Part shown: piece by piece, positions 1 through 59,704 of the stretch
How positions within the stretch are numbered: the stretch's first letter is position 1
How the letters are laid out: each line of letters begins with the position of its first letter
DNA from: Promethearchaeota archaeon
GTDB lineage: Archaea; Asgardarchaeota; Hermodarchaeia; Hermodarchaeales; Hermodarchaeaceae
DNA: 59,704 bases
Assembly: GCA_048939245.1 (NCBI GenBank)
Contig: JBHLPR010000010.1
Location: 1-59,704, forward strand
Direction of reading: 5' to 3'
Translations under genes and position numbers: made by a program
Notes under the pieces: model-generated
Told to the model about the DNA's origin: nothing
Databases searched by the model: none
What the model saw: only the letters and a program-made list of their open reading frames with translations

Positions 1-505
1 GATCTGTAATAATTTGTGGGACTGGAATTGACACACTGAATAGATCCAAATTATTATTGATGTCGGTTTCAAGGACGCCATGACCTGGCCAGTTCACATC
101 TGTATGAACGGGGATGTGTGGGTCCGCAAAATAATGGCTCATGACGCCTCCTGCAAACATTCCTTCTTGCCAATTTCCCATTGAAAAGTTATTGACCATG
201 TACCCAAACCAGCGTTCGGTCGCAATATGTGCTGTATATTCATCTGTTACAGGATAGTACAAATGGTTGTCCCAATCTTGCCATACCACATCAGGAGTAA
301 TTGCTCCGGATTTGAGCTCACTGGCAAAGAATTCGAATGCGTCTTTCCAATCGCCACTGGGTAGATTGTCAATGGCAATGTCTGTGATCCACATATGGGT
401 GGCTAGTCCCCAGGCACGAGACGTGGGAATATTAGGCGTGATTAGAATTAATCCAAAGCCCATGATGGCGACTAATAGGATTAGTTTTGAAGTTCGTTTC
501 TTCAT
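1..505 (-). CDS. Secreted zinc-dependent phospholipase C / S1-P1 nuclease-fold protein (partial, runs off the left edge)
   Basis: Not in the ORF track; translated by hand from ATG at 505: MKKRTSKLILLVAIMGFGLILITPNIPTSRA-WGLATH...TPD...NH...SHYFADPHIPVH...GHGVLE. Signal peptide, mature N-terminal W-x4-H, and H-x3-D-x5-H and H-x3-E zinc ligands fit this fold. Confidence 0.75.
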   Translation of the reverse strand, partial: MKKRTSKLILLVAIMGFGLILITPNIPTSRAWGLATHMWITDIAIDNLPSGDWKDAFEFFASELKSGAITPDVVWQDWDNHLYYPVTDEYTAHIATERWFGYMVNNFSMGNWQEGMFAGGVMSHYFADPHIPVHTDVNWPGHGVLETDINNNLDLFSVSIPVPQIITD

Positions 506-663
506 GACATTCAGCTTCCTTGGATGCAACCGGCTTTCTTCGAGGTGTTCTTGCATAAATATCCTCTGTCTCACCTAAATAATTTTGAATTACATTATTT
601 TTAATAAAAAACGAAAGGTCTAAAGGAAACTTAGGCAGCAGAATGACCTATTAGGGTGATTGC

Positions 664-1797
664 ATGGAAACTCGATGGGCTGATTTTGGATACATAGGCA
701 GCATACTTCTCTTCCTCTACGGCCTTCTCTTCTTCATAGCGTATAATCTCTCCCCAGTTCTCTTAGGGACTCTGGGTGGTACTATTGTATCCGTCTTACT
801 TGGGTTACTCGCGTTTTTTGGAGGCATCCTATTCAGTTGTGCGTTTTTTGCCTTCGGAACTGAATTGAAGGTATCAGGGGCGTGGCTCCCTTTTCTCACT
901 GGAATAATTATTTGGGCTGTTCAAGGCGTTGCGCAGATTCTGGTGGGTTTCAATCATCCAGTTGGCATCACATTATATGGATGGACCGTTATTCTTCTTG
1001 TCCTACTTTTTTTTATCTGGGGTGCGTTTCTATTTACCATGCGAAAACTGTTGGGACGGAAAAGCCGGTTAGGCTTATTTGCATCAATTCTTTTTTTAAT
1101 TAATGGCTTGGGGTGGTTGAGCGTTTTAGGGTTTGGTATCCTTGCGTGCACGATGGTGCTAATGGCAACCATATTAGCCCCAGAAAAACAACTATTTTCC
1201 CTCTTCAGTCTGCGTGACTTATTCTCTCAGACCCGTAAATCCACTCTAGCTCATCTGGGAGGGCTTATATTGACCCTTTACTCAATCATCGCTCTTAAAT
1301 GGGAGATTAATGGGTTCTTCCCTCTCCCAGTCTTACCCGCAGCGATTCTGAATTTCATTAGTGTGCTTGCGATCTGGATAGCCGTGCCAGCGCTTATCCT
1401 CTTGTTTCTTAACATTGAAGAACAGTATAATAATCCCTTCTCCTACTATGCTATTGTTGTCGGTGCACCTGCTTTACTCTTGCTCAGTGTCACCGATTTT
1501 ACATGGCTGATGAGCAATATCAATGTCTTTGTTGATCCTGTGTGGGGACTTGAACAATACAATACGTTACCTTTAATCTGGAGTTGGAGCAATATCCTCC
1601 TTTTCCTTTGGTGCTTACTCGCCGCGATTGCATTTCTGCAATTATACCGGCTACCACAAAATAAAGGTGACTTCGGTTTTCTCCTTATACACTTGGGGTT
1701 TTTGGTGACTGCAATCCTCTGGGTTTTTGGAATCGGTTACCTCGCGCTAATTGTGGTGGGGGTGCTCTTGTACCGAAAGAAATTCGTTAAGCGTTAA
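664..1797 (+). CDS. Multi-pass membrane protein of unknown function
   Basis: 377 aa ORF with about 10 hydrophobic segments; the two halves look loosely similar. Confidence 0.75.
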   Translation: METRWADFGYIGSILLFLYGLLFFIAYNLSPVLLGTLGGTIVSVLLGLLAFFGGILFSCAFFAFGTELKVSGAWLPFLTGIIIWAVQGVAQILVGFNHPVGITLYGWTVILLVLLFFIWGAFLFTMRKLLGRKSRLGLFASILFLINGLGWLSVLGFGILACTMVLMATILAPEKQLFSLFSLRDLFSQTRKSTLAHLGGLILTLYSIIALKWEINGFFPLPVLPAAILNFISVLAIWIAVPALILLFLNIEEQYNNPFSYYAIVVGAPALLLLSVTDFTWLMSNINVFVDPVWGLEQYNTLPLIWSWSNILLFLWCLLAAIAFLQLYRLPQNKGDFGFLLIHLGFLVTAILWVFGIGYLALIVVGVLLYRKKFVKR

Positions 1798-1903
1798 GTA
1801 GTTCGTATAGCGATAACTTCGTATATTCTAATCAAAAATAGTTTGTATCGACTATTAGTGAAATAAAATGGTAAATGGCTAAAAATCAATTTAGGTGTAT
1901 GAG

Positions 1904-1941
1904 AAAAAAAAGGAAGGGTGGGAAGCGGAATTACCGCTTCC
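1904..1941 (-). terminator. Hairpin + oligo-U terminator of the 1931-3271 gene
   Basis: GGAAGCGG(1921-28)/CCGCTTCC(1934-41) stem around the stop codon, then a T-run on the minus strand (A-run 1904-1911). Confidence 0.55.
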
Positions 1942-3271
1942 GACGACGATAGTAGAAGCCCACGCCAAGTGCCATTGCTGCACCAATCGCGATTGCTGCG
2001 ATTGGGAAGCCCGGAATAGGAGGCGCAGGTGCGCTAATCCGGATGGTCTCTGTGGCACTCCATGCGCTGTCTTGGCTCAAATCATCAGTGGCTCGAACCC
2101 GAATGTAGTAATCGCCTGCTGCGTCAAAGGTTGCTGTGTACACATTGGTGGTTTCAGTGGAGGAGTCAATGACATCAGTAAAAGCGTCGTCTGTAGCAAT
2201 TTCAATGTCATATGAAACCACAGGGAATCCCTTTTGATCCGTAGTGGCAGTCCAGTTAAGTTCTACGTCACCAACGGGGAAGGGTACAGCGACATCGTAG
2301 TCAAAGACAGTTGGAGCATCAGGATCAGGGCGAGTAGAGACTTGCATACCCCAATCAATGGCTTGCACAACAAAGGCTTCGCCATCAAGTGGAACGCTGT
2401 AGTACACATCAGTATACATGGGTTGATAGTCACCGTAGGGTGATGCACCGCTGAGAATGATTTTGTTGTCGCCTGCGGGTCCTGCCCATTGCTCTGCTGC
2501 CATCATAACCCAACTCCCGGTATAGCCCTCTTTGTGGACTACGGAAGTTACGAGTGGATTGGCTTCGATGATAAGACCAGCCAAGCTGGTTCTAATGATT
2601 GGATAGACACCAGGAACTGTAACATTTTCTAAAGCGACAGGAGTATCAGATGGATCGAGTGCATAAACACAAGAGGGTCCGTGGAATAGGATAGGATCGG
2701 TAATTCCTGTGTTGATGACATCAGCAACAGTGTTGCTTACCGTTTCGTTCGCCGCGACCCGATAAGCTGACGCACAATTCGATTGTGGGTCTTCAATTGA
2801 GTTCATTTCGAGGCGTAATCGGCTACCGATATTTTGTAGAATTGCTGTTATATTCTGGTTATGCCAGACATCACCAGCATAGTCTGAATCCCCTGAGAGC
2901 CAAAGGAATTTACTGCCAGTATCGAACCAAGTTTTAATGGCGGTTCGCACAGCAGGAGCGTTGGTCGCATTAAAGCCTTCGATACCTTCAGAACCATATG
3001 GGCTTGCCATGACTAGACCATCAACAGTAGCTAATATGCTTGAATTGACTGTTGTTGCATTCATTACTGTATATCCTAGAGCCACAAGGTCTTCAGTTAG
3101 ATTGGACAGAAGAGTCGTGCCCATGCCATACCCCGTTATGAATAGAATTGTCCCTGTGCCCGCAGGGGTGGGAACATCAGCAGCGACGAATTGTGGAGGT
3201 GCAGCAAAGAATGACGTTGTGCCAAGGAAGAACATTGTCAAGAATAGTAGGCCTAAAATTTTTCGATTCAA
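1931..3271 (-). CDS. Cell-surface protein with FN3-like domain and PGF-type C-terminal sorting signal
   Basis: Signal peptide; core with LWLSGDSDY and EDPQSNCASAYRV; FN3-like LNW...YYIRVRA...SAWS; ends PPIPGFP + TM + YYRRRKR. Confidence 0.75.
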   Translation of the reverse strand: MNRKILGLLFLTMFFLGTTSFFAAPPQFVAADVPTPAGTGTILFITGYGMGTTLLSNLTEDLVALGYTVMNATTVNSSILATVDGLVMASPYGSEGIEGFNATNAPAVRTAIKTWFDTGSKFLWLSGDSDYAGDVWHNQNITAILQNIGSRLRLEMNSIEDPQSNCASAYRVAANETVSNTVADVINTGITDPILFHGPSCVYALDPSDTPVALENVTVPGVYPIIRTSLAGLIIEANPLVTSVVHKEGYTGSWVMMAAEQWAGPAGDNKIILSGASPYGDYQPMYTDVYYSVPLDGEAFVVQAIDWGMQVSTRPDPDAPTVFDYDVAVPFPVGDVELNWTATTDQKGFPVVSYDIEIATDDAFTDVIDSSTETTNVYTATFDAAGDYYIRVRATDDLSQDSAWSATETIRISAPAPPIPGFPIAAIAIGAAMALGVGFYYRRRKR

Positions 3272-3468
3272 GATTTATTTTCACCTGCAGGATTTTTAAA
3301 TCCCTTAAAGGTTGAGTGAGATTGAATATAACTCTTATTTTAGGTTTTGGGATTTTTTCCCTTTTAAAACGTCTATTCGTAAACTATTGTTTTTCCGCTT
3401 TAGTTCTCATGCTGAAATATAGTAATATTCTTAAACTAATGATTTAAGGAGTGAGCTGAGGCAATCTC

Positions 3469-5622
3469 ATGAATCGAGCTCGAATATCTCAGACTTTAAT
3501 TGTTGGCTTCTTGTTGTTTATGTGCGTTTCATTTCTTGGTGTGAGCTTACCAGTTTTAACTGAAAATGAAACTATTCCTCAGACGGCTACGATGCCCGTT
3601 TCATTACCCGCTCCAATAAATGGAAAAATCATCTACCCCCGACAACATATACCTGCAATTATCCTAAATGGCTCACAGGTAGAACTTCAAATTAGAGCTC
3701 CAAGTAACATCACAACATGGGATGTCTCGCTTTATCGCGAATACCGTAATTACCCGCTATCTAATGGTCCTGCTGTATACAATGTCTCCACTAGTGTCTG
3801 GCGGCTTAATATCACCATTCCTCCTACTTGTATTAGCGATCTCTATGATTTGAATGTCACAATTTCTGATGGGCTAAATTGGCAAATTCTAATTGAATGG
3901 AATGCCATTCATGTACGCTATGAGTTTCCCACCGACCCCCTCATCTATCATATTTCTGATTTGCATGTTGGGCAAGGATTAGCAGATCAAATACGTTCAA
4001 TCCGGGCTAGCCTATATGAGGCTGCTATGGCTGGTGCTGACCTAATCATTGCAACTGGTGATCTGACCGATATGGGAACTAATGCTTATATTATGGACTT
4101 TAAGGAGTTGATGCGCAACTCTCGAGTGCCTTTTGTAGTATGTCCTGGGAATCATGACCGTCTTGGAGATACCTATGCAGTTTACATAAGCCAATTTGGC
4201 ACTGACTATTATACGTTTAATCTGGGTCCGGATATCTTTATTGTGATGGCGAATTCGCATCATAGTCCATATGAATTTAATGATACGCAACTTGGATGGA
4301 TTGAAAGGGATTTTGCTGCCAGTAATGCGAAACTCAAAATTATGGGTGCACATGCCCCACTTATGAACCCAGAAACTTTTGCTTATTTTCTAACCCAATG
4401 GGATCGCGAAGAGCTCCAGCGAATCTTTGACACCTATAATGTGAGTGTCTATCTTAATGGTCATCTTCACGGGGATTTAGTCAATGTCATAAACAACACC
4501 TACTGGATACAGACATCTCCTGCTGGGGGTTCAATTCGTATGTATGATCCCGTATGGTGTCATGGGCAACGTGCGTTACGTCCTTTGAAGTTCATAAATT
4601 ATGAACTGACATCTTGGAGTTGGCAGAATCTGAATCTTTCTCAACCCATCGACGCTCTCTATATTAAGCGGGCACCAGTAGAATATGTGGATGCTGATAT
4701 TGGAGCTTACTTTTCTGTGAATAACACTCTGGGCTATTCGGTGACAGGCCAAATCGTCGATATTTTGGTTGAACCACTTCCTGGACCTGAAGTTTATCGA
4801 AGCAGTGGTGCTACAGTCCTTGAGACAGTGAATGGCACTGATGCCTGGTTAATTCGTTTTTCCCTCGATGTAGCTGATGGAGAGTTGGTTGTCATTCGGG
4901 TGTTTACTAGTAATGCTCAAGCCCCTTCCATTTCAAATGTTGACTATCCTGCAACTGCAATGATACAAAATCTTGTATTCATATACGCTGATGTGACGAG
5001 CCCGTTTAGTGGCATATTTTTTGTCTCGATTAACATCTCCCTTGCGGGGGGTCCTTTCCTTTCTTATTCCATGTCTATGGCTGGAGTTGACCGTTATCGA
5101 TATTACGTCTATCTTTTGTTGCCAGGTGAATACCAGTTCGCCATTACAGCTGCTGATTATGCAGGCTATGAGGTAACTTCGTCCGTTTACTCATTCACTG
5201 TAAGTCAACAAGTGCCTTCTGCTCCTGAGCTCAGAGAATTGAATGATGTCTCTGAGACGGGGAACTTCACCCTGATATGGACCTCCAGTTCTGATCCAGA
5301 TGGTTCGATTGACCATTATACTCTTCAAATGTCGAATACCAGTGATTTCACAGCGATTTTAAATCAACAGAATACAACGGAGTTAAATTATGCTATCTCT
5401 GGATTAACTAATGGCGTTTACTACTTCCGTGTGTGTGGAGTAGATAACTTAGGTGCTCAGAGCGCTTGGAGCAATGTTGAAAGTATTTCAGTTGAACTTC
5501 CTGGTGGTACAACGACAACACCGCCACCACCAATCCCTGGATTTCCTGCCCTTGCCATCGCTATTGGCATTATTCTCGCGACTGCTATTGGAATCATAAC
5601 GCGACGGAGACGACCTGATTAA
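3469..5622 (+). CDS. Surface calcineurin-like metallophosphoesterase with FN3 domain and PGF-type sorting signal
   Basis: Motifs SDLH, TGDLTD, PGNHD, AH and GHLH; FN3 YYFRVCG..SAWS; ends PPIPGFP + TM + RRRR. Confidence 0.85.
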   Translation: MNRARISQTLIVGFLLFMCVSFLGVSLPVLTENETIPQTATMPVSLPAPINGKIIYPRQHIPAIILNGSQVELQIRAPSNITTWDVSLYREYRNYPLSNGPAVYNVSTSVWRLNITIPPTCISDLYDLNVTISDGLNWQILIEWNAIHVRYEFPTDPLIYHISDLHVGQGLADQIRSIRASLYEAAMAGADLIIATGDLTDMGTNAYIMDFKELMRNSRVPFVVCPGNHDRLGDTYAVYISQFGTDYYTFNLGPDIFIVMANSHHSPYEFNDTQLGWIERDFAASNAKLKIMGAHAPLMNPETFAYFLTQWDREELQRIFDTYNVSVYLNGHLHGDLVNVINNTYWIQTSPAGGSIRMYDPVWCHGQRALRPLKFINYELTSWSWQNLNLSQPIDALYIKRAPVEYVDADIGAYFSVNNTLGYSVTGQIVDILVEPLPGPEVYRSSGATVLETVNGTDAWLIRFSLDVADGELVVIRVFTSNAQAPSISNVDYPATAMIQNLVFIYADVTSPFSGIFFVSINISLAGGPFLSYSMSMAGVDRYRYYVYLLLPGEYQFAITAADYAGYEVTSSVYSFTVSQQVPSAPELRELNDVSETGNFTLIWTSSSDPDGSIDHYTLQMSNTSDFTAILNQQNTTELNYAISGLTNGVYYFRVCGVDNLGAQSAWSNVESISVELPGGTTTTPPPPIPGFPALAIAIGIILATAIGIITRRRRPD

Positions 5623-5812
5623 CCTTTAAAATTTATTAACTACGTTGCAATTCAATTCGTTAGTATAATATAAATTCAAATGCTACTCTATGTATTAATA
5701 TTATAGTAAACTAACGGAAAAGGTAAAAGGGGGGACTCGGATATTGCTGCTAGAACCCTAATGTAATAGTGTTCGCACTATTGCATTGGGAATAATAGAG
5801 TGTGTTTTGCTT

Positions 5813-7255
5813 ATGGCTGAAAAAACCTCTATACTGAGTCAAAAAGGCATCATCGTGATTGTGGTAATAGTTATCATCGTCGTTGGTACGGTTGGGGCTT
5901 GGTGGTTTTTTATACCGAAGGGTCCTCTACCTGATGGTAACGGTAATGGTGACGGTGAACACATAACACTAAAAATTATTACACGTCACGACTCTACAAT
6001 ACAAATCAAAATGGAACAAGCATTCTTAGCATCACAACAGGCTCAGGATCATAATATCACTGATATTTCGTGGACACAACCAGCTGAATCGTTTTGGCCA
6101 ACAGTGATACCTACTGTAATGCCTGATGTTGCTTGGGGCGGTGGTCCTCCACTATTTGACACGTTAGTAGATCTTGGTTTGATTGCCAAATTAAATAGCA
6201 CCTTAATGCTTGACGTATTGTCACGTGTTAATGATACACTAGGTGGAGCCACCATGAAACGAGTAGACGGCGATGGGGATTACGTTTGGGCAGCTGCAGC
6301 AATCAGTTCATTCGGTTTTACCATTAATACTGCATGGCTTGCGGATAAAGGTCTGCCCGAACCTACAACTTGGGAGAATCTCTCAAGCTCTGAGTTTGGA
6401 AGCCTTCTTCCAATTCCTTCTATCGCAATGGGAAATGCCCCTGGTACAACGAGTAACACTCGTATCTACAACATCATTTTACAGAAATTTGGTTTTACCA
6501 AAGGTTGGGAAATTCTCTCACGAATGGCAGGAAATTCTGAAATTCGAGCGGGCTCTGTTGAGGTTCAAAGTGCTGTTGAAAACGGTGAAGTCGGAGTCTC
6601 AATGTCTATTGATTTCTATGGCTATACCAGTGCTCTACGTAATCCTGACACACAGTATATTATTCCTGCTAATGGTTCCATCATTAATGGTGACCCTATT
6701 GCTATTTGCACTACTGCGGCTCATCCAGAGGCATCCGAAGCTTTTCTGGATTGGGTTCTAAGCTGCGAGGGTCAGAAGTGGTGGTTATTAGAGGAAATTA
6801 ATCGAATGCCTGTTCTCGAATGTGCGTTCTGGGCTGACCAAGCAGATCCAGTTAATCCCTCAGGTGCCAGAGACGATCTCTATGCATTCTACAATTCAAC
6901 GATTGAAAACTTGAGTATCGATTTTGACGACGATTTGGAATCCTCATACCATTATTCAATGCTATACTATTTTGAAGCTGTTATTACCAACGCCCATACT
7001 TCATTAGTGTCCTGTTGGAATAAATTGATTGATGCCCTTGACGGGGCATTAATTAACCAAGCCCAATTTGATGCATTTGCGGCTCAAATGGCAAATGTTA
7101 CCTGGGGCACTGACCAGTGGTTCTCAGAAGCTTATGCAATTTCAATCAATGATCAAATGCGCACATCTTCCTCCTTCCGCGCTAGCCAGCAGAGTACTTG
7201 GACTTCAGCAGCAGAAACCCATTACGCAGCTGTTGAAGCCTTAATACCTCCTTAA
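5813..7255 (+). CDS. ABC transporter substrate-binding protein (Fe3+/thiamine/AfuA-like class)
   Basis: N-terminal TM anchor; DVAWGGG, P.TWENL, IDFYG and NGDPIAI motifs; first gene of a SBP-permease-ATPase run. ATG 5813 preferred over TTG 5786. Confidence 0.85.
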   Translation: MAEKTSILSQKGIIVIVVIVIIVVGTVGAWWFFIPKGPLPDGNGNGDGEHITLKIITRHDSTIQIKMEQAFLASQQAQDHNITDISWTQPAESFWPTVIPTVMPDVAWGGGPPLFDTLVDLGLIAKLNSTLMLDVLSRVNDTLGGATMKRVDGDGDYVWAAAAISSFGFTINTAWLADKGLPEPTTWENLSSSEFGSLLPIPSIAMGNAPGTTSNTRIYNIILQKFGFTKGWEILSRMAGNSEIRAGSVEVQSAVENGEVGVSMSIDFYGYTSALRNPDTQYIIPANGSIINGDPIAICTTAAHPEASEAFLDWVLSCEGQKWWLLEEINRMPVLECAFWADQADPVNPSGARDDLYAFYNSTIENLSIDFDDDLESSYHYSMLYYFEAVITNAHTSLVSCWNKLIDALDGALINQAQFDAFAAQMANVTWGTDQWFSEAYAISINDQMRTSSSFRASQQSTWTSAAETHYAAVEALIPP

Positions 7256-7265
7256 TGAAATAATA

Positions 7266-7312
7266 GTGGAACACTTTCCCCTATTGGGATGTGTCCCACC
7301 TTTTCTTTTTTT
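7266..7312 (+). terminator. Hairpin + U-tract between SBP and permease genes
   Basis: GTGGAACAC...GTGTCCCAC stem followed by TTTTCTTTTTTT. Confidence 0.55.
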
Positions 7313-7384
7313 AACAAAGCTGTGAATTTTTAAGGAAGGACGTACTACACTTCATGTTCTTAAATCCGAATCATAACTTCTGAT

Positions 7385-9442
7385 ATGGTGATCAGATTGG
7401 GTGAACCTGAATCTACAAATCACCAAAAAACTCGTGAGGAATCCCTTGAAGAATTACTCGGATTTGGAGCTACGATTAGATTAAAAGCTCAATCCATTAA
7501 ACAGGACATTATAAATAAGACTATTCAACTCTATCGAGAACTCGACTATTTATCAACAACCCAGCTTTCTGCTATTCTCATTTTGTTCAGTATTTTTCTT
7601 GTTTTTCCTATTGGATATGTTATGATTTCGGCGTTCATCGGCCCAGTTCTGATTTATAATCCCGTGACGGGTATGATTGAGGAAATTCAATCTTGGTCGC
7701 TGTTTTGGTTTCAACTTCTTTTAGATGACCAATATTATTTTCCGCTCTATTTCATTCAGACAATAAGTAATAATCCAGTTCATATCCATCCGCTAGGTTA
7801 CTATTTTCGAGTACGAGGACTTGTGTATGAACTGGTTGAAGTGGGTGTAGATGAATATGCCCTGCTCATTCAAGGCGTTGATATGGGCGTGATCATGAAC
7901 TCGATTTATTCCGCCTTGCTCACCACCGCTTTCTCTACAATCATTGGTGTAACATTGGCTTTCATTATGGCTCGTTATGATTTCCGAGGAAAAACGATTC
8001 TCCGGACATTATTGTTAATCCCGCTTCTCGCAATTCCCTTCGTCGGGGCTATCGGTATTCAGCGAATGCTGGCACTTGATGGAACGATCAATAATCTCTT
8101 CTGGCGCTACCTTGGAGTGTGGCCTTTCAGAATATTGATTGATGGTCTTGCTGCCGTTATCTTAATTCAAACCCTGCACTTTTTCTCATTAACCTATCTT
8201 TCATCGTATTCGGCTTTTCAAAATATTGATCCCACTCTCGAAGAATCCGCAGAGAATATGGGTGCAAAAGGGTTTACATTATTTAGAAAAGTCACTCTGC
8301 CCCTAGCACTACCTGGAATCGAGGCGGGAGCTATACTTGTCTTCATCATGAGCATTGAAGACTTAGGTACACTTTTAGTGTATCAGGGTTCAACCCAGGT
8401 GCGAAAAACGCTTACCTATGCGATCTTTACTCATATTTTTGCCCCTGACGGAACCGTGGAAGGAATCGCGACAGCCATGGGTGTTATGCTCTTGCTGATT
8501 GCGATAATTGGCTTCATTTTCATACGTCGCTATATGTCTCTCCGGAATTATGCCATGCTTAGCAAGGGTGGGACCTGGAATCCGAGGCTTTCTCAATCGA
8601 AATGGTTCCATTATATCCTCTTCTATGGCTTCATCATCGCTCTACTCTCTGTTGCGTTATTACCTCATATTGGTGTCTTTCTACTAGCGCATGCCGTACC
8701 GGGGACATGGGGCACTTTTGTGATAATACCTCAGCTTTGGTTAGGTAATTGGTTAATAGTATTTACAGATCCCCAAATCTTTGGAGCAATTGTTAATAGT
8801 TTAGTGTACTCGTTGGTTGCTTGTGTAGTGATAGCTTTAATAGGGGTTAGTGCGGCGTATATTGTAGCAAGAAAGAACATACCAGGGAAAGACGCATTAG
8901 ATCTCCTGGTAACCATACCTATAGCTTTACCCGGAATTGTCATTGCTATTGGATTTCTAGTATTCTTTTCTAGGAATCCAATATTAAGCCCGGTTCTTAG
9001 TCCTGTCTTACCTGGAGCTGCCGCAATTCTGATCACAATGTCGTATACGGTGCGTAAAATGCCCTTCACGGTAAGGTCCGCATTTGCAGGATTACAGCAA
9101 ACACATGTTGAGTTAGAAGAAGCGGCTTATAATTTAGGTGCTGGGCGTCTTCGAACATTTGTTAGGATTGTCTTACCCTTGATTGGTGTAAGTATCTTGG
9201 CGGGCGTTATGATGTCATTTGTCTACTGTATGTCCGAAGTTTCAACTAGTATTGTGCTTGGGGATATTGATCAAGCTGCAGCGCCTATCACGTGGAAAAT
9301 GAACCAGTTGCTCTATGGGTTGGCTATGGGTCCATCTCTAGCTTCAGTTCTTGGTCTTATTCTTATGATACTCCAAACAATAGTACTGGCGACCACAAAT
9401 ACAATATTAAAGAAACGAACTTCAGCTATGATTGGGCTCTGA
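7385..9442 (+). CDS. ABC transporter permease (duplicated FbpB/ThiP type)
   Basis: Two EAA loops: LEESAENMGA and LEEAAYNLGA. Confidence 0.9.
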   Translation: MVIRLGEPESTNHQKTREESLEELLGFGATIRLKAQSIKQDIINKTIQLYRELDYLSTTQLSAILILFSIFLVFPIGYVMISAFIGPVLIYNPVTGMIEEIQSWSLFWFQLLLDDQYYFPLYFIQTISNNPVHIHPLGYYFRVRGLVYELVEVGVDEYALLIQGVDMGVIMNSIYSALLTTAFSTIIGVTLAFIMARYDFRGKTILRTLLLIPLLAIPFVGAIGIQRMLALDGTINNLFWRYLGVWPFRILIDGLAAVILIQTLHFFSLTYLSSYSAFQNIDPTLEESAENMGAKGFTLFRKVTLPLALPGIEAGAILVFIMSIEDLGTLLVYQGSTQVRKTLTYAIFTHIFAPDGTVEGIATAMGVMLLLIAIIGFIFIRRYMSLRNYAMLSKGGTWNPRLSQSKWFHYILFYGFIIALLSVALLPHIGVFLLAHAVPGTWGTFVIIPQLWLGNWLIVFTDPQIFGAIVNSLVYSLVACVVIALIGVSAAYIVARKNIPGKDALDLLVTIPIALPGIVIAIGFLVFFSRNPILSPVLSPVLPGAAAILITMSYTVRKMPFTVRSAFAGLQQTHVELEEAAYNLGAGRLRTFVRIVLPLIGVSILAGVMMSFVYCMSEVSTSIVLGDIDQAAAPITWKMNQLLYGLAMGPSLASVLGLILMILQTIVLATTNTILKKRTSAMIGL

Positions 9443-9461
9443 GTAACGAAGGTGAATAATA

Positions 9462-10592
9462 ATGGTTGAAATAAAATTGGAAGAAATAACAAAAACCTTC
9501 GGGGAAGTTGTGGCTGTTGATGATGTAACTATCGATATTGAAGAAGGGGAATTGTTTACATTACTTGGTCCTTCGGGTTGTGGGAAGACTACTCTTCTCC
9601 GAATAATAGCGGGTTTCTATTTTCCCGACAATGGTCGGGTCATGTTTGATGACCAAGACATTACTGGTCTACCTCCTTACAAGCGGGATACAGGGATGGT
9701 TTTTCAGAACTATGCCATTTGGCCTCATATGAAAATTTTTGATAATGTCGCCTTTGGATTACGCATTCGAAAACTCCCTGCTAAAGAAATCGAATCACGT
9801 GTTAATGAGATTCTCGAGATGGTTCGGCTTGGGGGGTTCGGAGATCGAACACCATTTCAACTCAGCGGTGGACAACAACAACGAGTAGCACTGGCTCGTG
9901 CTTTAGTGATCAATCCCAAAGTGCTGCTCCTCGATGAACCCCTTAGCAATCTGGATGCGAAATTACGACTGGAAATGCGGCATGAATTGATACATATTCA
10001 GAAGCAATTTGGAACTACCACGATTTATGTAACCCACGATCAGGAGGAGGCTTTGAGTATCTCAGACCGCATCGCAGTCATCGAACTTGGTAAGCTCATG
10101 CAGGTGGGGAATCCACGTGAAATTTATGAGGAACCACAAAATCTCTTTGTCGCTGACTTCATTGGTTCCTGCACCTTTTTCAATGGGAAAATTGTGAGCG
10201 CAAATGGAGGCAAACTTGTTATGAAAACCCCTTGGGGGCTCGAGCTTCAGGGACAATCCCCCAAGAAAGAAGCTGTCTTTGAGAAAGGGGATAAGGTGTT
10301 CGCGGCGATTCGCCCTGAGGACTTTAAAGTGCGGCAACCGTCAGCCGATGTCAACGTGATTCCGGGCAAGGTAAAGAGTGTGGTGTTCACAGGACGTTAT
10401 AATGATGTTCGTGCTGATATCGGGGCAACCACCCTCATTCAAGCCGAAGTGGATGCTTCTGCGTTTATCAAAAGGGGCGATGAACTCACATTGTACATCA
10501 AGCATAGCGATACCATAATTTTACCTGCTAAAGGAGATTCCTTCAGTGAACATATTGAAGGACTAATTAGTGGTGCATCAGCAGCCCAATAG
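9462..10592 (+). CDS. ABC transporter ATP-binding protein (PotA/FbpC type with TOBE tail)
   Basis: GPSGCGKT, LSGGQQQR, LLLDEP, THDQ. Confidence 0.95.
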   Translation: MVEIKLEEITKTFGEVVAVDDVTIDIEEGELFTLLGPSGCGKTTLLRIIAGFYFPDNGRVMFDDQDITGLPPYKRDTGMVFQNYAIWPHMKIFDNVAFGLRIRKLPAKEIESRVNEILEMVRLGGFGDRTPFQLSGGQQQRVALARALVINPKVLLLDEPLSNLDAKLRLEMRHELIHIQKQFGTTTIYVTHDQEEALSISDRIAVIELGKLMQVGNPREIYEEPQNLFVADFIGSCTFFNGKIVSANGGKLVMKTPWGLELQGQSPKKEAVFEKGDKVFAAIRPEDFKVRQPSADVNVIPGKVKSVVFTGRYNDVRADIGATTLIQAEVDASAFIKRGDELTLYIKHSDTIILPAKGDSFSEHIEGLISGASAAQ

Positions 10593-10754
10593 TGTAATAC
10601 CGCCTGTATCTGACAGAGTGAGTGTTTGTTCTAGTCGTGAAACGAGTTGGACTTGGCAAGAACTAAGCCGCTCTTTGGGATGTAGCGGGCTATTTCTTGC
10701 ATTTGGTGGGGGCTCTTTTTAGCGGTGTGTTTGGTCAAGCTAGTGGTGAGTCCT

Positions 10755-11072
10755 ATGGGACGTACAATACTGACCTATCGATTACAGCTGGAGAAGGAGC
10801 GACGGCGTTGGGGATTATTTCGGGCGGCTTTGCGTGCTGACGAGCAACCCGCCTTTGATAATCTATTCGTCTACGCTCGGACCTACGCGGATGCGGCTAG
10901 TGCCGTGGCACGTCCATGTCCTTCGGAAGCGTTGTTCATGTCCATGATACTCGGGCTTTATCAAGAGGTACAACGACTACGTGTGGCTTTAGCAACTGCA
11001 GCGAGTCATACACGCTCTATTACAAATCATAACTCTCATGGGGATGTACGACAGGTGCAGGCTGAGCTATGA
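10755..11072 (+). CDS. Small conserved PolB2-associated protein
   Basis: MGRT..TYR..LE.E..RW..FR.ALR..EQ.AFD.LF.YAR..A.A.S...RP.P.EA.FMS matches the small protein usually encoded next to archaeal polB2; GGTGAG precedes ATG 10755. Confidence 0.7.
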   Translation: MGRTILTYRLQLEKERRRWGLFRAALRADEQPAFDNLFVYARTYADAASAVARPCPSEALFMSMILGLYQEVQRLRVALATAASHTRSITNHNSHGDVRQVQAEL

Positions 11073-11308
11073 CACGGATGTGGTCATCGCTTTGCTTGTA
11101 TCCTTTTGGTTTCTAAATAGAAGGTAGTGGGTGCATTAGCTGAATCAGATGCTGCAACGGATTCACAACAGTATTTCATGTTGTGATGTATGCAATCATT
11201 GGTGGGAAAGCTGCATTTTGAAGCAATCGATATAAGAGGGGTGACTTAATGAGTTTGATAGGCGCTTCAACACAAAAAGCGAAGCCTTGATGAGCAGTTG
11301 TGACAGAA

Positions 11309-11938
11309 ATGATTCACGATATTCTAATTGTCCATCGGCAAACAGAGAATCCACTCTTTCATCTTGCTCCTGCAGGAAAAAGCAAACTCGCAGCCGTAGG
11401 TATGGATCCCCCAATATTTTCATCTCTTGCAGTAACTCTTGTAAATGTTCTTCGAAATGCTGGAGCCTTGGAAAGAATTCGATTGCTTCAAATCAAAATG
11501 TCCTTTAATGTGTTCGAGAATCTGATTTTTGTCATCTTATCATCGAATGATCATGATGAATTTGAAATCAACCATGCGCTAAATCGATTGAGCTCCCTTT
11601 TCCTTCAATCCTATACTCCTGAGGTAATCAGCCAATATAAGGACAAGCCTCTTAGTTTCAATGCGTTTGATGTGAAAACGATTTTCCGCTCAGACCGCGT
11701 TATCATTAGTGACACTGATACACTGATGAAAAGCATGATTCAACGGCTGGCGGATATGATTGCTGTAGCTGGGCGTCTTCAAGAGGAGGCCAGTATGTTG
11801 TCTGAAAAACAGAGTCTTGACGGCACCGTCATTATGAGTATCACCGCGATGCATCAGGAATTACTCAATAAATTGGACGCACTCAAAACCCAGATGGACC
11901 AGTTCCCTGTTCTTTCAGGCCCTCATTTTCCTAAATAG
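11309..11938 (+). CDS. Longin-domain protein with C-terminal coiled coil
   Basis: MIHDILIVH...LF, D..IFSSL, ENLIFVILS, L..L...F...Y pattern of the longin fold; heptad-rich helical C-terminal ~70 aa. Confidence 0.6.
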   Translation: MIHDILIVHRQTENPLFHLAPAGKSKLAAVGMDPPIFSSLAVTLVNVLRNAGALERIRLLQIKMSFNVFENLIFVILSSNDHDEFEINHALNRLSSLFLQSYTPEVISQYKDKPLSFNAFDVKTIFRSDRVIISDTDTLMKSMIQRLADMIAVAGRLQEEASMLSEKQSLDGTVIMSITAMHQELLNKLDALKTQMDQFPVLSGPHFPK

Positions 11939-11945
11939 GTCCGTT

Positions 11946-12749
11946 TCAATCGAAGTTGAATCCGTGCTTGCGGAGTATCTCAAGGAGTGATATTGGAGAC
12001 CAGCCTCCGTTGATAAATTTACGAGAGATGTGTTCGCACCACGAATAGGTATCGTAATTGATTGTGTCTTTTCCTTTCTTGAGGGGAATCTTGGCATTGC
12101 GTTCCCGATAGTAATTCTGAGCAAGATATCCCTCATCCATTACCTTCATGGCTGCTTGGATTTCTTCTTTTGAAAATTCGGGATATTGATCTTCAAAGGC
12201 ACTGAAGCTGAGTGGATATCGAGGACGGGTTTCTGTGTGTTCTGAGGGTTCAGGATACCCAAGACACAATCCGACTACTGGAAAGGCACGGTTCGGGATG
12301 TTGAAAATGTCAGCAATATGGTCGGCAAAATGGGGTGTGGCACCTAAAAGAACGGATCCTAAACCAAGGGCTTCTGCAGCTAAAATGAGGTTTTCAATTG
12401 CGAGTGATACATCTTGTAGTCCAAGCCAGAGGGCAAATGCGTCGTCAAAATCATAAGTATGTCCACGTTGCTTCATAATTTTTTCATGCCTAAATAAATC
12501 GATGAAGAAAAACATGAGTACCTGGGTGGTTGGGTAAACGCCTAGGTTTCGCAATTCGTGCATTATTTTATGGTCTCGAGTGTATGTGATGCTGCAAAGT
12601 TGAGCTGCAAAAGGCGCTCGAAAACCAGCCTTCAGAATCTGTTCGAGCGCTTCATCAGAAATCGGTTTGTTCTGAAATATTCGTATTGAGCGGCGGTTAT
12701 GAATAATCGTGAATAGATTTTGGTTTTGAAAAGATTGAGAACTGGACAT
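11946..12749 (-). CDS. Nitroreductase (NfsA/Frp-like)
   Basis: RRSIRIF, LAAEALGLGSV, VVGLCLGYP, RPR. Confidence 0.9.
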   Translation of the reverse strand: MSSSQSFQNQNLFTIIHNRRSIRIFQNKPISDEALEQILKAGFRAPFAAQLCSITYTRDHKIMHELRNLGVYPTTQVLMFFFIDLFRHEKIMKQRGHTYDFDDAFALWLGLQDVSLAIENLILAAEALGLGSVLLGATPHFADHIADIFNIPNRAFPVVGLCLGYPEPSEHTETRPRYPLSFSAFEDQYPEFSKEEIQAAMKVMDEGYLAQNYYRERNAKIPLKKGKDTINYDTYSWCEHISRKFINGGWSPISLLEILRKHGFNFD

Positions 12750-12831
12750 TGATCTCACTTTGAATGGTTGTATCAGCAATTTTACACAGAGCTATCAGAT
12801 TAATATCTTTGATAGGTCTTAAAGTGGTGGG

Positions 12832-13068
12832 GTGAATTCGTTGCCCGTGGTTGTGTATATCCTAATTCGTGTTGAAGCAGGAAAAGTGTGGGATGTAGCC
12901 CAAGCTATTGGGAAAATAGCAGGGGTTGACCGATCGAATGTGGTTACTGGCCCCTATGATGTCATCGCGTATGCCGTTCTGCCATCAACTGAAGATCTTC
13001 GTAAATTGATGGAAGGAATTCATAGTGTGGATGGTGTTAATCGTACAGAAACCTGCATTGCCATCTGA
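12832..13068 (+). CDS. Stand-alone Lrp/AsnC ligand-binding (RAM) domain protein
   Basis: YILIRVEAGK, VTGPYDVIA, I..VDGV..TET.I. Confidence 0.85.
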   Translation: MNSLPVVVYILIRVEAGKVWDVAQAIGKIAGVDRSNVVTGPYDVIAYAVLPSTEDLRKLMEGIHSVDGVNRTETCIAI

Positions 13069-13080
13069 TTGTGAGCTGAC

Positions 13081-13413
13081 CTACCACACCAGGGGCACAT
13101 AACCCTCTTTTATCAGATCAGCAATGATGGTTCCCACGTATTCGATTTGAACTCCCAGTTTTGAGAGCGGCTCTGAGGTTCCTTCTTTGTCTGAAATGAA
13201 TTTACAAGCGTAGCTCTCACCTGCAGCACAGAGTTCTTGGACTTCTTTTGCGAGTATTAGGTCTTTGGCTATTAGTTGCTCAGAGGGCCCAAAGAAGATG
13301 GTCTTCACATCGTCAAGCCATCCGTATTTTATGGTGTTCTTTGCATACATTAGAGCGGTTTGGATTACATCCCTATCACTCGAAGCAATAATGACTACAA
13401 TTTTTGCACTCAT
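13081..13413 (-). CDS. DsrE-like protein
   Basis: IFFGPSE, ACK, YVG..I..LIKEGY; start moved to ATG 13413. Confidence 0.75.
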   Translation of the reverse strand: MSAKIVVIIASSDRDVIQTALMYAKNTIKYGWLDDVKTIFFGPSEQLIAKDLILAKEVQELCAAGESYACKFISDKEGTSEPLSKLGVQIEYVGTIIADLIKEGYVPLVW

Positions 13414-13429
13414 TTTCGGATTCTCCTGT

Positions 13430-14827
13430 TCAATGATTATGGTCATGATGATGTACATGGGAGGGATCATACAGATTCCCAAGCGTTGTAACAATCAGTT
13501 CGGTTAGGGCGGGATGGATGTGCATCCCTTGAGCGAGAGTCCACATGTTTCCTCCAACGGCCATGATATCCACAACTTCTTGGATGAGCATTGCTGCGTA
13601 AGGACCAATGATGTGAAATCCAAGAATTTTGTAAGTGTTTTTATCGACGATGGCTTTAGCAAATCCCTCCTCTTCAACCATGGCCTCACCCTTCGCAACA
13701 TCAGAATATTTGGCTGTTCCCAGAAGTATTTCGTATTGTTTGACTGCCTCGACCGCGGTCAAGCCCACTCCGGAAATCTGGGGATAAGAAAAGACCGCGT
13801 ATGGAACAGCATGGTATTCCATCTTTTGTTGTTGATCACCTACCGCGTTATTCCAGGCGATTTGGGCTTCACGATTGGCAACATGTTTGAACATATAACG
13901 TCCTGTTACATCACCGAGAGCCCAAATATTCTTCTTACTCGTTTCTAGGAAATCATTGACTTGTATGAAACCCTGGCCGTCTGTTTTTACACCCGTTTTT
14001 TTCACTTTCAGAACATCAGCATTTGATCTTCGACCTGTTGCAACCAAAATTCGTTCGCCAAGGAATTCCATTTGCTGCCCGGTTTCTTTGTTTTCGCCAA
14101 TGACAATATCTCCTTTCGAAGACTGTTTTACTTCAATGGCTGCCGTGTTTGTGTAAATGCGCATTCTTTTTGATAAGGCTTTTTCAAGGGCAAGTGAAAT
14201 TTCTGGTTCGTTTTGGGGGACCAATCTTGGCCCTCGTTGAAGAATGGTGACCTCTGAACCCATTGCTGCAAGAAAATGACTATATTCAGCAGCAATATAG
14301 CCACCGCCAATGATAACCACGCTTTTTGGCAGTTCGGTTATTTCAAGGAGTGTTTCATTGGTCAGATAATTGACTTGGTCTAACCCTTTGATTGGTGGAA
14401 TAGACGGCCTTGCACCTGCAACAATGAAAATCTTGTCTCCCCGAATGGTTTCACCGGCAACTTCCATGGTGTAATCGCCTGTAAAGTATCCTTCTGCCTC
14501 ATAGAAATCCAGGTTTTGGGCATGTTGTAGTCCTGCTCGCATATGGGTAAGGCTTTCATCAATGGGGCGTCGCATCCGAGCCATTATTGCTTTGAAATCG
14601 ATATTCTTGATTTCAGCGTCGATTCCTAACTTATGTGCCTCTTGGATTTCGACCACACGATCTGCGGGATAGATGAGCATTTTCGACGGGATACAGCCAA
14701 CGTTAAGACATGTTCCACCTAATGGACCCCGATCGACATAAGCGACTTTGTACCCTGCTCGATAGGCTTGGTCGAGTATTATGCCTCCTGATCCAGACCC
14801 AATGACGATTACATCATATTTTTTCAT
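13430..14827 (-). CDS. Class I pyridine nucleotide-disulfide oxidoreductase (dihydrolipoyl dehydrogenase / mycothione reductase-like)
   Basis: GSGSGG, GGTCLNVGCIPSK, GGGYIAAE, HIHPALTE; His-rich tail. Confidence 0.9.
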   Translation of the reverse strand: MKKYDVIVIGSGSGGIILDQAYRAGYKVAYVDRGPLGGTCLNVGCIPSKMLIYPADRVVEIQEAHKLGIDAEIKNIDFKAIMARMRRPIDESLTHMRAGLQHAQNLDFYEAEGYFTGDYTMEVAGETIRGDKIFIVAGARPSIPPIKGLDQVNYLTNETLLEITELPKSVVIIGGGYIAAEYSHFLAAMGSEVTILQRGPRLVPQNEPEISLALEKALSKRMRIYTNTAAIEVKQSSKGDIVIGENKETGQQMEFLGERILVATGRRSNADVLKVKKTGVKTDGQGFIQVNDFLETSKKNIWALGDVTGRYMFKHVANREAQIAWNNAVGDQQQKMEYHAVPYAVFSYPQISGVGLTAVEAVKQYEILLGTAKYSDVAKGEAMVEEEGFAKAIVDKNTYKILGFHIIGPYAAMLIQEVVDIMAVGGNMWTLAQGMHIHPALTELIVTTLGNLYDPSHVHHHDHNH

Positions 14828-14984
14828 GAAATTAAATTGTTGGCTGTTCCCTAAAATAACTTTAGAAATTCCTATCACTCCTAACTAAACATTCCAAGAT
14901 GAACTGCTTTTTAAGGTAGTACAGAACTTTTTGAAGGGGAAACGTGTATGGAGTGGTTATGTTATTTGAGAGGAGCTATCACCC

Positions 14985-16166
14985 ATGCCAAAATCTGTGA
15001 AAACGGCTTCACGCTTACAAGGTGTGTCACCTAGCGGACTTCGTGAGTTTTTCGAAATTGGAACAAAGCTGGCAGCCAAGGGAATCGATGTGATTTCTTT
15101 AGGTATCGGTGATTTGGACCTGCCACTTCCTCCCTTTCTTAGTGATGCAATTGCTGATGCGTTTGCCACCGGACAAACTCATTATTCATCGAATGCAGGT
15201 ATCGTCGATTTACGCCAGGCGATTGCTAATCGTTATAAAGATACATATGGTCTCGAATATTCTCCGGATGAAGTGTTAGTGACGTGTGGGGCATTAGAGG
15301 GACTTTTGGATACCATGTTAGCCCTTATCGATCCCGGTGACCGTGTTTTAGTACAAGACCCCGCCTTTGGTTATTTTGCGAATCAGGCTAAACTTGCTGG
15401 TGCTGAAGTTGAATTGATTCCCATGACATCTGATTTTGACTTAGATGTTCAGCAGTATCGTGAGGCTTTTGAGAAGAAGAGACCACACATGGCAATTATT
15501 AATTCACCATGTAATCCTACGGGTTCGGTTGCCTCTGAGAAGAATTTGAAAGAAATCGTTGAACTGGCAGCAAAATATGATAGTATCCTCGTTTCAGATG
15601 AATGCTACGAGTTTTTACGCTACGATGGCAAGCCACACACTTGTGCGGCTACATTCAATCGGGATAATGTAATTCTCATCAACAGTTTTTCCAAAGCGCT
15701 TGCCATGACCGGATTACGGTTAGGTTATGTAGTAGCTCCGGTGAGTTTGATGCGTCCTATCTATCAGGTTCATCAGTATAATACAGCCTGTGCTCCGACT
15801 CCTATTCAGGTTGGTGCTATGAAAACACTGTCCAATCCGAAGGCGTTCCAAGGGATTATTGGACAACATCGGAATGTATTGGATGATCGTCGGAAAGTCG
15901 CTTTGGAGAGCTTCAAACCTATTAAAGGCTTCAAGTTCACATATGAACCCGTTGCGGGTTTCTATCTATTTCCCAATGTTGAAGGCACCGGGATGACGGG
16001 TCCAGAATTTGCCATATCCGTCCTAGAAGAGAAGGGTGTTATTGTCGTGCCTGGGGACCAATTTGGCATAGCCTATCCAAATAACATCCGGATTAGTGTT
16101 GGATCGGCACCACCTAATCGGATTCGTGAAGCGGCATCACGCATTGCTGACTTCGTACATAAATAA
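14985..16166 (+). CDS. PLP-dependent aminotransferase class I/II
   Basis: NSPCNPTG, SDECY, SFSKALAMTGLRLG. Confidence 0.92.
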   Translation: MPKSVKTASRLQGVSPSGLREFFEIGTKLAAKGIDVISLGIGDLDLPLPPFLSDAIADAFATGQTHYSSNAGIVDLRQAIANRYKDTYGLEYSPDEVLVTCGALEGLLDTMLALIDPGDRVLVQDPAFGYFANQAKLAGAEVELIPMTSDFDLDVQQYREAFEKKRPHMAIINSPCNPTGSVASEKNLKEIVELAAKYDSILVSDECYEFLRYDGKPHTCAATFNRDNVILINSFSKALAMTGLRLGYVVAPVSLMRPIYQVHQYNTACAPTPIQVGAMKTLSNPKAFQGIIGQHRNVLDDRRKVALESFKPIKGFKFTYEPVAGFYLFPNVEGTGMTGPEFAISVLEEKGVIVVPGDQFGIAYPNNIRISVGSAPPNRIREAASRIADFVHK

Positions 16167-16268
16167 AAACCTCTCATATGTGGATTCTTTGAAGTGAATC
16201 CAGCTCTGTTTGTATCGGGTTTTACTTCAGCTAGCAATTCTTGCGGGTTCTACTTCACACAAGAATCC

Positions 16269-17177
16269 TTAGTCAAACTCCTCATCATAAACCCTGAGCC
16301 CTACCACAATTTTTGAGAACTGCATTTTTTGGTTGAATGGCGAAGTAGGTATTTGAAGTTGGGTAACTACAGGAAGATGGTCCGAAGCTAGTGAAGTAGG
16401 TACAGCGTGACTGAGAACCGTAATTGTTGGTGATACGAAAACATAATCAATGCGTTGGTAGGGTCCGGTTGATGGCCATGTAAGATTGCCTGTTAAAAAA
16501 AGGGCTACTTCAAATGAATCATTGAGAGAGTTTGTGATGTCAGTATAAATGCCCTGATCTACTGAATCAGTTGTGTAGGCGTCAACGTTAAAGTCGCCTG
16601 CCCATATTTTGATATTGCTTCCTGTTGATATAACGTTGGGAATAGCTACATCAGCTTGAATTCGGCGGTCTTCGGAACTAAAAGCAGAGAAATGTACAGC
16701 GTAAACAGAAATCTGTTGTTCAGCAACTTCGATATCGGCGCGAAGAAGTGTATCGTCTTCACTTGGGCTGTGTAAAATGATCTCTTCATAATATTGGATT
16801 GGATACTTACTGAGAATCACATCACTTTGCCATATGTGATTGACTGATAAAATCGGTGCTAGAAACATGTTCAGTTTTTGAGCTAGCCACCGTGCTTGAT
16901 CAGTGGTCCCAGACATGATCACACCAGTGTCTACTTCTTGCAGGACGAGGACATCGGGATTAGATTGTTCTATTGATATTAGGATACCATTCAGATCTAG
17001 TCGATTATTTACATCAAAGGCTTCATGGATATTGTATGTCATGACAGTTAGTTGGCCAGAAGGCTGTGGATTAACTTGATATGTGAAGGTACACCATGTT
17101 CCGGTTATAACTAAAGGGAGTAAAAGTAGTGCAGTGATGAGAATGGCATTCTTGTTGCGATAGTTGAATGTGCTCAT
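16269..17177 (-). CDS. Membrane-anchored endonuclease/exonuclease/phosphatase (EEP) family protein
   Basis: N-terminal TM; MTYNI, LQEV, GDFN, RIDYVF, SDHLPV. Confidence 0.9.
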   Translation of the reverse strand: MSTFNYRNKNAILITALLLLPLVITGTWCTFTYQVNPQPSGQLTVMTYNIHEAFDVNNRLDLNGILISIEQSNPDVLVLQEVDTGVIMSGTTDQARWLAQKLNMFLAPILSVNHIWQSDVILSKYPIQYYEEIILHSPSEDDTLLRADIEVAEQQISVYAVHFSAFSSEDRRIQADVAIPNVISTGSNIKIWAGDFNVDAYTTDSVDQGIYTDITNSLNDSFEVALFLTGNLTWPSTGPYQRIDYVFVSPTITVLSHAVPTSLASDHLPVVTQLQIPTSPFNQKMQFSKIVVGLRVYDEEFD

Positions 17178-18415
17178 TGATCTAACCTCCTCAGCTTATA
17201 AACAGCATATGTTGAAGTGGTGCCCAATATGAGAAAGGCGCCCCATATGAGGGTCAAAGTTTGCCCAACGAAAATGCTTCCGATATCACCTAGGTATGCA
17301 TAGGTAAAGGTGAAGGCAAACAAGAAGTCCCACAGCAGGAAGAAGAGGAAGGCAATGAAAATTGCTATGCACAGAATAGTTACTGACCAACGATGTCTTG
17401 GGTGCAGACTAAATTGTAGAATGTAGTATAGATTGGAAAGAAGAAAGAAATTGATGACCATAAGAGTTAGGATGTAGAACCATGAAGGCCAGAAGAAAAA
17501 ACCTGGGAAAGCCATGATGATGATGAGATTTGTAATAGCGATCGTATACCATTTTTCTCTATCAAACATGTTCCTTCCTCTCTTATGAAGTAATATTATG
17601 CCCACAATAGTTTGGATGCTTAGGATAGAAATCAGAATGATTGTTATGTCAATGAGGAAGTAGGGTGGATTTTGGCTTCGGAGAAGGTTGTGTGGGCTTA
17701 AGAAAAGGCTATGTTCAAGAAAAAGAAACGCACCAAATCCTGCAATTGTGAGCAGTCCAACTAGACGTGATGTTAAAGGTAACGATGGGTGTTCTTCAAT
17801 TGCAGTATTTAGAGAATTAGTTGAGGGTTTGGGAGATTGTTGATTTTTCCATATTCCTAGTCCAATCACTATTATGGCAAACACTAATTGGAGCGGAAAA
17901 TAGGGGAGGGTTCGAGATATGTCAGAAGTTGTACCGAATGCTCGAAACAGAACATCAAAGCTGAAGGCAATAATAAAACTAACAGCGAGTAGAGCTGCTT
18001 TGCCCGTATGTCCAATTACGTGTTGGTTTTGACTTTGGCTGTAAAGATAGAATGGAAGGAAAATGGCATAAAATGCTACGACCATCGATGAGAATAAAAT
18101 TTCTATTTCATATGCCAGCTGTAGGCTGATTGGCGTAGCAAAAATCGCGGTTAAAATAGCGCTACCTATAATCATGTGGCTGAGAGAGATTTTTCTGTAA
18201 ATCAAGACAGCAAGAAGAGGGGCACCAAATGCTAGGAGAGTGAGTAATGGGATATAATTCCCTGTTCCCTCCCAGAGGATATTAAAAAATGAAATATACA
18301 GATTTACAACATAGGTCCGAAAACTTTGGAGAAAGAAGAGGGTCACAAGAAACGGTATAACCAATTGAAAGATGAAGTCCTTGAAGGGAATTTCATCGGC
18401 AATGAACCCATTCAT
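17174..18415 (-). CDS. Multi-pass membrane protein translationally coupled to the EEP gene
   Basis: About 12 TM segments; its stop overlaps the EEP start (ATGA at 17174-17177). Confidence 0.8.
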   Translation of the reverse strand: MNGFIADEIPFKDFIFQLVIPFLVTLFFLQSFRTYVVNLYISFFNILWEGTGNYIPLLTLLAFGAPLLAVLIYRKISLSHMIIGSAILTAIFATPISLQLAYEIEILFSSMVVAFYAIFLPFYLYSQSQNQHVIGHTGKAALLAVSFIIAFSFDVLFRAFGTTSDISRTLPYFPLQLVFAIIVIGLGIWKNQQSPKPSTNSLNTAIEEHPSLPLTSRLVGLLTIAGFGAFLFLEHSLFLSPHNLLRSQNPPYFLIDITIILISILSIQTIVGIILLHKRGRNMFDREKWYTIAITNLIIIMAFPGFFFWPSWFYILTLMVINFFLLSNLYYILQFSLHPRHRWSVTILCIAIFIAFLFFLLWDFLFAFTFTYAYLGDIGSIFVGQTLTLIWGAFLILGTTSTYAVYKLRRLDQ

Positions 18416-18698
18416 GACTTTTCCCTTCCATCAATAGAGAATGACTCTGGAATTATGCCACCCATCCATTAAATATCTAGTAGCTATCCGGTTCTTAGAA
18501 CTCGGCTTCTTTTCTGTTAAGCACTTTTTAGAGTTATTTGTGTGGCTGATTGAAGAATGCGGAGTCAATGGGTGCCTGGTAACCAGTTAGATGCGATCCA
18601 TTTGAATTACTGTGGGCTCTGCACAGCCTAATCGACTTCATAGCTACCTCTCGGATTGCAGCCTTTTAGAGAAGAAGTGAGGATTTCATCATCCTTGG

Positions 18699-20906
18699 CT
18701 AGTCGCGGCTTCGAAGATGTGGATCCAGCACCGTCTGAATTGAATCTGCATTGAAGTGTTCTTCCAACCGCTCGTAATTCCACCCTAGGGGGGTCAGGAG
18801 TGAATCAGTAGCACGAAGGAGTAGCTCAGCATACTTGCCCTTATCGTAGTGGGCCGCTGTCGAGGTCTGCGGCAACGCAACGCGACGCAACGGGTGTCGT
18901 GACTGGGCATTAGTATAGATGTAGCGGACGGGCTGTCCTGGTTGGATTTCGTGACCGTAGCGAACGGCTAGTTCGGCGGCAATGGCTTGACTACATTGTT
19001 GCTGGTATTCGCCTGGAGACCGGCTGATGTTTTGTGTGATGGCCAACTCTTCAGTCATCACATCTCCACTGTGCAAGCGATCTAGGTATTGTTTGACAAC
19101 GTCTAGGAGCTGAGGGAGCATCTCCTGCATTTCGTCAGCGTCTTCCGCCCCGGCAAGGCAGGTTAACAGATCCATTTGAAGCTGCTTGATGAGGGGCGGA
19201 GTATCACGGCGTCGGAGCTCGATGCCCCGTACCTTGATGGTACCATCTTCTTTGACGCCGCAGTAGCGGGTGAGGGCACCGTAGGGCTGGTTGCGGCATG
19301 GCAAGAACATTATCCAGCGATAGCGTCCTTCAAATTCTATTGATAGTCCAGTTGCCTCCTGAATGGCATCGCCCACCGCCATATAGTCTTCAACTGTGGC
19401 TCCGAGTTTTTGTAGCCAGACACAATCGACAATGCCATGGAGCACTTGGAAACCCTTCTGTTCGCAGATCGCTTTGGTCTGTAACAGAACACGACGGCTG
19501 AATGCAGTGACACACTCATAGGCTTCAACACGACCAAACCGTGAAGCCCGAAAGCCTAAATATCCGAATGAAACGACGAGCAGCCATTTCAGCGCGGCTT
19601 GTCGTGCTTCATAGATAGGGTTGTCGTGACGGTGCCGTTTGTAGAAGGTGCGCTTCTCCAGTATCGGCTTAAGGAAGGTGGGGACGATGCCGGGTTGACG
19701 CCGACATAGCCAATAGCCTAGCTCGGGCACCACAGTGGCATCGTCGGGACAGCAGTCACAGAACAGGGCTTCGGGGGAGATGTTGTACTTCACCATTAAC
19801 GACGGATACATTGACAGAAAGTCGAGTTCACCCACCTCAAAGAACACCCCCACTCGTGGAGTAATGACGTGACCTCCACGGTCAGCGTTGAGGAGTGCAA
19901 GACCGGTTTTGTATTCTTCGGGCTCCGCCTTGGTTTCAGGAATCAGGACATCACGATTGAGTGCTTCTTGCATCTGGAGCATGTTGATGCCAGTACCCGG
20001 GCTGCTTCGTGCCATACGTTGAGGGGGAAAAGCGGTAAGTCGACTTGCCTCGATGAGTCCGTCAAACGTGCCAAAGGTCATATGCGATCGATCCAGGTGC
20101 AGGCGTCCACGCAGAAGGAAAGGGTGTGGGCGATAGAAGACCGGGCCTCCATACCGAAAGACAGCTCGCCCAGCAGGTAGGGTCTTATCGCTGAAGACGT
20201 GGGGGGTCTGGTCTCGACTCAAGGAGAACTGATTTAACATTCCCGCCTCTTGAACGCGTTGGATGAGGGTGGGGAAAACGCGGTAGTCGCCTTCCAGGGT
20301 GAAGATGATGTCAGGGTTTTGGGTTGTAACCCAGTCTTGAAGCATCATAGGTTCTGTGGTCTGAATGGTATCGCCGTGGGAACTGGAGGCGCAGAATAGG
20401 TCTTCCCCCTCTAGGTGGAGGTTCACGGTATCAAAGGGAGGAAGATGATAGTCGAGGGCCGTGCGGGAGTCGCAGGAGTCGATGCGGGTGACGCGGGTTC
20501 CTGACCGCTCGGTGTGAACCTCTACCTGTTCGAAGGGGTAACGCCGCTGTTCGAGATACCACAGCTGGGTTGTGGAGAGGTCGCCGTTGAAGACGCGAAA
20601 ACGGGGGACGGCGAAGGTTTTGATTTCGCGGACGACACGGGGGAGTTGGGTGCAGGAGGAGACTGTTACGGCGAGCACCGGACGTCGCGCGCCCCGCAGC
20701 TGCAGCCGATGAAACTCGGGAGTCACCGTGCTTACAAGGGGGTGACTTTCAAACAGCGGCGCATAGTCCTCGAATTGGACGCCCGGCGCATGTAAGTAGA
20801 ATCGTGGTTGATAGGGCACTTCTAGGGGTATGCAATTCTTTGCCGTGCGCAACCACAGGACCAAGTGGTCGGGCCGGGGGGTAACATCGAGGATCCAGCC
20901 ACGCAT
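18699..20906 (-). CDS. polB2: Archaeal family B DNA polymerase, PolB2 (Dpo2) group
   Basis: Motif A LDFLSMYPS, motif B LKWLLVVSFGY, motif C HGIVDC (YGDTDS degenerated as in PolB2), KVRGIELRRRD; no recognisable intact exonuclease motifs. Confidence 0.88.
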   Translation of the reverse strand: MRGWILDVTPRPDHLVLWLRTAKNCIPLEVPYQPRFYLHAPGVQFEDYAPLFESHPLVSTVTPEFHRLQLRGARRPVLAVTVSSCTQLPRVVREIKTFAVPRFRVFNGDLSTTQLWYLEQRRYPFEQVEVHTERSGTRVTRIDSCDSRTALDYHLPPFDTVNLHLEGEDLFCASSSHGDTIQTTEPMMLQDWVTTQNPDIIFTLEGDYRVFPTLIQRVQEAGMLNQFSLSRDQTPHVFSDKTLPAGRAVFRYGGPVFYRPHPFLLRGRLHLDRSHMTFGTFDGLIEASRLTAFPPQRMARSSPGTGINMLQMQEALNRDVLIPETKAEPEEYKTGLALLNADRGGHVITPRVGVFFEVGELDFLSMYPSLMVKYNISPEALFCDCCPDDATVVPELGYWLCRRQPGIVPTFLKPILEKRTFYKRHRHDNPIYEARQAALKWLLVVSFGYLGFRASRFGRVEAYECVTAFSRRVLLQTKAICEQKGFQVLHGIVDCVWLQKLGATVEDYMAVGDAIQEATGLSIEFEGRYRWIMFLPCRNQPYGALTRYCGVKEDGTIKVRGIELRRRDTPPLIKQLQMDLLTCLAGAEDADEMQEMLPQLLDVVKQYLDRLHSGDVMTEELAITQNISRSPGEYQQQCSQAIAAELAVRYGHEIQPGQPVRYIYTNAQSRHPLRRVALPQTSTAAHYDKGKYAELLLRATDSLLTPLGWNYERLEEHFNADSIQTVLDPHLRSRD

Positions 20907-21061
20907 TGTTGGTCCACGGGAGTTTCACAGGACCCTACTTAAAGACGACAATTAAGGTGCAAAAGAATCTCTGTTGATGCCTGATTTTCGGGAAGTTTTT
21001 GTATGTTACCGGCATCCCTCGGAAACAATCTGTTGAAGTCTTTGATGCGTAGGTTCAAAGA

Positions 21062-24000
21062 TTAACGGACGGAGGAGCCACATATTGGACAATAACGGGC
21101 GCCTTGGGGAATTACAGCACCACAATATGCACAGAATTTAGGTGCTCCAGTGGGTTCTGTTGTCCTGGGTGGGACGTAGGTTGGACGCGTATAGCGTGAC
21201 GTTAGTGTAAGCGAACGGCTTCGTCGAAGCAGGAAGATAACTAGGGCTACAACGCCGATAATGATTCCAATTGTAGCACCAACAATGAGTAAAATTATAA
21301 GGTCAATTGGCAGTAGCCCAGTACTGGAGGGTGGGTTAACATTTAGATAGAATACGCCTATGCCATCATAGGCACCAGGATACGAATACACTTCAATGTA
21401 GTAAGTGTCCCCTGCATTAAGAGAGATGGCGATTGATTCGGATGAATCAGTACTGGTCGAGCTATCTAACAAGTTTTCGTAGATGTCGTATATGTACAAG
21501 TCAAAATCGGTGTCGTATTTATCCCAGGCTGCTTCAAGAGTGATGAAATGGCGACCTGTTTCAGTAGGTGTGAATTCAAAGAAGACCGAATCATACGAGC
21601 CATTAAGATATCCACAGTGCAGCGTGGGTACGCTTTGTATTCCAAGATTCGGTAGCAATTCTAATGCATTGTCAGGAGAAGAGCCTACATCGATGAACGC
21701 TTCAATGAAATCATCCCAATCGGTGTCATTAGCAAGTGCTAATTGATAAGGCTCATAGGAGGCGAATACCGCACCTAAGCCTGATGCATCGGTGAGTCCG
21801 GCAAGATGCATTTCTTCAAAGACACAAGCTTGGATTGAAGTAGAAAGATTAACTGCCCATTGGTATATTGGCGATGCGCTACTGAAGTAACTAGTGATGC
21901 TTGTAGCAAATGAGTTTAGATCAATAAAGTCTGCCCAAGTGAAACCTTGCGTCGTTGATCGAGCCCAAGAAAATGTCTCATATATCAAAGGAGTAGAAGC
22001 ACTTCCCTCTAGAGATTTCACAAGCTGGTCTAGGTTCATTGCAACAGATGATAGTTTCGAGGTCTCGATGGCTGAAAGACAGATATCATTGTATAAGGGA
22101 TCATAATAGCGTCCATCAAAATCATATGCTGTAACATAATAGTATACCATGCTTGAGGCTACGGTTTTAGGACCAGAATTGGGGAAAGTGGTCAAATTGA
22201 GTAAAATATCTTCATAGGGGAAACCAGTCAGTGGAACTGATTCTTCTGAGAAGACAACAATATCAGTGGCGTCACGAATTTCATAAGCAACCTCAAGTTG
22301 CCCCATCAGACAAGCATCAAAGGCTACTATGTCTAAGTGCTGGACTAAAGGATCATTGAGTGCCTGTTCTAATTCAGAAATTGTTAAACGGTCCCTACTG
22401 GTATCGTCCGTACATAATCCATAGGCTCCTGCACCATGGTTCCAGAGGGTTAATAGGTAATGGTCTGCTGGTGCGTAGGTTTGGCCAAAGACGATGAAAT
22501 CTCGAAGTGTTTGCCATTGACCCATGTTTGGTTCAGAAGGTAGTCCAGCAGGGAGTTGTGTGGATGCGATTATGCTAGGGTTGTTATCCTGGGTGATTTC
22601 ATAACAGCGGGCACCTGTGAAAGGGGTATGTGATCCGGTCCAAAAATCAACATAGACGAGGATTCGGATATCCGCAGTTGATCCAATGGTTTCCATGGTA
22701 TTGAAATCATCAAAGGCATATTCTTCTAGATCATTATCTCCATCTAGATACACTAGCATAGTCCAATCAGAATAAATTGGTATTTCAAGAACAGTAAGTG
22801 TAAACGTGGTCTCTAATATATCACCATAAGTGCTATTCACTCTCACCAAGATCCCATAAGGTCCTAAACTTAGTGAGGTCACATTGGTGATTATGCCCTG
22901 GCTATTAATTGTGAAATGAGTGGTATAATTGATTTCCCAAACATCTATCCAAGCTTCTGGGGTTACATTCAAGTCATAATAGAAGTTTTGATTTTGGTAG
23001 ATGAATTGGTTTACCGGTGTTGGATCCCATTCAAAATTAACATCTAATACCCGAATAAGCCATGCATCCCAGTCACCAGCCCCAAAACTGTAAGTGTCAC
23101 CTGTAAGTAAAAAGTCGCCATTAGCACATTGCACGACACTCCGCCCATAATCGTTCAAACTGCCGCCTTTCACAAAAGTATCAAGGACAATGCCGTTAGA
23201 ATCGGTAATGACTAACCATAAATCACCGACACCAGAACCGTAACTATAACTGTATCCAAAAAGGGCGAATCCGTTTCTGTTTGTTAGAACCATATTTTGT
23301 GCTCGTTCAATGGATGGACCACCATAGAACTGTTGCCAAAGAAGGTCGCCAGTTGAATTAGTGATAATCAGCCAATAATCACTATCACCAAGGTCAATGG
23401 TATAGTTTGCAGTTCCCAGAATTGCATAACCCGCTCCGTACTCTAATGCTGCGACTCCTCGATCACGACCAGCACCACCAAAAGTAACATTCCACTCAAC
23501 CACACCCAATGAATCTGTTTTCATTAGCCAGATATCTCGATTACCAACCTGATTGATTTCACATTCTCCACTAAAAATAAATCCACCAGCACTTACTTCT
23601 TGAGCGGTCCAAAATCCGTCAAGTCCCAGGCTTCCATAAGTCTGGTTCCATAAATGGTTACCAAGAGAATCAGTCCGAATAATCCAGCAGTCTGAATCTC
23701 CAATGCTAAAACTCTTGGTGTAACCTGTAATAAGAAGATCTCCGTTACTACATTCAAGGACATCATATCCTTTGTCCTCTTGAGGTCCACCAAAGGTTTT
23801 GTTCCATAATGGATTCGCATTGCTATCAGTTCGCAGAAGCCATACCGAATGATCCCCAGGTCCATAGGTGCTTGTATACCCAGCTAGTACAAAATCGCCA
23901 TTCGCACATTCAATCATTGATATTAGATACTCATCACCTGTTCCACCAAAAACCAGGTCCCAGATAACATTTCCAAGAGAATCAGTTCGAACGAACCATC

Positions 24001-24301
24001 CATCAGAACCTCCCGCACCCCTACTAAATGTTCGACCGCAGAAAGCAAGACTCCCGTCAGCAAGTTCAAAGCCAGAACTGATGCGTTCTTCTTGAGTAGA
24101 TCCAAATATTCTCGTCCAATTTTCAGTCATTGGTTGAGGGATTTCCTGAAAATCGGGTTGAGGAATATTTAGACTATTTGACAGATTGATCTGAGAATCA
24201 ATAGTATTACTTTGTGTTTCATTGATGATCGGAAGAGAAATCGAAATTATCGGGAAAATTAGTAGGATAATGAACAGAAATACTGACCAATTTTTTTTCA
24301 T
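21062..24301 (-). CDS. Single-pass surface protein: repeat (propeller-like) region + clostripain (C11) peptidase + PPC-like domain + TM + cytoplasmic zinc ribbon
   Basis: Repeats W.KTFGG...D; WTMLVYLDGDNDLE, LWNHGAG (His), FDACLMG (Cys); DFDLYIYD; TM; CAYC...CPIC. Start ATG 24301. Confidence 0.85.
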   Translation of the reverse strand: MKKNWSVFLFIILLIFPIISISLPIINETQSNTIDSQINLSNSLNIPQPDFQEIPQPMTENWTRIFGSTQEERISSGFELADGSLAFCGRTFSRGAGGSDGWFVRTDSLGNVIWDLVFGGTGDEYLISMIECANGDFVLAGYTSTYGPGDHSVWLLRTDSNANPLWNKTFGGPQEDKGYDVLECSNGDLLITGYTKSFSIGDSDCWIIRTDSLGNHLWNQTYGSLGLDGFWTAQEVSAGGFIFSGECEINQVGNRDIWLMKTDSLGVVEWNVTFGGAGRDRGVAALEYGAGYAILGTANYTIDLGDSDYWLIITNSTGDLLWQQFYGGPSIERAQNMVLTNRNGFALFGYSYSYGSGVGDLWLVITDSNGIVLDTFVKGGSLNDYGRSVVQCANGDFLLTGDTYSFGAGDWDAWLIRVLDVNFEWDPTPVNQFIYQNQNFYYDLNVTPEAWIDVWEINYTTHFTINSQGIITNVTSLSLGPYGILVRVNSTYGDILETTFTLTVLEIPIYSDWTMLVYLDGDNDLEEYAFDDFNTMETIGSTADIRILVYVDFWTGSHTPFTGARCYEITQDNNPSIIASTQLPAGLPSEPNMGQWQTLRDFIVFGQTYAPADHYLLTLWNHGAGAYGLCTDDTSRDRLTISELEQALNDPLVQHLDIVAFDACLMGQLEVAYEIRDATDIVVFSEESVPLTGFPYEDILLNLTTFPNSGPKTVASSMVYYYVTAYDFDGRYYDPLYNDICLSAIETSKLSSVAMNLDQLVKSLEGSASTPLIYETFSWARSTTQGFTWADFIDLNSFATSITSYFSSASPIYQWAVNLSTSIQACVFEEMHLAGLTDASGLGAVFASYEPYQLALANDTDWDDFIEAFIDVGSSPDNALELLPNLGIQSVPTLHCGYLNGSYDSVFFEFTPTETGRHFITLEAAWDKYDTDFDLYIYDIYENLLDSSTSTDSSESIAISLNAGDTYYIEVYSYPGAYDGIGVFYLNVNPPSSTGLLPIDLIILLIVGATIGIIIGVVALVIFLLRRSRSLTLTSRYTRPTYVPPRTTEPTGAPKFCAYCGAVIPQGARYCPICGSSVR

Positions 24302-24396
24302 GATTGTGCTGCAACTCTCGCCATTTATACCATTCAGGCTTCTTATAAAAATCGGACCTAATAAAGTTGAAGGTGAAAGTGAGAAAGGATTATACA

Positions 24397-25725
24397 TCAA
24401 GCTAAACTACCTGATGAATTAACCGAAGACTTCAGAAGCGTTCCTTTCTGCTTTATGTCTTTATCTCGCTTTTTTTCGGCGTTCCAGAAGAATATGGAAT
24501 AGAGAATAGTCTGTATGCCATAGAATGCAAGTGTCAGCCAGAAGGGAATAAGGTAAAGGCCTTGATCGAATAGCAGGCCTGCAAATTGAACGCTAGTAGC
24601 TCGACCGAAGCTCATAGCTGAGCTGTTGAAAGCTTGGAGATTTGGTCGCCATGAGCTTGGAACGAGTTCCATGCGGAGAGTTTGACCGATTGGCATTGCT
24701 GCATTCATTAACGCGCCTCTAAGTAAATAACTTACAATCGCGACAATAGGATTGATGATGGTAGCGAGTATGATGATGAATGGTAATGAGATAATTTGAG
24801 TGATGGCCACTGAGGGTACCTTACCAATTCGTGTTGATAGGATCGGTGAGAGGAGCACTCCCGTAGCCATTGTCGCTTGTCCCAGTCCTATTGTAATTCC
24901 AACAATGTAAGTTGGTAAATTGTAGAACTCCCAGAAGAAGACGTTCATCAAGGGAACGATGAGTCCAGCTCCAAGACCTACCAAGACACTGCAAATGACA
25001 AACTTTGCGACTATACTGAGTCGACCTTTAGGTTCTGAAGACGATTCAACCAAATTATCTGACTCTTCTGAAGAATGGTGCCCATTACTTGTTTCTTTCA
25101 ATATGAGCAAAGGAATGATACCAAGTATGCTTGTGATGACCCAAATGATGAGTGTGAGTTGAAAAGTAATTGGACTGTCGAGGGGAACGAATAACCAGAT
25201 GGCAAAGGTTCCAGGAAGAAAGCCGCCAAGGAGACTTCCTACGAATCCTGTGCCAATCCGAGTTGCCTGAGAAGTTCCGAAAAGGTGAGTACGTTCATAA
25301 GAAGAACTACTTCGTGCGACCAATGGGCTAAACGAAGTAATCGTTAAACTATTCCCAAAATAGAATAAAATTATCATCAGGCTCAGAATTCCTGGAAATG
25401 GGAAGGCGATGAGCATTCCAGCGGCAATGGTCATTACGATGCCAGAGAGGATTAAGGCATATTTTTCACCTACACGTGAGGTATACGGTCCTGCAATTAG
25501 TGCTCCAATGGCCATAGTGTACAGGCCTAATGAAAGAAGTCCTGCGACAAACGTCGTGGAATAGCCTAAAGATAAAAGATACAGGTTGAAGATGGCTTGA
25601 TAGATGCCAAACCCGAGTCGGCTTATAGCTTGACTAACAATGATAAGTCTAGCGCCTGGAGTAAATCGTCGAACTCGCTGCCAATAGGCAGATACCTCTG
25701 AAGTGATGGTTTGGGAGAGATTCAA
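24397..25725 (-). CDS. MFS transporter (paralog 1)
   Basis: About 12 TM segments; S.RIGK loop motif; YERTHLFG. Confidence 0.88.
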   Translation of the reverse strand: MNLSQTITSEVSAYWQRVRRFTPGARLIIVSQAISRLGFGIYQAIFNLYLLSLGYSTTFVAGLLSLGLYTMAIGALIAGPYTSRVGEKYALILSGIVMTIAAGMLIAFPFPGILSLMIILFYFGNSLTITSFSPLVARSSSSYERTHLFGTSQATRIGTGFVGSLLGGFLPGTFAIWLFVPLDSPITFQLTLIIWVITSILGIIPLLILKETSNGHHSSEESDNLVESSSEPKGRLSIVAKFVICSVLVGLGAGLIVPLMNVFFWEFYNLPTYIVGITIGLGQATMATGVLLSPILSTRIGKVPSVAITQIISLPFIIILATIINPIVAIVSYLLRGALMNAAMPIGQTLRMELVPSSWRPNLQAFNSSAMSFGRATSVQFAGLLFDQGLYLIPFWLTLAFYGIQTILYSIFFWNAEKKRDKDIKQKGTLLKSSVNSSGSLA

Positions 25726-26110
25726 CGATTAGGTCCTCCAAAGCACGAAACAGATCAAGATAGTCTGGTTCGTGTTCTTTGTCTATGGTTTGGAATTCAA
25801 TGGCTCTTGCTTGGCATAATAAAAGCTTGTGAAAGACTGAGAAAAAGAGAAGGGAGACGACCTAGTAACCGTTCACTGTATTCAAAATTTTCTTAATTGA
25901 AGGACCTTTTATGCGTATCTGTGAATATCCATAAATAGGCGCGTTTTTGTTAAGTTTTATGAAGCTCTTCACAAGTTGTGGCAACTAGATACGAGGGAAA
26001 CTGATTCCCTTCCAGCGGATGGTTTACGACTCAATTCCTAACGATCCACTTACAAATTCCCTATTGACACCTATAACGTGTGAGGAGAAAAATAAAAAGT
26101 TGAAAGAAAA

Positions 26111-28351
26111 ATGCGACGAACAACTCTATCAGTAACCACGCTTCTCCTAGCAATAACCTTGTTGCAACTAAGCACACCCTATGGGTTTGCATCATTACTA
26201 CCAGGATCTTATTCTCCAGCTATTGTTGCTGCTGCATCTACAGAATCAATGCCTGTAGATACTTTTACCATGTTGACGTTCAATTCAACCTACAGTTCTC
26301 AAACATATTCAATGATAGTATCCGAGCCAGCCCAATTTAGTTTCAATATGTCATTGCATGTTGATTCAGCTCCACCTGGACCATTCACCTCGGTGTATTT
26401 CGATGTCTACCTCCGCGGTAGTGCTAGTCAATATGTTCCTCATCTTAACCAGCCCATTGATGGAATGGATACATTTTGGGACGACAGCTGGTGGTGGATG
26501 ACCACTGGATACACAGACACAAGCTATACCGAATTCTTAGCCATTCAACCTGGACTACTAGTTTTGGAATTTGACTTTGAATTGGATGAGCCAACCGATC
26601 AATTAAGCTTAAACTTCACACTAAGCCAACTTTTCTCACTGAATTCAGCTTCTGAATATTCCTGGGATGAGGTACTATCAACTACTTGGACTGATGATAA
26701 TTCATGGGCAGGTTCTAGATTCACCATTCCTGAGGCTAATTTGTATAACATTTCATTTTACGCAGAAATGGATTATACGACAACAGCCAGTTGGGGCGGA
26801 AACCCTTTCTTCCAGCCATTCATGGGTATCTCCCTAATTGATAGCACTTATGGATATAATGCTCCTCAAGCAACTTATTATCCATCATTTGCCATCCCGG
26901 CAGGTGCTGGATCGAGCATAGCCAATTGGACCTATTCGGGTTTGTATAAACTTCTTCCTGAGAACTATTATCTCTTCGGTGAAATCGGAGGCTTTGAATT
27001 CCTCAATGGAAGTTCCATCTCACTTGAGATGACCATCGACCCCGTAGTACAATCAATACTTGAGATCAATCAATCCATCGAACTGAGTTTCGACAGTACT
27101 CTAACTACAAATGTTGCCTATGTTGGGATTCACGCTCCACAAATGTACACCTATGGTATCTATTTCGATGATCGGATTGGAGCCAATTGGAGCATCGAAT
27201 GTTATGATACAGATACAGGTTGGATTCCACCTAGCTTCGGCTATTATAATGATGCTAGCTCCTATACGCAAATTGAAGATCGGTTTGAGAACGGTTTTTC
27301 CTTCTGCCAACCAATGATGGGATCCACACCAACCTCATCCTTAACTGGCGAGGAATACTTTGAAATGTATATGTTTGGTGGAACAGATGTTTATTATGTC
27401 AATGACTCAGCCCAGATGGCAATAGTCGGATCAAATTGGTATCAAAATGCTATTGATACTTTTTACATCCAAATCGTGGCAAACCCGTTTAGCGGGATAC
27501 CAACAGCGGTGTTTAATATCACATTAAACTTTGAAGCATATCCAATCCCGGCTCTTGAATCTGCTACTACCTTTGCAGTGAACCAAACCATCGGACCCTT
27601 CTACAAAGTTTTTACACTACCAGTTATCAGTGGACTAGAATACGATCTAGCCGCATGGGCATCTGATTACAATTCTTCCGGGGTTGCAGGCATCTTCATG
27701 GCACCTGTACCTAATTTTTACCTCGACTGGCAATGGAGTGGATATGTACCACTTTATCAAACTACACCCTCTGGTGGAGTACCGTTTCAGGTAACTAACA
27801 TCAATGATACTGCAGGAATCAAATTCATAGCAGTACGAACCACCACAATGTATCTGGGGGTAATGGGTATATCAATGAGTGGACCCCCTCCCAGTGATAC
27901 GACTGAAATCACAGTCAATAGCACAGCTACCATTCCAGCTTCTTATGCTCTGGGAACAGTTGTAACTGAAAACCTGCAAGATATGGAAATGAAAACATAT
28001 AGCGTAAATCTTGCCGCAGGTGCCAGCTATCGGCTCAGCATGTCTCTTGATGCAACCGGAAACTATGCCCTTTGTTCAGTATTTGATGGTCTCGGCTTCA
28101 CACCCTTTGATGCCACATTGTATACGCTCTGGCTTGAGGTCTATAGTGGTTATCTAAATGCTTCCTTCAGCTACCAAGCCTTGACCAGTGGTCCAGTAAC
28201 CATCGTTCTTCTTGCAGATGGAATAGTGCATTTCAGTTTGGTTGCAATTGGTGAAGCTCCTGGATCCTTTGTGCTCGGATTGATGATTGGCCTTATATTC
28301 ATGATTGCTGGCGTTATTATCGTCTATGTGATTATGCGGCGTCGCTTCTAA
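26111..28351 (+). CDS. Large acidic, aromatic-rich surface protein with C-terminal TM anchor
   Basis: Signal peptide; S/T/Y/F-rich and Lys-poor; many NxS/T sequons; C-terminal TM + RRRF. Confidence 0.75.
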   Translation: MRRTTLSVTTLLLAITLLQLSTPYGFASLLPGSYSPAIVAAASTESMPVDTFTMLTFNSTYSSQTYSMIVSEPAQFSFNMSLHVDSAPPGPFTSVYFDVYLRGSASQYVPHLNQPIDGMDTFWDDSWWWMTTGYTDTSYTEFLAIQPGLLVLEFDFELDEPTDQLSLNFTLSQLFSLNSASEYSWDEVLSTTWTDDNSWAGSRFTIPEANLYNISFYAEMDYTTTASWGGNPFFQPFMGISLIDSTYGYNAPQATYYPSFAIPAGAGSSIANWTYSGLYKLLPENYYLFGEIGGFEFLNGSSISLEMTIDPVVQSILEINQSIELSFDSTLTTNVAYVGIHAPQMYTYGIYFDDRIGANWSIECYDTDTGWIPPSFGYYNDASSYTQIEDRFENGFSFCQPMMGSTPTSSLTGEEYFEMYMFGGTDVYYVNDSAQMAIVGSNWYQNAIDTFYIQIVANPFSGIPTAVFNITLNFEAYPIPALESATTFAVNQTIGPFYKVFTLPVISGLEYDLAAWASDYNSSGVAGIFMAPVPNFYLDWQWSGYVPLYQTTPSGGVPFQVTNINDTAGIKFIAVRTTTMYLGVMGISMSGPPPSDTTEITVNSTATIPASYALGTVVTENLQDMEMKTYSVNLAAGASYRLSMSLDATGNYALCSVFDGLGFTPFDATLYTLWLEVYSGYLNASFSYQALTSGPVTIVLLADGIVHFSLVAIGEAPGSFVLGLMIGLIFMIAGVIIVYVIMRRRF

Positions 28352-28364
28352 CCGAACACATCTT

Positions 28365-28408
28365 CCGGACGAGTAGACTTCTCTACTTAGTCCGGTTCTC
28401 TTTTTTTT
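28365..28408 (+). terminator. Hairpin + U-tract
   Basis: CCGGAC-GAGTAGA-CTTC-TCTACTT-A-GTCCGG followed by TTCTCTTTTTTTT. Confidence 0.65.
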
Positions 28409-28412
28409 CCGA

Positions 28413-29699
28413 TTATTCTGAAGCTTGTGATCTAAGTTTCTTTTGTTGTTGCTTTTCGATATTCCAGAAGAAGGTCAGATAAAAGAGGGTTGAAGCAGAA
28501 TAGCTCGTTAATGTAAACCAGAAGGGTATCAAATATAATCCTTGATCAAAGAGGGGCCCGGTGACGAGGGTGCTGAACGCCCAGGGGAAGTTCCAGGCAA
28601 AGCTGGCCACGGCACTCATTTGTGGACGATGTGCTTCTGGGGTTAACTCCATACGCAATGCGTTATCGACAGGACCACTCGCATTCATAAGAACCACTCG
28701 AAAGATATAGCAAGCTATTGCGACATAGGGATTGATAATTGTCGCAATAAAGAACAAGAAGGGCAGCGAAAGACTTTGCGTCACAAGGACCGTTCTCACT
28801 TTTCCGATTCGCGTTGAAAGAACCGGTGCAAGGAAGACTCCCGCTGCAACAGAAAGTGAGCCAAACCCTTGGATTAGCCCCACCATAAATGTGGGGAGAT
28901 TATAAAACTCCCAGAAGAAGATATTCAGATACGGGATTACAAATCCAGCTCCTAAACCAATGAATGCATTCACAATACCAACTTTTAGAAGTAGTTTTCG
29001 CACAGCTTTCTTCGTTACCGGCTCTAATTCTCCGATCTCAGCTTCCATTTCGAGAAATTGGGCATGATCTTCTTCGCGAACGAGAAGAAGTGGGATTATG
29101 CCTAATGTTAAAGGAAGGATTTGGATAAGCAATGCCATTTGAAATGTGATGGCACTATCTATTGGAAAACCGAACTGTAATGCAAATAAACCTGGAAGAA
29201 ACCCTGCTATTGTATTTGCAAAGAATGAGCTAAGAATTGTAGCAGATTGTGAAGTGCCAAATAGGTGGGTTCGTTCATAGGATGTACTGGATTTGGTCAT
29301 GAAAGGTCCAAAGGCTACATTGAGCATTGCTGAGCCTATGCCCCGAAGCGTAGAGGTAGAATACAGCACGATTGCAATAGGAAATAGAATCTGAATGGAA
29401 GAGGCACCAAGGAGGATGAGCATAGCCAAGACAAGAGATCCCTTTGTACCGACTTTTGAAACAAAAGGACCCATTACCAGCGATCCTAGGGCCATAGTAA
29501 AGGCGTTGAGTGACATCAGGCTACCGATGAATGCATTGCTATAGCCTAAACTGAGTAGGTATAAATTGAAGAGGGTTTGTGAAATGCCCCAACCAAAGGC
29601 TCGAAGAATATTACTGAGAATGAGCTTCTGCGCGTTCGGAGTGAACTGGCGAATACGTAGCCAATAACCTGTGGCTTCCTGTCGTAGGATACTACTCAC
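28413..29699 (-). CDS. MFS transporter (paralog 2)
   Basis: Shares YERTHLFGTSQ, FFWEFYNLPT, LSTRIGKV and LFDQGLYLIPFW with 24397-25725. Confidence 0.88.
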   Translation of the reverse strand: MSSILRQEATGYWLRIRQFTPNAQKLILSNILRAFGWGISQTLFNLYLLSLGYSNAFIGSLMSLNAFTMALGSLVMGPFVSKVGTKGSLVLAMLILLGASSIQILFPIAIVLYSTSTLRGIGSAMLNVAFGPFMTKSSTSYERTHLFGTSQSATILSSFFANTIAGFLPGLFALQFGFPIDSAITFQMALLIQILPLTLGIIPLLLVREEDHAQFLEMEAEIGELEPVTKKAVRKLLLKVGIVNAFIGLGAGFVIPYLNIFFWEFYNLPTFMVGLIQGFGSLSVAAGVFLAPVLSTRIGKVRTVLVTQSLSLPFLFFIATIINPYVAIACYIFRVVLMNASGPVDNALRMELTPEAHRPQMSAVASFAWNFPWAFSTLVTGPLFDQGLYLIPFWFTLTSYSASTLFYLTFFWNIEKQQQKKLRSQASE

Positions 29700-29749
29700 A
29701 AAAGTCTCCTCGTTTAAACGGGCACCAGGTAAGCAGGCTATTTTAAACT

Positions 29750-29777
29750 ACTGCCTATAACTTGATTTATCTACAAG
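29750..29777. other. Candidate dif-like Xer recombination site
   Basis: ACTGCCTATAA-CTTGAT-TTATCTACAAG: 11-6-11 layout with ATAA/TTAT inner ends, inside the zone where strand skew flips. Confidence 0.45.
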
Positions 29778-30940
29778 TCATATTCCCGAAATACTTCGCG
29801 TTGAATCAAATATCGGAGAATTTCTGCAGTTCCTCCGCCAATTGTCATGAGCCGGGCATCACGCAAAAACCGTTCAACAGGCCGCTGTTTCGTATAACCT
29901 ATACCTCCCAATACTTGAAGTGCCTCAGTGGCGGTTTCGATGGCTTTTTCACAAGCATACAATTTCGCAATAGCTGCATCTTTTGTTGCAGGTTGACCGG
30001 CATCAATCATCCGAGCCGCCTTGTATGTCAATAACCGGGCGGCTTCTAATTTCATTGCCATATCAGCAATTTTGAAGCTGACGCCTTCGAATTCACGAAT
30101 CTTTCTTCGGAATTGAACGCGATGATTACTATAATGCACGGCTTCCTCCATTGCAGCACGAGCAACTCCATTCATTTCTGCAGCCAAGATTGTGCGCTCG
30201 GCATCAAGACCTGCCATTACCACCCAAAAGCCTGCATTCAGCTTACCAAGCATTTGCTCTTCTGTTACTTCCACATCCTTGAGGGCAAGATGACCCACAT
30301 GGGCTCCATGCATACCCAGGAGTTCATACTCATCAACTACTTCAAAACCTTTGGATTTCGTTTCCACGATGAAGGCGGTCATACCCTGTTTAGCTTTCAC
30401 CTTAGGATCTGTCACAGCATAGCACAAGAGATAATCAGCCACAGGTCCGTTGGTGATAAACCGTTTTTCGCCATTAATTACATACCTATCGCCACGTTTT
30501 TCGGCTCGGGTTTCTGTGCCCGCAACATCACTACCGACATTGGGTTCAGTGATCCCCAACGCTCCAATTTTTTTACCTTGAGCCACAGGAGTCAGATACT
30601 TCTTTTTCTGATATTCTGTTCCAAATTCGAAAACCGGGTGGGCAAAGAGTATACATGAGGCCACTCGGGCCATATCAAAGCCAGCATGGACCGCACAGAT
30701 TTCCTCTGTCACCAACACTTCATACATGAGACCCTTTCCGATTCCCCCATACTCAGGAGGATATCGAGCCCCAAGATAACCGGCTTTTCCAAACATTCGG
30801 ATGATATCCCATGCTTCCTTCTTTCCTTGTTCAATGTCTTCAGCAACGGGTGCTAAGGTCTTTTGTACAAACTCACGAACCTCAGATTGGAATTGAACCT
30901 CATCTTTCGATAAAAACGATCTTTCTGTCACAGTTCTCAC
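29771..30940 (-). CDS. Acyl-CoA dehydrogenase (isovaleryl/long-chain-type catalytic arrangement)
   Basis: GALGITEPNVGSD, GEKRFITNG, LGGIGY; TIGGGT in place of YEGT, with E in LDAER. Confidence 0.9.
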   Translation of the reverse strand: MRTVTERSFLSKDEVQFQSEVREFVQKTLAPVAEDIEQGKKEAWDIIRMFGKAGYLGARYPPEYGGIGKGLMYEVLVTEEICAVHAGFDMARVASCILFAHPVFEFGTEYQKKKYLTPVAQGKKIGALGITEPNVGSDVAGTETRAEKRGDRYVINGEKRFITNGPVADYLLCYAVTDPKVKAKQGMTAFIVETKSKGFEVVDEYELLGMHGAHVGHLALKDVEVTEEQMLGKLNAGFWVVMAGLDAERTILAAEMNGVARAAMEEAVHYSNHRVQFRRKIREFEGVSFKIADMAMKLEAARLLTYKAARMIDAGQPATKDAAIAKLYACEKAIETATEALQVLGGIGYTKQRPVERFLRDARLMTIGGGTAEILRYLIQREVFREYDL

Positions 30941-31033
30941 ATCTTGGATTATTGCTGAATCGAGAAACAGTACCTTTGTGTTTTTAAAGTACTTCGCAAC
31001 GTACTAAAAATTGATGGACCAAGAAACCAACAG

Positions 31034-31426
31034 CTATTTCTTGCTTCTTGATTTATGTAGGGCTGTGACGGCTTGTTTCCGTGTTTCCCGCTTGATCTCT
31101 TCAATTTGCTCAATTGCAGGGAGAATTGTGTCAACTAGTTCACTTTTTGCCTGGATTCCTTCGTGAGTGAGAAATGCCACGGCTTCACTCCGGCTTTTAA
31201 AAATTTCTAATCCAATTAATGCGTCGACTATCCGAAGGTCGCTGTCCCATAACCTTGTCATCACAATATTATCGCGGCGCTTTGCTATAGGTAAATCGCC
31301 TTTCATGAAAAGTTGTTTGAGCTCCTCCATTACCTCTTGTTTTAAGGCTGGAGTCATATCTAGGTCTTCGGCTGAGATTGAGTTCGATGGTGCTTTTCGT
31401 TTAGATTTCGATTTGGATGAAGTCAT
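31034..31426 (-). CDS. Ribbon-helix-helix family DNA-binding protein
   Basis: NIVMTRL (ribbon)...IVDALI....FKSRSEAV.FL..EGI. Confidence 0.65.
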   Translation of the reverse strand: MTSSKSKSKRKAPSNSISAEDLDMTPALKQEVMEELKQLFMKGDLPIAKRRDNIVMTRLWDSDLRIVDALIGLEIFKSRSEAVAFLTHEGIQAKSELVDTILPAIEQIEEIKRETRKQAVTALHKSRSKK

Positions 31427-31468
31427 GGAATTTCCCTAAAGTAAGAGTGATTCAAATAGGGCATTTTA

Positions 31469-31498
31469 GCGTTACGCCTCACCCCCTTTATGCGTTAC
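31469..31498. promoter_or_regulatory. Direct repeat GCGTTAC x2 upstream of the RHH gene
   Basis: GCGTTAC at 31469 and 31492, each preceded by TTTA(T). Confidence 0.3.
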
Positions 31499-31611
31499 AT
31501 CTTTGCAATTTATAAAGTGAGTTAGTGATTGGGGCAAGCTTATATACTGGGTTGAGGAACTTTACCAAACCTTAACAGTGTTAAGATGCGTGCCTCTGGA
31601 GCAAACTAGAA

Positions 31612-31866
31612 ATGTCAGAAAAAAACGAAGAAGTAAAAATCCATCACCGAATCGATGCACGAGGGCTTTATTGTCCAATCCCAGTATATAAGACACGACA
31701 AGCAGTTTTGGAAGCAAAACCCCAAGAAGTTGTTGAAATACTTGCTGATGATCCCGCTTCAGAAGAAGATATTCCACGTTGGGCGAAACGTACTGGAAAC
31801 AAGATTCTGAGCCTCGAACAACGTGACGATTACATACGCTTCTTAATTCAAAAGAAGGAACGGTGA
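31612..31866 (+). CDS. tusA: Sulfur carrier TusA/SirA family
   Basis: IDARGLYCPIP, LADDPAS.EDIPRW. Confidence 0.9.
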   Translation: MSEKNEEVKIHHRIDARGLYCPIPVYKTRQAVLEAKPQEVVEILADDPASEEDIPRWAKRTGNKILSLEQRDDYIRFLIQKKER

Positions 31867-31872
31867 AATTGA

Positions 31873-32235
31873 ATGGCGAAGCACATATTATATGTAGTAA
31901 CAAGCGGCACTGACGAACCTCATCGGCTATATGCTCCCTTCATTCTAGCGACTACAGCAAGAACCATGGACATGGATGCCACAATTTATTTCCTGATTAA
32001 AGGTGTGTCAGTGATGAAGAAGGGTGAAGCAGAAAAAATCAAGATGGGTAACTTTCCACCTCTCAACGAAATCATCGATCAGGCCATCGAAGCCGGAGTC
32101 AAACTCATGGCCTGCGATCAAAGCACACAAATGCTGGGAATCGAACGAGGTGGATATGTGAAAGAATGTGGCGTTGTTGGTTCCGCAACATTAAACGACC
32201 TTGCATTGGAAGCTGATGCGATTCTTACGTTCTAA
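31873..32235 (+). CDS. DsrE/F-like sulfur transferase
   Basis: APFILATTA, IYFLIKGV, GVKLMACDQS. Confidence 0.85.
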   Translation: MAKHILYVVTSGTDEPHRLYAPFILATTARTMDMDATIYFLIKGVSVMKKGEAEKIKMGNFPPLNEIIDQAIEAGVKLMACDQSTQMLGIERGGYVKECGVVGSATLNDLALEADAILTF

Positions 32236-32271
32236 TGGAGCTGAATCAAGAAATCGAGAGGGATAGGCAAA

Positions 32272-33483
32272 ATGACGGAACTAATAAATTTCAATCATAG
32301 TGCTGGCGTCCCAGTCGATCCAAGGGTCCTTGAAGCTATGGAGCCTTATTTCAAAACTTTCTATGGTAATCCATCATCCGTTCATCGAATTGGTCAACAA
32401 TCTGCTAAAGCAATGGAAAATGCACGAGTCCAGATTGCACAGCTGATCGGAGCTGGTTCGAAAGATAAAATAATTTTCACAAGTGGTTCCACAGAAGCTA
32501 ATAACCTCGCATTACAAGGCTACGCGAATCGGCAAAGCCGAAAAGGCAATCACATCATTATTTCCAAAGTAGAACATCTAAGCATTATCAATACTGTAAA
32601 ATTTCTCAGTAAACAAGGTTTTGAATATACTCAGATCCCCGTTGATAAATTCGGTATTGTTGATACGCAAGCCCTCAATGAAGCAATCACCAATAAGACC
32701 ATCCTAATCTCAATTCAGCACGCTAACAATGAAATGGGTACAATTCAACCATTAGCAGATATAGCCCAAATCGCAAACGATTCCAACGTTCCTCTCCATG
32801 TCGATGCAACAGCAAGTGTCGGGCAAATACCGGTCAATGTTTCAGATCTTGGGCTTTCGTTATTTACCCTCTCATCCAATGATTTGTATGGTCCAAAGGG
32901 TGTAGGCGCCTTATATGTAAAACAAGGCGTTGCGCTCCAACCAATTCTATTTGGAGGAGGCCAAGAATACGGAATCCGCTCAGGATCTGAAAATGTTCCA
33001 GGAATTGTTGGTTTGGGTGTAGCGGCTAAAATCGCAAGGAATGAAATTTCCGAGTATGCAAAACGCCTAACAAGTTTACGAGACGCTTTGATTAATGGAG
33101 TTACAAAATCAGTGGAGGAGAGTTTTCTGAACGGCCACCCTACCCAACGATTACCGAATAATGCCAATATTCGGTTTAAATACATCGAAGGAGAAGCAAT
33201 TACCTTGCACTTGAGTTTCCAAGGATTTTTGGTTGCTACCAGCTCTGCGTGTACCTCAAAGACCTTAGCTCCTTCACATTGTCTTCTGAGTATGGGTATA
33301 TCAGAAGCTGAAGCACATGGAGCACTCCAACTCACCTTAGGACGTGAAAATACACGAGCCCATGTTAATCGCTTTATAGAAGTATTGCCACCAATTATCG
33401 AAAAATTACGTGCTATGTCCCCTCTCTCAAAGGATGTCCCCTATGAACTCTTCGAAAATGAGGAACATGAACACCACCATTAA
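32272..33483 (+). CDS. iscS: IscS/NifS-family protein lacking the PLP-binding lysine
   Basis: FTSGSTEANN, NNEMGTIQP, HVDA, RSGSEN, SSACTS; SSND in place of SSHK/SAHK. Confidence 0.88.
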   Translation: MTELINFNHSAGVPVDPRVLEAMEPYFKTFYGNPSSVHRIGQQSAKAMENARVQIAQLIGAGSKDKIIFTSGSTEANNLALQGYANRQSRKGNHIIISKVEHLSIINTVKFLSKQGFEYTQIPVDKFGIVDTQALNEAITNKTILISIQHANNEMGTIQPLADIAQIANDSNVPLHVDATASVGQIPVNVSDLGLSLFTLSSNDLYGPKGVGALYVKQGVALQPILFGGGQEYGIRSGSENVPGIVGLGVAAKIARNEISEYAKRLTSLRDALINGVTKSVEESFLNGHPTQRLPNNANIRFKYIEGEAITLHLSFQGFLVATSSACTSKTLAPSHCLLSMGISEAEAHGALQLTLGRENTRAHVNRFIEVLPPIIEKLRAMSPLSKDVPYELFENEEHEHHH

Positions 33484-33508
33484 TAGCTCAAAAGGAGATG
33501 GATAGAAT

Positions 33509-33895
33509 ATGTACAGTGAAAAAGTTGTAGAGCATTTTACCAATCCCCGAAATATGGGAGAAATGGAAGATGCAGATGCTGTTGGAAAAGTCGGTAACCC
33601 AGTTTGTGGCGACCTCATCTGGATTTACATAAAGGTCAAAGATGATGTTATCACCGATGTTAAATTCAAGACTTTCGGGTGTGCTGCTGCCATTGCGACA
33701 TCGAGCATGGTTACAGAGCTCACAAAGGGTAAGACTCTCAAAGAGGCATATCAGATTACTCGGAATGATGTTGCGGATACACTAGAGGGCTTGCCTCCAA
33801 TTAAGATGCACTGCTCAAACCTTGCTGCAGATGGTCTACACAAAGCCATTGAAGAGTATCTTCAAAAAACCGGACGAACCATTGACGATCTTTAG
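33509..33895 (+). CDS. iscU: Fe-S scaffold IscU/NifU-N
   Basis: HFTNPRN, NPVCGD, FGCAAAIA, LPPIKMHC. Confidence 0.93.
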   Translation: MYSEKVVEHFTNPRNMGEMEDADAVGKVGNPVCGDLIWIYIKVKDDVITDVKFKTFGCAAAIATSSMVTELTKGKTLKEAYQITRNDVADTLEGLPPIKMHCSNLAADGLHKAIEEYLQKTGRTIDDL

Positions 33896-33906
33896 AAATA
33901 GTGTAC

Positions 33907-34293
33907 TTACTCCTCTGAGGATACGATGAGTTTTTCGATGAGGGTTTTAAAGGTCTCAGAAGAGAGGGCTCCTTTAATTAGGTAGTCTTTGGCTCCCATA
34001 TCCATTACCTCTTGAACCGTTTCATCGTCGTCGATAGCTGTTAAGGCAATGATGGCAATATCCGGATATTCGGTTGAGACTTGTTGAATAAGATCTGTCC
34101 CACTAATTTTAGGGAGTACCAAATCCACGAAGAAGATGTCAGGAGGATTAGCCTTGAGCTTTCTAAGGGCTTCTTCTCCATCTGCTGCTGTCTCGATGTC
34201 ATAATCACGAAGGAGTAGTTGTGCAGCTCGAAGGAAGGTTTCTGAGTCGTCTGCTAGCAGGATTTTTATTTCATGCGATTTCTTGGAAGCCAA
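33907..34293 (-). CDS. Single-domain response regulator (REC)
   Basis: LADD, VDLVLP (phosphoacceptor Asp), ALTA, GAKDYLIK. Confidence 0.92.
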   Translation of the reverse strand: MASKKSHEIKILLADDSETFLRAAQLLLRDYDIETAADGEEALRKLKANPPDIFFVDLVLPKISGTDLIQQVSTEYPDIAIIALTAIDDDETVQEVMDMGAKDYLIKGALSSETFKTLIEKLIVSSEE

Positions 34294-35737
34294 TTTGTGG
34301 TTTACCCTCCACGAGATGTGTGTAAAGACAGTATTGAGGAGTTGAAGGGTTGATGCCGCGAAATACTGTGACTCCTTCTTTTACTGCTATTTCAACGTGA
34401 ATATCAGCTAAGTCTGCAAGATATTGGTTAATTACCTCTGTACTACTATAGCCGATGGTCACAGCTAAGTTACTTTCGGTAGCAGTATCATTAGCTATGC
34501 GTGTAGCCCAGCGTGGAAGATCCGCGGGACCTAGCCAGGAGTGTAACCAACCAAAACCAACAACGCTGAGAAGGTCTTTGCATCCTTGGTTTCGGAGTTC
34601 TTCCAAAGCCATGCTCCACGCATTTTCTAGGTCAGAGCTTTCACGAAAAGCCACGGTTTTGTAATACGGTTCTCCCAATTCTCCTGTTGCACTAGAAACG
34701 CCTAAACTGGTAGCGGCACTAGCAAAGAGTCGTAACCGTGTATTTAGTTGATCAACGAAGCCGTATCGAAGTGCTGCGGCTTTCAGTCTTCGGAAACTGA
34801 GTTTGTTTGGAGGAACAATAATTACTCCGCTATCTTGACGAAGAAAGTTGGCAACTATGTTTAATACTAAACCATTGATTGCCTCATTGGCCACACCCTC
34901 AGAGACGTCAATGAAGAAGGTGCTTCCGCGACGAAATCCACCATATATCTCGTCAAGTTCTTTACTTCCGGATGAGAATCGACCACCAGTATGTGGGATG
35001 ACTTCGAAGCCAGAAACCCGGACAGCTTGTTCAGCGTCATATGGGTGTAAGATAGAGAATCGGTTTCCCCGAAGTGAAAACCCTCGCATCCCCTGATCGA
35101 TTGGGGTTCCTCGAAGTTTAATTAATTTAAGGCTTCGCCACATCCGTCCTTCTGTAAATTCTTTTGTTACGCATACAATGCCATCAACGATATGATCAAG
35201 GGGGGACTCGCTGATGCCTTCAACGACTAGAATAATTTTGCCTGACAGGATTCTTCCTAAGTTGGTTAGAGCACTGGTTAAGCGTTGGGGGTCTGCTTGG
35301 GCTGCTTCAATGATGGCGTCAAATGAGTCGATGATACAAATAGGGGAATTTAGATTCCGAAGGCGATCATTAACAGCACTGATGAAAGTTAATTCGTCAG
35401 AATATACCATACGATTTTGAGAAGGCTCTCCAGCTTCCAAAGGAGATTCTGGAACTCCCATCAATGATGGGGTTGCATCAACAATTTGACCCTCAGGAAG
35501 CATTTCAAAAGCCCAAGCGAATTGTGATTTAAGACTTGTATTGGAAACACGGGATGACAGATAGATGAAATTCTCTGAACTGAATTTGTCAGGAAGCCTT
35601 TGTTCAAGCTCCTCTAATAGAGATAAGGCAAAGGTCGATTTACCAGTTCCCGACCTTCCTTTAACAAGTAAGCTTTGTCCTTGTTCTTGTTTAAAGAATT
35701 CAATGAGTTCTTGTGGGAGGGTCACCTGTTCTTGCAC
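34271..35737 (-). CDS. GvpD-like two-domain KaiC/RecA-superfamily ATPase
   Basis: LPQELIEFF, GRSGTGKS, IDSFDA, LDHIVDGIV, KLRG; second domain SSGSKELD..YGGF lacks a Walker A. Confidence 0.8.
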   Translation of the reverse strand: MQEQVTLPQELIEFFKQEQGQSLLVKGRSGTGKSTFALSLLEELEQRLPDKFSSENFIYLSSRVSNTSLKSQFAWAFEMLPEGQIVDATPSLMGVPESPLEAGEPSQNRMVYSDELTFISAVNDRLRNLNSPICIIDSFDAIIEAAQADPQRLTSALTNLGRILSGKIILVVEGISESPLDHIVDGIVCVTKEFTEGRMWRSLKLIKLRGTPIDQGMRGFSLRGNRFSILHPYDAEQAVRVSGFEVIPHTGGRFSSGSKELDEIYGGFRRGSTFFIDVSEGVANEAINGLVLNIVANFLRQDSGVIIVPPNKLSFRRLKAAALRYGFVDQLNTRLRLFASAATSLGVSSATGELGEPYYKTVAFRESSDLENAWSMALEELRNQGCKDLLSVVGFGWLHSWLGPADLPRWATRIANDTATESNLAVTIGYSSTEVINQYLADLADIHVEIAVKEGVTVFRGINPSTPQYCLYTHLVEGKPQIGFQEIA

Positions 35738-35749
35738 CTTCTAAGCGAT

Positions 35750-36304
35750 TTACGTTATCACCTTCGCAGAGTGATCTAGAAGTAACTTCGATATTGTCTG
35801 GAAAAGTTCTTTTATATTGGTTCCAGCTTTTGCGGAAGTTTCTAAATAGCCAAGCATGTTCAGGCTCTTCCTTAATTTTTCTGCTGAGCTAGGTGTGACT
35901 ACCCTATCTTCATTCAAGTCCGCTTTATTACCAACTAGAAAGAGAAGAACCTCGGGTGCACCTTGTCGTACATCCTTTACCCATTCTTTGACACAATCTA
36001 GTGTGTCTTCTCTTGTTAAATCAAATACAACAACAGCGAAATCAGTTCCAAAGAGATATTGGACCCGAACACGCTGAAATGAGGTTTGACCTGCCAAGTC
36101 CCATACCTGAAGTGAAATATCTGAACCGCTTACAGAAGTCTTGAATGTAGAAATGGCAGCCCCAAGCGTTGCCTTGTAGCCTTCATCAAAAGAATTCGTC
36201 ATGTAACGTTTTATGATTGAGGTCTTTCCAACAGCATAATCCCCAATCACTGAAACTTTGAACATGTATCGGCCACTTTTGGGCACCATTCCTTTTGTCA
36301 CCAT
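35750..36304 (-). CDS. Rab-like small GTPase
   Basis: G1 GDYAVGKTS, G2 YKATLG, G3 WDLAGQ, G4 NKAD, G5 ETSAK; no C-terminal Cys. Confidence 0.92.
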   Translation of the reverse strand: MVTKGMVPKSGRYMFKVSVIGDYAVGKTSIIKRYMTNSFDEGYKATLGAAISTFKTSVSGSDISLQVWDLAGQTSFQRVRVQYLFGTDFAVVVFDLTREDTLDCVKEWVKDVRQGAPEVLLFLVGNKADLNEDRVVTPSSAEKLRKSLNMLGYLETSAKAGTNIKELFQTISKLLLDHSAKVIT

Positions 36305-36393
36305 ACCCAGATTTTTTCCCTCAGATGATTATCTCATATTGATGAAATTTAAGCTCGACGGTATTGATACGATTTCATTCTCCTAGTTTGTGT

Positions 36394-37134
36394 TTATTGA
36401 ATCGGGGGTAGATCCGAGACCTTAATGCCTTCATCACCTATTATGAGCAGAAGGGGATTCATTTGATGGCTTGTCCCTCGCATTTTTCCAATCTCGATAG
36501 TCCTGATGCGTATAGTTCCTTGGCTCATCAGCTTCAACATTATTACGCCATCCATGAGAAAGCCTTCGACATCAAAGCGACCAACGCTGTCATCTGAGGG
36601 ACTTTCTACTGCGACTAAGCAAGTGGCTTGACTCATACGCAGAGATCGAACCATATTAAGCAGGTCGTGACGAATACGAAACAAATCCTTGTGCTGGAGA
36701 GTAAGTGTAGAAATTGAGTCGATGGCTACGCGCTTTGCTTTGATTCGTCGAATTTCTCGATGAATCAATGATAGAAGGGATTCCATGGTAAATTCCTCTC
36801 GACCTAGCACTGGATGTTCTGGTTTCAGGACCACACGTTCATTCTGTATCATGGGTGAAGCATCAACCATGGCAATTAGACCTTTATCAATGAGATTTTG
36901 TAGATCCCAACCAAATTGCTTCATATTACGGATAGTTGAAGGAATGGATTCTTCCATCGATACTAATACGCCTGGTTCTTTGAATTTTTTAGCCCCTTCA
37001 ACGAGAAATTGGTTCATTAGAATTGATTTCCCTGTTCCAGGGCCACCACTAACTAGAATTACTGCACCCTCGGGAAAGCCACCATGTAATGCTTCGTCTA
37101 GACCTGGAATACCGGATTTTGTCTTTTCAGCCAC
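36394..37134 (-). CDS. Single-domain KaiC/RAD55-family ATPase
   Basis: SGIPGLD...GGFP, GGPGTGKS, MEE, IDSIS, DGVIML, KMRGT.H; GTG start at 37134. Confidence 0.9.
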   Translation of the reverse strand: MAEKTKSGIPGLDEALHGGFPEGAVILVSGGPGTGKSILMNQFLVEGAKKFKEPGVLVSMEESIPSTIRNMKQFGWDLQNLIDKGLIAMVDASPMIQNERVVLKPEHPVLGREEFTMESLLSLIHREIRRIKAKRVAIDSISTLTLQHKDLFRIRHDLLNMVRSLRMSQATCLVAVESPSDDSVGRFDVEGFLMDGVIMLKLMSQGTIRIRTIEIGKMRGTSHQMNPLLLIIGDEGIKVSDLPPIQ

Positions 37135-37414
37135 ACTAATCCCCCGATTAGATGGTCTCCTAATATTCAAGTACCAAATTGATGATTTAAGAGGTTTGCG
37201 TATCTTCTCAAACTAATTCCCTACCTCTACAGACTTCCCAAAAGCTTCTGAGTTAAATATCGGGTTTGTTTTGGGTCCCAAGAATCAACACATGCTGAGT
37301 CATATATTATCACGCTGACCCCAAACATATCAGAAGTATCAATACGCTAGCAAGTACAATTATGGGGTGATGTCATTACTTAGTTAAATTCTAAAAGAAT
37401 TCGTATTCAAAATG

Positions 37415-37777
37415 TTAGTAATCTTCATCGTGTTTCTTTGGTTTTGTAGGTCCTCCATCTTCTAGAAAGAGAATGCCACTTGTTGCACCAAATGGAGGTA
37501 TATGTGCCCTACGGGCAGTATCGCGTCTAAGTCGTTCAAGCTCTTTTGGAGGCCTATCGCGCGGAATCAACAAAAGTGCAGTTAGAATTGCAAATAATCC
37601 ACCTAAAGGTATGGCAAAAACCGGATTTATTATGAGCAAAATGGCAAAAATGGGAGTGAATATTAGAATTAAAAAAAGGATACAGGATTCACGTCTTTTT
37701 TGTGTTGCACTTACTTTTGCTCCTTCACTATTTTTGGTTGATATCCCAGTCACCCTAATATTAAATTGAGATTTCAA
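37415..37777 (-). CDS. Small two-TM membrane protein (start uncertain)
   Basis: Two hydrophobic segments followed by a charged tail. Confidence 0.55.
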   Translation of the reverse strand: MKSQFNIRVTGISTKNSEGAKVSATQKRRESCILFLILIFTPIFAILLIINPVFAIPLGGLFAILTALLLIPRDRPPKELERLRRDTARRAHIPPFGATSGILFLEDGGPTKPKKHDEDY

Positions 37778-38025
37778 TCTTAAAAATCAATGGTCTGTTC
37801 TTTGCATCTATCAAAAGCTTTCCTAAAGGTTTTAAATTTTAAAATTCAATATTTCTACAATTCGGGCAATGCAATGCAACGAATTAACGAATTCCTATTC
37901 GCAAAGTGAATCATTAAGAACGAGACGTTCCCAAAACCTTTTTTCCTATATTAGAGAGCTAGAATATGAACTCGGCTACATACAACGGATCAAACAGTTG
38001 TTTGTGAAATACCGAGGGGGCTATC

Positions 38026-38733
38026 GTGATTCTTGATCCAATCTTGCAGAGGGGACTCCCACATGGAACCAGTATTGCATTGGTGGGGCCCCCTGGATCC
38101 GGAAAAACCTGTTTTAGCCTCCAAGTGTCACTTGATGCAATCAATCAGGGTCTTGATGCCCTATATCTGTCAACGGAAAACACCCCCTCCACTCTCATAA
38201 AACAAGCCCACGGATTCGGCATTCCACTCCCCAATGACCCAGCTAAAAACCCAATCCAATATATCGACGCTTATAGCTGGCGAATTGGTATGCAAAAAGA
38301 TCCGTTTGCCATCAATCGAATAAGTAATCCTGGAAACCTAAATGAAGTTAACTTGATTATCACAGATCATGCTAAGCTCTTGAAACCAGGGTCAATCATT
38401 GTAATTGATTCAGTTTCCGGGTTAAGCCTATCCGCTCCGGATGAGCAACGAATCCGCACCTTTATTCACAGCCTTGCCCAACGTATCATCAATCTTGAAA
38501 AAGTGCTCATTCTAATCCTTGAAGATCAAGCGCATGATGTAACACTAATAACCAATCTTCGATCTCTCGTCCAAGGATCAATCCACACAAAAGTTATTGA
38601 TGGTCCAAACGGCTCCCTTCAATGGTTTCTTCGATTATACAGTCTCATCGGCATCACTCACGATACTAGATGGTATCAAATGAAGACCGGAAAACAGGGT
38701 CTCTTCTTGCAAGGAGGTGCAAGCGGTGACTGA
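38026..38733 (+). CDS. RAD55/KaiC-like ATPase
   Basis: GPPGSGKT, YIDAYSW, IDSVS; K-x-R finger missing; GAGGGG RBS upstream. Confidence 0.8.
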   Translation: MILDPILQRGLPHGTSIALVGPPGSGKTCFSLQVSLDAINQGLDALYLSTENTPSTLIKQAHGFGIPLPNDPAKNPIQYIDAYSWRIGMQKDPFAINRISNPGNLNEVNLIITDHAKLLKPGSIIVIDSVSGLSLSAPDEQRIRTFIHSLAQRIINLEKVLILILEDQAHDVTLITNLRSLVQGSIHTKVIDGPNGSLQWFLRLYSLIGITHDTRWYQMKTGKQGLFLQGGASGD

Positions 38734-39409
38734 TATAATTGAACCAGCGTTCATACCAAAAGGGGCTGTGCAAATTCCGCGAGGTTCACAGCTTCTTCTC
38801 ATTGGTCCTCCAAGTGTGGTAAAGACAACGTTTGCACTACGGTATCTTATAGATCGTTTCCAATCAGATGAAGCTGCTGTGTTTGCTACAACCCTTTGGG
38901 CACCCCAACAAATCCGTGAGACTTTAAAACGAATTAGCGGCAACCAATTCGACTCTCAACTAAGAATAGCGGATGGCGTGTCTTGTGTCACAGCCCGACC
39001 TTCCACTGAAACCTATTCCTTCCAGAACCTTTACGATCTTAATACCATTAATCTGGTTCTTCTACAAGCTATTGCCGATTTGGAAAAAGGTCATCTTTGT
39101 CTAGATAATCTGACAACCTTGATGACATATTCAGCACCCCTTTCTGTAGTAAAATTCATTCAGGTTCTTTGTGCTCGAGTTAAACACAGCGGAGTCACTG
39201 GAATCTACTTGCTTGAAGCCGGTGTCCATTCCAAGGCTATTGTAGCAACTTTATGCTTTACCGTCGATGGCGTAATCGAAGTTCAAGATGAAGAAATAGA
39301 AGACCGGTTAATTAACAAAGTCCGTTTAACTCATCTTAGGGGAACACAAGTGGATTCCCGCTGGCTCTCTTTCAATGAAACAGAGCCATTCACGTGGGTA
39401 AATAGGTGA
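38726..39409 (+). CDS. RAD55/KaiC-like ATPase, degenerate Walker A
   Basis: GPPSVVKT, LDNLTTL, GVH, VDGVIE, HLRGT; GGAGGTG before GTG 38726, overlapping the upstream stop. Confidence 0.78.
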   Translation: MTDIIEPAFIPKGAVQIPRGSQLLLIGPPSVVKTTFALRYLIDRFQSDEAAVFATTLWAPQQIRETLKRISGNQFDSQLRIADGVSCVTARPSTETYSFQNLYDLNTINLVLLQAIADLEKGHLCLDNLTTLMTYSAPLSVVKFIQVLCARVKHSGVTGIYLLEAGVHSKAIVATLCFTVDGVIEVQDEEIEDRLINKVRLTHLRGTQVDSRWLSFNETEPFTWVNR

Positions 39410-39470
39410 GTGGGTTTTTTGATTGCGATTTCCAATCTAACTTTTTGATAAGCATCCAAGCCTTACATGA

Positions 39471-40028
39471 TTAACGAGTCTTTTCACTTTTGGGTGGAAA
39501 AAGGTAGTAGATGATATCTTCAAAGGTTTCTATGAACCCTGGTACAAGCACAATAGCTACGATGCATAAAACAAAAACACCAACAACCCCCAAAATAAAA
39601 CTCATCGGGTAGTGGGCAATTTCCCAAGGAAGAATGCCCATATACACAAGCCAAATTTCAAAGACAACTCGTAGCACATTAGCAACAAAGAGAGTCACTG
39701 TTACGACAATTATAGCTAGAATTTTCCGGCTCCACCTTCCGCGGGGTAAAGGAAGAATAAGCCCCATGAACACAGCAATAACTTGGATCCCGGTACATTC
39801 ACGCACTATTTGGTATTGCTGAAATCCAAACACAGAAACATAGACGAGACCATTTACCCAATCCACAATAGCGAAAGATGGTATGCCAATCCACGATAGG
39901 AAGACAGCTGATACAACTGCTGTTGGGATTGCGAGGATGAAGGGTTGTGGGAGAAAGTATACTAAAAGCGTTATAGTAATAGCCGTAATCAAATACAACA
40001 CAAGGGCACGTGGGGTAGGTCTTTCCAT
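39471..40028 (-). CDS. Archaeosortase/exosortase family protein (start may extend to 40106)
   Basis: IVRECTG (Cys), ANVLRV (Arg), IAHY (His) triad in a multi-TM protein. Confidence 0.82.
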   Translation of the reverse strand: MERPTPRALVLYLITAITITLLVYFLPQPFILAIPTAVVSAVFLSWIGIPSFAIVDWVNGLVYVSVFGFQQYQIVRECTGIQVIAVFMGLILPLPRGRWSRKILAIIVVTVTLFVANVLRVVFEIWLVYMGILPWEIAHYPMSFILGVVGVFVLCIVAIVLVPGFIETFEDIIYYLFPPKSEKTR

Positions 40029-40242
40029 GTCTTCTGATGATTCCTCAGCAACTCTCTCTGACGCATCCTCGTGGATAATCCGAGTATCTGTTGTTATTGG
40101 GTTCACCGTCCTTGTGGTAGGTGGTGCTGCTTTTCTACTGAATCAACAATTACTAGGGGAGACCTTAGTATTAGCTGGAGTTTTTTTGTTTGCCTTTACG
40201 CTCATTTGTTGGTTAGCTGCACGTCGGCGTACGAATCAGTAG
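40027..40242 (+). CDS. Possible small two-TM protein ending in RRR
   Basis: MSSDDSS...WIIRVSVVIGFTVLVVGGAAFLL...LVLAGVFLFAFTLICWLAARRRTNQ; fills an otherwise empty gap. Confidence 0.4.
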   Translation: MSSDDSSATLSDASSWIIRVSVVIGFTVLVVGGAAFLLNQQLLGETLVLAGVFLFAFTLICWLAARRRTNQ

Positions 40243-40321
40243 CCATGCAATCATTTCAACGCTTATTATATTTCTCCCTGAACTATCAATTCTGATAAAC
40301 CAAAGAAAGGACGACAGAATT

Positions 40322-43300
40322 TTAAATCCACATAGGCAAAAGAAAAACGAATTTCGCACCCTTCGTATGATTTCCTTCTACTCGGTCTTCAACCCAAATA
40401 CGACCCCCATATCGGTCAACTATTCGTTGTACTAACGTAAGACCAATCCCAGAACCTTGTGCCTTTTCAAAAACTCGTTGTGTGTATCGTGCAAAAATTC
40501 TCTCTTTCAGATCATCTGGAATACCAGGACCATGGTCACTTATTTCTATTCGTAGAAACCGCTTATTCGCATCAGGGCTGACCTGAACTTCAATCTCCAC
40601 TCTTTCATTTTGATCGAACTTTACTGCATTATGTAACACATTGAAAAATAAATCAAACAATAACTCATCAGCCAGAATCTTGTATTCCTCTGGGTGAATA
40701 TTGGTATCGAGAAAAATCGATTTTGAGGAGAACGCTTGTTTTACAGCATGAAGTGCTTCATGAAAGTCTGGCTCGATATCTCGAACCTCCATTAGCTTGT
40801 CAATTTCATCCAAACCCGAAAACTTCTTTACTCGACCAATTAGAGCCGCGCTTCGCTCAACCTGTTCTAATGATAATTGTAGCTGAGTTCGCAATTCTTC
40901 TGGTAGATCTGGATTCATTAATTGCAATTCCAAAGCTGAAAGAATGGCTTGATTGATATTGTTAAGATCATGGGCCATTAAATCAGTGAAAAATTCTGCA
41001 CGAGCTTTCGCTTCTTCCAGTGCACGTTCAGCAGCTTTTCGATCGGTGATGTTCCGAGTTACAATGATATACCCGGTTGGATTGCCATCTGCTCCAATTA
41101 ACATGGAGGCACTAATTTCTGCAGGGAATACGGTTCCATCACTAAGAATCACTGAAAATGGCGAAGGCATAGAAGATCCATGTTCTTTTGTGTTTTTGAG
41201 TGTTTCAATGGCTTTGGTTCGTTCTTCAGGAATTATAAAATCAAAACAATTCTTACCATGCAGTTCCTCAGGGGTCTTGAAGCCTAATAATTGAGCAGTG
41301 CGTTCATTGACTAGAAGGATAGTTCCATTAAGATCCGTTAGAGTTATTGAGTCAGGGGATGTCTCAACCAAGGAACGGTACCGTGCTTCTGATTCCCGTA
41401 AAATTTCATCTGCACGCATGCGTTGGGTGATATCTCGGCAAACTCCTCTAAAACCTTGAAGTTCCCCATTCTCCTCATATATGGGTCGCCCTGTAGCTTC
41501 AAGAAAAATGACATTTCCGTCTCGATGGATAAAACGATCCACAATATTTCTGAAAGGTTTCTGTTTGCTAAAGGACTCAACGAGGATTGGTTCTTCATTT
41601 TCTGTACTATCAGAATCTATGTATTCAAAAAATAGTCTCCCGATAATTTGACCCGCGGTGTACCCGAGAATATCCTCAACGGAACTATTCGAATAAGTAA
41701 ATTTACCTTCAGGATCCACTTCCCAAACCCAACCAGCGGTATCTTCGACAAGGGAACGAAATCTCTCTTCCGATGTTTTGAGTGCGATTTCCGCTAGCTT
41801 TCGTTCGGTGATATCCTCTCCAGAACTAATGATTCCAGTGCGATTTCCTTTCTCATCTTTCAATACTACAGTGTGCCACAGGATAATTCGCTCTTCGCCA
41901 TTCTTTCTGGTGATAGGGTTTTCCACGAATTCACTCAATTGGTGTGTGCCTGCCATTCCTTGATCAAAGAGCCTTTTCATATCATCTTGGTAAGATTTAG
42001 GGATACACAAATCAAAATAGTTCTGACCAATTAGCTCTTCTTCAGTATATCCGAAGATTTCACATCCTTTCCGATTAACAAGGAAAATTTTTTGGTCACG
42101 ATTAATACCAATGAATGCAGCGCCTGCAACATCCAGATATTGTTGGGCGCGGTCTCGTTCCATTCTTAGTAAATCTTCTGCAACTTTTCGTTCAGTGATA
42201 TCCTCACCAGCGGTTAAAGCACCGGTTGGATTCCCTGCTTCATCGAAAAACATGGTGGTATGCCATGAAACAAGTCTTTCAGCTCCTTCTTTGGTGATAA
42301 TTGGGTTCTCGACAAAGGTACGCGGTTCAACCTCACCTGCCATATTTGCACTGAATATCTTTTTCATTTCTGTCTGGAGCCTTTCGGGAAGACACAGGTC
42401 AAAATAGTTCTGCCCAAGCATTTCATCGTCGGTGTAACCGAAAATATCCAAGGTCTTCCGATTAACTAATGTAATAGTGCCCTCTGTATCAACAGCGATA
42501 AACATTACTCCTGCCATGTCCAGATAACGTTGAGCACGGTCTCGTTCCAAGCGTATGACCTCTTCGGTCATCTTTCGTTGATGAATATCCATTATTGCTG
42601 CTTGGGTTGCAGGTTTTCCTTGATATTCGATTACTGATAGGGTAAGTTCAAACCAGCGGACACTTCCATCTTTTAGGATCCCACGTAATTCCACACTGGA
42701 AGACACCGGTTTGCCTTGAATGATGTTTTGGAGTTGTTCCCATGGAAGATTGCGGTCATCTGGGTGAATAATATCAAAAATCTGCCAAGGCTTGAGTTGA
42801 AGAATCTCTTCTTCTGAGTAACCACTAATTCGAAGAAATGCAGGATTGATGAAAACGACTTTTCCGTCTTGGATGATGAATAATCCCTGTAGTGATTGGT
42901 CAACAAGTTGGCGATAGGCTTCTTCGGCGCGTTTTTGCTGTGTGATTTCTCGGGTTACTTCCACACATCCCAGAAGCTGCTTATGCTCGTCAAAGATAGG
43001 ATATCCTCTCACATGCCAGACACGTCCATCAGGGGTTGTCATTTCTCTTACTTGTATTTCACCGATTTGTCGTGCGGCAGCGACCGGACAATCAATACAG
43101 GGAGTATCACCACCAGTCCAAATCTCATAACAATGTTTGTCCAAGATATCATCAACGTGTAGATTGACGGATTCTGCGGCCGCTCGATTGGCCCATATGA
43201 TTCGATGCTCGGGGTCCTGGAAAATCACATGCTCCGAAATATTGTCTAAAATAATGGTTTTCTCATATTCCGATTGTTTTAACGCTTCTTGGCTCTCTTT

Positions 43301-43717
43301 GAGTTCGTATTGCTGTTGACGTAATTCCGAGATGTCTTTTTGGATAGAGATTGAGTACTTCAATGAGCCGTCTTTATCTCGGATGGCATTAGCGTTAAGC
43401 AATACAGTACGTTGTTCACCTGATTTACTCTGAATGATTACTTCTTCGTCAATAATAGATCCTGTTACCTGCCAGGCAGAAAATAGTTCATCCACTTTGT
43501 GTTTGGATTCGGAAGCATAGATTGTTCGAATATGTTTCCCGATGAGTTCAACGCGGTTAAAACCCAACACTTTGAGTGCAGCTTTGTTCAAGTCGAGAAT
43601 GATGCCTTTGGGCGAGACCATATAACAATACAACGGGGCGTTTTCAAAGAAGTGCCGAAACCGCAAATCATCTTCGTTACTGTTTAACCCTTGTTCGTCT
43701 CGATTATGTAAAGACAT
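40322..43717 (-). CDS. Cytoplasmic multi-PAS sensor histidine kinase (7 PAS domains)
   Basis: Repeated DIT/DIS-ERK-type PAS ends; H-box LMAHDLNN; N-box NAVKF; DHGPGI; GSGIGL. Confidence 0.92.
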   Translation of the reverse strand: MSLHNRDEQGLNSNEDDLRFRHFFENAPLYCYMVSPKGIILDLNKAALKVLGFNRVELIGKHIRTIYASESKHKVDELFSAWQVTGSIIDEEVIIQSKSGEQRTVLLNANAIRDKDGSLKYSISIQKDISELRQQQYELKESQEALKQSEYEKTIILDNISEHVIFQDPEHRIIWANRAAAESVNLHVDDILDKHCYEIWTGGDTPCIDCPVAAARQIGEIQVREMTTPDGRVWHVRGYPIFDEHKQLLGCVEVTREITQQKRAEEAYRQLVDQSLQGLFIIQDGKVVFINPAFLRISGYSEEEILQLKPWQIFDIIHPDDRNLPWEQLQNIIQGKPVSSSVELRGILKDGSVRWFELTLSVIEYQGKPATQAAIMDIHQRKMTEEVIRLERDRAQRYLDMAGVMFIAVDTEGTITLVNRKTLDIFGYTDDEMLGQNYFDLCLPERLQTEMKKIFSANMAGEVEPRTFVENPIITKEGAERLVSWHTTMFFDEAGNPTGALTAGEDITERKVAEDLLRMERDRAQQYLDVAGAAFIGINRDQKIFLVNRKGCEIFGYTEEELIGQNYFDLCIPKSYQDDMKRLFDQGMAGTHQLSEFVENPITRKNGEERIILWHTVVLKDEKGNRTGIISSGEDITERKLAEIALKTSEERFRSLVEDTAGWVWEVDPEGKFTYSNSSVEDILGYTAGQIIGRLFFEYIDSDSTENEEPILVESFSKQKPFRNIVDRFIHRDGNVIFLEATGRPIYEENGELQGFRGVCRDITQRMRADEILRESEARYRSLVETSPDSITLTDLNGTILLVNERTAQLLGFKTPEELHGKNCFDFIIPEERTKAIETLKNTKEHGSSMPSPFSVILSDGTVFPAEISASMLIGADGNPTGYIIVTRNITDRKAAERALEEAKARAEFFTDLMAHDLNNINQAILSALELQLMNPDLPEELRTQLQLSLEQVERSAALIGRVKKFSGLDEIDKLMEVRDIEPDFHEALHAVKQAFSSKSIFLDTNIHPEEYKILADELLFDLFFNVLHNAVKFDQNERVEIEVQVSPDANKRFLRIEISDHGPGIPDDLKERIFARYTQRVFEKAQGSGIGLTLVQRIVDRYGGRIWVEDRVEGNHTKGAKFVFLLPMWI

Positions 43718-43985
43718 ATTCGTGCACGCTAATGTCTTTCAATATCCCCAAACTCAGGAGCCTTAAGAATCAGTGCTGGAAATCAGTACATATCTGTTTC
43801 GGGTTTTCTGCAAATGAACCGGTAAATCTGCGTGAATCACACCTAAATCTCCCAAAGTTTTAAATAGCGCTTTCCGTGACCGGAACGCGTTCTCCTCCGG
43901 AAGAAGAGATAATGTGATTCTGGGGGAACACAGATCTGAATCCCCACAGCATTATGCTTGCTAGTAAAGACACCGGTGACAAGCA

Positions 43986-45950
43986 TTGAGTAAAATTGAG
44001 ATTACATCAACCGAATCCCGGAAATTTCCACCATCCAAGGCTTTCAAAAAACAAGCCCTTATCAAGGACATGGAAGAACTCGGGAAAATCTATCAGGAGT
44101 CCATTAAAGATCCCCAAGCTTTCTGGGCTAAACAAGCTGAAAACCTCGAATGGTTCGAAAAGTGGTCTGGTCCTGTTCACACTTGGGACCCCACTGAAGC
44201 TCGGCACACCTGGTTCAAAGGCGGAAAATTGAATGCCGCGTATAACTGTCTGGACCGCCATTTGAATACTGAAAGAAAAGATAAAATAGCCATTATCTGG
44301 GAAGGTGACGATCCTAACCAGAGCAAAACGTTCACCTACCAACAGCTTCATGAGGAAGTCTCAAAATTTGCTAACGTTCTCAAAAAACTCGGTTACAAAA
44401 AAGGTGACCGAATAGCGATCTATCTGCCCATGATTCCAGAGCTTGCAATTGCTATGCTCGCCTGTGCCCGTTTGGGTGTCATTCACAGTATTGTGTTTGG
44501 TGGTTTTAGTGCTGATAGTCTCAAAGATCGAATTTTGGATGCTACTTGTGTTGGTCTAATCACTAGTGATGGCAGTTATCGTGGTGGTAAATCAATACCT
44601 TTGAAGACTAATGCTGATGAGGCTCTCAAAAGTTGCCCGAAGGTCAAATACAATATTGTTGTCAAACGGACCGGGATCGATGTTGATATGAAGGCTAAAC
44701 GAGACCTCTGGTGGCATGAACTTATGGAAGATCCCGATGTGCAAGGTGAATGCCCGGCTGAAAAGATGGATGCAGAAGATCCCCTTTTCATCCTTTACAC
44801 TAGTGGTTCAACTGGTAAACCTAAGGGCGTTCTTCACACCACTGCCGGTTATCTGACTTATACTATGACCACCTTCAAGTACATCTTCGACTACCACGAA
44901 GAAGAAATCTACTGGTGTACTGCAGACATCGGCTGGATCACAGGGCACAGCTATATTGTGTATGGTCCTCTGGCTGCAGGGGCTACCAGTGTTATGTTTG
45001 AAGGCGTGCCAACTTATCCCGAACCCGATCGATTTTGGGCTATCGTGGAAAAATACAAGATTAACCAATTCTATACCGCACCCACTGCTATTCGTGCCAT
45101 TATGCGCCATGGAGATGAATGGGTGAATAAACACGATCTCAGTAGCCTGAAACTCTTAGGAACGGTTGGAGAACCCATCAACCCTGAAGCTTGGCTCTGG
45201 TATTATAAGGTGGTTGGGAGGGAAAAAGCCCCAATCGTTGATACCTACTGGCAAACAGAAACCGGTGGTGTCGTAATTACACCCATTCCCGGCGCCGTTC
45301 CCTTAAAACCCGGGTCTGCAACCCTACCGTTCTTTGGTATTGAAGCCATGATCGTGGATGAATCAGGGCAAGAGGTTGGGGTGAACGAAGGAGGTTATCT
45401 AGTTATTAAAAAGCCGTGGCCCGGATTAATGCGCACAGTATACGGTGACCACCAACGCTTCGTTGAGACCTACTTCAAGACATTCCCCCCCTACTACATG
45501 ACAGGTGATGGTGCACGAAAAGATGAAGATGGCTATTTTTGGGTCGTTGGCCGTATTGATGATGTGGTTAACGTTTCTGGACATCGAATGGGAACTGCAG
45601 AAATAGAGTCTGCACTTGTTTCACATCAATCGGTCGCTGAGGCTGCGGTCGTGGGGTTCCCCCATGATATTAAGGGCCAAGCCCTCTACTGCTTTGTCAC
45701 CTTGAAGATGGGCTTCGAAAAAACCGATGCGCTTCGTCAAGAACTCCGAACACATGTACGAAAAGAAATCGGTCCAATTGCTACCCCAGATAAAATCCAG
45801 TTTGCAGATGCTCTTCCCAAAACCCGCAGCGGAAAGATAATGCGCCGTATCCTGAAGAAAATCGCTGCAGGCGAAACGAAGGATTTGGGTGACACCACAA
45901 CCTTAGCTGATCCTTCAGTGGTACAAAAACTAATCAAAGAACGGGTATAG
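43986..45950 (+). CDS. acs: Acetyl-CoA synthetase (AMP-forming)
   Basis: [48 protein letters not shown]. Confidence 0.95.
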
Positions 45951-45962
45951 GTTTCACAAACC

Positions 45963-45998
45963 GGGAGACCAGCGAGTCTCCCCTTTTATTTCTTTTTT
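45963..45998 (+). terminator. Hairpin + U-tract after acs
   Basis: GGGAGAC-CAGCGA-GTCTCCC then CTTTTATTTCTTTTTT. Confidence 0.7.
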
Positions 45999-46149
45999 GA
46001 AATTTCTGAGCTAATACCTTTTTCTGAACCTGCCGGTTACTAAGGAATTATAGCATCTTTCGTACTAATCGAGTAGGTAGATTGATCAAAGGTCATCTCT
46101 GAAACGGGAATATACCCGTTGAGTCTTAGCAGATAATTGCATCTATTCG

Positions 46150-47916
46150 ATGGTGTTATTCTTGTTAATCGAGGGAATAGAAACAATTGAAGAGGCTGGG
46201 CATTTAGGAGATTTCTATCTGCGTGTCTTACAGAGCCAAGCCATCATTTGGCTTTTATCAATAAATGTGTGGGAAAAAAAAGAACAACGGAATACAAAGC
46301 CAATTATTTTGTTAATTGGATTGTCCAGTTTGTTTTGGTTTCTTTTCCGAACAGGAACGAAACCAACGCGAGCTACATATCCTTGCCAGCGTGCTGCAGC
46401 CAAAGCTATCTCGATGTCAACGAAATTATTTCTTCCTGCTGCATTTTCTTCTATTTTCTTAGGATTCTCATTTCGCCAGTTAACAATGCCCATAAGAAGA
46501 CTAGGTGAGGGAATTAAACGATATTGGAAACCCATTGTTGTACTTTTTGTCATCATTTCGACTGCAGGGGTTAGTATTACTTTATTATGGAATAATCTCC
46601 ATCCAATGCCATCAGGGAACTCTGTCAACCTTTTTCTGACTCCACAAACGGCTACCTCTTCACCAACATCCGACATCTATGTTCTCAATGGTCTGGATTT
46701 AGCAAGTATCCCAAATCTCATCAATCTCATGGGCTCTCACGGATTGGATTTTTACCACTCGATTACTATGGATACTAATCAAGGTCCTTCAGGGCTCATC
46801 GCATACAATGACGTGGTGTTAATCAAAATAAACAGTCAATGGGCAGAAAGAGGTGGCACAAACACTGATTTGCTCCGGCAATTAATCCAGGCTATTCTTA
46901 ATCATCCGGATGGATTCGAAGGAGAAATTGTAATAGCGGATAATGGTCAGGGTTTTGGAAGTTTGGATTGGTCGGAAAGTAATGCTGAAAATCCAAGTCA
47001 ATCAGTTGCAAACGTTGTGCAGAGTTTTTCTTCTAGCCACCCTGTGAATCTGTATGACTGGCAAACGATTCGGGGAAACGAAGTTCAAGAGTACTCCGAT
47101 GGCGACATGGAAGACGGCTATATTCTCTATGATCTTCCAGACCCGGAAACCGGCATCCATGTCACATATCCCAAATTTCAGACAACAGATGGTACCTATA
47201 TCAGTTTCAAGTATGGGGTTTGGAATGGCACCTCGTTCGAGAACCGACTTAAGGTTATAAACTTCCCTATCCTTAAATCACATCTCCTGTATGGAATAAC
47301 TGGTGCAGTCAAGCACTATATGGGAGTAGAATCGGAAGGACAAGCGAATCCCGGTGGGCTCGGGGATGGCCATTTTAGTATTGCGGATGGAGGTATGGGC
47401 ACGCTTCTCGCCGAAACCCGTTATCCTATTCTAAATATTATGGATGCGATATGGGTAAATGCTAACCCGTGGCCTTCCGTACGATGTGGACCGTCCACTT
47501 CTTATGAAGACGCCACACGCGTGAACGTCTTGATGGCAAGTATAGACCCTATTGCTTTAGACTACTGGTCCGCTAAACACGTTCTTGTTCAAGCAGCTGA
47601 ATTAATCGGATACGATGACGTTTCTGCACTCGATCCAGATAGTTCCACAAGAGGTATCCTTCTGGAGGCTTTTGGCGTATGGCTTCGAAACAGCGAAACC
47701 GAACTCATCCAAAACGGATTCAATGTGACCTGCAATGAATCCCGAATGAATGTCCACGTTATTCAACCGTTCGGATTTTCTAACGATTTATTTACTTTTT
47801 CAATTACACAAAAGCTAATCCTGTTACATATGGAAAGAAGAAGTCCTTCATACAACTCTATTCCCCAATGTTACAACTGCTTCGCATCAGAGCATTTTAT
47901 AGAAACTAACGCATGA
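46150..47916 (+). CDS. Membrane-anchored DUF362-family protein (start uncertain)
   Basis: N-terminal TMs with YPCQRAA; VLIKIN, PILKSH..ITGAVKHYMG, DPIALD. Confidence 0.7.
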   Translation: MVLFLLIEGIETIEEAGHLGDFYLRVLQSQAIIWLLSINVWEKKEQRNTKPIILLIGLSSLFWFLFRTGTKPTRATYPCQRAAAKAISMSTKLFLPAAFSSIFLGFSFRQLTMPIRRLGEGIKRYWKPIVVLFVIISTAGVSITLLWNNLHPMPSGNSVNLFLTPQTATSSPTSDIYVLNGLDLASIPNLINLMGSHGLDFYHSITMDTNQGPSGLIAYNDVVLIKINSQWAERGGTNTDLLRQLIQAILNHPDGFEGEIVIADNGQGFGSLDWSESNAENPSQSVANVVQSFSSSHPVNLYDWQTIRGNEVQEYSDGDMEDGYILYDLPDPETGIHVTYPKFQTTDGTYISFKYGVWNGTSFENRLKVINFPILKSHLLYGITGAVKHYMGVESEGQANPGGLGDGHFSIADGGMGTLLAETRYPILNIMDAIWVNANPWPSVRCGPSTSYEDATRVNVLMASIDPIALDYWSAKHVLVQAAELIGYDDVSALDPDSSTRGILLEAFGVWLRNSETELIQNGFNVTCNESRMNVHVIQPFGFSNDLFTFSITQKLILLHMERRSPSYNSIPQCYNCFASEHFIETNA

Positions 47917-47945
47917 TTAATAACCACTAGATAGTGGCGATACTT

Positions 47946-48713
47946 ATGGCATTACAGGATTTATTAATCCTGGATCATTTCCTCTATTCGTTTAGTCTCC
48001 CGGTCTTTAAGCGACTTCAGGCATTATGTAACCTGCTTAAGAAGTGCGAATATCGTCAAATTGTACGACCTGATGCCCGCTATGATGGAGTATATCTCAT
48101 TGCCCAAGATGGCAGCTACTTTGAAATGTTAAGACATGAAGAACAAACACCGAATATCTTCTCGTTAGCTATGGCTTCATTGTCGCCTACGCAAGCTACC
48201 GTTCGCCTACTTACTTCCAAGTATTCGGATCTTCAATGGTTCACCCAAGAAATCCATGATTCAGAGGATAGACCATGGTACACCTATTATGGTCAAGTTC
48301 CAATCACCGAGATGCATCGACAAGGACTGATAATATGGGCCATGCTCTATCATAACCTCCGCCGCCATCAACCCTATCAATATCAAAAGAAACCACCTTC
48401 AACAAAGGATTTTACTATCAAAGAATTCACAGCGGCCCGCATTCAAATACCACCCAGTTATTTGGATATGATTCGAGTACAATCCCAATGGATACCAGGC
48501 AACCATACAATCAGCGATCAAAAAGTGATCTTACGTCTACTGAATCCGTCCTTTAACGAATTCGAAGTAAGCTTTGAAGTTGATGCAGAAAAAGCCCAAA
48601 GTCGACCTATAAGTATCTCGATGCAATTAACTAAAGACGCACCAATTAAATCTCAGCAAATCAAAGGCATCCACCTAACAAGATTACAGGATAGGCTTAT
48701 TATCAACTTCTAA
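47946..48713 (+). CDS. Hypothetical protein, possibly VOC/DUF5829-like
   Basis: LDHF...YDGVYL....SYFEML pattern; family call is weak. Confidence 0.5.
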   Translation: MALQDLLILDHFLYSFSLPVFKRLQALCNLLKKCEYRQIVRPDARYDGVYLIAQDGSYFEMLRHEEQTPNIFSLAMASLSPTQATVRLLTSKYSDLQWFTQEIHDSEDRPWYTYYGQVPITEMHRQGLIIWAMLYHNLRRHQPYQYQKKPPSTKDFTIKEFTAARIQIPPSYLDMIRVQSQWIPGNHTISDQKVILRLLNPSFNEFEVSFEVDAEKAQSRPISISMQLTKDAPIKSQQIKGIHLTRLQDRLIINF

Positions 48714-48838
48714 TAGTCACTGTTAGTTTCTCACTAATCAAATATTCCACCTATCTTCCATAGAGAAGTCAAAAATCCTTGTTTTTTTCCGTAACTATTA
48801 ATACTAGTTCTCAAATTGATGCCCTAAGGTGTATCATT

Positions 48839-49174
48839 TTGTCAGATGAAACAGCTTCTACCCTAATTTTCATCGGCGCGATTTTTCAACTCCTTGCCAC
48901 AATCGCATTGATGGTGGTTGGAGGTCTTGGCTTCATTCTTCCCATCATCTTCGGAGCTCCACTGGACTTTTGGCTATTAATTCCTGCATTCTTTTTCATT
49001 GGAGGAATCATCAGTCTAATTTTCGCCATCCTCTGGTTTGGATGGCGGCATGAACCAAGCCTCAATAAAACCTCCCTCATCATCACCGGTGTCCTTGCCT
49101 TAATCTTTGGTGGTTTCCTACCAGGATTACTCGTATTGATAGGCGGTGTAATTGCTGGCGAAGAATCCGCATAA
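48839..49174 (+). CDS. Small membrane protein
   Basis: TTG start giving MSDETAST...; 3-4 TM segments, GGFLPGLLVLIGG. Confidence 0.7.
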   Translation: MSDETASTLIFIGAIFQLLATIALMVVGGLGFILPIIFGAPLDFWLLIPAFFFIGGIISLIFAILWFGWRHEPSLNKTSLIITGVLALIFGGFLPGLLVLIGGVIAGEESA

Positions 49175-49176
49175 CT

Positions 49177-49220
49177 GGGTCAATTAGATCCATTAAATTG
49201 ACCCTCTCCTTCTCTTTTTT
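49177..49220 (+). terminator. Hairpin + U-tract
   Basis: GGGTCAATT...AATTGACCC then TCTCCTTCTCTTTTTT. Confidence 0.6.
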
Positions 49221-49466
49221 CGAATTATTCGACTCTAAAATGTGGAGTTGGAATTTACATTTACAGCTGAGCTATTGACGTTCTTGCATCGAAAAATTGC
49301 CCGGTGTCACTGCGAAGTCCGGAGCCTCAACTCGGGTGCAGGGACCTGATCTTCCCCTCTTCAATTATCTCTGCTAAAATCAATCAGGAAAAACTTTCCG
49401 ACATAACACTCACTTTCACTCTTTATTGATTTCCATCTGATTAGGGGCTTATTGATGCCTTATTGA

Positions 49467-49628
49467 CTAATACCATAAAAGGAGGAAAATAACAACACCA
49501 ATACCAAAGATAAGTAGCCCGATGGGTATGAGATATGGTGGGATATAACTTAGGAGGAACCCTAAAAGTATCAGATTTTCACTAAATATGCTAACAAAAT
49601 AACTCTTCAAAAATTTGCGCAAGCGCAT
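49467..49628 (-). CDS. Small (53 aa) membrane protein, below the ORF-track cutoff
   Basis: MRLRKFLKSYFVSIFSENLILLGFLLSYIPPYLIPIGLLIFGIGVVIFLLLWY*; basic N-terminus and two hydrophobic helices. Confidence 0.5.
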   Translation of the reverse strand: MRLRKFLKSYFVSIFSENLILLGFLLSYIPPYLIPIGLLIFGIGVVIFLLLWY

Positions 49629-49711
49629 GGAAAATAACTGATAAAAGAGCTACAAGTGATTCTTTACATATTTGCTAATAATTTTTGGTCTGGTCGAATT
49701 AAGTAACGTTA

Positions 49712-50038
49712 CTACTCAGCTATTCCATCAAACATATGGCGCATTTGACTTTGATATTTCTCAAACGCTTTTCGTCCTGCCTGGGTAAGCTGCAATAGAG
49801 AGTACGGCTTACGGTCAACAAATTTCTTAATTACCTCAACATATCCTGCATTCTCCAATTTTGTGATATGGGAAGATAAATTCCCCCATGTTAATTTCGT
49901 CTGTTGCTTAAGAAATAAGAAATCTGCCCTGTCTAACACATACAGATAGGACATAATGATGAGTCGAGCCGGTTCATGAATTATACGATCAATATCATCA
50001 ATGATGGGGATTTTTGGCTCCACTGGATCTTCAGACAC
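49712..50038 (-). CDS. Winged-helix transcriptional regulator (MarR/HTH_34-like)
   Basis: DRIIHEPARL.I, LTWGNLSSH..KLE.AGYV, RKP...LT..GR.AF. Confidence 0.9.
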   Translation of the reverse strand: MSEDPVEPKIPIIDDIDRIIHEPARLIIMSYLYVLDRADFLFLKQQTKLTWGNLSSHITKLENAGYVEVIKKFVDRKPYSLLQLTQAGRKAFEKYQSQMRHMFDGIAE

Positions 50039-50648
50039 CCTCCATCTCTCCAGGCTCTTTTTTTGGGTAGGACCGAGTAAACCTGATCAACAGGAATGAA
50101 CCATAAGCAATCATGACAAGTCCAAGTACCAACAAAGGAAGAACAAGAAGCATTGGAATAAAGAAGGTGATTACAGTGGAAACGAGAAGAACACCACCAT
50201 AACTGATAAACCGCCTTATACTCGAAAAATAACCAACGCAGGCCAACAGAATCGCACCAACGATTCCTAACAAAAGTATTGTGAACCCGGACTCGAAAAT
50301 TAAAATTCCTAACGGTGGAAAAATCCATGCGAAAATACCAAGAATGTTAGCAAATACGAGCACAACCATAAAAACTAACAGAATATACTGAATTCGTCGT
50401 CGACGAGTCTGGGAAAATTCAACATAACCCATGCGAGGAACCGTAATCGACTTTTTAGCCGCAGCATATGAAGACATAAGTGCGACAAACCCCCCGATTA
50501 AAAATATCCAAAACTCTGGCAAAAACCAAATCATCAAGGCTAGAAGAAACAATGTGGAGCCTACAAAGATGTCCAATAAACCGTCTTCGTGATACGAAAG
50601 AAAAGCGCGGCGTTCAATAGTCTCAAGATCTATACTCTTGCTCATCAT
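50031..50648 (-). CDS. Membrane protein (paralog A)
   Basis: IERRAF.SYHEDGLLDIF, ITVPRMGYVEF; about 6 TM segments. Confidence 0.8.
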   Translation of the reverse strand: MMSKSIDLETIERRAFLSYHEDGLLDIFVGSTLFLLALMIWFLPEFWIFLIGGFVALMSSYAAAKKSITVPRMGYVEFSQTRRRRIQYILLVFMVVLVFANILGIFAWIFPPLGILIFESGFTILLLGIVGAILLACVGYFSSIRRFISYGGVLLVSTVITFFIPMLLVLPLLVLGLVMIAYGSFLLIRFTRSYPKKEPGEMEGV

Positions 50649-51298
50649 TCATCTTCCTCTATTAGTTTATTTTCCCAAAGCTCTCCGGATTCTTCCTGTG
50701 GCTCAGACTTAGGGTACCTTTGAAGAAATCGTGCTAACATTACAAAACCTGTTACCGAAATAACTAGACCCAACACGATTATTGGATAGGAAAAGTGTAA
50801 GGCGAATACATGGGCAATAACAAAACCAAGGAAAGTCAAAAGGCCATATCCAAATAAACGATAAATCTGAACCACCCACCCAAATAGAACAAATAGTCCT
50901 CCAACAACAATTGCGATAATCACTAATCCGTATTGGTTTATCAGGAGACTCATCTCAGGTGTTAGCAACCCAAAAGCCGTAATCAAAAAAATGACTAAGT
51001 TCAGGACGACCAAAAACAGAACAAGAAACATCACCCGAAGACGTCTGCCTTGTTTAAACTCTACATAACCAATTCGGGGCACAGTGATTGCACGTTTTAC
51101 TCCTGCATAACTTATCACCCAGATAACGAAAACACCTCCCCACAAATAGTAGGTGCTTTCAATCAAGAAGGGAACCAATAGGATGCCAAATGTGAGAATG
51201 GCAAGACCCAGAAAAATATCGATAATTCCATCCTGGTGGTATGAGGTATACGCTTTTCGTTCTAAGGTTTTCAGATCGGGGTATTCTGACAAATTCAT
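50645..51298 (-). CDS. Membrane protein (paralog B)
   Basis: LERKAY.SYHQDGIIDIF, ITVPRIGYVEF; start ATG 51298 preferred. Confidence 0.8.
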   Translation of the reverse strand: MNLSEYPDLKTLERKAYTSYHQDGIIDIFLGLAILTFGILLVPFLIESTYYLWGGVFVIWVISYAGVKRAITVPRIGYVEFKQGRRLRVMFLVLFLVVLNLVIFLITAFGLLTPEMSLLINQYGLVIIAIVVGGLFVLFGWVVQIYRLFGYGLLTFLGFVIAHVFALHFSYPIIVLGLVISVTGFVMLARFLQRYPKSEPQEESGELWENKLIEEDE

Positions 51299-51315
51299 CG
51301 CCACGGCTCTATTAT

Positions 51316-51369
51316 ACTTTGTCATGCTTAAATACTTTGCGATATAATAGAACTTTGTGGGGCAAAGTT
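51316..51369. promoter_or_regulatory. Operator array in a divergent promoter
   Basis: ACTTTG at 51316, 51334 and 51352 (18-bp period); the third is the perfect palindrome AACTTTG-N5-CAAAGTT. Confidence 0.65.
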
Positions 51370-51400
51370 AATAAGGAGGTACTTACAAGCATTCCACGAA

Positions 51401-52177
51401 GTGAAACACATGCATAACAGCATAAGCATCAAAACACATCAACTCTGCAAATACTTTGGACCCATTCAGGCTGTTCAGAACCTGAACCTTGAAGTGCGAA
51501 AAGGGAGTCGTTTCGGTTTCTTAGGGCCAAACGGAGCTGGAAAAACCACGACTGTTCGCATACTCTCCGGTCTCATGAAGCAATCCAGTGGATCCGCTAC
51601 TGTCTGCGGGCTCTCTCTCAAAGCTAAGCGTAATGAAATCAAAGCAATAACAGGACTATTACCAGAGACCCCTGGGTTGTATTCAAAACTCTCTGCTGTC
51701 GAGTTTCTTGAATTCATTGGGGCATTAAATGGGTATAATGGCTCAAAGTTGCAACATCGAATCGACAGTCTTCTCGGACTCTTAGGGTTAGAATCACGCC
51801 AGGATGATTTACTTGAATCCTATTCGTCAGGCATGAAACAAAAAGTCCTAATCGCTTCAACCCTCCTCCATGATCCAAAATTAGTTTTCTTGGATGAACC
51901 AACCTCACGATTAGATCCAAGTGCAAGTGCAGTGGTAAAAGAACTAATTGAAATTCTAGCGAAAGAAACAGCGACAACCTTCTTCATCTGCACTCATCAG
52001 ACTTCATTCGCTGAAGATGTATGCGACCAACTTGGAATCATCATCCAAGGTAAACTTGTGATTTCTGGTACATTAGAACAGGTCACCAACGCTACGAAGT
52101 CAAAGAATCTAGAGGATGCCTATCTCCGTATTGTGGGGAACAAGATTGAGCGAGATAAACTTCTGAATTGGAGATGA
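51401..52177 (+). CDS. ABC exporter ATP-binding protein
   Basis: GPNGAGKTT, YSSGMKQK, FLDEPT. Confidence 0.92.
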   Translation: MKHMHNSISIKTHQLCKYFGPIQAVQNLNLEVRKGSRFGFLGPNGAGKTTTVRILSGLMKQSSGSATVCGLSLKAKRNEIKAITGLLPETPGLYSKLSAVEFLEFIGALNGYNGSKLQHRIDSLLGLLGLESRQDDLLESYSSGMKQKVLIASTLLHDPKLVFLDEPTSRLDPSASAVVKELIEILAKETATTFFICTHQTSFAEDVCDQLGIIIQGKLVISGTLEQVTNATKSKNLEDAYLRIVGNKIERDKLLNWR

Positions 52178-52181
52178 GCCC

Positions 52182-53873
52182 ATGACACGTAAATGGTATA
52201 GCATCGCTAAAGCTGAATACCTCATCAGTACTTCCTCCCTCCGTGACCATCGGACAAAAACTTTAGGTGCATTATTTATATTTGGGCTTCTTTGGGCCAT
52301 CCTTATCGCTCCGATTACAATTGGTATAATCATCAACTCAGTCATTCCACTAGTTTATTTCCAACCACTACTCTTCACATTTCTTCCTGGCATCTTACGG
52401 TCTGTCATGTTTTTTTTATGGATTATTTTACTCATTATACCACTTTCCCGAGCACTTCAGGAAATGAGGATTGGTCAATGGGAGATTTTACTATCAAATG
52501 ACGTTAAAACTCGGGATATTCTAACCGGAACTTTCCTGGGAAAAATCCCTTTATATGGACTACTAGTAATGTACATTGCTCCTCCACTATTAGCAATCCT
52601 CTTCCTAGCTTTCGAAGTGATCTTACTCGGTCAAGTTCTAATCTATCTTGTTCTATTTGGGATGATCCTTTCAACTATCTGGTTATCAAATTTCATAACC
52701 GCTGCTATTCAGGCAAAACTTGGTGAATCAGCACATGGTAAAGAATTGGCTAACGGATTGGCTATACTGTTAGCAATTGTCTCGATTATTCCCATTTATG
52801 GAATAATGTTCTTCAGCCAACAGATGTCGGTCATATTAGGATTGAATGTCTTTCTTCTCCTGCCATTCACATGGCCTGCTGATATGATAAGCTGGCTTAC
52901 TCTCATTTTTAGTCAAATCACTTTGACACCAGCATATTGGGGCTCTGTTCTACAAATTCTACAATTAGATCTCGTTATCAGTACAGCATTATTCGCCATT
53001 TTCGGGTTAGCCTGTATAATAACAGGCCTATTAACAGCGGATCGAATATTTACCTATAACATCGGTGCCCGCACTGAACAGATCTCTACAGTAAAAGGAG
53101 AAAACGCCTTCTACCGAGGTATACGCAAACTTCTATCTGGCTCATTTGGAGCTTTAGTTGTCATATCGTTGAAAGATTTTCTTCGAAAAGCATCAAATCT
53201 TGCTAGAATTGCCTACGGTATTATTCTAGCTGTAGCATTACCTCTCGTTCTAATGCAGGTGATGATTGGAATTGGGGATGCTGAAGGTTTTGATTTTATG
53301 ATGTTAGTGATGGTCACAGGAATCGGAATGGCACTTATTGGCTCTTTCACTTTTGGCGGAACTGCTTTCATGGAAAGTAAAGACCAACTCTGGATTATCC
53401 AAAGCACACCATCAGGCACTTCTCGTTATGTAAAAGCTCGAATTATCTCTGCATTTCTAATTGCATTGCCCCTCTGCATCATCCCTGCAGTTGTAATTAC
53501 CTTTCTTGCGGCTGCAGATTTACAAACCTTTGTCTTTTTCCTCGGTTATGGGTATCTAGTGATTTGTGGTGCAATCGTCTTCTCTACTGGAGTTACAGCC
53601 TGGAATCCCCACTATGAAAACACGAAATCACCAGAACATCAAATGAATGTCATCATTACCACAATGGGAGTACAATTTCTCCTCTTTGCCCCCATCATGA
53701 TTTCATTAATCTCTGATCTACTAGGATTCCACTTTTGGGACCTCCTAATAACAACTATCGGAAGCGCTGGTTTACCTTTTGCGTTTGCGTTAATTGGTCT
53801 CTTGGCATTAGCACTCGTTGGTTCAGTTACGCTTATTCTGGGCGTGAAACGTTTGGCACAACCGGAGGTATAG
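52182..53873 (+). CDS. ABC exporter permease (duplicated)
   Basis: About 14 TM segments; IAKAEY and LKDFLR cytoplasmic helices; follows the ATPase gene. Confidence 0.8.
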   Translation: MTRKWYSIAKAEYLISTSSLRDHRTKTLGALFIFGLLWAILIAPITIGIIINSVIPLVYFQPLLFTFLPGILRSVMFFLWIILLIIPLSRALQEMRIGQWEILLSNDVKTRDILTGTFLGKIPLYGLLVMYIAPPLLAILFLAFEVILLGQVLIYLVLFGMILSTIWLSNFITAAIQAKLGESAHGKELANGLAILLAIVSIIPIYGIMFFSQQMSVILGLNVFLLLPFTWPADMISWLTLIFSQITLTPAYWGSVLQILQLDLVISTALFAIFGLACIITGLLTADRIFTYNIGARTEQISTVKGENAFYRGIRKLLSGSFGALVVISLKDFLRKASNLARIAYGIILAVALPLVLMQVMIGIGDAEGFDFMMLVMVTGIGMALIGSFTFGGTAFMESKDQLWIIQSTPSGTSRYVKARIISAFLIALPLCIIPAVVITFLAAADLQTFVFFLGYGYLVICGAIVFSTGVTAWNPHYENTKSPEHQMNVIITTMGVQFLLFAPIMISLISDLLGFHFWDLLITTIGSAGLPFAFALIGLLALALVGSVTLILGVKRLAQPEV

Positions 53874-53890
53874 TGTGAGCAAAAGGCGGG

Positions 53891-55405
53891 ATGACAATGA
53901 AAAATGAAATTAACCTACTCAGAATATTTATCATTGCTATTCTAGCGTTTGCGATTCTTCCCTCAGCAACTATCCTTAGCGAATTGGAAACATCGCAATC
54001 GTTTGTTTCCCCCTCAAATTCCTCCACAACTGGTGTACTTCTGAAGGACATTCCGTATGTATGGCAGGAAATTAATGGCTTCTGCTTCTGGTCGAGCATC
54101 TCAATGGCTTTACAGTACACAGGCTATTCCATAGCACTTTACGATATTTTTGCCCTCACTAGTATGGGCATGTCGGCTGTGTATGTGAGTACTGAAGCAC
54201 TCCAAATGCTCATCCCTGGACCCAATTATCGGCAAATATACCAACTCCACTATTTAGAGACCTTCCTTGGAATCGACTATAGCGTGGTGCTTGACAATTC
54301 CACGGAAATAGGAGCAGAATTTGCATTCCAATTGGACTATTGGAACCTTGAATACGAGATAATTATCGGGGAAAGTGAAGCGCAGGCATCTCTCTGTGAC
54401 TCAATTGATGCAGGGTATCCGCTAATTCTATTTGTTGACCCATATTTTCTTCCACTTGAGGATTACGACATTCTAAGAATCCTAAACCTACATGCCAGTG
54501 ATACAGGTTCAGGACATGCAATACTAGCAGCTGGATACAATTCCACAACAGAGCAGGTTTGGATTATGGATCCTGGTGCTGGGGCCTTGGGCGACGAGGT
54601 TGGCTATCCAAGCGATGGCCGATGGAATTACACCATCAGCTACACCGATTTAGCATCAGCGAGAGCCCCACTCGGATACACCGCAATTCAAATCACACCT
54701 GGTTCCACCGATCCAGAGCAATTTCCACCAGATTATGCAACGCTTGTTTATCAACGCCTTCAAGGAATTCCAGCAGCTTATGAAATTTTCAATGTCGACC
54801 CTTCAATAGTTAGTTGTGGAGCCAAAGCCTACCAACAGCTAAGCAAAGATCTCGAACCTACAAACCTTGCGAAATTTCTCTCCCATCTAAATCAAGACGA
54901 CCAGATTTTGATGCACCTATATGAGCAAGGCATCATCCTCGAGCAAGCACTTACCCTACAGCACCTGGCTTTTAAAGCCGCTTTAACTAGTCTTCCTCGG
55001 TTTCTGCAAAACTACGATCTTACGAGCCTACAATTCTTAGCTCAATCTTCACTACCACATTTCGATTCACTGAGTACAAACGCATGCCTAACCACCTTTG
55101 ATCCTTCCTCCTATAGCTCGCTGATAAAAGACACCTTCTGGGGAATCGCTGATGTCTTCGAATCTACTGGCAATATTCAAGAAGCCATTACAGCTCATAC
55201 TAAGAATCTAACCTTAATACAACAACACCTGAATAGCATTGGAACTGCTTGGATGGCAGCAGGTCTTGAACTCCAATTCCAGAAAAATACATCAATGTAT
55301 CAACCGGTCATAATCGCATTCTTAAGCAGCTCAATAATTGGCGTAATCGTAATTTCTGGAGTGGTTAAACTCAAATCAAAGAAGACATCCACACAGAAAC
55401 CATAA
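53891..55405 (+). CDS. Membrane-anchored C39/BtrH-like cysteine peptidase
   Basis: Signal peptide; IPYVWQ....C...S.SMAL (Gln, Cys), GHAILAAGY (His), WIMDP (Asp); C-terminal TM. Confidence 0.7.
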   Translation: MTMKNEINLLRIFIIAILAFAILPSATILSELETSQSFVSPSNSSTTGVLLKDIPYVWQEINGFCFWSSISMALQYTGYSIALYDIFALTSMGMSAVYVSTEALQMLIPGPNYRQIYQLHYLETFLGIDYSVVLDNSTEIGAEFAFQLDYWNLEYEIIIGESEAQASLCDSIDAGYPLILFVDPYFLPLEDYDILRILNLHASDTGSGHAILAAGYNSTTEQVWIMDPGAGALGDEVGYPSDGRWNYTISYTDLASARAPLGYTAIQITPGSTDPEQFPPDYATLVYQRLQGIPAAYEIFNVDPSIVSCGAKAYQQLSKDLEPTNLAKFLSHLNQDDQILMHLYEQGIILEQALTLQHLAFKAALTSLPRFLQNYDLTSLQFLAQSSLPHFDSLSTNACLTTFDPSSYSSLIKDTFWGIADVFESTGNIQEAITAHTKNLTLIQQHLNSIGTAWMAAGLELQFQKNTSMYQPVIIAFLSSSIIGVIVISGVVKLKSKKTSTQKP

Positions 55406-55479
55406 TCTCTTCCTTCAAACTCCAAACTCGGGAAGTGATAATTCAAACGCTTCTCCTTTAATTGGTTCTTAATTAAAAG

Positions 55480-57414
55480 TCATTGAGCGTTTCGAATGGA
55501 ATCAATTGCTTCGGGGTTTTCAATAGATGAAAGATCACCAGGCTTTTCTCCCAAGTAGATTTTTTTCACCAAGTGTCTCACAATCTTCCCTGAACGAGTT
55601 TTCGGGAGTGCTGATACAAATCGAACATCATGGGGGATAAAGGGTTTACCCATGGTTGAGCCCACATAGGCTTTGAGTTCATCACGTAATGATTCAGTAA
55701 TTTCACTTCCAGGCACTAATACGACATGCACAACAATCACTGTTCCCTTAATTTCGTGCGGCACTCCAATCGATGCAACTTCAGACACCATAGGATGACT
55801 AATCAACGCCGTTTCAACTTCTGCAGGTCCAACGCGCTTCCCCGCTACTTTCACCACATCATCTGCTCGTCCCAGTAAATACCAAAAACCATCATCATCT
55901 CTTAAGGCCAAGTCGCCATGCCACCACACACCTGGATGCACAGACCAATACGTTTCAAGATACCGTTCAGGGTCATTCCAGAATCCTCGTGTCATCGAAG
56001 GCGCGGGTTTCCGACAAATCAGAGTCCCGATTTTTCCGTGAACGCTAGTTCCTGAATCATCAATCACATCAACGGCCATACCCAATCCTGGTCCACGAAG
56101 TGTCCGTGGTTTCAGCTTTGTAATCGGCAAGGGGCTTAGGAAACATCCAAAAATTTCTGTGCCACCAGAGATGTTAATAATTGGAATCCGTTTTTTTCCA
56201 ATTTTCTCGAAGAACCACATCCAACTCGTATCATCCCAGGGTTCACCTGTGGAACCAAGAATACGAAGCGATGACAAATCATGATGTCCCACCCATTCAT
56301 CACCTTTCCTCATCAGATGACGTACAGCAGTTGGTGATAGACCAAAGACCGTAACCTTGTGCTTCTCAATGATCGACCATAATTGATCTGGAGACGGATA
56401 ATCAACAGCCCCCTCATAGATGAGATGAGCTGCCCCGTGATGCTGAGCTCCGATTACCTGCCAGGGACCCATCATCCAACCCAAATCCGTTACCCAGAAG
56501 AGCAGATCGTGGGGCTTGATATCAATATAATAGCCCACCTCTTTGGCTGCCTGTACTAATGTGCCTCCATGAGTGTGAATTGTTCCTTTGGGTTTACCCG
56601 TTGTTCCCGAACTATAGAGTACCATAGCAATAGCTTCTGAATCCATTACTTCAGTTGGGCTAGTAACCTTCTGATTTGCAAGAAATTCCGCCCAAGAGAA
56701 ATCTCTCCCGGGAGTCCATGGGATATCGGTACCCATTCGTTTAACAACGATAAGGTGCTCAAGGGTTGATACGTTTTTCGCACTTTTGTCCGTAATTTCT
56801 TTAATTGGGATTATTCGTCCGCGACGCACTGAGGCATCTGCAGTAAACACGACTTTTGTCCCGATATCCTGAAGTCGCATACTGATGGCATCAAATCCGA
56901 AACCAGAAAAGATGGGTACCGCAATCGCTCCGATCTTGAAAATTGCGAGAAGTGCCATAATCGCCTCTGGAATCATTGGCATAACGATGCCCATTGGGTC
57001 TCCTGTTCCATAGCCCCTTTCTCTAAGGGCATTTGCAAGTTGACACACTTGGGCATTAAGTTCACGATAAGTCAGAATCCGTTCTTCGCCTGTTTCACTC
57101 ACCCAGATCAAAGCTATTCTATCGGGCAATCGGTCCCGGCAATGGCGGTCTAATATATTATGAACAATATTGAGTCTGCCATCGATGAACCACCGTGTCC
57201 ATTCAATTCCCTTAGAGTCATCTAACACTTTCGTATAGGGTGTAAACCATTCAACATCAAGGTCATCAATCACAGCATTCCAGAACCACTTGATATCATT
57301 AACACTCCGTTTAATTAGCTCATCATAAGACGCAATTTGATATTTCTGCATAAATCGATGGATATTACTCGTTTCGATGTTCTTCTTCGAAGGAGTCCAG
57401 ACAACGCGGTTCAT
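55480..57414 (-). CDS. AMP-forming short-chain acyl-CoA synthetase (Acs-like)
   Basis: [31 protein letters not shown]. Confidence 0.9.
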   Translation of the reverse strand: MNRVVWTPSKKNIETSNIHRFMQKYQIASYDELIKRSVNDIKWFWNAVIDDLDVEWFTPYTKVLDDSKGIEWTRWFIDGRLNIVHNILDRHCRDRLPDRIALIWVSETGEERILTYRELNAQVCQLANALRERGYGTGDPMGIVMPMIPEAIMALLAIFKIGAIAVPIFSGFGFDAISMRLQDIGTKVVFTADASVRRGRIIPIKEITDKSAKNVSTLEHLIVVKRMGTDIPWTPGRDFSWAEFLANQKVTSPTEVMDSEAIAMVLYSSGTTGKPKGTIHTHGGTLVQAAKEVGYYIDIKPHDLLFWVTDLGWMMGPWQVIGAQHHGAAHLIYEGAVDYPSPDQLWSIIEKHKVTVFGLSPTAVRHLMRKGDEWVGHHDLSSLRILGSTGEPWDDTSWMWFFEKIGKKRIPIINISGGTEIFGCFLSPLPITKLKPRTLRGPGLGMAVDVIDDSGTSVHGKIGTLICRKPAPSMTRGFWNDPERYLETYWSVHPGVWWHGDLALRDDDGFWYLLGRADDVVKVAGKRVGPAEVETALISHPMVSEVASIGVPHEIKGTVIVVHVVLVPGSEITESLRDELKAYVGSTMGKPFIPHDVRFVSALPKTRSGKIVRHLVKKIYLGEKPGDLSSIENPEAIDSIRNAQ

Positions 57415-57519
57415 GTTCGTTAGCTCAGAATATAATAGTGAATCTTGAGAATCTATATGATGCGTTGTGCTAGTATAAATAAGAGAACGACTACCTCAGG
57501 CTCCTGGGTTGTGAATCAT

Positions 57520-59214
57520 ATGTTCTTACTGAATCCTCGTGATTATCAACATCAATTTTCGGATAAACACTCCACAGAGATTATGCTCAAAACCATTGAC
57601 TATTTTGAAAAACGAGGATTACAAAAACTCAAGGAAGACGATCACAACCGCACCTTCTACGAAGATTTCATTGAATTCCAAAAAAAGGAACGCATCTTCT
57701 CCACACTTCTCACCCCGCCCCAATATGGTGGTAAAGATACAAGATGGGATATGTGGAGAAACTACGCCTTCAATGAAATTCTTGCCTTCTACGGATTAGC
57801 CTACTGGTACACCTGGCAAGTCAGTATACTCGGACTGGGTCCCATATGGATGAGTAACAACGAGAACCTCAAACAACAAGCCGCCCAACACCTCAAAGAC
57901 GGCGCCGTGTTCGCCTTTGGATTATCCGAAAAAAAGCATGGAGCTGACATCTACTCCACAGAAATGTCTCTTACCCCTCAGCCTGACGGAACTTTTCTAG
58001 CGAATGGAGCCAAATATTACATTGGGAATGCCAACACTGCCCCAATGGTCTCCACCTTTGGGAAAATGACAGACGCCAACGAGTATGTCTTTTTCGTCGC
58101 TGATTATCGCAACCAAAATTATGAGCTCGTAAAAAACGTATGCAACAGCCAAAACTTCGTTGCCGAATTTGGCCTCCACAACTACAAAATCACACAAAAC
58201 GAGATCCTATCCCAAGGGCAAGAGGCTTGGGATGCAGCCCTTAATACCGTTAATGTAGGAAAATACAACCTAGGCGTTGCCTCCATCGGTATTTGCACCC
58301 ATGCTTTCTATGAAGCCCTCAACCACGCTGCAAACCGTCAACTCTACGGAATGCAGGTCACCGATTTCCCCCATGTAAAACAAATGTTCATTGATGCCTA
58401 CTCCCGCCTTATCGCAATGAAGCTCTTCGCCCTTCGAGCTGTTGATTATATGCGCATCGCATCACCAGAAGACCGCCGCTATCTCCTTTACAATACTATG
58501 GTCAAAATGAAAGTCACACTGCAAGGTGAAGAAGTCATCAACCTACTCTGGAATGTAATTGCTGCAAAAGGTTTTGAAAAAGACACCTACTTCGAGATGG
58601 CTGCACGGGATATTCGGGCTCTTCCCAAATTAGAAGGAACCGTACATGTCAACCTTGCCCTGGTAGCGAAATTCATCTTCAATTATTTCTTCAATCACAA
58701 AGAATACCCACTAGTTTCACGTCAAGACCAATCAGAACACGATGCTTTCCTATTTGAACAAGGACCCACCCGTGGACTTGGTAAAATTCAATTCCATGAT
58801 TACAATCTCATCTTTGAAGAATTCGAATTGCCAAATGTCAAAACATTCAAAAAGCAAATTGAAATTTTCAAAGAGATGCTATCTATTGCCACTCCATCAC
58901 AGGAGCAACAGAGAGACACTGATTTCTCGATGGCTATTACCGAATTATTCGCCCTCATTGTTTATGCTCAGCTTATTTTAGAAAACGCTAGAATCTATGA
59001 AATTGATTCTAATGAGATTGAGCAAGTCTTCGACTTCATGATTCGGGATTTTTCAAAATACGCACTCCAACTCTACAGTAAATCCAGCACAACTCAACAA
59101 CAAAGTGAATGCTGTATGAAGATGATTCAAAAACCTTTAAGTGATCCAGACCGATTCCAGCAGTCCTGGGAAAACGTCATGAAACATAAGGACCTTTATG
59201 AGATGAGTCCTTAA
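57520..59214 (+). CDS. Acyl-CoA dehydrogenase (long form)
   Basis: AFGLSEKKHGAD, GAKYYIGN, PKLEGT; start ATG 57520. Confidence 0.88.
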   Translation: MFLLNPRDYQHQFSDKHSTEIMLKTIDYFEKRGLQKLKEDDHNRTFYEDFIEFQKKERIFSTLLTPPQYGGKDTRWDMWRNYAFNEILAFYGLAYWYTWQVSILGLGPIWMSNNENLKQQAAQHLKDGAVFAFGLSEKKHGADIYSTEMSLTPQPDGTFLANGAKYYIGNANTAPMVSTFGKMTDANEYVFFVADYRNQNYELVKNVCNSQNFVAEFGLHNYKITQNEILSQGQEAWDAALNTVNVGKYNLGVASIGICTHAFYEALNHAANRQLYGMQVTDFPHVKQMFIDAYSRLIAMKLFALRAVDYMRIASPEDRRYLLYNTMVKMKVTLQGEEVINLLWNVIAAKGFEKDTYFEMAARDIRALPKLEGTVHVNLALVAKFIFNYFFNHKEYPLVSRQDQSEHDAFLFEQGPTRGLGKIQFHDYNLIFEEFELPNVKTFKKQIEIFKEMLSIATPSQEQQRDTDFSMAITELFALIVYAQLILENARIYEIDSNEIEQVFDFMIRDFSKYALQLYSKSSTTQQQSECCMKMIQKPLSDPDRFQQSWENVMKHKDLYEMSP

Positions 59215-59330
59215 TCAGAAATTAAGAACGCGAATTTCTGTGAAAATCCTTAGCAATTCTAGTAGTTTCCTTATTCGTAAGAAATAAATAACGGACTATC
59301 AAAAGAACCGCCAAGGACTGCTTAAAGGGA

Positions 59331-59704
59331 ATGATCCTGAAAAAAGCGATACAAGGTTTTTTGATACTTAGCCTTTTTGCGAGCGGAATCCCCCTCTCTA
59401 ATTTTCTTCAAACATCGTTTCCCTATGGTTCAGCCCTCATAGACCAGCCCTCATTCACATATATGGACGGACCACCCCAACAAAATATACTTTGGCATCG
59501 TACTTATGGCGGACCTAATTCAGACTCATCACAGGCTATTCAGTGTTCAAATGGCGATTATGCTCTCTATGGGCACTCAGACAATAAGGCCCTCTTATTG
59601 AGAACTACTGAAGATGGTGAATATTTGTGGCATCAGATATTCAATGAATACACAGTTTTAACTGATATCGTAGAAACAGAAAATAATGATTTAGTTCTAC
59701 TTCT
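59331..59704 (+). CDS. Secreted repeat protein (partial, runs off the right edge)
   Basis: Not in the ORF track; MILKKAIQGFLILSLFA...LWHRTYGGPNSD...IQCSNGDY, the same repeat type as the N-terminus of 21062-24301. Confidence 0.7.
   Translation, partial: MILKKAIQGFLILSLFASGIPLSNFLQTSFPYGSALIDQPSFTYMDGPPQQNILWHRTYGGPNSDSSQAIQCSNGDYALYGHSDNKALLLRTTEDGEYLWHQIFNEYTVLTDIVETENNDLVLL

Follow-up and report, generated by a model that had tools for sequence, protein, structure and literature searches.

The locus described here raises the question of how sulfur may reach an IscU scaffold when the IscS encoded beside it carries aspartate in place of the PLP lysine. The window, meaning the whole stretch of DNA that was analysed (59,704 nucleotides), covers positions 1 to 59,704 (forward strand) of contig JBHLPR010000010.1 of assembly GCA_048939245.1, a 2.5-Mb genome, 88% complete, of a Promethearchaeota archaeon from the family Hermodarchaeaceae. 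Positions 31612-33895 of the window are occupied by a tight four-gene operon:

31612..31866, + strand: tusA, a sulfur carrier of 84 aa with Cys21 in CPIP (PF01206)
31873..32235, + strand: gene for a DsrE3-like sulfur transferase of 120 aa with Cys81 in ACDQS (PF02635)
32272..33483, + strand: Lys-less IscS/MisS of 403 aa with Asp204 at the PLP-lysine site, loop Cys327, and an acidic His-rich C-terminal tail
33509..33895, + strand: iscU scaffold of 128 aa with ligands Cys33, Asp35, Cys58, His101, and Cys102 (TIGR03419)

The intergenic gaps, in the order tusA/DsrE3-like/iscS/iscU, are 6, 36, and 25 nt. The first-pass annotation had placed the four genes in the interval 31612-33895 and had grouped them as one transcription unit. 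The placement was confirmed, on the + strand, with profile matches to TusA, DsrE, Aminotran_5, and NifU_N, and the single unit is upheld as read from the gene order and the short gaps. The operon consists of tusA, dsrE, iscS, and iscU only; the remainder of the canonical ISC set (IscA, HscBA, ferredoxin, and IscR) is absent from it.

The IscS protein matches PF00266 (Aminotran_5) with a score of 244.8 bits, which assigns it the type I (NifS/IscS) class-V aminotransferase fold. The scores of 462 bits for TIGR03402 and 382 bits for TIGR02006 are both under the equivalog cut-offs of these models, as is expected for a divergent subgroup. The active-site motif reads SSNDLYGPKG, in which Asp204 occupies the PLP-lysine position and Asn203 stands for the usual His. 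The codon for Asp204 is GAT (32881-32883), which is two base changes from any Lys codon. The best solved relative is Archaeoglobus fulgidus IscS2 (4eb5_A; HMMER, E 1.8e-137, residues 7-386), and in the HMMER alignment Asp204 appears opposite an Asp in 4eb5_A and opposite a Lys in 4r5f_A, the D199K variant. The mobile-loop Cys327 (SSACTS) is retained, and a loop Cys is found at the equivalent position in every Lys-less sequence listed. The earlier claims about this protein stand: the Lys-to-Asp change, with no lysine seen at the PLP position by alignment; the loop Cys; and the assignment to the A. fulgidus type, for which the best PDB match is 4EB5/4HVK with the same SSND motif. The Lys-less enzyme type itself is thus already known. 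Wild-type A. fulgidus IscS2 is inactive on cysteine and still binds PMP or PLP, and the D199K variant binds PMP (PMC8918507). From its sequence, the IscS encoded here is predicted to be inactive as a cysteine desulfurase in the same manner.

The motif SS[NS]D is present in 118/118 readable motifs among the 120 nearest database homologues, the other two being partial or unmatched. In a tree constructed without the A. fulgidus sequence itself, 79/80 Lys-less IscS sequences form one clade with a support of 1.0. Five positions of the PLP pocket shift together across this clade (G73A, with Ser in the protein described here, A104S, Q181A, H203N, and K204D; window numbering), and further clade-specific residues are R18, R87, S202, R301, T331, and E347. 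A sequencing error or pseudogene was ruled out: two base changes would be needed, the frame is uninterrupted, 79 clade members share the motif, and four further pocket residues change alongside K204D. A separate K-to-T lineage of IscS, unrelated to the SSND clade (locus L125 of genome G302, tallied within the Asgard sample), is likewise found behind tusA-dsrE.

The two upstream proteins were identified using profile and structure comparisons. TusA scores 89.9 bits against PF01206 (cut-off 28.6), and the E. coli TusA chain of the TusA-IscS complex (3lvj_C) is among its relatives in the PDB. The gene is the only one of the TusA family found in the genome. The DsrE3-like protein scores 66.4 bits against PF02635. 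Among solved structures, 3MC3 (SSO1125; E 5.4e-17) is the nearest; its conserved Cys lies opposite Cys81, and it is treated as DsrE3A (PMC11094781). The score against the NCBIfam DsrE2 model is 39 bits (cut-off 210), and a place in a DsrE3 subgroup (A, B, or C), as distinct from DsrE2, DsrE4, or DsrE5, is tentative. The carrier cysteines that had been read from the CPIP and ACDQS motifs are Cys21 (Cys21-Pro-Ile-Pro), invariant in 70/70 iscS-linked TusA sequences, and Cys81, invariant in 50/50 iscS-linked DsrE sequences; both were borne out. IscU matches NifU_N with 162.8 bits and TIGR03419 with 205.8 bits, above the cut-off of 187.9. Its ligands C33, D35, C58, H101, and C102 are 98-100% conserved in 140 sequences, and iscU is the sole NifU_N gene in the genome.

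The linkage of the carriers to iscS was determined with 177 distinct IscS genes from two archaeal phyla, for which neighbours were scored where the upstream sequence extended over 800 bp or more. The tusA gene is directly upstream of 68/75 Lys-less iscS genes with this length of upstream DNA, with dsrE present too in 47 of those and iscU downstream in 64. Neither tusA nor dsrE is carried by any of the 88 Lys-type iscS genes, Lys-type paralogues in the same Asgard genomes included. The Fisher p value for 68/75 versus 0/88 is 2.5e-38, which overstates the significance since the genomes are related, and by reason of this kinship the linkage counts exceed the number of independent events. Chance adjacency of the carriers and Lys-less iscS is ruled out by these counts, and the co-occurrence of K-to-D IscS with tusA/dsrE that the first-pass annotation had proposed to check is strongly positive. 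The link holds in eight Asgard families and in the second phylum. The IscS loci from genome G304 (L052/L123 and the fragment L126) are all of the Lys type, and none of the conclusions depends on this genome. Seven Lys-less loci with ample upstream DNA (families f15 and f17, and loci L112 and L197) are without tusA and dsrE, and the carriers are therefore not obligatory. In seven loci of other families the operon is adjoined by a gene for a CoA-disulfide-reductase-rhodanese protein, an architecture found in enzymes that act as persulfide reductases. No description of the tusA/dsrE linkage to Lys-less iscS was found in the searched full-text literature; an earlier description may exist.

The complement of Fe-S and sulfur genes in the host places this operon in context. 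No SufB/D was found in the host genome, and SufB/D is absent from 18/19 genomes of the family. The operon is the only ISC/SUF-type scaffold system found in the family, and the module would therefore be the housekeeping one. A SufS-type desulfurase gene with the PLP lysine (SFSGHK) and the cysteine (RAGHHCC) is present on another contig of the host genome (G000:C70:51776-53047) and is kept in 17/19 genomes of the family. It adjoins a gene for a MoeB/ThiF/UbaA-type E1 enzyme. No SufE/CsdE partner for this enzyme was found in the genome, and a search for a DsrC/TusE homologue gave no PF04358 match in the host genome at its 88% completeness.

The region upstream of tusA contains a divergent gene and several conserved elements:

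31034..31426, - strand: divergent 130-aa gene, a candidate ribbon-helix-helix-like regulator by its position, conservation, and predicted pattern
31469..31498, + strand: two direct GCGTTAC repeats, a candidate operator conserved in the divergent intergenic region
31538..31547, + strand: TATA-box-like element GCTTATATAC, about 65 nt ahead of the tusA ATG
31571..31585, + strand: perfect palindrome CTTAACAGTGTTAAG, a candidate repressor site that follows the TATA element and precedes the tusA start

In all loci of the host's family the 130-aa gene precedes tusA in divergent orientation, and residues 43-125 of its product are nearly invariant across species in which IscS identity is only 67-79%. 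The protein has no significant Pfam or NCBIfam match. A strand-helix-helix pattern (IVMTR, helices 61-72 and 79-88) is followed by a long helix, and the AF2 model has a pLDDT of 61; the protein may adopt a ribbon-helix-helix-like fold and is a candidate regulator of the operon. The GCGTTAC repeat pair is conserved in the 12 distinct intergenic sequences of genus g1 that were aligned, and the spaced pair occurs only once in the genome. The TATA-like element, a putative archaeal promoter, is present in all aligned family loci as CTTATATA or CTTAAATA. The palindrome begins about 28 nt past this element, near the expected transcription start, and is therefore a candidate repressor site. All 15 family loci that were aligned keep the CTTAACA half-site, and most of those from genus g1 have the whole palindrome; in the three g2 loci the sequence is CTTAACAATTGTTAAG. 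The 2.5-Mb genome holds no second exact copy of the palindrome. A wider palindrome regulon was considered and dropped: the two one-mismatch sites found elsewhere in the genome (one preceding a helicase gene in the vicinity of sufS, the other close to a DUF362 gene) are about what is expected by chance.

The linkage is best read as TusA and DsrE feeding sulfur into IscS-IscU. With the gene identities, residues, operon structure, clade-wide linkage, and lack of SufB/D directly established, we infer a sulfur transfer, its direction, and its ultimate source as follows. As a single operon, the four genes would encode a full module for iron-sulfur assembly, with IscU as the scaffold. The Lys-less IscS, presumably unable to draw sulfur from cysteine in its own active site, would serve as a structural partner of IscU, with the mobile-loop Cys327 as a persulfide acceptor, a cluster ligand, or both. 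Protein-bound persulfide would be relayed from Cys81 of the DsrE3-like protein to Cys21 of TusA and then to Cys327 of IscS or to IscU, which is opposite to the flow from IscS to TusA in E. coli. The ultimate source would be either environmental sulfane sulfur (such as polysulfide or thiosulfate) or the separate SufS-type desulfurase. This route is consistent with reports that DsrE3-type proteins take sulfur from polysulfide and donate it preferentially to TusA (PMC11094781), and that E. coli TusA docks on IscS with Cys19 about 4 Å from Cys328 (PMC2854127). No conservation particular to the Lys-less clade was found along the helix through which E. coli IscS binds TusA, as placed by a tentative mapping of the E. 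coli numbering, and this counts against the relay. Taken as a whole, a module in which Lys-less IscS and IscU are fed persulfide by a relay from the DsrE3-like protein to TusA is somewhat probable. The stronger form, in which tusA-dsrE-iscS(Asp)-iscU performs cysteine-free Fe-S assembly from sulfane sulfur through DsrE3 and TusA and is the sole housekeeping machinery of some Asgard lineages, is a tentative and rather doubtful proposal.

The origin of the sulfur is the point at which the first alternative departs. A separate SufS-type desulfurase could load TusA/DsrE, which would then supply the Lys-less IscS-IscU; such a split arrangement would not be cysteine-independent. The intact SufS-type gene kept in nearly all genomes of the family is available for this role, and searches for the usual acceptor of such an enzyme revealed neither SufE/CsdE nor SufB/D nor another IscU. 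The gene is, however, unlinked to the operon in every locus examined, and its pairing with the E1 enzyme resembles CsdA-TcdA or SAMP activation, which suggests a dedicated thiolation role. A relay fed from cysteine is judged rather unlikely. Cysteine independence of the assembly, raised as a possibility in the first-pass annotation, is not established, because the SufS-type desulfurase could load TusA from cysteine. The sulfur source has also been called an open question for the inactive A. fulgidus IscS2 (PMC8918507). Free sulfide was proposed as that source by Pagnier et al. 2015, as cited in PMC8918507, and with free sulfide no carriers would be needed, which counts against the relay. TusA/DsrE could then carry sulfur off from the IscS Cys327-IscU complex to thiolation targets (such as tRNA or molybdenum cofactor) or buffer sulfane sulfur, which would account for their co-transcription. 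Archaeal SMS systems are documented to assemble Fe-S clusters in a sulfide-dependent manner (PMC12192291, PMC7585200), and outward flow would agree with the E. coli order, in which IscS passes sulfur to TusA and TusA to a DsrE-family complex, the TusA here being the only one of its genome. A TusA that needs only an IscS donor should nevertheless adjoin Lys-type IscS, and it does so in none of the 88 cases; that no DsrC/TusE homologue was found in the 88% complete genome also argues against such an export. There is no known way in which a Lys-less IscS could make persulfide to pass on. The use of free sulfide with outward-carrying TusA/DsrE is judged quite improbable.

Roles that involve no persulfide relay were also weighed. 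TusA/DsrE could regulate or chaperone IscS-IscU with no part in sulfur transport, for instance as rivals of IscU in binding; in E. coli, TusA is reported to modulate the activity of IscS and to vie with IscU for access to it (PMC11302665, PMC11446229). The invariance of the carrier cysteines (70/70 and 50/50) points instead to conserved thiol chemistry and makes a purely regulatory function very unlikely. It is hardly credible that the Lys-less IscS still acts on some other substrate in a PLP- or PMP-dependent reaction that yields the sulfur. The cofactor binding of the A. fulgidus protein and a pocket that is remodelled in a conserved way, not decayed, would allow for it, but the Schiff-base/general-base lysine is gone along with Gln181 and His203, and the A. 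fulgidus wild type has no activity on cysteine (PMC8918507).

The relay from the DsrE3-like protein through TusA to IscS-IscU was compared with the known systems. The A. fulgidus IscS2-IscU pair (4EB5, 4EB7, 4HVK; D199K 4R5F) shares the type I fold, the SSND Asp, the kept loop Cys, and a Cys3/Asp/His-ligand IscU encoded directly downstream. By description that pair is a two-protein system whose sulfur source is open (PMC8918507, PMC7585200), whereas here tusA and a DsrE3-like gene are in the operon and the IscS has an acidic His-rich tail. The archaeal MIS (MisS-MisU) is likewise an IscS-like/IscU-like pair without IscA, HscAB, ferredoxin, or IscR, but it has a working cysteine desulfurase and two components only (PMC12192291, PMC13066941); with a Lys-less IscS and two carriers, the present module is not of this type. 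The E. coli IscS-TusA-TusBCD relay for tRNA 2-thiouridine uses the same three protein families, and the TusA-IscS complex is known there (3LVJ). That relay has an active IscS donor, a TusBCD heterohexamer, and TusE, whereas here the IscS is predicted to be inactive, a single DsrE3-like gene is present, TusE/DsrC was not found, and the operon ends in an IscU scaffold, which sets it apart from a Tus relay. The DsrE3-TusA cascades of sulfur oxidisers (sHdr; Metallosphaera, Hyphomicrobium) share the DsrE3-type and TusA pair with conserved cysteines, and transfer from DsrE3 to TusA is the preferred direction in vitro (PMC11094781). Those cascades feed dissimilatory sulfur oxidation, whereas no shdr or dsr genes accompany the pair here and the sink would be a biosynthetic Fe-S scaffold. 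With an IscS lacking the lysine and an operon of four genes, the module also differs from canonical ISC, which combines an active IscS with IscA, HscBA, ferredoxin, and IscR.

The trafficking of sulfide and sulfane sulfur into the Fe-S assembly of anaerobic archaea is an open question (PMC7585200, PMC13066941), and the almost exclusive pairing, at the genome level, of Lys-less IscS with two persulfide carriers provides concrete candidate sulfur donors. The finding bears on the Fe-S machinery used by the archaeal relatives of eukaryotes, because no other ISC/SUF-type system was found in this Asgard family, and on the working of ISC-type systems before cysteine desulfuration existed, or without it. 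If true, a cysteine-free relay would be a distinct mechanism of sulfur input beside the desulfurase-driven ISC/NIF/SUF systems and the sulfide-driven SMS system.

Four genes on the forward strand, separated by 6, 36, and 25 nt, form the operon.

31612–31866, + strand: tusA, 84 aa, TusA (PF01206, 89.9 bits)
31873–32235, + strand: dsrE, 120 aa, DsrE (PF02635, 66.4 bits)
32272–33483, + strand: iscS, 403 aa, class-V aminotransferase (top NCBIfam models NifS and IscS)
33509–33895, + strand: iscU, 128 aa, NifU_N (TIGR03419, 205.8 bits, above the cut-off)

Beyond iscU, after 11 nt, comes the end of a convergent gene for a response regulator. It belongs to a group at 33907–37170 (− strand) encoding the response regulator, a GvpD/KaiC-like ATPase, a Rab-like small GTPase, and another KaiC/RAD55-like ATPase; the response regulator and the GvpD-like gene keep their position downstream of the operon in the loci of the family. 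On the other side, 185 nt separate tusA from a divergent upstream gene for a 130-aa protein, which appears in all loci of the family with a nearly invariant core. Its product has no match among the family models. Both the sequence pattern and the secondary structure in the AF2 model, itself of low quality (pLDDT 61), are compatible with a ribbon-helix-helix that leads into a long helix. Conserved in the intergenic region are a pair of GCGTTAC repeats, a TATA-like box, and CTTAACAGTGTTAAG, a perfect palindrome located near the expected transcription start and unique in the genome.

The IscS motif reads LSSNDLYGPKG, with Asn in place of the preceding His and Asp204 encoded by GAT (32881–32883), two base changes away from any Lys codon. 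The top solved-structure match is Archaeoglobus fulgidus IscS2 (4eb5/4eb7/4hvk, E 1.8e-137), in which SSNDIYGPKG aligns with this motif; Lys takes the place of the Asp in the engineered D199K variant (4r5f). The first-pass annotation, which had reported Asp for the PLP lysine in an A. fulgidus-type IscS, is thus borne out. The motif SS[NS]D is found in 118 of the 120 nearest database homologues, down to 54% identity, and the other two are truncated or unmatched. An alignment of 177 distinct IscS sequences from the fetched loci separates Lys-less from Lys-type proteins at five positions (G73A, A104S, Q181A, H203N, and K204D; at least 90% conserved on each side). K204 is the Schiff-base lysine, and G73, A104, Q181, and H203 are presumably in or near the PLP pocket; the five-position signature points to a concerted remodeling of this pocket. 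Of the 80 Lys-less sequences, the maximum-likelihood tree groups 79 into a single clade (support 1.0). The lone outsider, from locus L125, carries Thr in place of the lysine, shows the signature APHHT, and sits on a long branch among the Lys-type proteins. Loss of the lysine as a mere defect was rejected because the motif is conserved, the clade is single, and the positions change together. A. fulgidus IscS2 has Asp199, binds PMP, lacks desulfurase activity, and perhaps does no more than lend a Cys as ligand to the IscU-bound [2Fe-2S] cluster (PMC8918507). Methanosarcina acetivorans IscS1 likewise lacks the lysine (PMC7585200). The Lys-less protein is therefore of a known kind.

The IscS C-terminus (33442–33483) is an acidic, His-rich tail, ELFENEEHEHHH, that may bind metal, possibly iron. 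The tail is natural, conserved in genus g1, and found again in second copies of family f3 (L134, L135). At least three His residues among the last 15 are present in 13/80 Lys-less versus 2/97 Lys-type proteins.

All of the cysteines named earlier are present: Cys327 in the IscS loop (SSACTS), Cys21 of TusA (in CPIP; the Cys is invariant in 70/70 sequences), and Cys81 of DsrE (in ACDQS; the Cys is invariant in 50/50 sequences). TusA and DsrE look functional, as judged from their sequences, and the ligand positions of IscU are 98–100% conserved. Trans-persulfuration is chemically reversible. The nearest structure to DsrE is 3MC3 (SSO1125, E 5.4e-17), with Cys81 aligned to its conserved Cys. 3MC3 is treated as DsrE3A, and DsrE3-type proteins bind sulfur from polysulfide with TusA as the preferred recipient (PMC11094781). 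Docking of Escherichia coli TusA to IscS places TusA Cys19 about 4 Å from Cys328 (PMC2854127), which provides a structural precedent for contact of TusA with the IscS loop.

In other Asgard families, at numerous f9, f6, and f23 loci (for example, L111:2680–3477), the IscU encoded behind Lys-less IscS is about 265 aa long. This protein is IscU fused at its C-terminus to an NAD-binding segment of the pyridine-nucleotide-disulfide-oxidoreductase type (PF00070, E 2.8e-5), which may be a built-in electron input. At one f15 locus (L146:3665–5248), the scaffold domain of IscU is interrupted by an intein bearing a LAGLIDADG homing endonuclease. The genome has another DsrE-family match, at 12139–12441 of contig C35, with an in-frame TAG inside it.

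Loci were obtained from a scan of genome contigs, from 301 genomes of the same phylum with extra fetched regions, and from 201 genomes of a second archaeal phylum centered on a Methanomassiliicoccus genome. Stop-to-stop ORFs were scanned with HMMs iterated from the four proteins. Public taxon labels and genome kinship disagree at L011 and L016/G302; an operon sharing 78% identity with the present one is on a contig labeled Odinarchaeota, and genome G302, labeled Bathyarchaeia, falls within the same phylum sample.

Distinct IscS sequences with at least 800 bp upstream were counted, with tusA scored when directly upstream on the same strand. The predicted co-occurrence was found: tusA precedes 68 of 75 Lys-less versus 0 of 88 Lys-type sequences, although a Fisher p-value overstates independence because the sampled genomes are related. 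With tusA, dsrE is also present at 47 and 0 loci, and iscU is downstream at 64 and 68, respectively. One further tusA (L204) was overlooked by the distance rule and is additional to the 68. Seven of the Lys-type genes are paralogues within the same Asgard genomes, and 16 come from the second phylum, where a carrier adjoins 11/13 Lys-less versus 0/16 Lys-type genes. The tusA link extends over Asgard families f1, f3, f6, f9, f12, f18, f23, and f30, and the Thr lineage of L125 is also downstream of tusA-dsrE. Carriers are absent beside Lys-less IscS in families f15 and f17, at L112 (a second copy), and at L197. Across both families and phyla, the association comes out clearly. At three f12 loci (L104, L105, L110), tusA-dsrE-iscS(Asp) is followed by a distant lysine-keeping class-V aminotransferase (FSIHKMCGPSG), not iscU.

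Feeding of Lys-less IscS by TusA and DsrE is the best-supported reading of this linkage. The clade-wide linkage agrees with the earlier proposal that the carriers supply IscS, possibly independently of cysteine; that sulfur is passed on, which way it flows, and whether cysteine is dispensable are matters of inference. A relay into IscS-IscU, with the sulfur source left open, is given somewhat better than even chances. The same relay loaded by a SufS-type enzyme is an unlikely alternative. The genome contains a SufS-family desulfurase with its lysine (SFSGHK) and RAGHHCC, on a separate contig adjoining a MoeB/ThiF/UbaA-type E1 gene and kept in 17/19 family genomes, so cysteine is possible as the ultimate sulfur source; neither SufE nor DsrC/TusE was found in the genome. 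Direct use of sulfide, with the carriers in another role, is rated slightly less probable still; assembly without a desulfurase has been raised as a question, with sulfide cited as a hypothesis (PMC8918507). Regulatory or residual-enzyme roles take the small remainder.

Next to the operon in some f9 genomes (L139:1–1602 and six more loci) is a gene for a flavoprotein resembling CoA-disulfide reductase that carries a rhodanese domain at its C-terminus. Enzymes with this domain arrangement can act as NAD(P)H persulfide reductases. In the window's genome the one counterpart (C70:136589–137917, 31% identity) lacks the rhodanese domain.

The clade-wide linkage of Lys-less IscS to the carriers is strong and undescribed in the literature that could be searched. 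A single TusA and a single IscU are encoded in the genome (2.5 Mb, 88% complete), and no SufB/D was found in it. SufB/D is missing from 18/19 family genomes, including all six others at least 85% complete, and from the f12 genomes, two of them closed; it is present in most other Asgard families. The search for ISC/SUF-type scaffolds thus turned up this operon alone in the lineage, Mrp/NBP35-type proteins being other possible scaffolds, and by this gene content it must be the working Fe-S system of these archaea.

Follow-up and report, generated by a model that had tools for sequence, protein, structure and literature searches.

A locus in the Hermodarchaeota genome studied here appears, to judge from gene content and synteny, about as likely as not on our estimate to encode a family-wide hub of KaiC-family ATPases under two-component control, in which a Rab-like small GTPase would be a facultative partner and not a core component. 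The genome is a metagenome-assembled one (88% complete) and the window, that is the whole stretch of DNA analysed, covers 59,704 nucleotides. An earlier note on this DNA had proposed a hybrid circuit of His-Asp relay, KaiC rings and GTPase; the two-component/KaiC link stood up, whereas the case for the GTPase as a part of the circuit proved weaker than proposed.

Organisation of the locus

According to the open reading frames and Pfam matches, the minus strand carries, in this order, genes for KaiC1, the Rab-like GTPase, a GvpD-like ATPase and a receiver protein (REC). A KaiC2/KaiC3 pair is transcribed divergently from these genes and a soluble histidine kinase with seven PAS domains is encoded 3.1 kb upstream. 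The features are:

33907 to 34293, minus strand: stand-alone CheY-like REC (Pfam Response_reg, 81.2 bits)
34271 to 35737, minus strand: GvpD-like ATPase, 488 aa, KaiC-type double domain (GvpD_P-loop 58.9, GvpD_bR2 30.5, KaiC 43 bits)
35750 to 36289, minus strand: Rab-like small GTPase, 179 aa (Pfam Ras, 154 bits; longest ORF starts at 36304)
36347 to 36365, minus strand: BRE/TATA-like element with the sequence AATACCGTCGAGCTTAAAT and the consensus AAACCGACGnGCTTAAAT, some 60 nt ahead of the GTPase start
36394 to 37170, minus strand: KaiC1, single-domain KaiC ATPase (Pfam KaiC, 225 bits)
37171 to 38025, no strand: divergent KaiC1/KaiC2 intergenic region (compared with relatives by blastn)
38026 to 38733, plus strand: KaiC2, single-domain KaiC-family ATPase (Pfam KaiC, 81.3 bits)
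38717 to 39409, plus strand: KaiC3, KaiC-family protein with degenerate Walker A (Pfam KaiC 65.7 bits, DUF7504 50.2 bits)
39471 to 40106, minus strand: exosortase/archaeosortase-family membrane protein TM211 (44.9 bits with the NCBIfam signature TIGR04178, whose cut-off is 23)
40322 to 43717, minus strand: soluble sensor histidine kinase, 7 PAS + HisKA + HATPase_c (PAS_9 in seven stretches, HATPase_c 80.9 bits)

The gene order, the intact REC, the two divergent KaiC paralogs and the soluble 7-PAS kinase, all claimed earlier, were recovered among the ORFs and Pfam matches. The claimed spacings were also borne out (89 nt between KaiC1 and the GTPase, 12 nt between the GTPase and the GvpD-like gene, 23 nt of overlap between the latter and REC), with two amendments to gene starts. 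The KaiC1 gene is present but its longest ORF begins at 37170 and not at 37134, and the 89-nt gap holds for the longest GTPase ORF (36304), whereas ortholog alignments and a GGTGA Shine-Dalgarno sequence place the likelier start at the second ATG, 36289, leaving 104 nt to KaiC1.

Eight KaiC-family matches lie above the cut-off in the genome, four of them inside the locus, and three REC genes pass the Pfam cut-off; the clustering of both kinds of gene at the locus is not trivial. Small-GTPase ORFs number 28, so that one adjacency to a GTPase is weak evidence. The gene set resembling a KaiC hub comprises REC, the PAS kinase and four members of the KaiC family, among them KaiC3 with its degenerate Walker A and the GvpD-like protein with its dead second domain; two genera and a metagenomic lineage have conserved this set. 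TM211, whose nearest NCBIfam models are heimdallarchaeosortase and ArtH, stays beside the GTPase on contigs without KaiC, REC and kinase genes and is probably a syntenic neighbour outside the signalling set.

The two-component proteins and the KaiC-family ATPases

The GvpD-like protein passes both GvpD models (PF07088 at 58.9 bits against a cut-off of 24, PF20440 at 30.5 bits against 27.9). Its N-domain looks active (Walker A GRSGTGKS, Walker B IIDSFD), while in the C-domain SEGVANEA stands where the second Walker A would be. An AlphaFold2 model (pLDDT 86.7) aligned over its full length to double-domain KaiC in Foldseek (E 5e-24), and the predicted fold of the protein is thus that of double-domain KaiC, its second P-loop being dead. 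Translation likely starts at GTG 35725, preceded by the Shine-Dalgarno sequence AAGGTG. Beyond the Hermod lineage, the closest relatives of the protein share only about 25-30% identity with it.

The acid pocket of REC is intact, with DD in LLADDSE, D in FFVDLVLP, T in IALTA and K in AKDYLIK. Its 23-nt overlap with the GvpD-like gene does not vary in any of the three lineages with the pair (the genus, the sister genus and the L069 contig), and GvpD-like-then-REC pairs were also found in two distant Asgard families, in one of them with a divergent single-domain KaiC. By its gene arrangement, the pair is a clean example of a predicted translational coupling of a receiver to a KaiC-family ATPase and lends support to bacterial-type two-component systems as an input to archaeal KaiC hubs.

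The histidine kinase has an H-box (AHDLNN) and the ATP-binding-domain boxes DHGPGIP and GSGIGL; its HisKA match reaches only 18.3 bits, below the cut-off of the model, and no transmembrane segment is visible in the protein. The position of the kinase is kept across the genus with a variable number of PAS domains, and the sister genus encodes at the same position a multi-PAS kinase of about 27% identity. Each of the three REC genes in the genome has a histidine kinase gene no more than about 6 kb away, and on contigs L070 and L072 kinase and REC are both missing. The kinase at 40322 to 43717 is therefore probably the cognate kinase of REC.

KaiC1 has Walker A GGPGTGKS, the catalytic EE (in SMEES) and Walker B AIDSIS, and it is very like the CI domain of true KaiC, matching PDB KaiC chains at E 1e-71. 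Identity to its orthologs is 82-92% in the genus, 70-73% in the sister genus and 80-87% in a GC-rich metagenomic lineage. KaiC2 (Walker A GPPGSGKT, Walker B IVIDSVS) is KaiC_arch_4/ArlH-like in NCBIfam at scores below the cut-offs. The ORFs of KaiC2 and KaiC3 overlap by 17 nt, and the synteny comparison showed the two kept together in both genera. The Walker A of KaiC3 reads GPPSVVKT, so KaiC3 is probably inactive, and it is probably the inactive partner of KaiC2. The ends of the long spacer between KaiC1 and KaiC2 match the 125-170-nt spacer of other genomes in the genus by blastn, and its middle (about 37375-37920) is present only in the window genome among those compared. Neither repeats nor a mobile element were found in the spacer, and its ORF at 37415-37777 had no match in Pfam or NCBIfam and no tblastn match in any relative.

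Under the reading we favour, the cytoplasmic 7-PAS kinase would phosphorylate the stand-alone REC, which would probably act directly on the translationally coupled GvpD-like protein, with KaiC1 and the KaiC2/inactive-KaiC3 pair as further candidate ring-ATPase components of the hub. The two-component/KaiC link of the earlier note is thus backed by the invariant overlap, the presence of a kinase near each REC, the joint absence of the genes on some contigs (see below) and the recurring GvpD-like-REC pairs.

The Rab-like GTPase and its separability from the proposed hub

Eukaryote-like small GTPases number in the dozens in Asgard archaea. The motifs of the one in the locus are complete (G1 GDYAVGKT, switch-I T in YKATLG, G3 WDLAGQ with the catalytic Gln, G4 GNKADL, G5 ETSAK), and the best 60 PDB matches listed are all Rab/Ypt proteins (Ypt6, Rab6, Rab21, Rab43, Rab5, Rab11, Rab1; E 1e-34 to 1e-29). 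Compared by eye with the RabF motifs, LQVWDLAGQ and VVVFDLT resemble RabF2 and RabF5, whereas LGAAI, SFQRVR and YLFGTDF differ from RabF1, F3 and F4. The protein ends in LLLDHSAKVIT and, like its orthologs in alignment A1, has no C-terminal Cys for geranylgeranylation; it is therefore Rab-like and not a Rab in the strict sense. The ortholog clade has a support of 100/100, the tree leaves the nearest paralog unplaced, and dN/dS values of 0.06-0.14 point to purifying selection. Fourteen Roadblock-family matches were found in the genome, none of them on the contig of the GTPase. A word-based (and hence weak) search among longer homologs found no fusion of the GTPase with a KaiC domain.

The BRE/TATA-like element at 36347 to 36365 is conserved in alignment A3, which holds 13 upstream regions from three GTPase-bearing contig groups, and it is kept despite GC contents of 43% versus 55-57%. 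Across the genome, TTAAAT-type words are enriched about 3-fold at positions -60 to -50 relative to ORF starts. As a sequence motif, the element is a putative promoter of the GTPase, whose transcript would start downstream of GCTTAAAT. In all eight genomes of the genus examined, the GvpD-like gene begins 3-20 nt after the GTPase stop and has the AAGGTG Shine-Dalgarno sequence; on L069, 143 nt and a separate TATA-like element for the GvpD-like gene lie between the two. Only in the genus of the window do GvpD-like and REC lack a promoter-like element of their own, and its loss there would account for the GvpD-like gene trailing the GTPase stop so closely. In this genus GTPase, GvpD-like and REC are probably on one transcript, and in the eight genomes expression of GvpD-like and REC apparently depends on the GTPase promoter.

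A block of about 17 kb (ACAD to ACS) is collinear throughout the family, so conserved position alone says little on function. Besides the genus, one other lineage retains the GTPase-cluster order, namely the GC-rich metagenomic one, where the GTPase accompanies the cluster on L069 and L071 at 56-67% identity to the window copy. The expected synteny failed in the sister genus, where kinase, KaiC1-3, GvpD-like and REC are all present but a GTPase ortholog is missing: the GTPase is absent between KaiC1 and GvpD-like in three genomes, and the best matches in four genomes (39-44% identical) are at paralog level. The reverse situation is seen in the GC-rich lineage on L070, L072 and L079, where the GTPase position is kept and the intervening genes stay while kinase, KaiC1-3, GvpD-like and REC are jointly absent, although these contigs are 1-3 kb long and the respective genomes may carry the absent genes in other places. 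The GTPase is intact on two of these hub-less contigs and a pseudogene on one. The intact copies have a dN/dS of 0.11 compared with 0.06-0.14 elsewhere, and for them relaxed selection after loss of the hub was rejected.

A rooted NifS+IscU tree groups the sister genus with the GC-rich lineage (support 94/87), which favours loss of the GTPase in the sister genus over its late entry into the locus; the alternative was not rejected (AU p 0.09). ACS gave no outgroup match at E 1e-100 as a rooting marker. The proposed place of the GTPase in the circuit is thus less well supported than the earlier note had it: the GTPase is separable both ways and has its own promoter-like element, yet it shares an apparent operon in the genus and GvpD-like genes have GTPase neighbours elsewhere. 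As we read it, the GTPase would be a gene with a promoter of its own, set between KaiC1 and GvpD-like/REC, and an output or modulator of the hub with any GTPase-ATPase contact a predicted one, and it would also have a hub-independent role; on this evidence it would be at most an optional add-on to the hub.

Alternative explanations and related systems

In other Asgard orders, GvpD-like genes recur beside KaiC, REC and small-GTPase genes. Among 28 non-Hermod GvpD-like orthogroups, 4 have a small-GTPase neighbour against about 0.6 expected, an excess with p of about 0.002-0.008 in a rough Poisson estimate from orthogroups that are not fully independent and were drawn from two to three Asgard orders. 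At least three other Asgard contexts were found: a GvpD-like/GTPase gap of 10 nt in one genus, the gene order GvpD-like-KaiC-Ras in one complete genome, and two GvpD-like/longin-Arf pairs that are paralogs of each other. These adjacencies argue in favour of some real GvpD-like/GTPase link and give a testable lead to GTPase partners. That GvpD-like double-domain ATPases are dedicated small-GTPase partners throughout Asgard archaea, as regulator, effector or loading machine, nevertheless seems to us unlikely. If true, ATP-driven KaiC-type rings, here under His-Asp control, would gate Rab-like and Arf-like switches, and prokaryote-type control of eukaryote-like GTPases would predate or parallel the roadblock/longin regulators.

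The GTPase might also be a passenger without functional tie, which landed or was left between two transcription units, is kept by collinearity and owes its tight spacing to incidental compaction. We regard this as a lesser but real possibility: the whole block is collinear in the family, the conserved promoter-like element travels with the GTPase, the sister genus has the hub alone, other contigs carry the GTPase alone under purifying selection, adjacency by chance is not rare with 28 small-GTPase ORFs, and the Roadblock-family genes all lie on other contigs. However, two lineages with only 56-67% identity between their GTPases share the association, GvpD-like and REC are apparently under the GTPase promoter in 8/8 genus genomes, and independent GvpD-like/GTPase neighbourhoods exist in other Asgard orders (an excess with p of about 0.002-0.008 by the same rough estimate). 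An obligate hybrid circuit, in which the His-Asp relay and KaiC rings control or obey the GTPase and GvpD-like or KaiC1 is its GEF, GAP or effector, would fit the one-operon layout of GTPase, GvpD-like and REC in the genus, the recurrence of GvpD-like/GTPase neighbourhoods and the GTPase pseudogene on one hub-less contig. It is quite improbable in view of the sister genus, which has every other component without a GTPase ortholog, the two hub-less contigs with an intact and constrained GTPase, and the separate promoter-like elements of GTPase and GvpD-like across the 143-nt gap of L069; moreover, we know of no GEF or GAP with a RecA/KaiC fold.

The systems already named for such proteins, namely a KaiABC-type clock, a GvpD-type gas-vesicle regulator or an anti-virus defence, are largely excluded, despite the likeness of KaiC1 to KaiC CI and the match of the 488-aa protein to both GvpD models. 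A circadian clock was rejected: KaiC1-3 are single-domain, the double-domain protein has a dead second P-loop and not two active ones, and a KaiB profile (PF07689) found no match in the 88%-complete genome while matching the Synechococcus control. GvpA (PF00741) had no match in the genome, nor in the control genomes, and neither Pfam nor reading of the sequence revealed gvp genes in the neighbourhood of the locus. Defence was rejected as well, the best PADLOC match (E 5.5e-5, about 20 bits) not being meaningful.

Haloarchaeal GvpD is a gas-vesicle repressor that lowers the level of the activator GvpE. The protein described here shares its two Pfam models and is likewise a P-loop ATPase that may act on another regulator, but its locus is without gvp context. 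In Myxococcus, MglA/MglB with the receiver RomR and RomX ties a Ras-superfamily GTPase to a receiver protein, with a chemosensory His-Asp pathway upstream. The likeness lies in a GTPase linked to a receiver-domain protein and a His-Asp pathway; here, by contrast, no roadblock (MglB-like) gene is on the contig, the GTPase is Rab-like and not MglA-like, and the ATPase partners have no counterpart in the Myxococcus system.

Archaeal KaiC-like ATPases were proposed as signal transduction hubs by Makarova, Galperin and Koonin (2017, mBio 8:e01959-17), as cited in PMC5847659, which also describes Methanosarcinaceae proteins that fuse KaiC to REC, and response regulators containing inactive KaiC domains. 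Set against the hubs as that article presents them, the locus is alike in its clustered KaiC paralogs, including an inactivated one, its signalling parts and its REC connection, and differs in having REC as a gene of its own, coupled to that of the GvpD-like double domain, and in the presence of a Rab-like GTPase inside. A literature search on KaiC and small GTPases in archaea, with the 2017 survey of KaiC hubs outside its coverage, found nothing relevant. Like Thor-Rab, which has a short C-terminus without prenylation cysteines (Tran et al. 2024, PMC10933270), the GTPase of the locus combines a Rab-like G domain with a short C-terminus that lacks a prenylation Cys. In MK-D1, small-GTPase genes generally lie outside operons with roadblock, longin or TRAPPC3, so partners are hard to predict from genome layout (PMC10933270); here, in contrast, the GTPase is in an apparent operon, with KaiC-family and REC genes and not with roadblock/longin. 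The locus thus offers a shortlist of candidate partners for a Rab-like GTPase (the GvpD-like ATPase, KaiC1 and the receiver), and its relatives provide natural controls with the hub only, the GTPase only, both as separate units and both fused.

Gene content of the locus and its proteins

ORF listing and Pfam searches bore out the gene map of an earlier note, in which a Rab-like GTPase lies between a KaiC-like and a GvpD-like ATPase, upstream of a receiver (REC) protein and close to a 7-PAS histidine kinase, and we measured the same intergenic spacing of 89 nt and 12 nt and the same 23-nt overlap.

Genes of the locus (coordinates in the window, strand, description, basis)
40322-43717, minus: soluble sensor kinase, 7 PAS + HisKA + HATPase_c (ORF listing, Pfam)
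39471-40106, minus: exosortase/archaeosortase-family membrane protein (NCBIfam signature)
38717-39409, plus: KaiC3, divergent from KaiC1, Walker A degenerate (GPPSVVKT)
38026-38733, plus: KaiC2, divergent from KaiC1 (ORF listing, Pfam)
36394-37170, minus: KaiC1 (ORF listing, Pfam)
35750-36304, minus: Ras/Rab-like GTPase, longest ORF (ORF listing, Pfam)
34271-35737, minus: GvpD-like ATPase (ORF listing, Pfam)
33907-34293, minus: REC, stand-alone receiver (ORF listing, Pfam)

The start of the GTPase was placed at 36289 from ortholog alignments and a GGTGA Shine-Dalgarno (SD) sequence. The G motifs of the protein are complete, its catalytic Gln is in place, the best 60 solved relatives listed were all Rab/Ypt, and it is without a C-terminal Cys, as is Thor-Rab (PMC10933270); no Roadblock gene was found on the window's contig. 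KaiC1 gave a match to the CI domain of KaiC (E 1e-71). The model of the GvpD-like protein (32 homologs, pLDDT 86.7) contains two RecA/KaiC-like domains, the second of which is missing the P-loop, and Foldseek aligned the whole model with double-domain KaiC (E 5e-24). Orthologs of the protein are limited to the Hermod lineage (58-97% identity), the next relatives being about 25-30% identical. A KaiB-dependent clock and a role in defence are largely excluded, as KaiB is absent from the window's genome (88% complete) and the defence-model search gave no meaningful match.

The archaeosortase-family protein is a multi-pass protein of 211 aa with a CTG motif, its nearest models being heimdallarchaeosortase and ArtH, and on those contigs of relatives that carry the GTPase without the other signalling genes its gene lies directly upstream of the GTPase. 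The divergent KaiC1/KaiC2 spacer measures 856 nt in the window versus 125-170 nt for most members of the genus. Among the genomes compared, its extra middle part (37375-37920) was present only in the window's genome, with no second copy there and no match in the relatives, and the ORF of 120 aa that it contains (37415-37777) had no homolog, the same relatives included. Different long spacers, of about 900 and 500 nt, were present in two other genomes of the genus.

Conservation of the GTPase and the hub across relatives

Four groups of relatives, labelled g1 to g4, were compared for the GTPase and for the kinase, KaiC1-3, GvpD-like ATPase and REC, together called the hub. In the genus of the window (g1), the order NifS-IscU / REC-GvpD-like-GTPase-KaiC1 was kept in 12 species-level genomes, and in the seven genomes for which long flanks were retrieved, the whole block that runs from the acyl-CoA dehydrogenase gene up to that of acetyl-CoA synthetase (ACS) was collinear as far as the contigs reach. 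The sister genus (g2) has the same block with the complete hub; there the GvpD-like gene directly follows KaiC1 (gap of 106-120 nt), and the GTPase is therefore absent. The best GTPase matches in four g2 genomes were 39-44% identical and grouped in the tree with other paralogs; among 400 Asgard species genomes, orthologs were found only in g1 (12 of 14). A GC-rich metagenomic lineage (g3 and g4; 55-57% GC versus 43% in the window) holds the other branch of the GTPase clade; its proteins share 56-67% identity with that of the window. Its g3 contigs (L069, L071) carry KaiC1-GTPase-GvpD-like(-REC), and its g4 contigs (L070, L072 and L079, from at least two source studies) carry ACS / archaeosortase-GTPase / IscU and no kinase, KaiC1-3, GvpD-like or REC gene. 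This absence affects the genes as a set and spans three separate segments, with the intervening genes retained. In the GTPase tree the hub-less copies are nested among hub-bearing ones (97/85), thus the g4 state reflects loss of the hub from this locus. Synteny of GTPase and hub was therefore kept in g1 and g3 but broken in g2, which has the hub without the GTPase, and on the g4 contigs, which have the GTPase without the hub, so that the two parts are separable in both directions.

With four other Asgard genomes as the root, the NifS+IscU tree had the topology (g1,(g2,(g3,g4))) at 94/87. On that topology the ancestor of the family would have had the GTPase, and g2 would have lost it; an AU test did not reject the alternative (p 0.09). 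The dN/dS of the GTPase was 0.06-0.14 in all comparisons without saturation, with 0.11 for the two intact hub-less copies, and the copy on hub-less contig L079 is a pseudogene with about 38 codons, including NKxD, deleted and the frame shifted. Among three close GC-rich contigs (L069, L070 and L072), dS of the GTPase was 0.6-1.2 versus about 0.35 for the flanking archaeosortase and IscU genes, i.e. 2-3 times as high, a hint that the GTPase gene may have undergone allele exchange or recombination.

The GTPase has a promoter-like element, AAACCGACGnGCTTAAAT, about 60 nt before its start and followed by an SD sequence, which is common to all three GTPase-bearing groups; transcription would be predicted to start about 25 nt downstream of GCTTAAAT. 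Between -60 and -50 of ORF starts across the genome, TTAAAT-type words show an enrichment of about 3-fold, the pattern that an archaeal TATA box should produce. The GvpD-like gene has an element of its own (AAC[C/T]TTTATGT ... GAGAGCGGGnTGTGA) in the KaiC1/GvpD-like gap of g2 and in the 143-nt GTPase/GvpD-like gap of g3, and in both the sister genus and the GC-rich lineage a separate transcription start would be expected after the AACCTTTATGT element. The gene's own element is missing in g1, where the GvpD-like gene, preceded by an AAGGTG SD, begins 3-20 nt past the GTPase stop (8/8 genomes). The 23-nt overlap of the GvpD-like and REC genes is identical wherever these groups have the pair. Judged from these sequence elements, g3 would have three transcription units (KaiC1; GTPase; GvpD-like/REC), the last two of which appear to be fused in g1 under the GTPase promoter.

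GvpD-like neighbourhoods in other Asgard lineages

In 2-3 other orders we looked at 1.5 kb on either side of 63 distinct GvpD-like genes, which fell into 28 orthogroups at 55% identity. KaiC neighbours were present in five of the 28 orthogroups and small-GTPase neighbours in four. Genomes of these lineages have 5-7 Ras-family matches per Mb, therefore about 0.6 orthogroups with a GTPase neighbour would be expected by chance; leaving out the discovery locus, the Poisson p for the excess is about 0.002-0.008, a rough value, as the orthogroups depend in part on one another. One genus has, in three of its genomes (L192 7130-9699, minus strand; L193; L194), a Ras-family GTPase gene 10 nt past the GvpD-like gene; two genes for small membrane proteins without a Pfam match come next, and the arrangement includes no REC. 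In a complete 3.58-Mb Asgard genome (L252, G053:C1:3326000-3342000), the order is GvpD-like-KaiC-Ras with a GTPase of 175 aa; within about 10 kb there are also three tandem GTPase genes of ~320 aa and a TackOD1-HTH (AsnC-type) regulator, and the locus holds 4 of that genome's 26 Ras-family matches. Furthermore, four genomes have two paralogous GvpD-like genes (L253 5913-8326; L254 4757-7347), each convergent with a gene for a ~305-aa protein in which a longin-like domain at the N-terminus (Clat_adaptor_s at 23.5 bits for one of the two) is fused to an Arf-like GTPase domain. REC lies directly downstream of the GvpD-like gene in two families (L195, L196). At L195 (5587-10780), from a distant Asgard family, a TPR protein, GvpD-like, REC (21-nt gap) and a 234-aa ORF share one strand and a single-domain KaiC is divergent from it, a layout that parallels the Hermod core without the GTPase.

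A putative kinase-REC-ATPase circuit

The window's assembly (2.52 Mb, 122 contigs, 88% complete) contains 28 small-GTPase ORFs, four kinase cores, only three REC genes over the Pfam cut-off and eight KaiC-family matches over cut-off, four of them at the locus. The pairing of the REC with the 7-PAS kinase is indicated indirectly, mainly because each of the three REC genes has a kinase no more than about 6 kb away. We propose that the kinase would sense a cytoplasmic cue and phosphorylate the REC, which would be produced in stoichiometric amounts with the double-domain GvpD-like ATPase and, together with KaiC1 and KaiC2/probably inactive KaiC3, would change its assembly or ATPase cycle. By analogy with GvpD, the output of the hub may consist in altering how stable or how active another protein is. 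Where present, the Rab-like GTPase would be an optional partner of the hub or an output of it, presumably co-expressed with it in the window's genus and also functioning without it. The hybrid circuit of the earlier note, joining His-Asp phosphorelay and KaiC rings to the GTPase, is supported in part: the link of kinase and REC to the KaiC-type ATPases is supported, and the apparent single transcription unit of GTPase, GvpD-like and REC in g1 speaks for a tie to the GTPase, but the separability of GTPase and hub in both directions speaks against an obligate one. Established proposals already cover KaiC-family hubs and KaiC-REC links (PMC5847659). Neither a Rab-like GTPase in a KaiC cluster nor a recurrent GvpD-like/GTPase neighbourhood was found in the searchable literature, Makarova et al. 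2017 being outside its scope. The main value of the locus is a testable list of partners for an otherwise orphan Asgard GTPase.

The multi-PAS kinase (window 40322-43717, compared across relatives' loci L031-L037) changes fast within the genus in both PAS-repeat number and sequence, with 47-73% identity and overlapping, shifted tblastn matches, and the g2 kinase at the matching position is only about 27% identical to that of the window.
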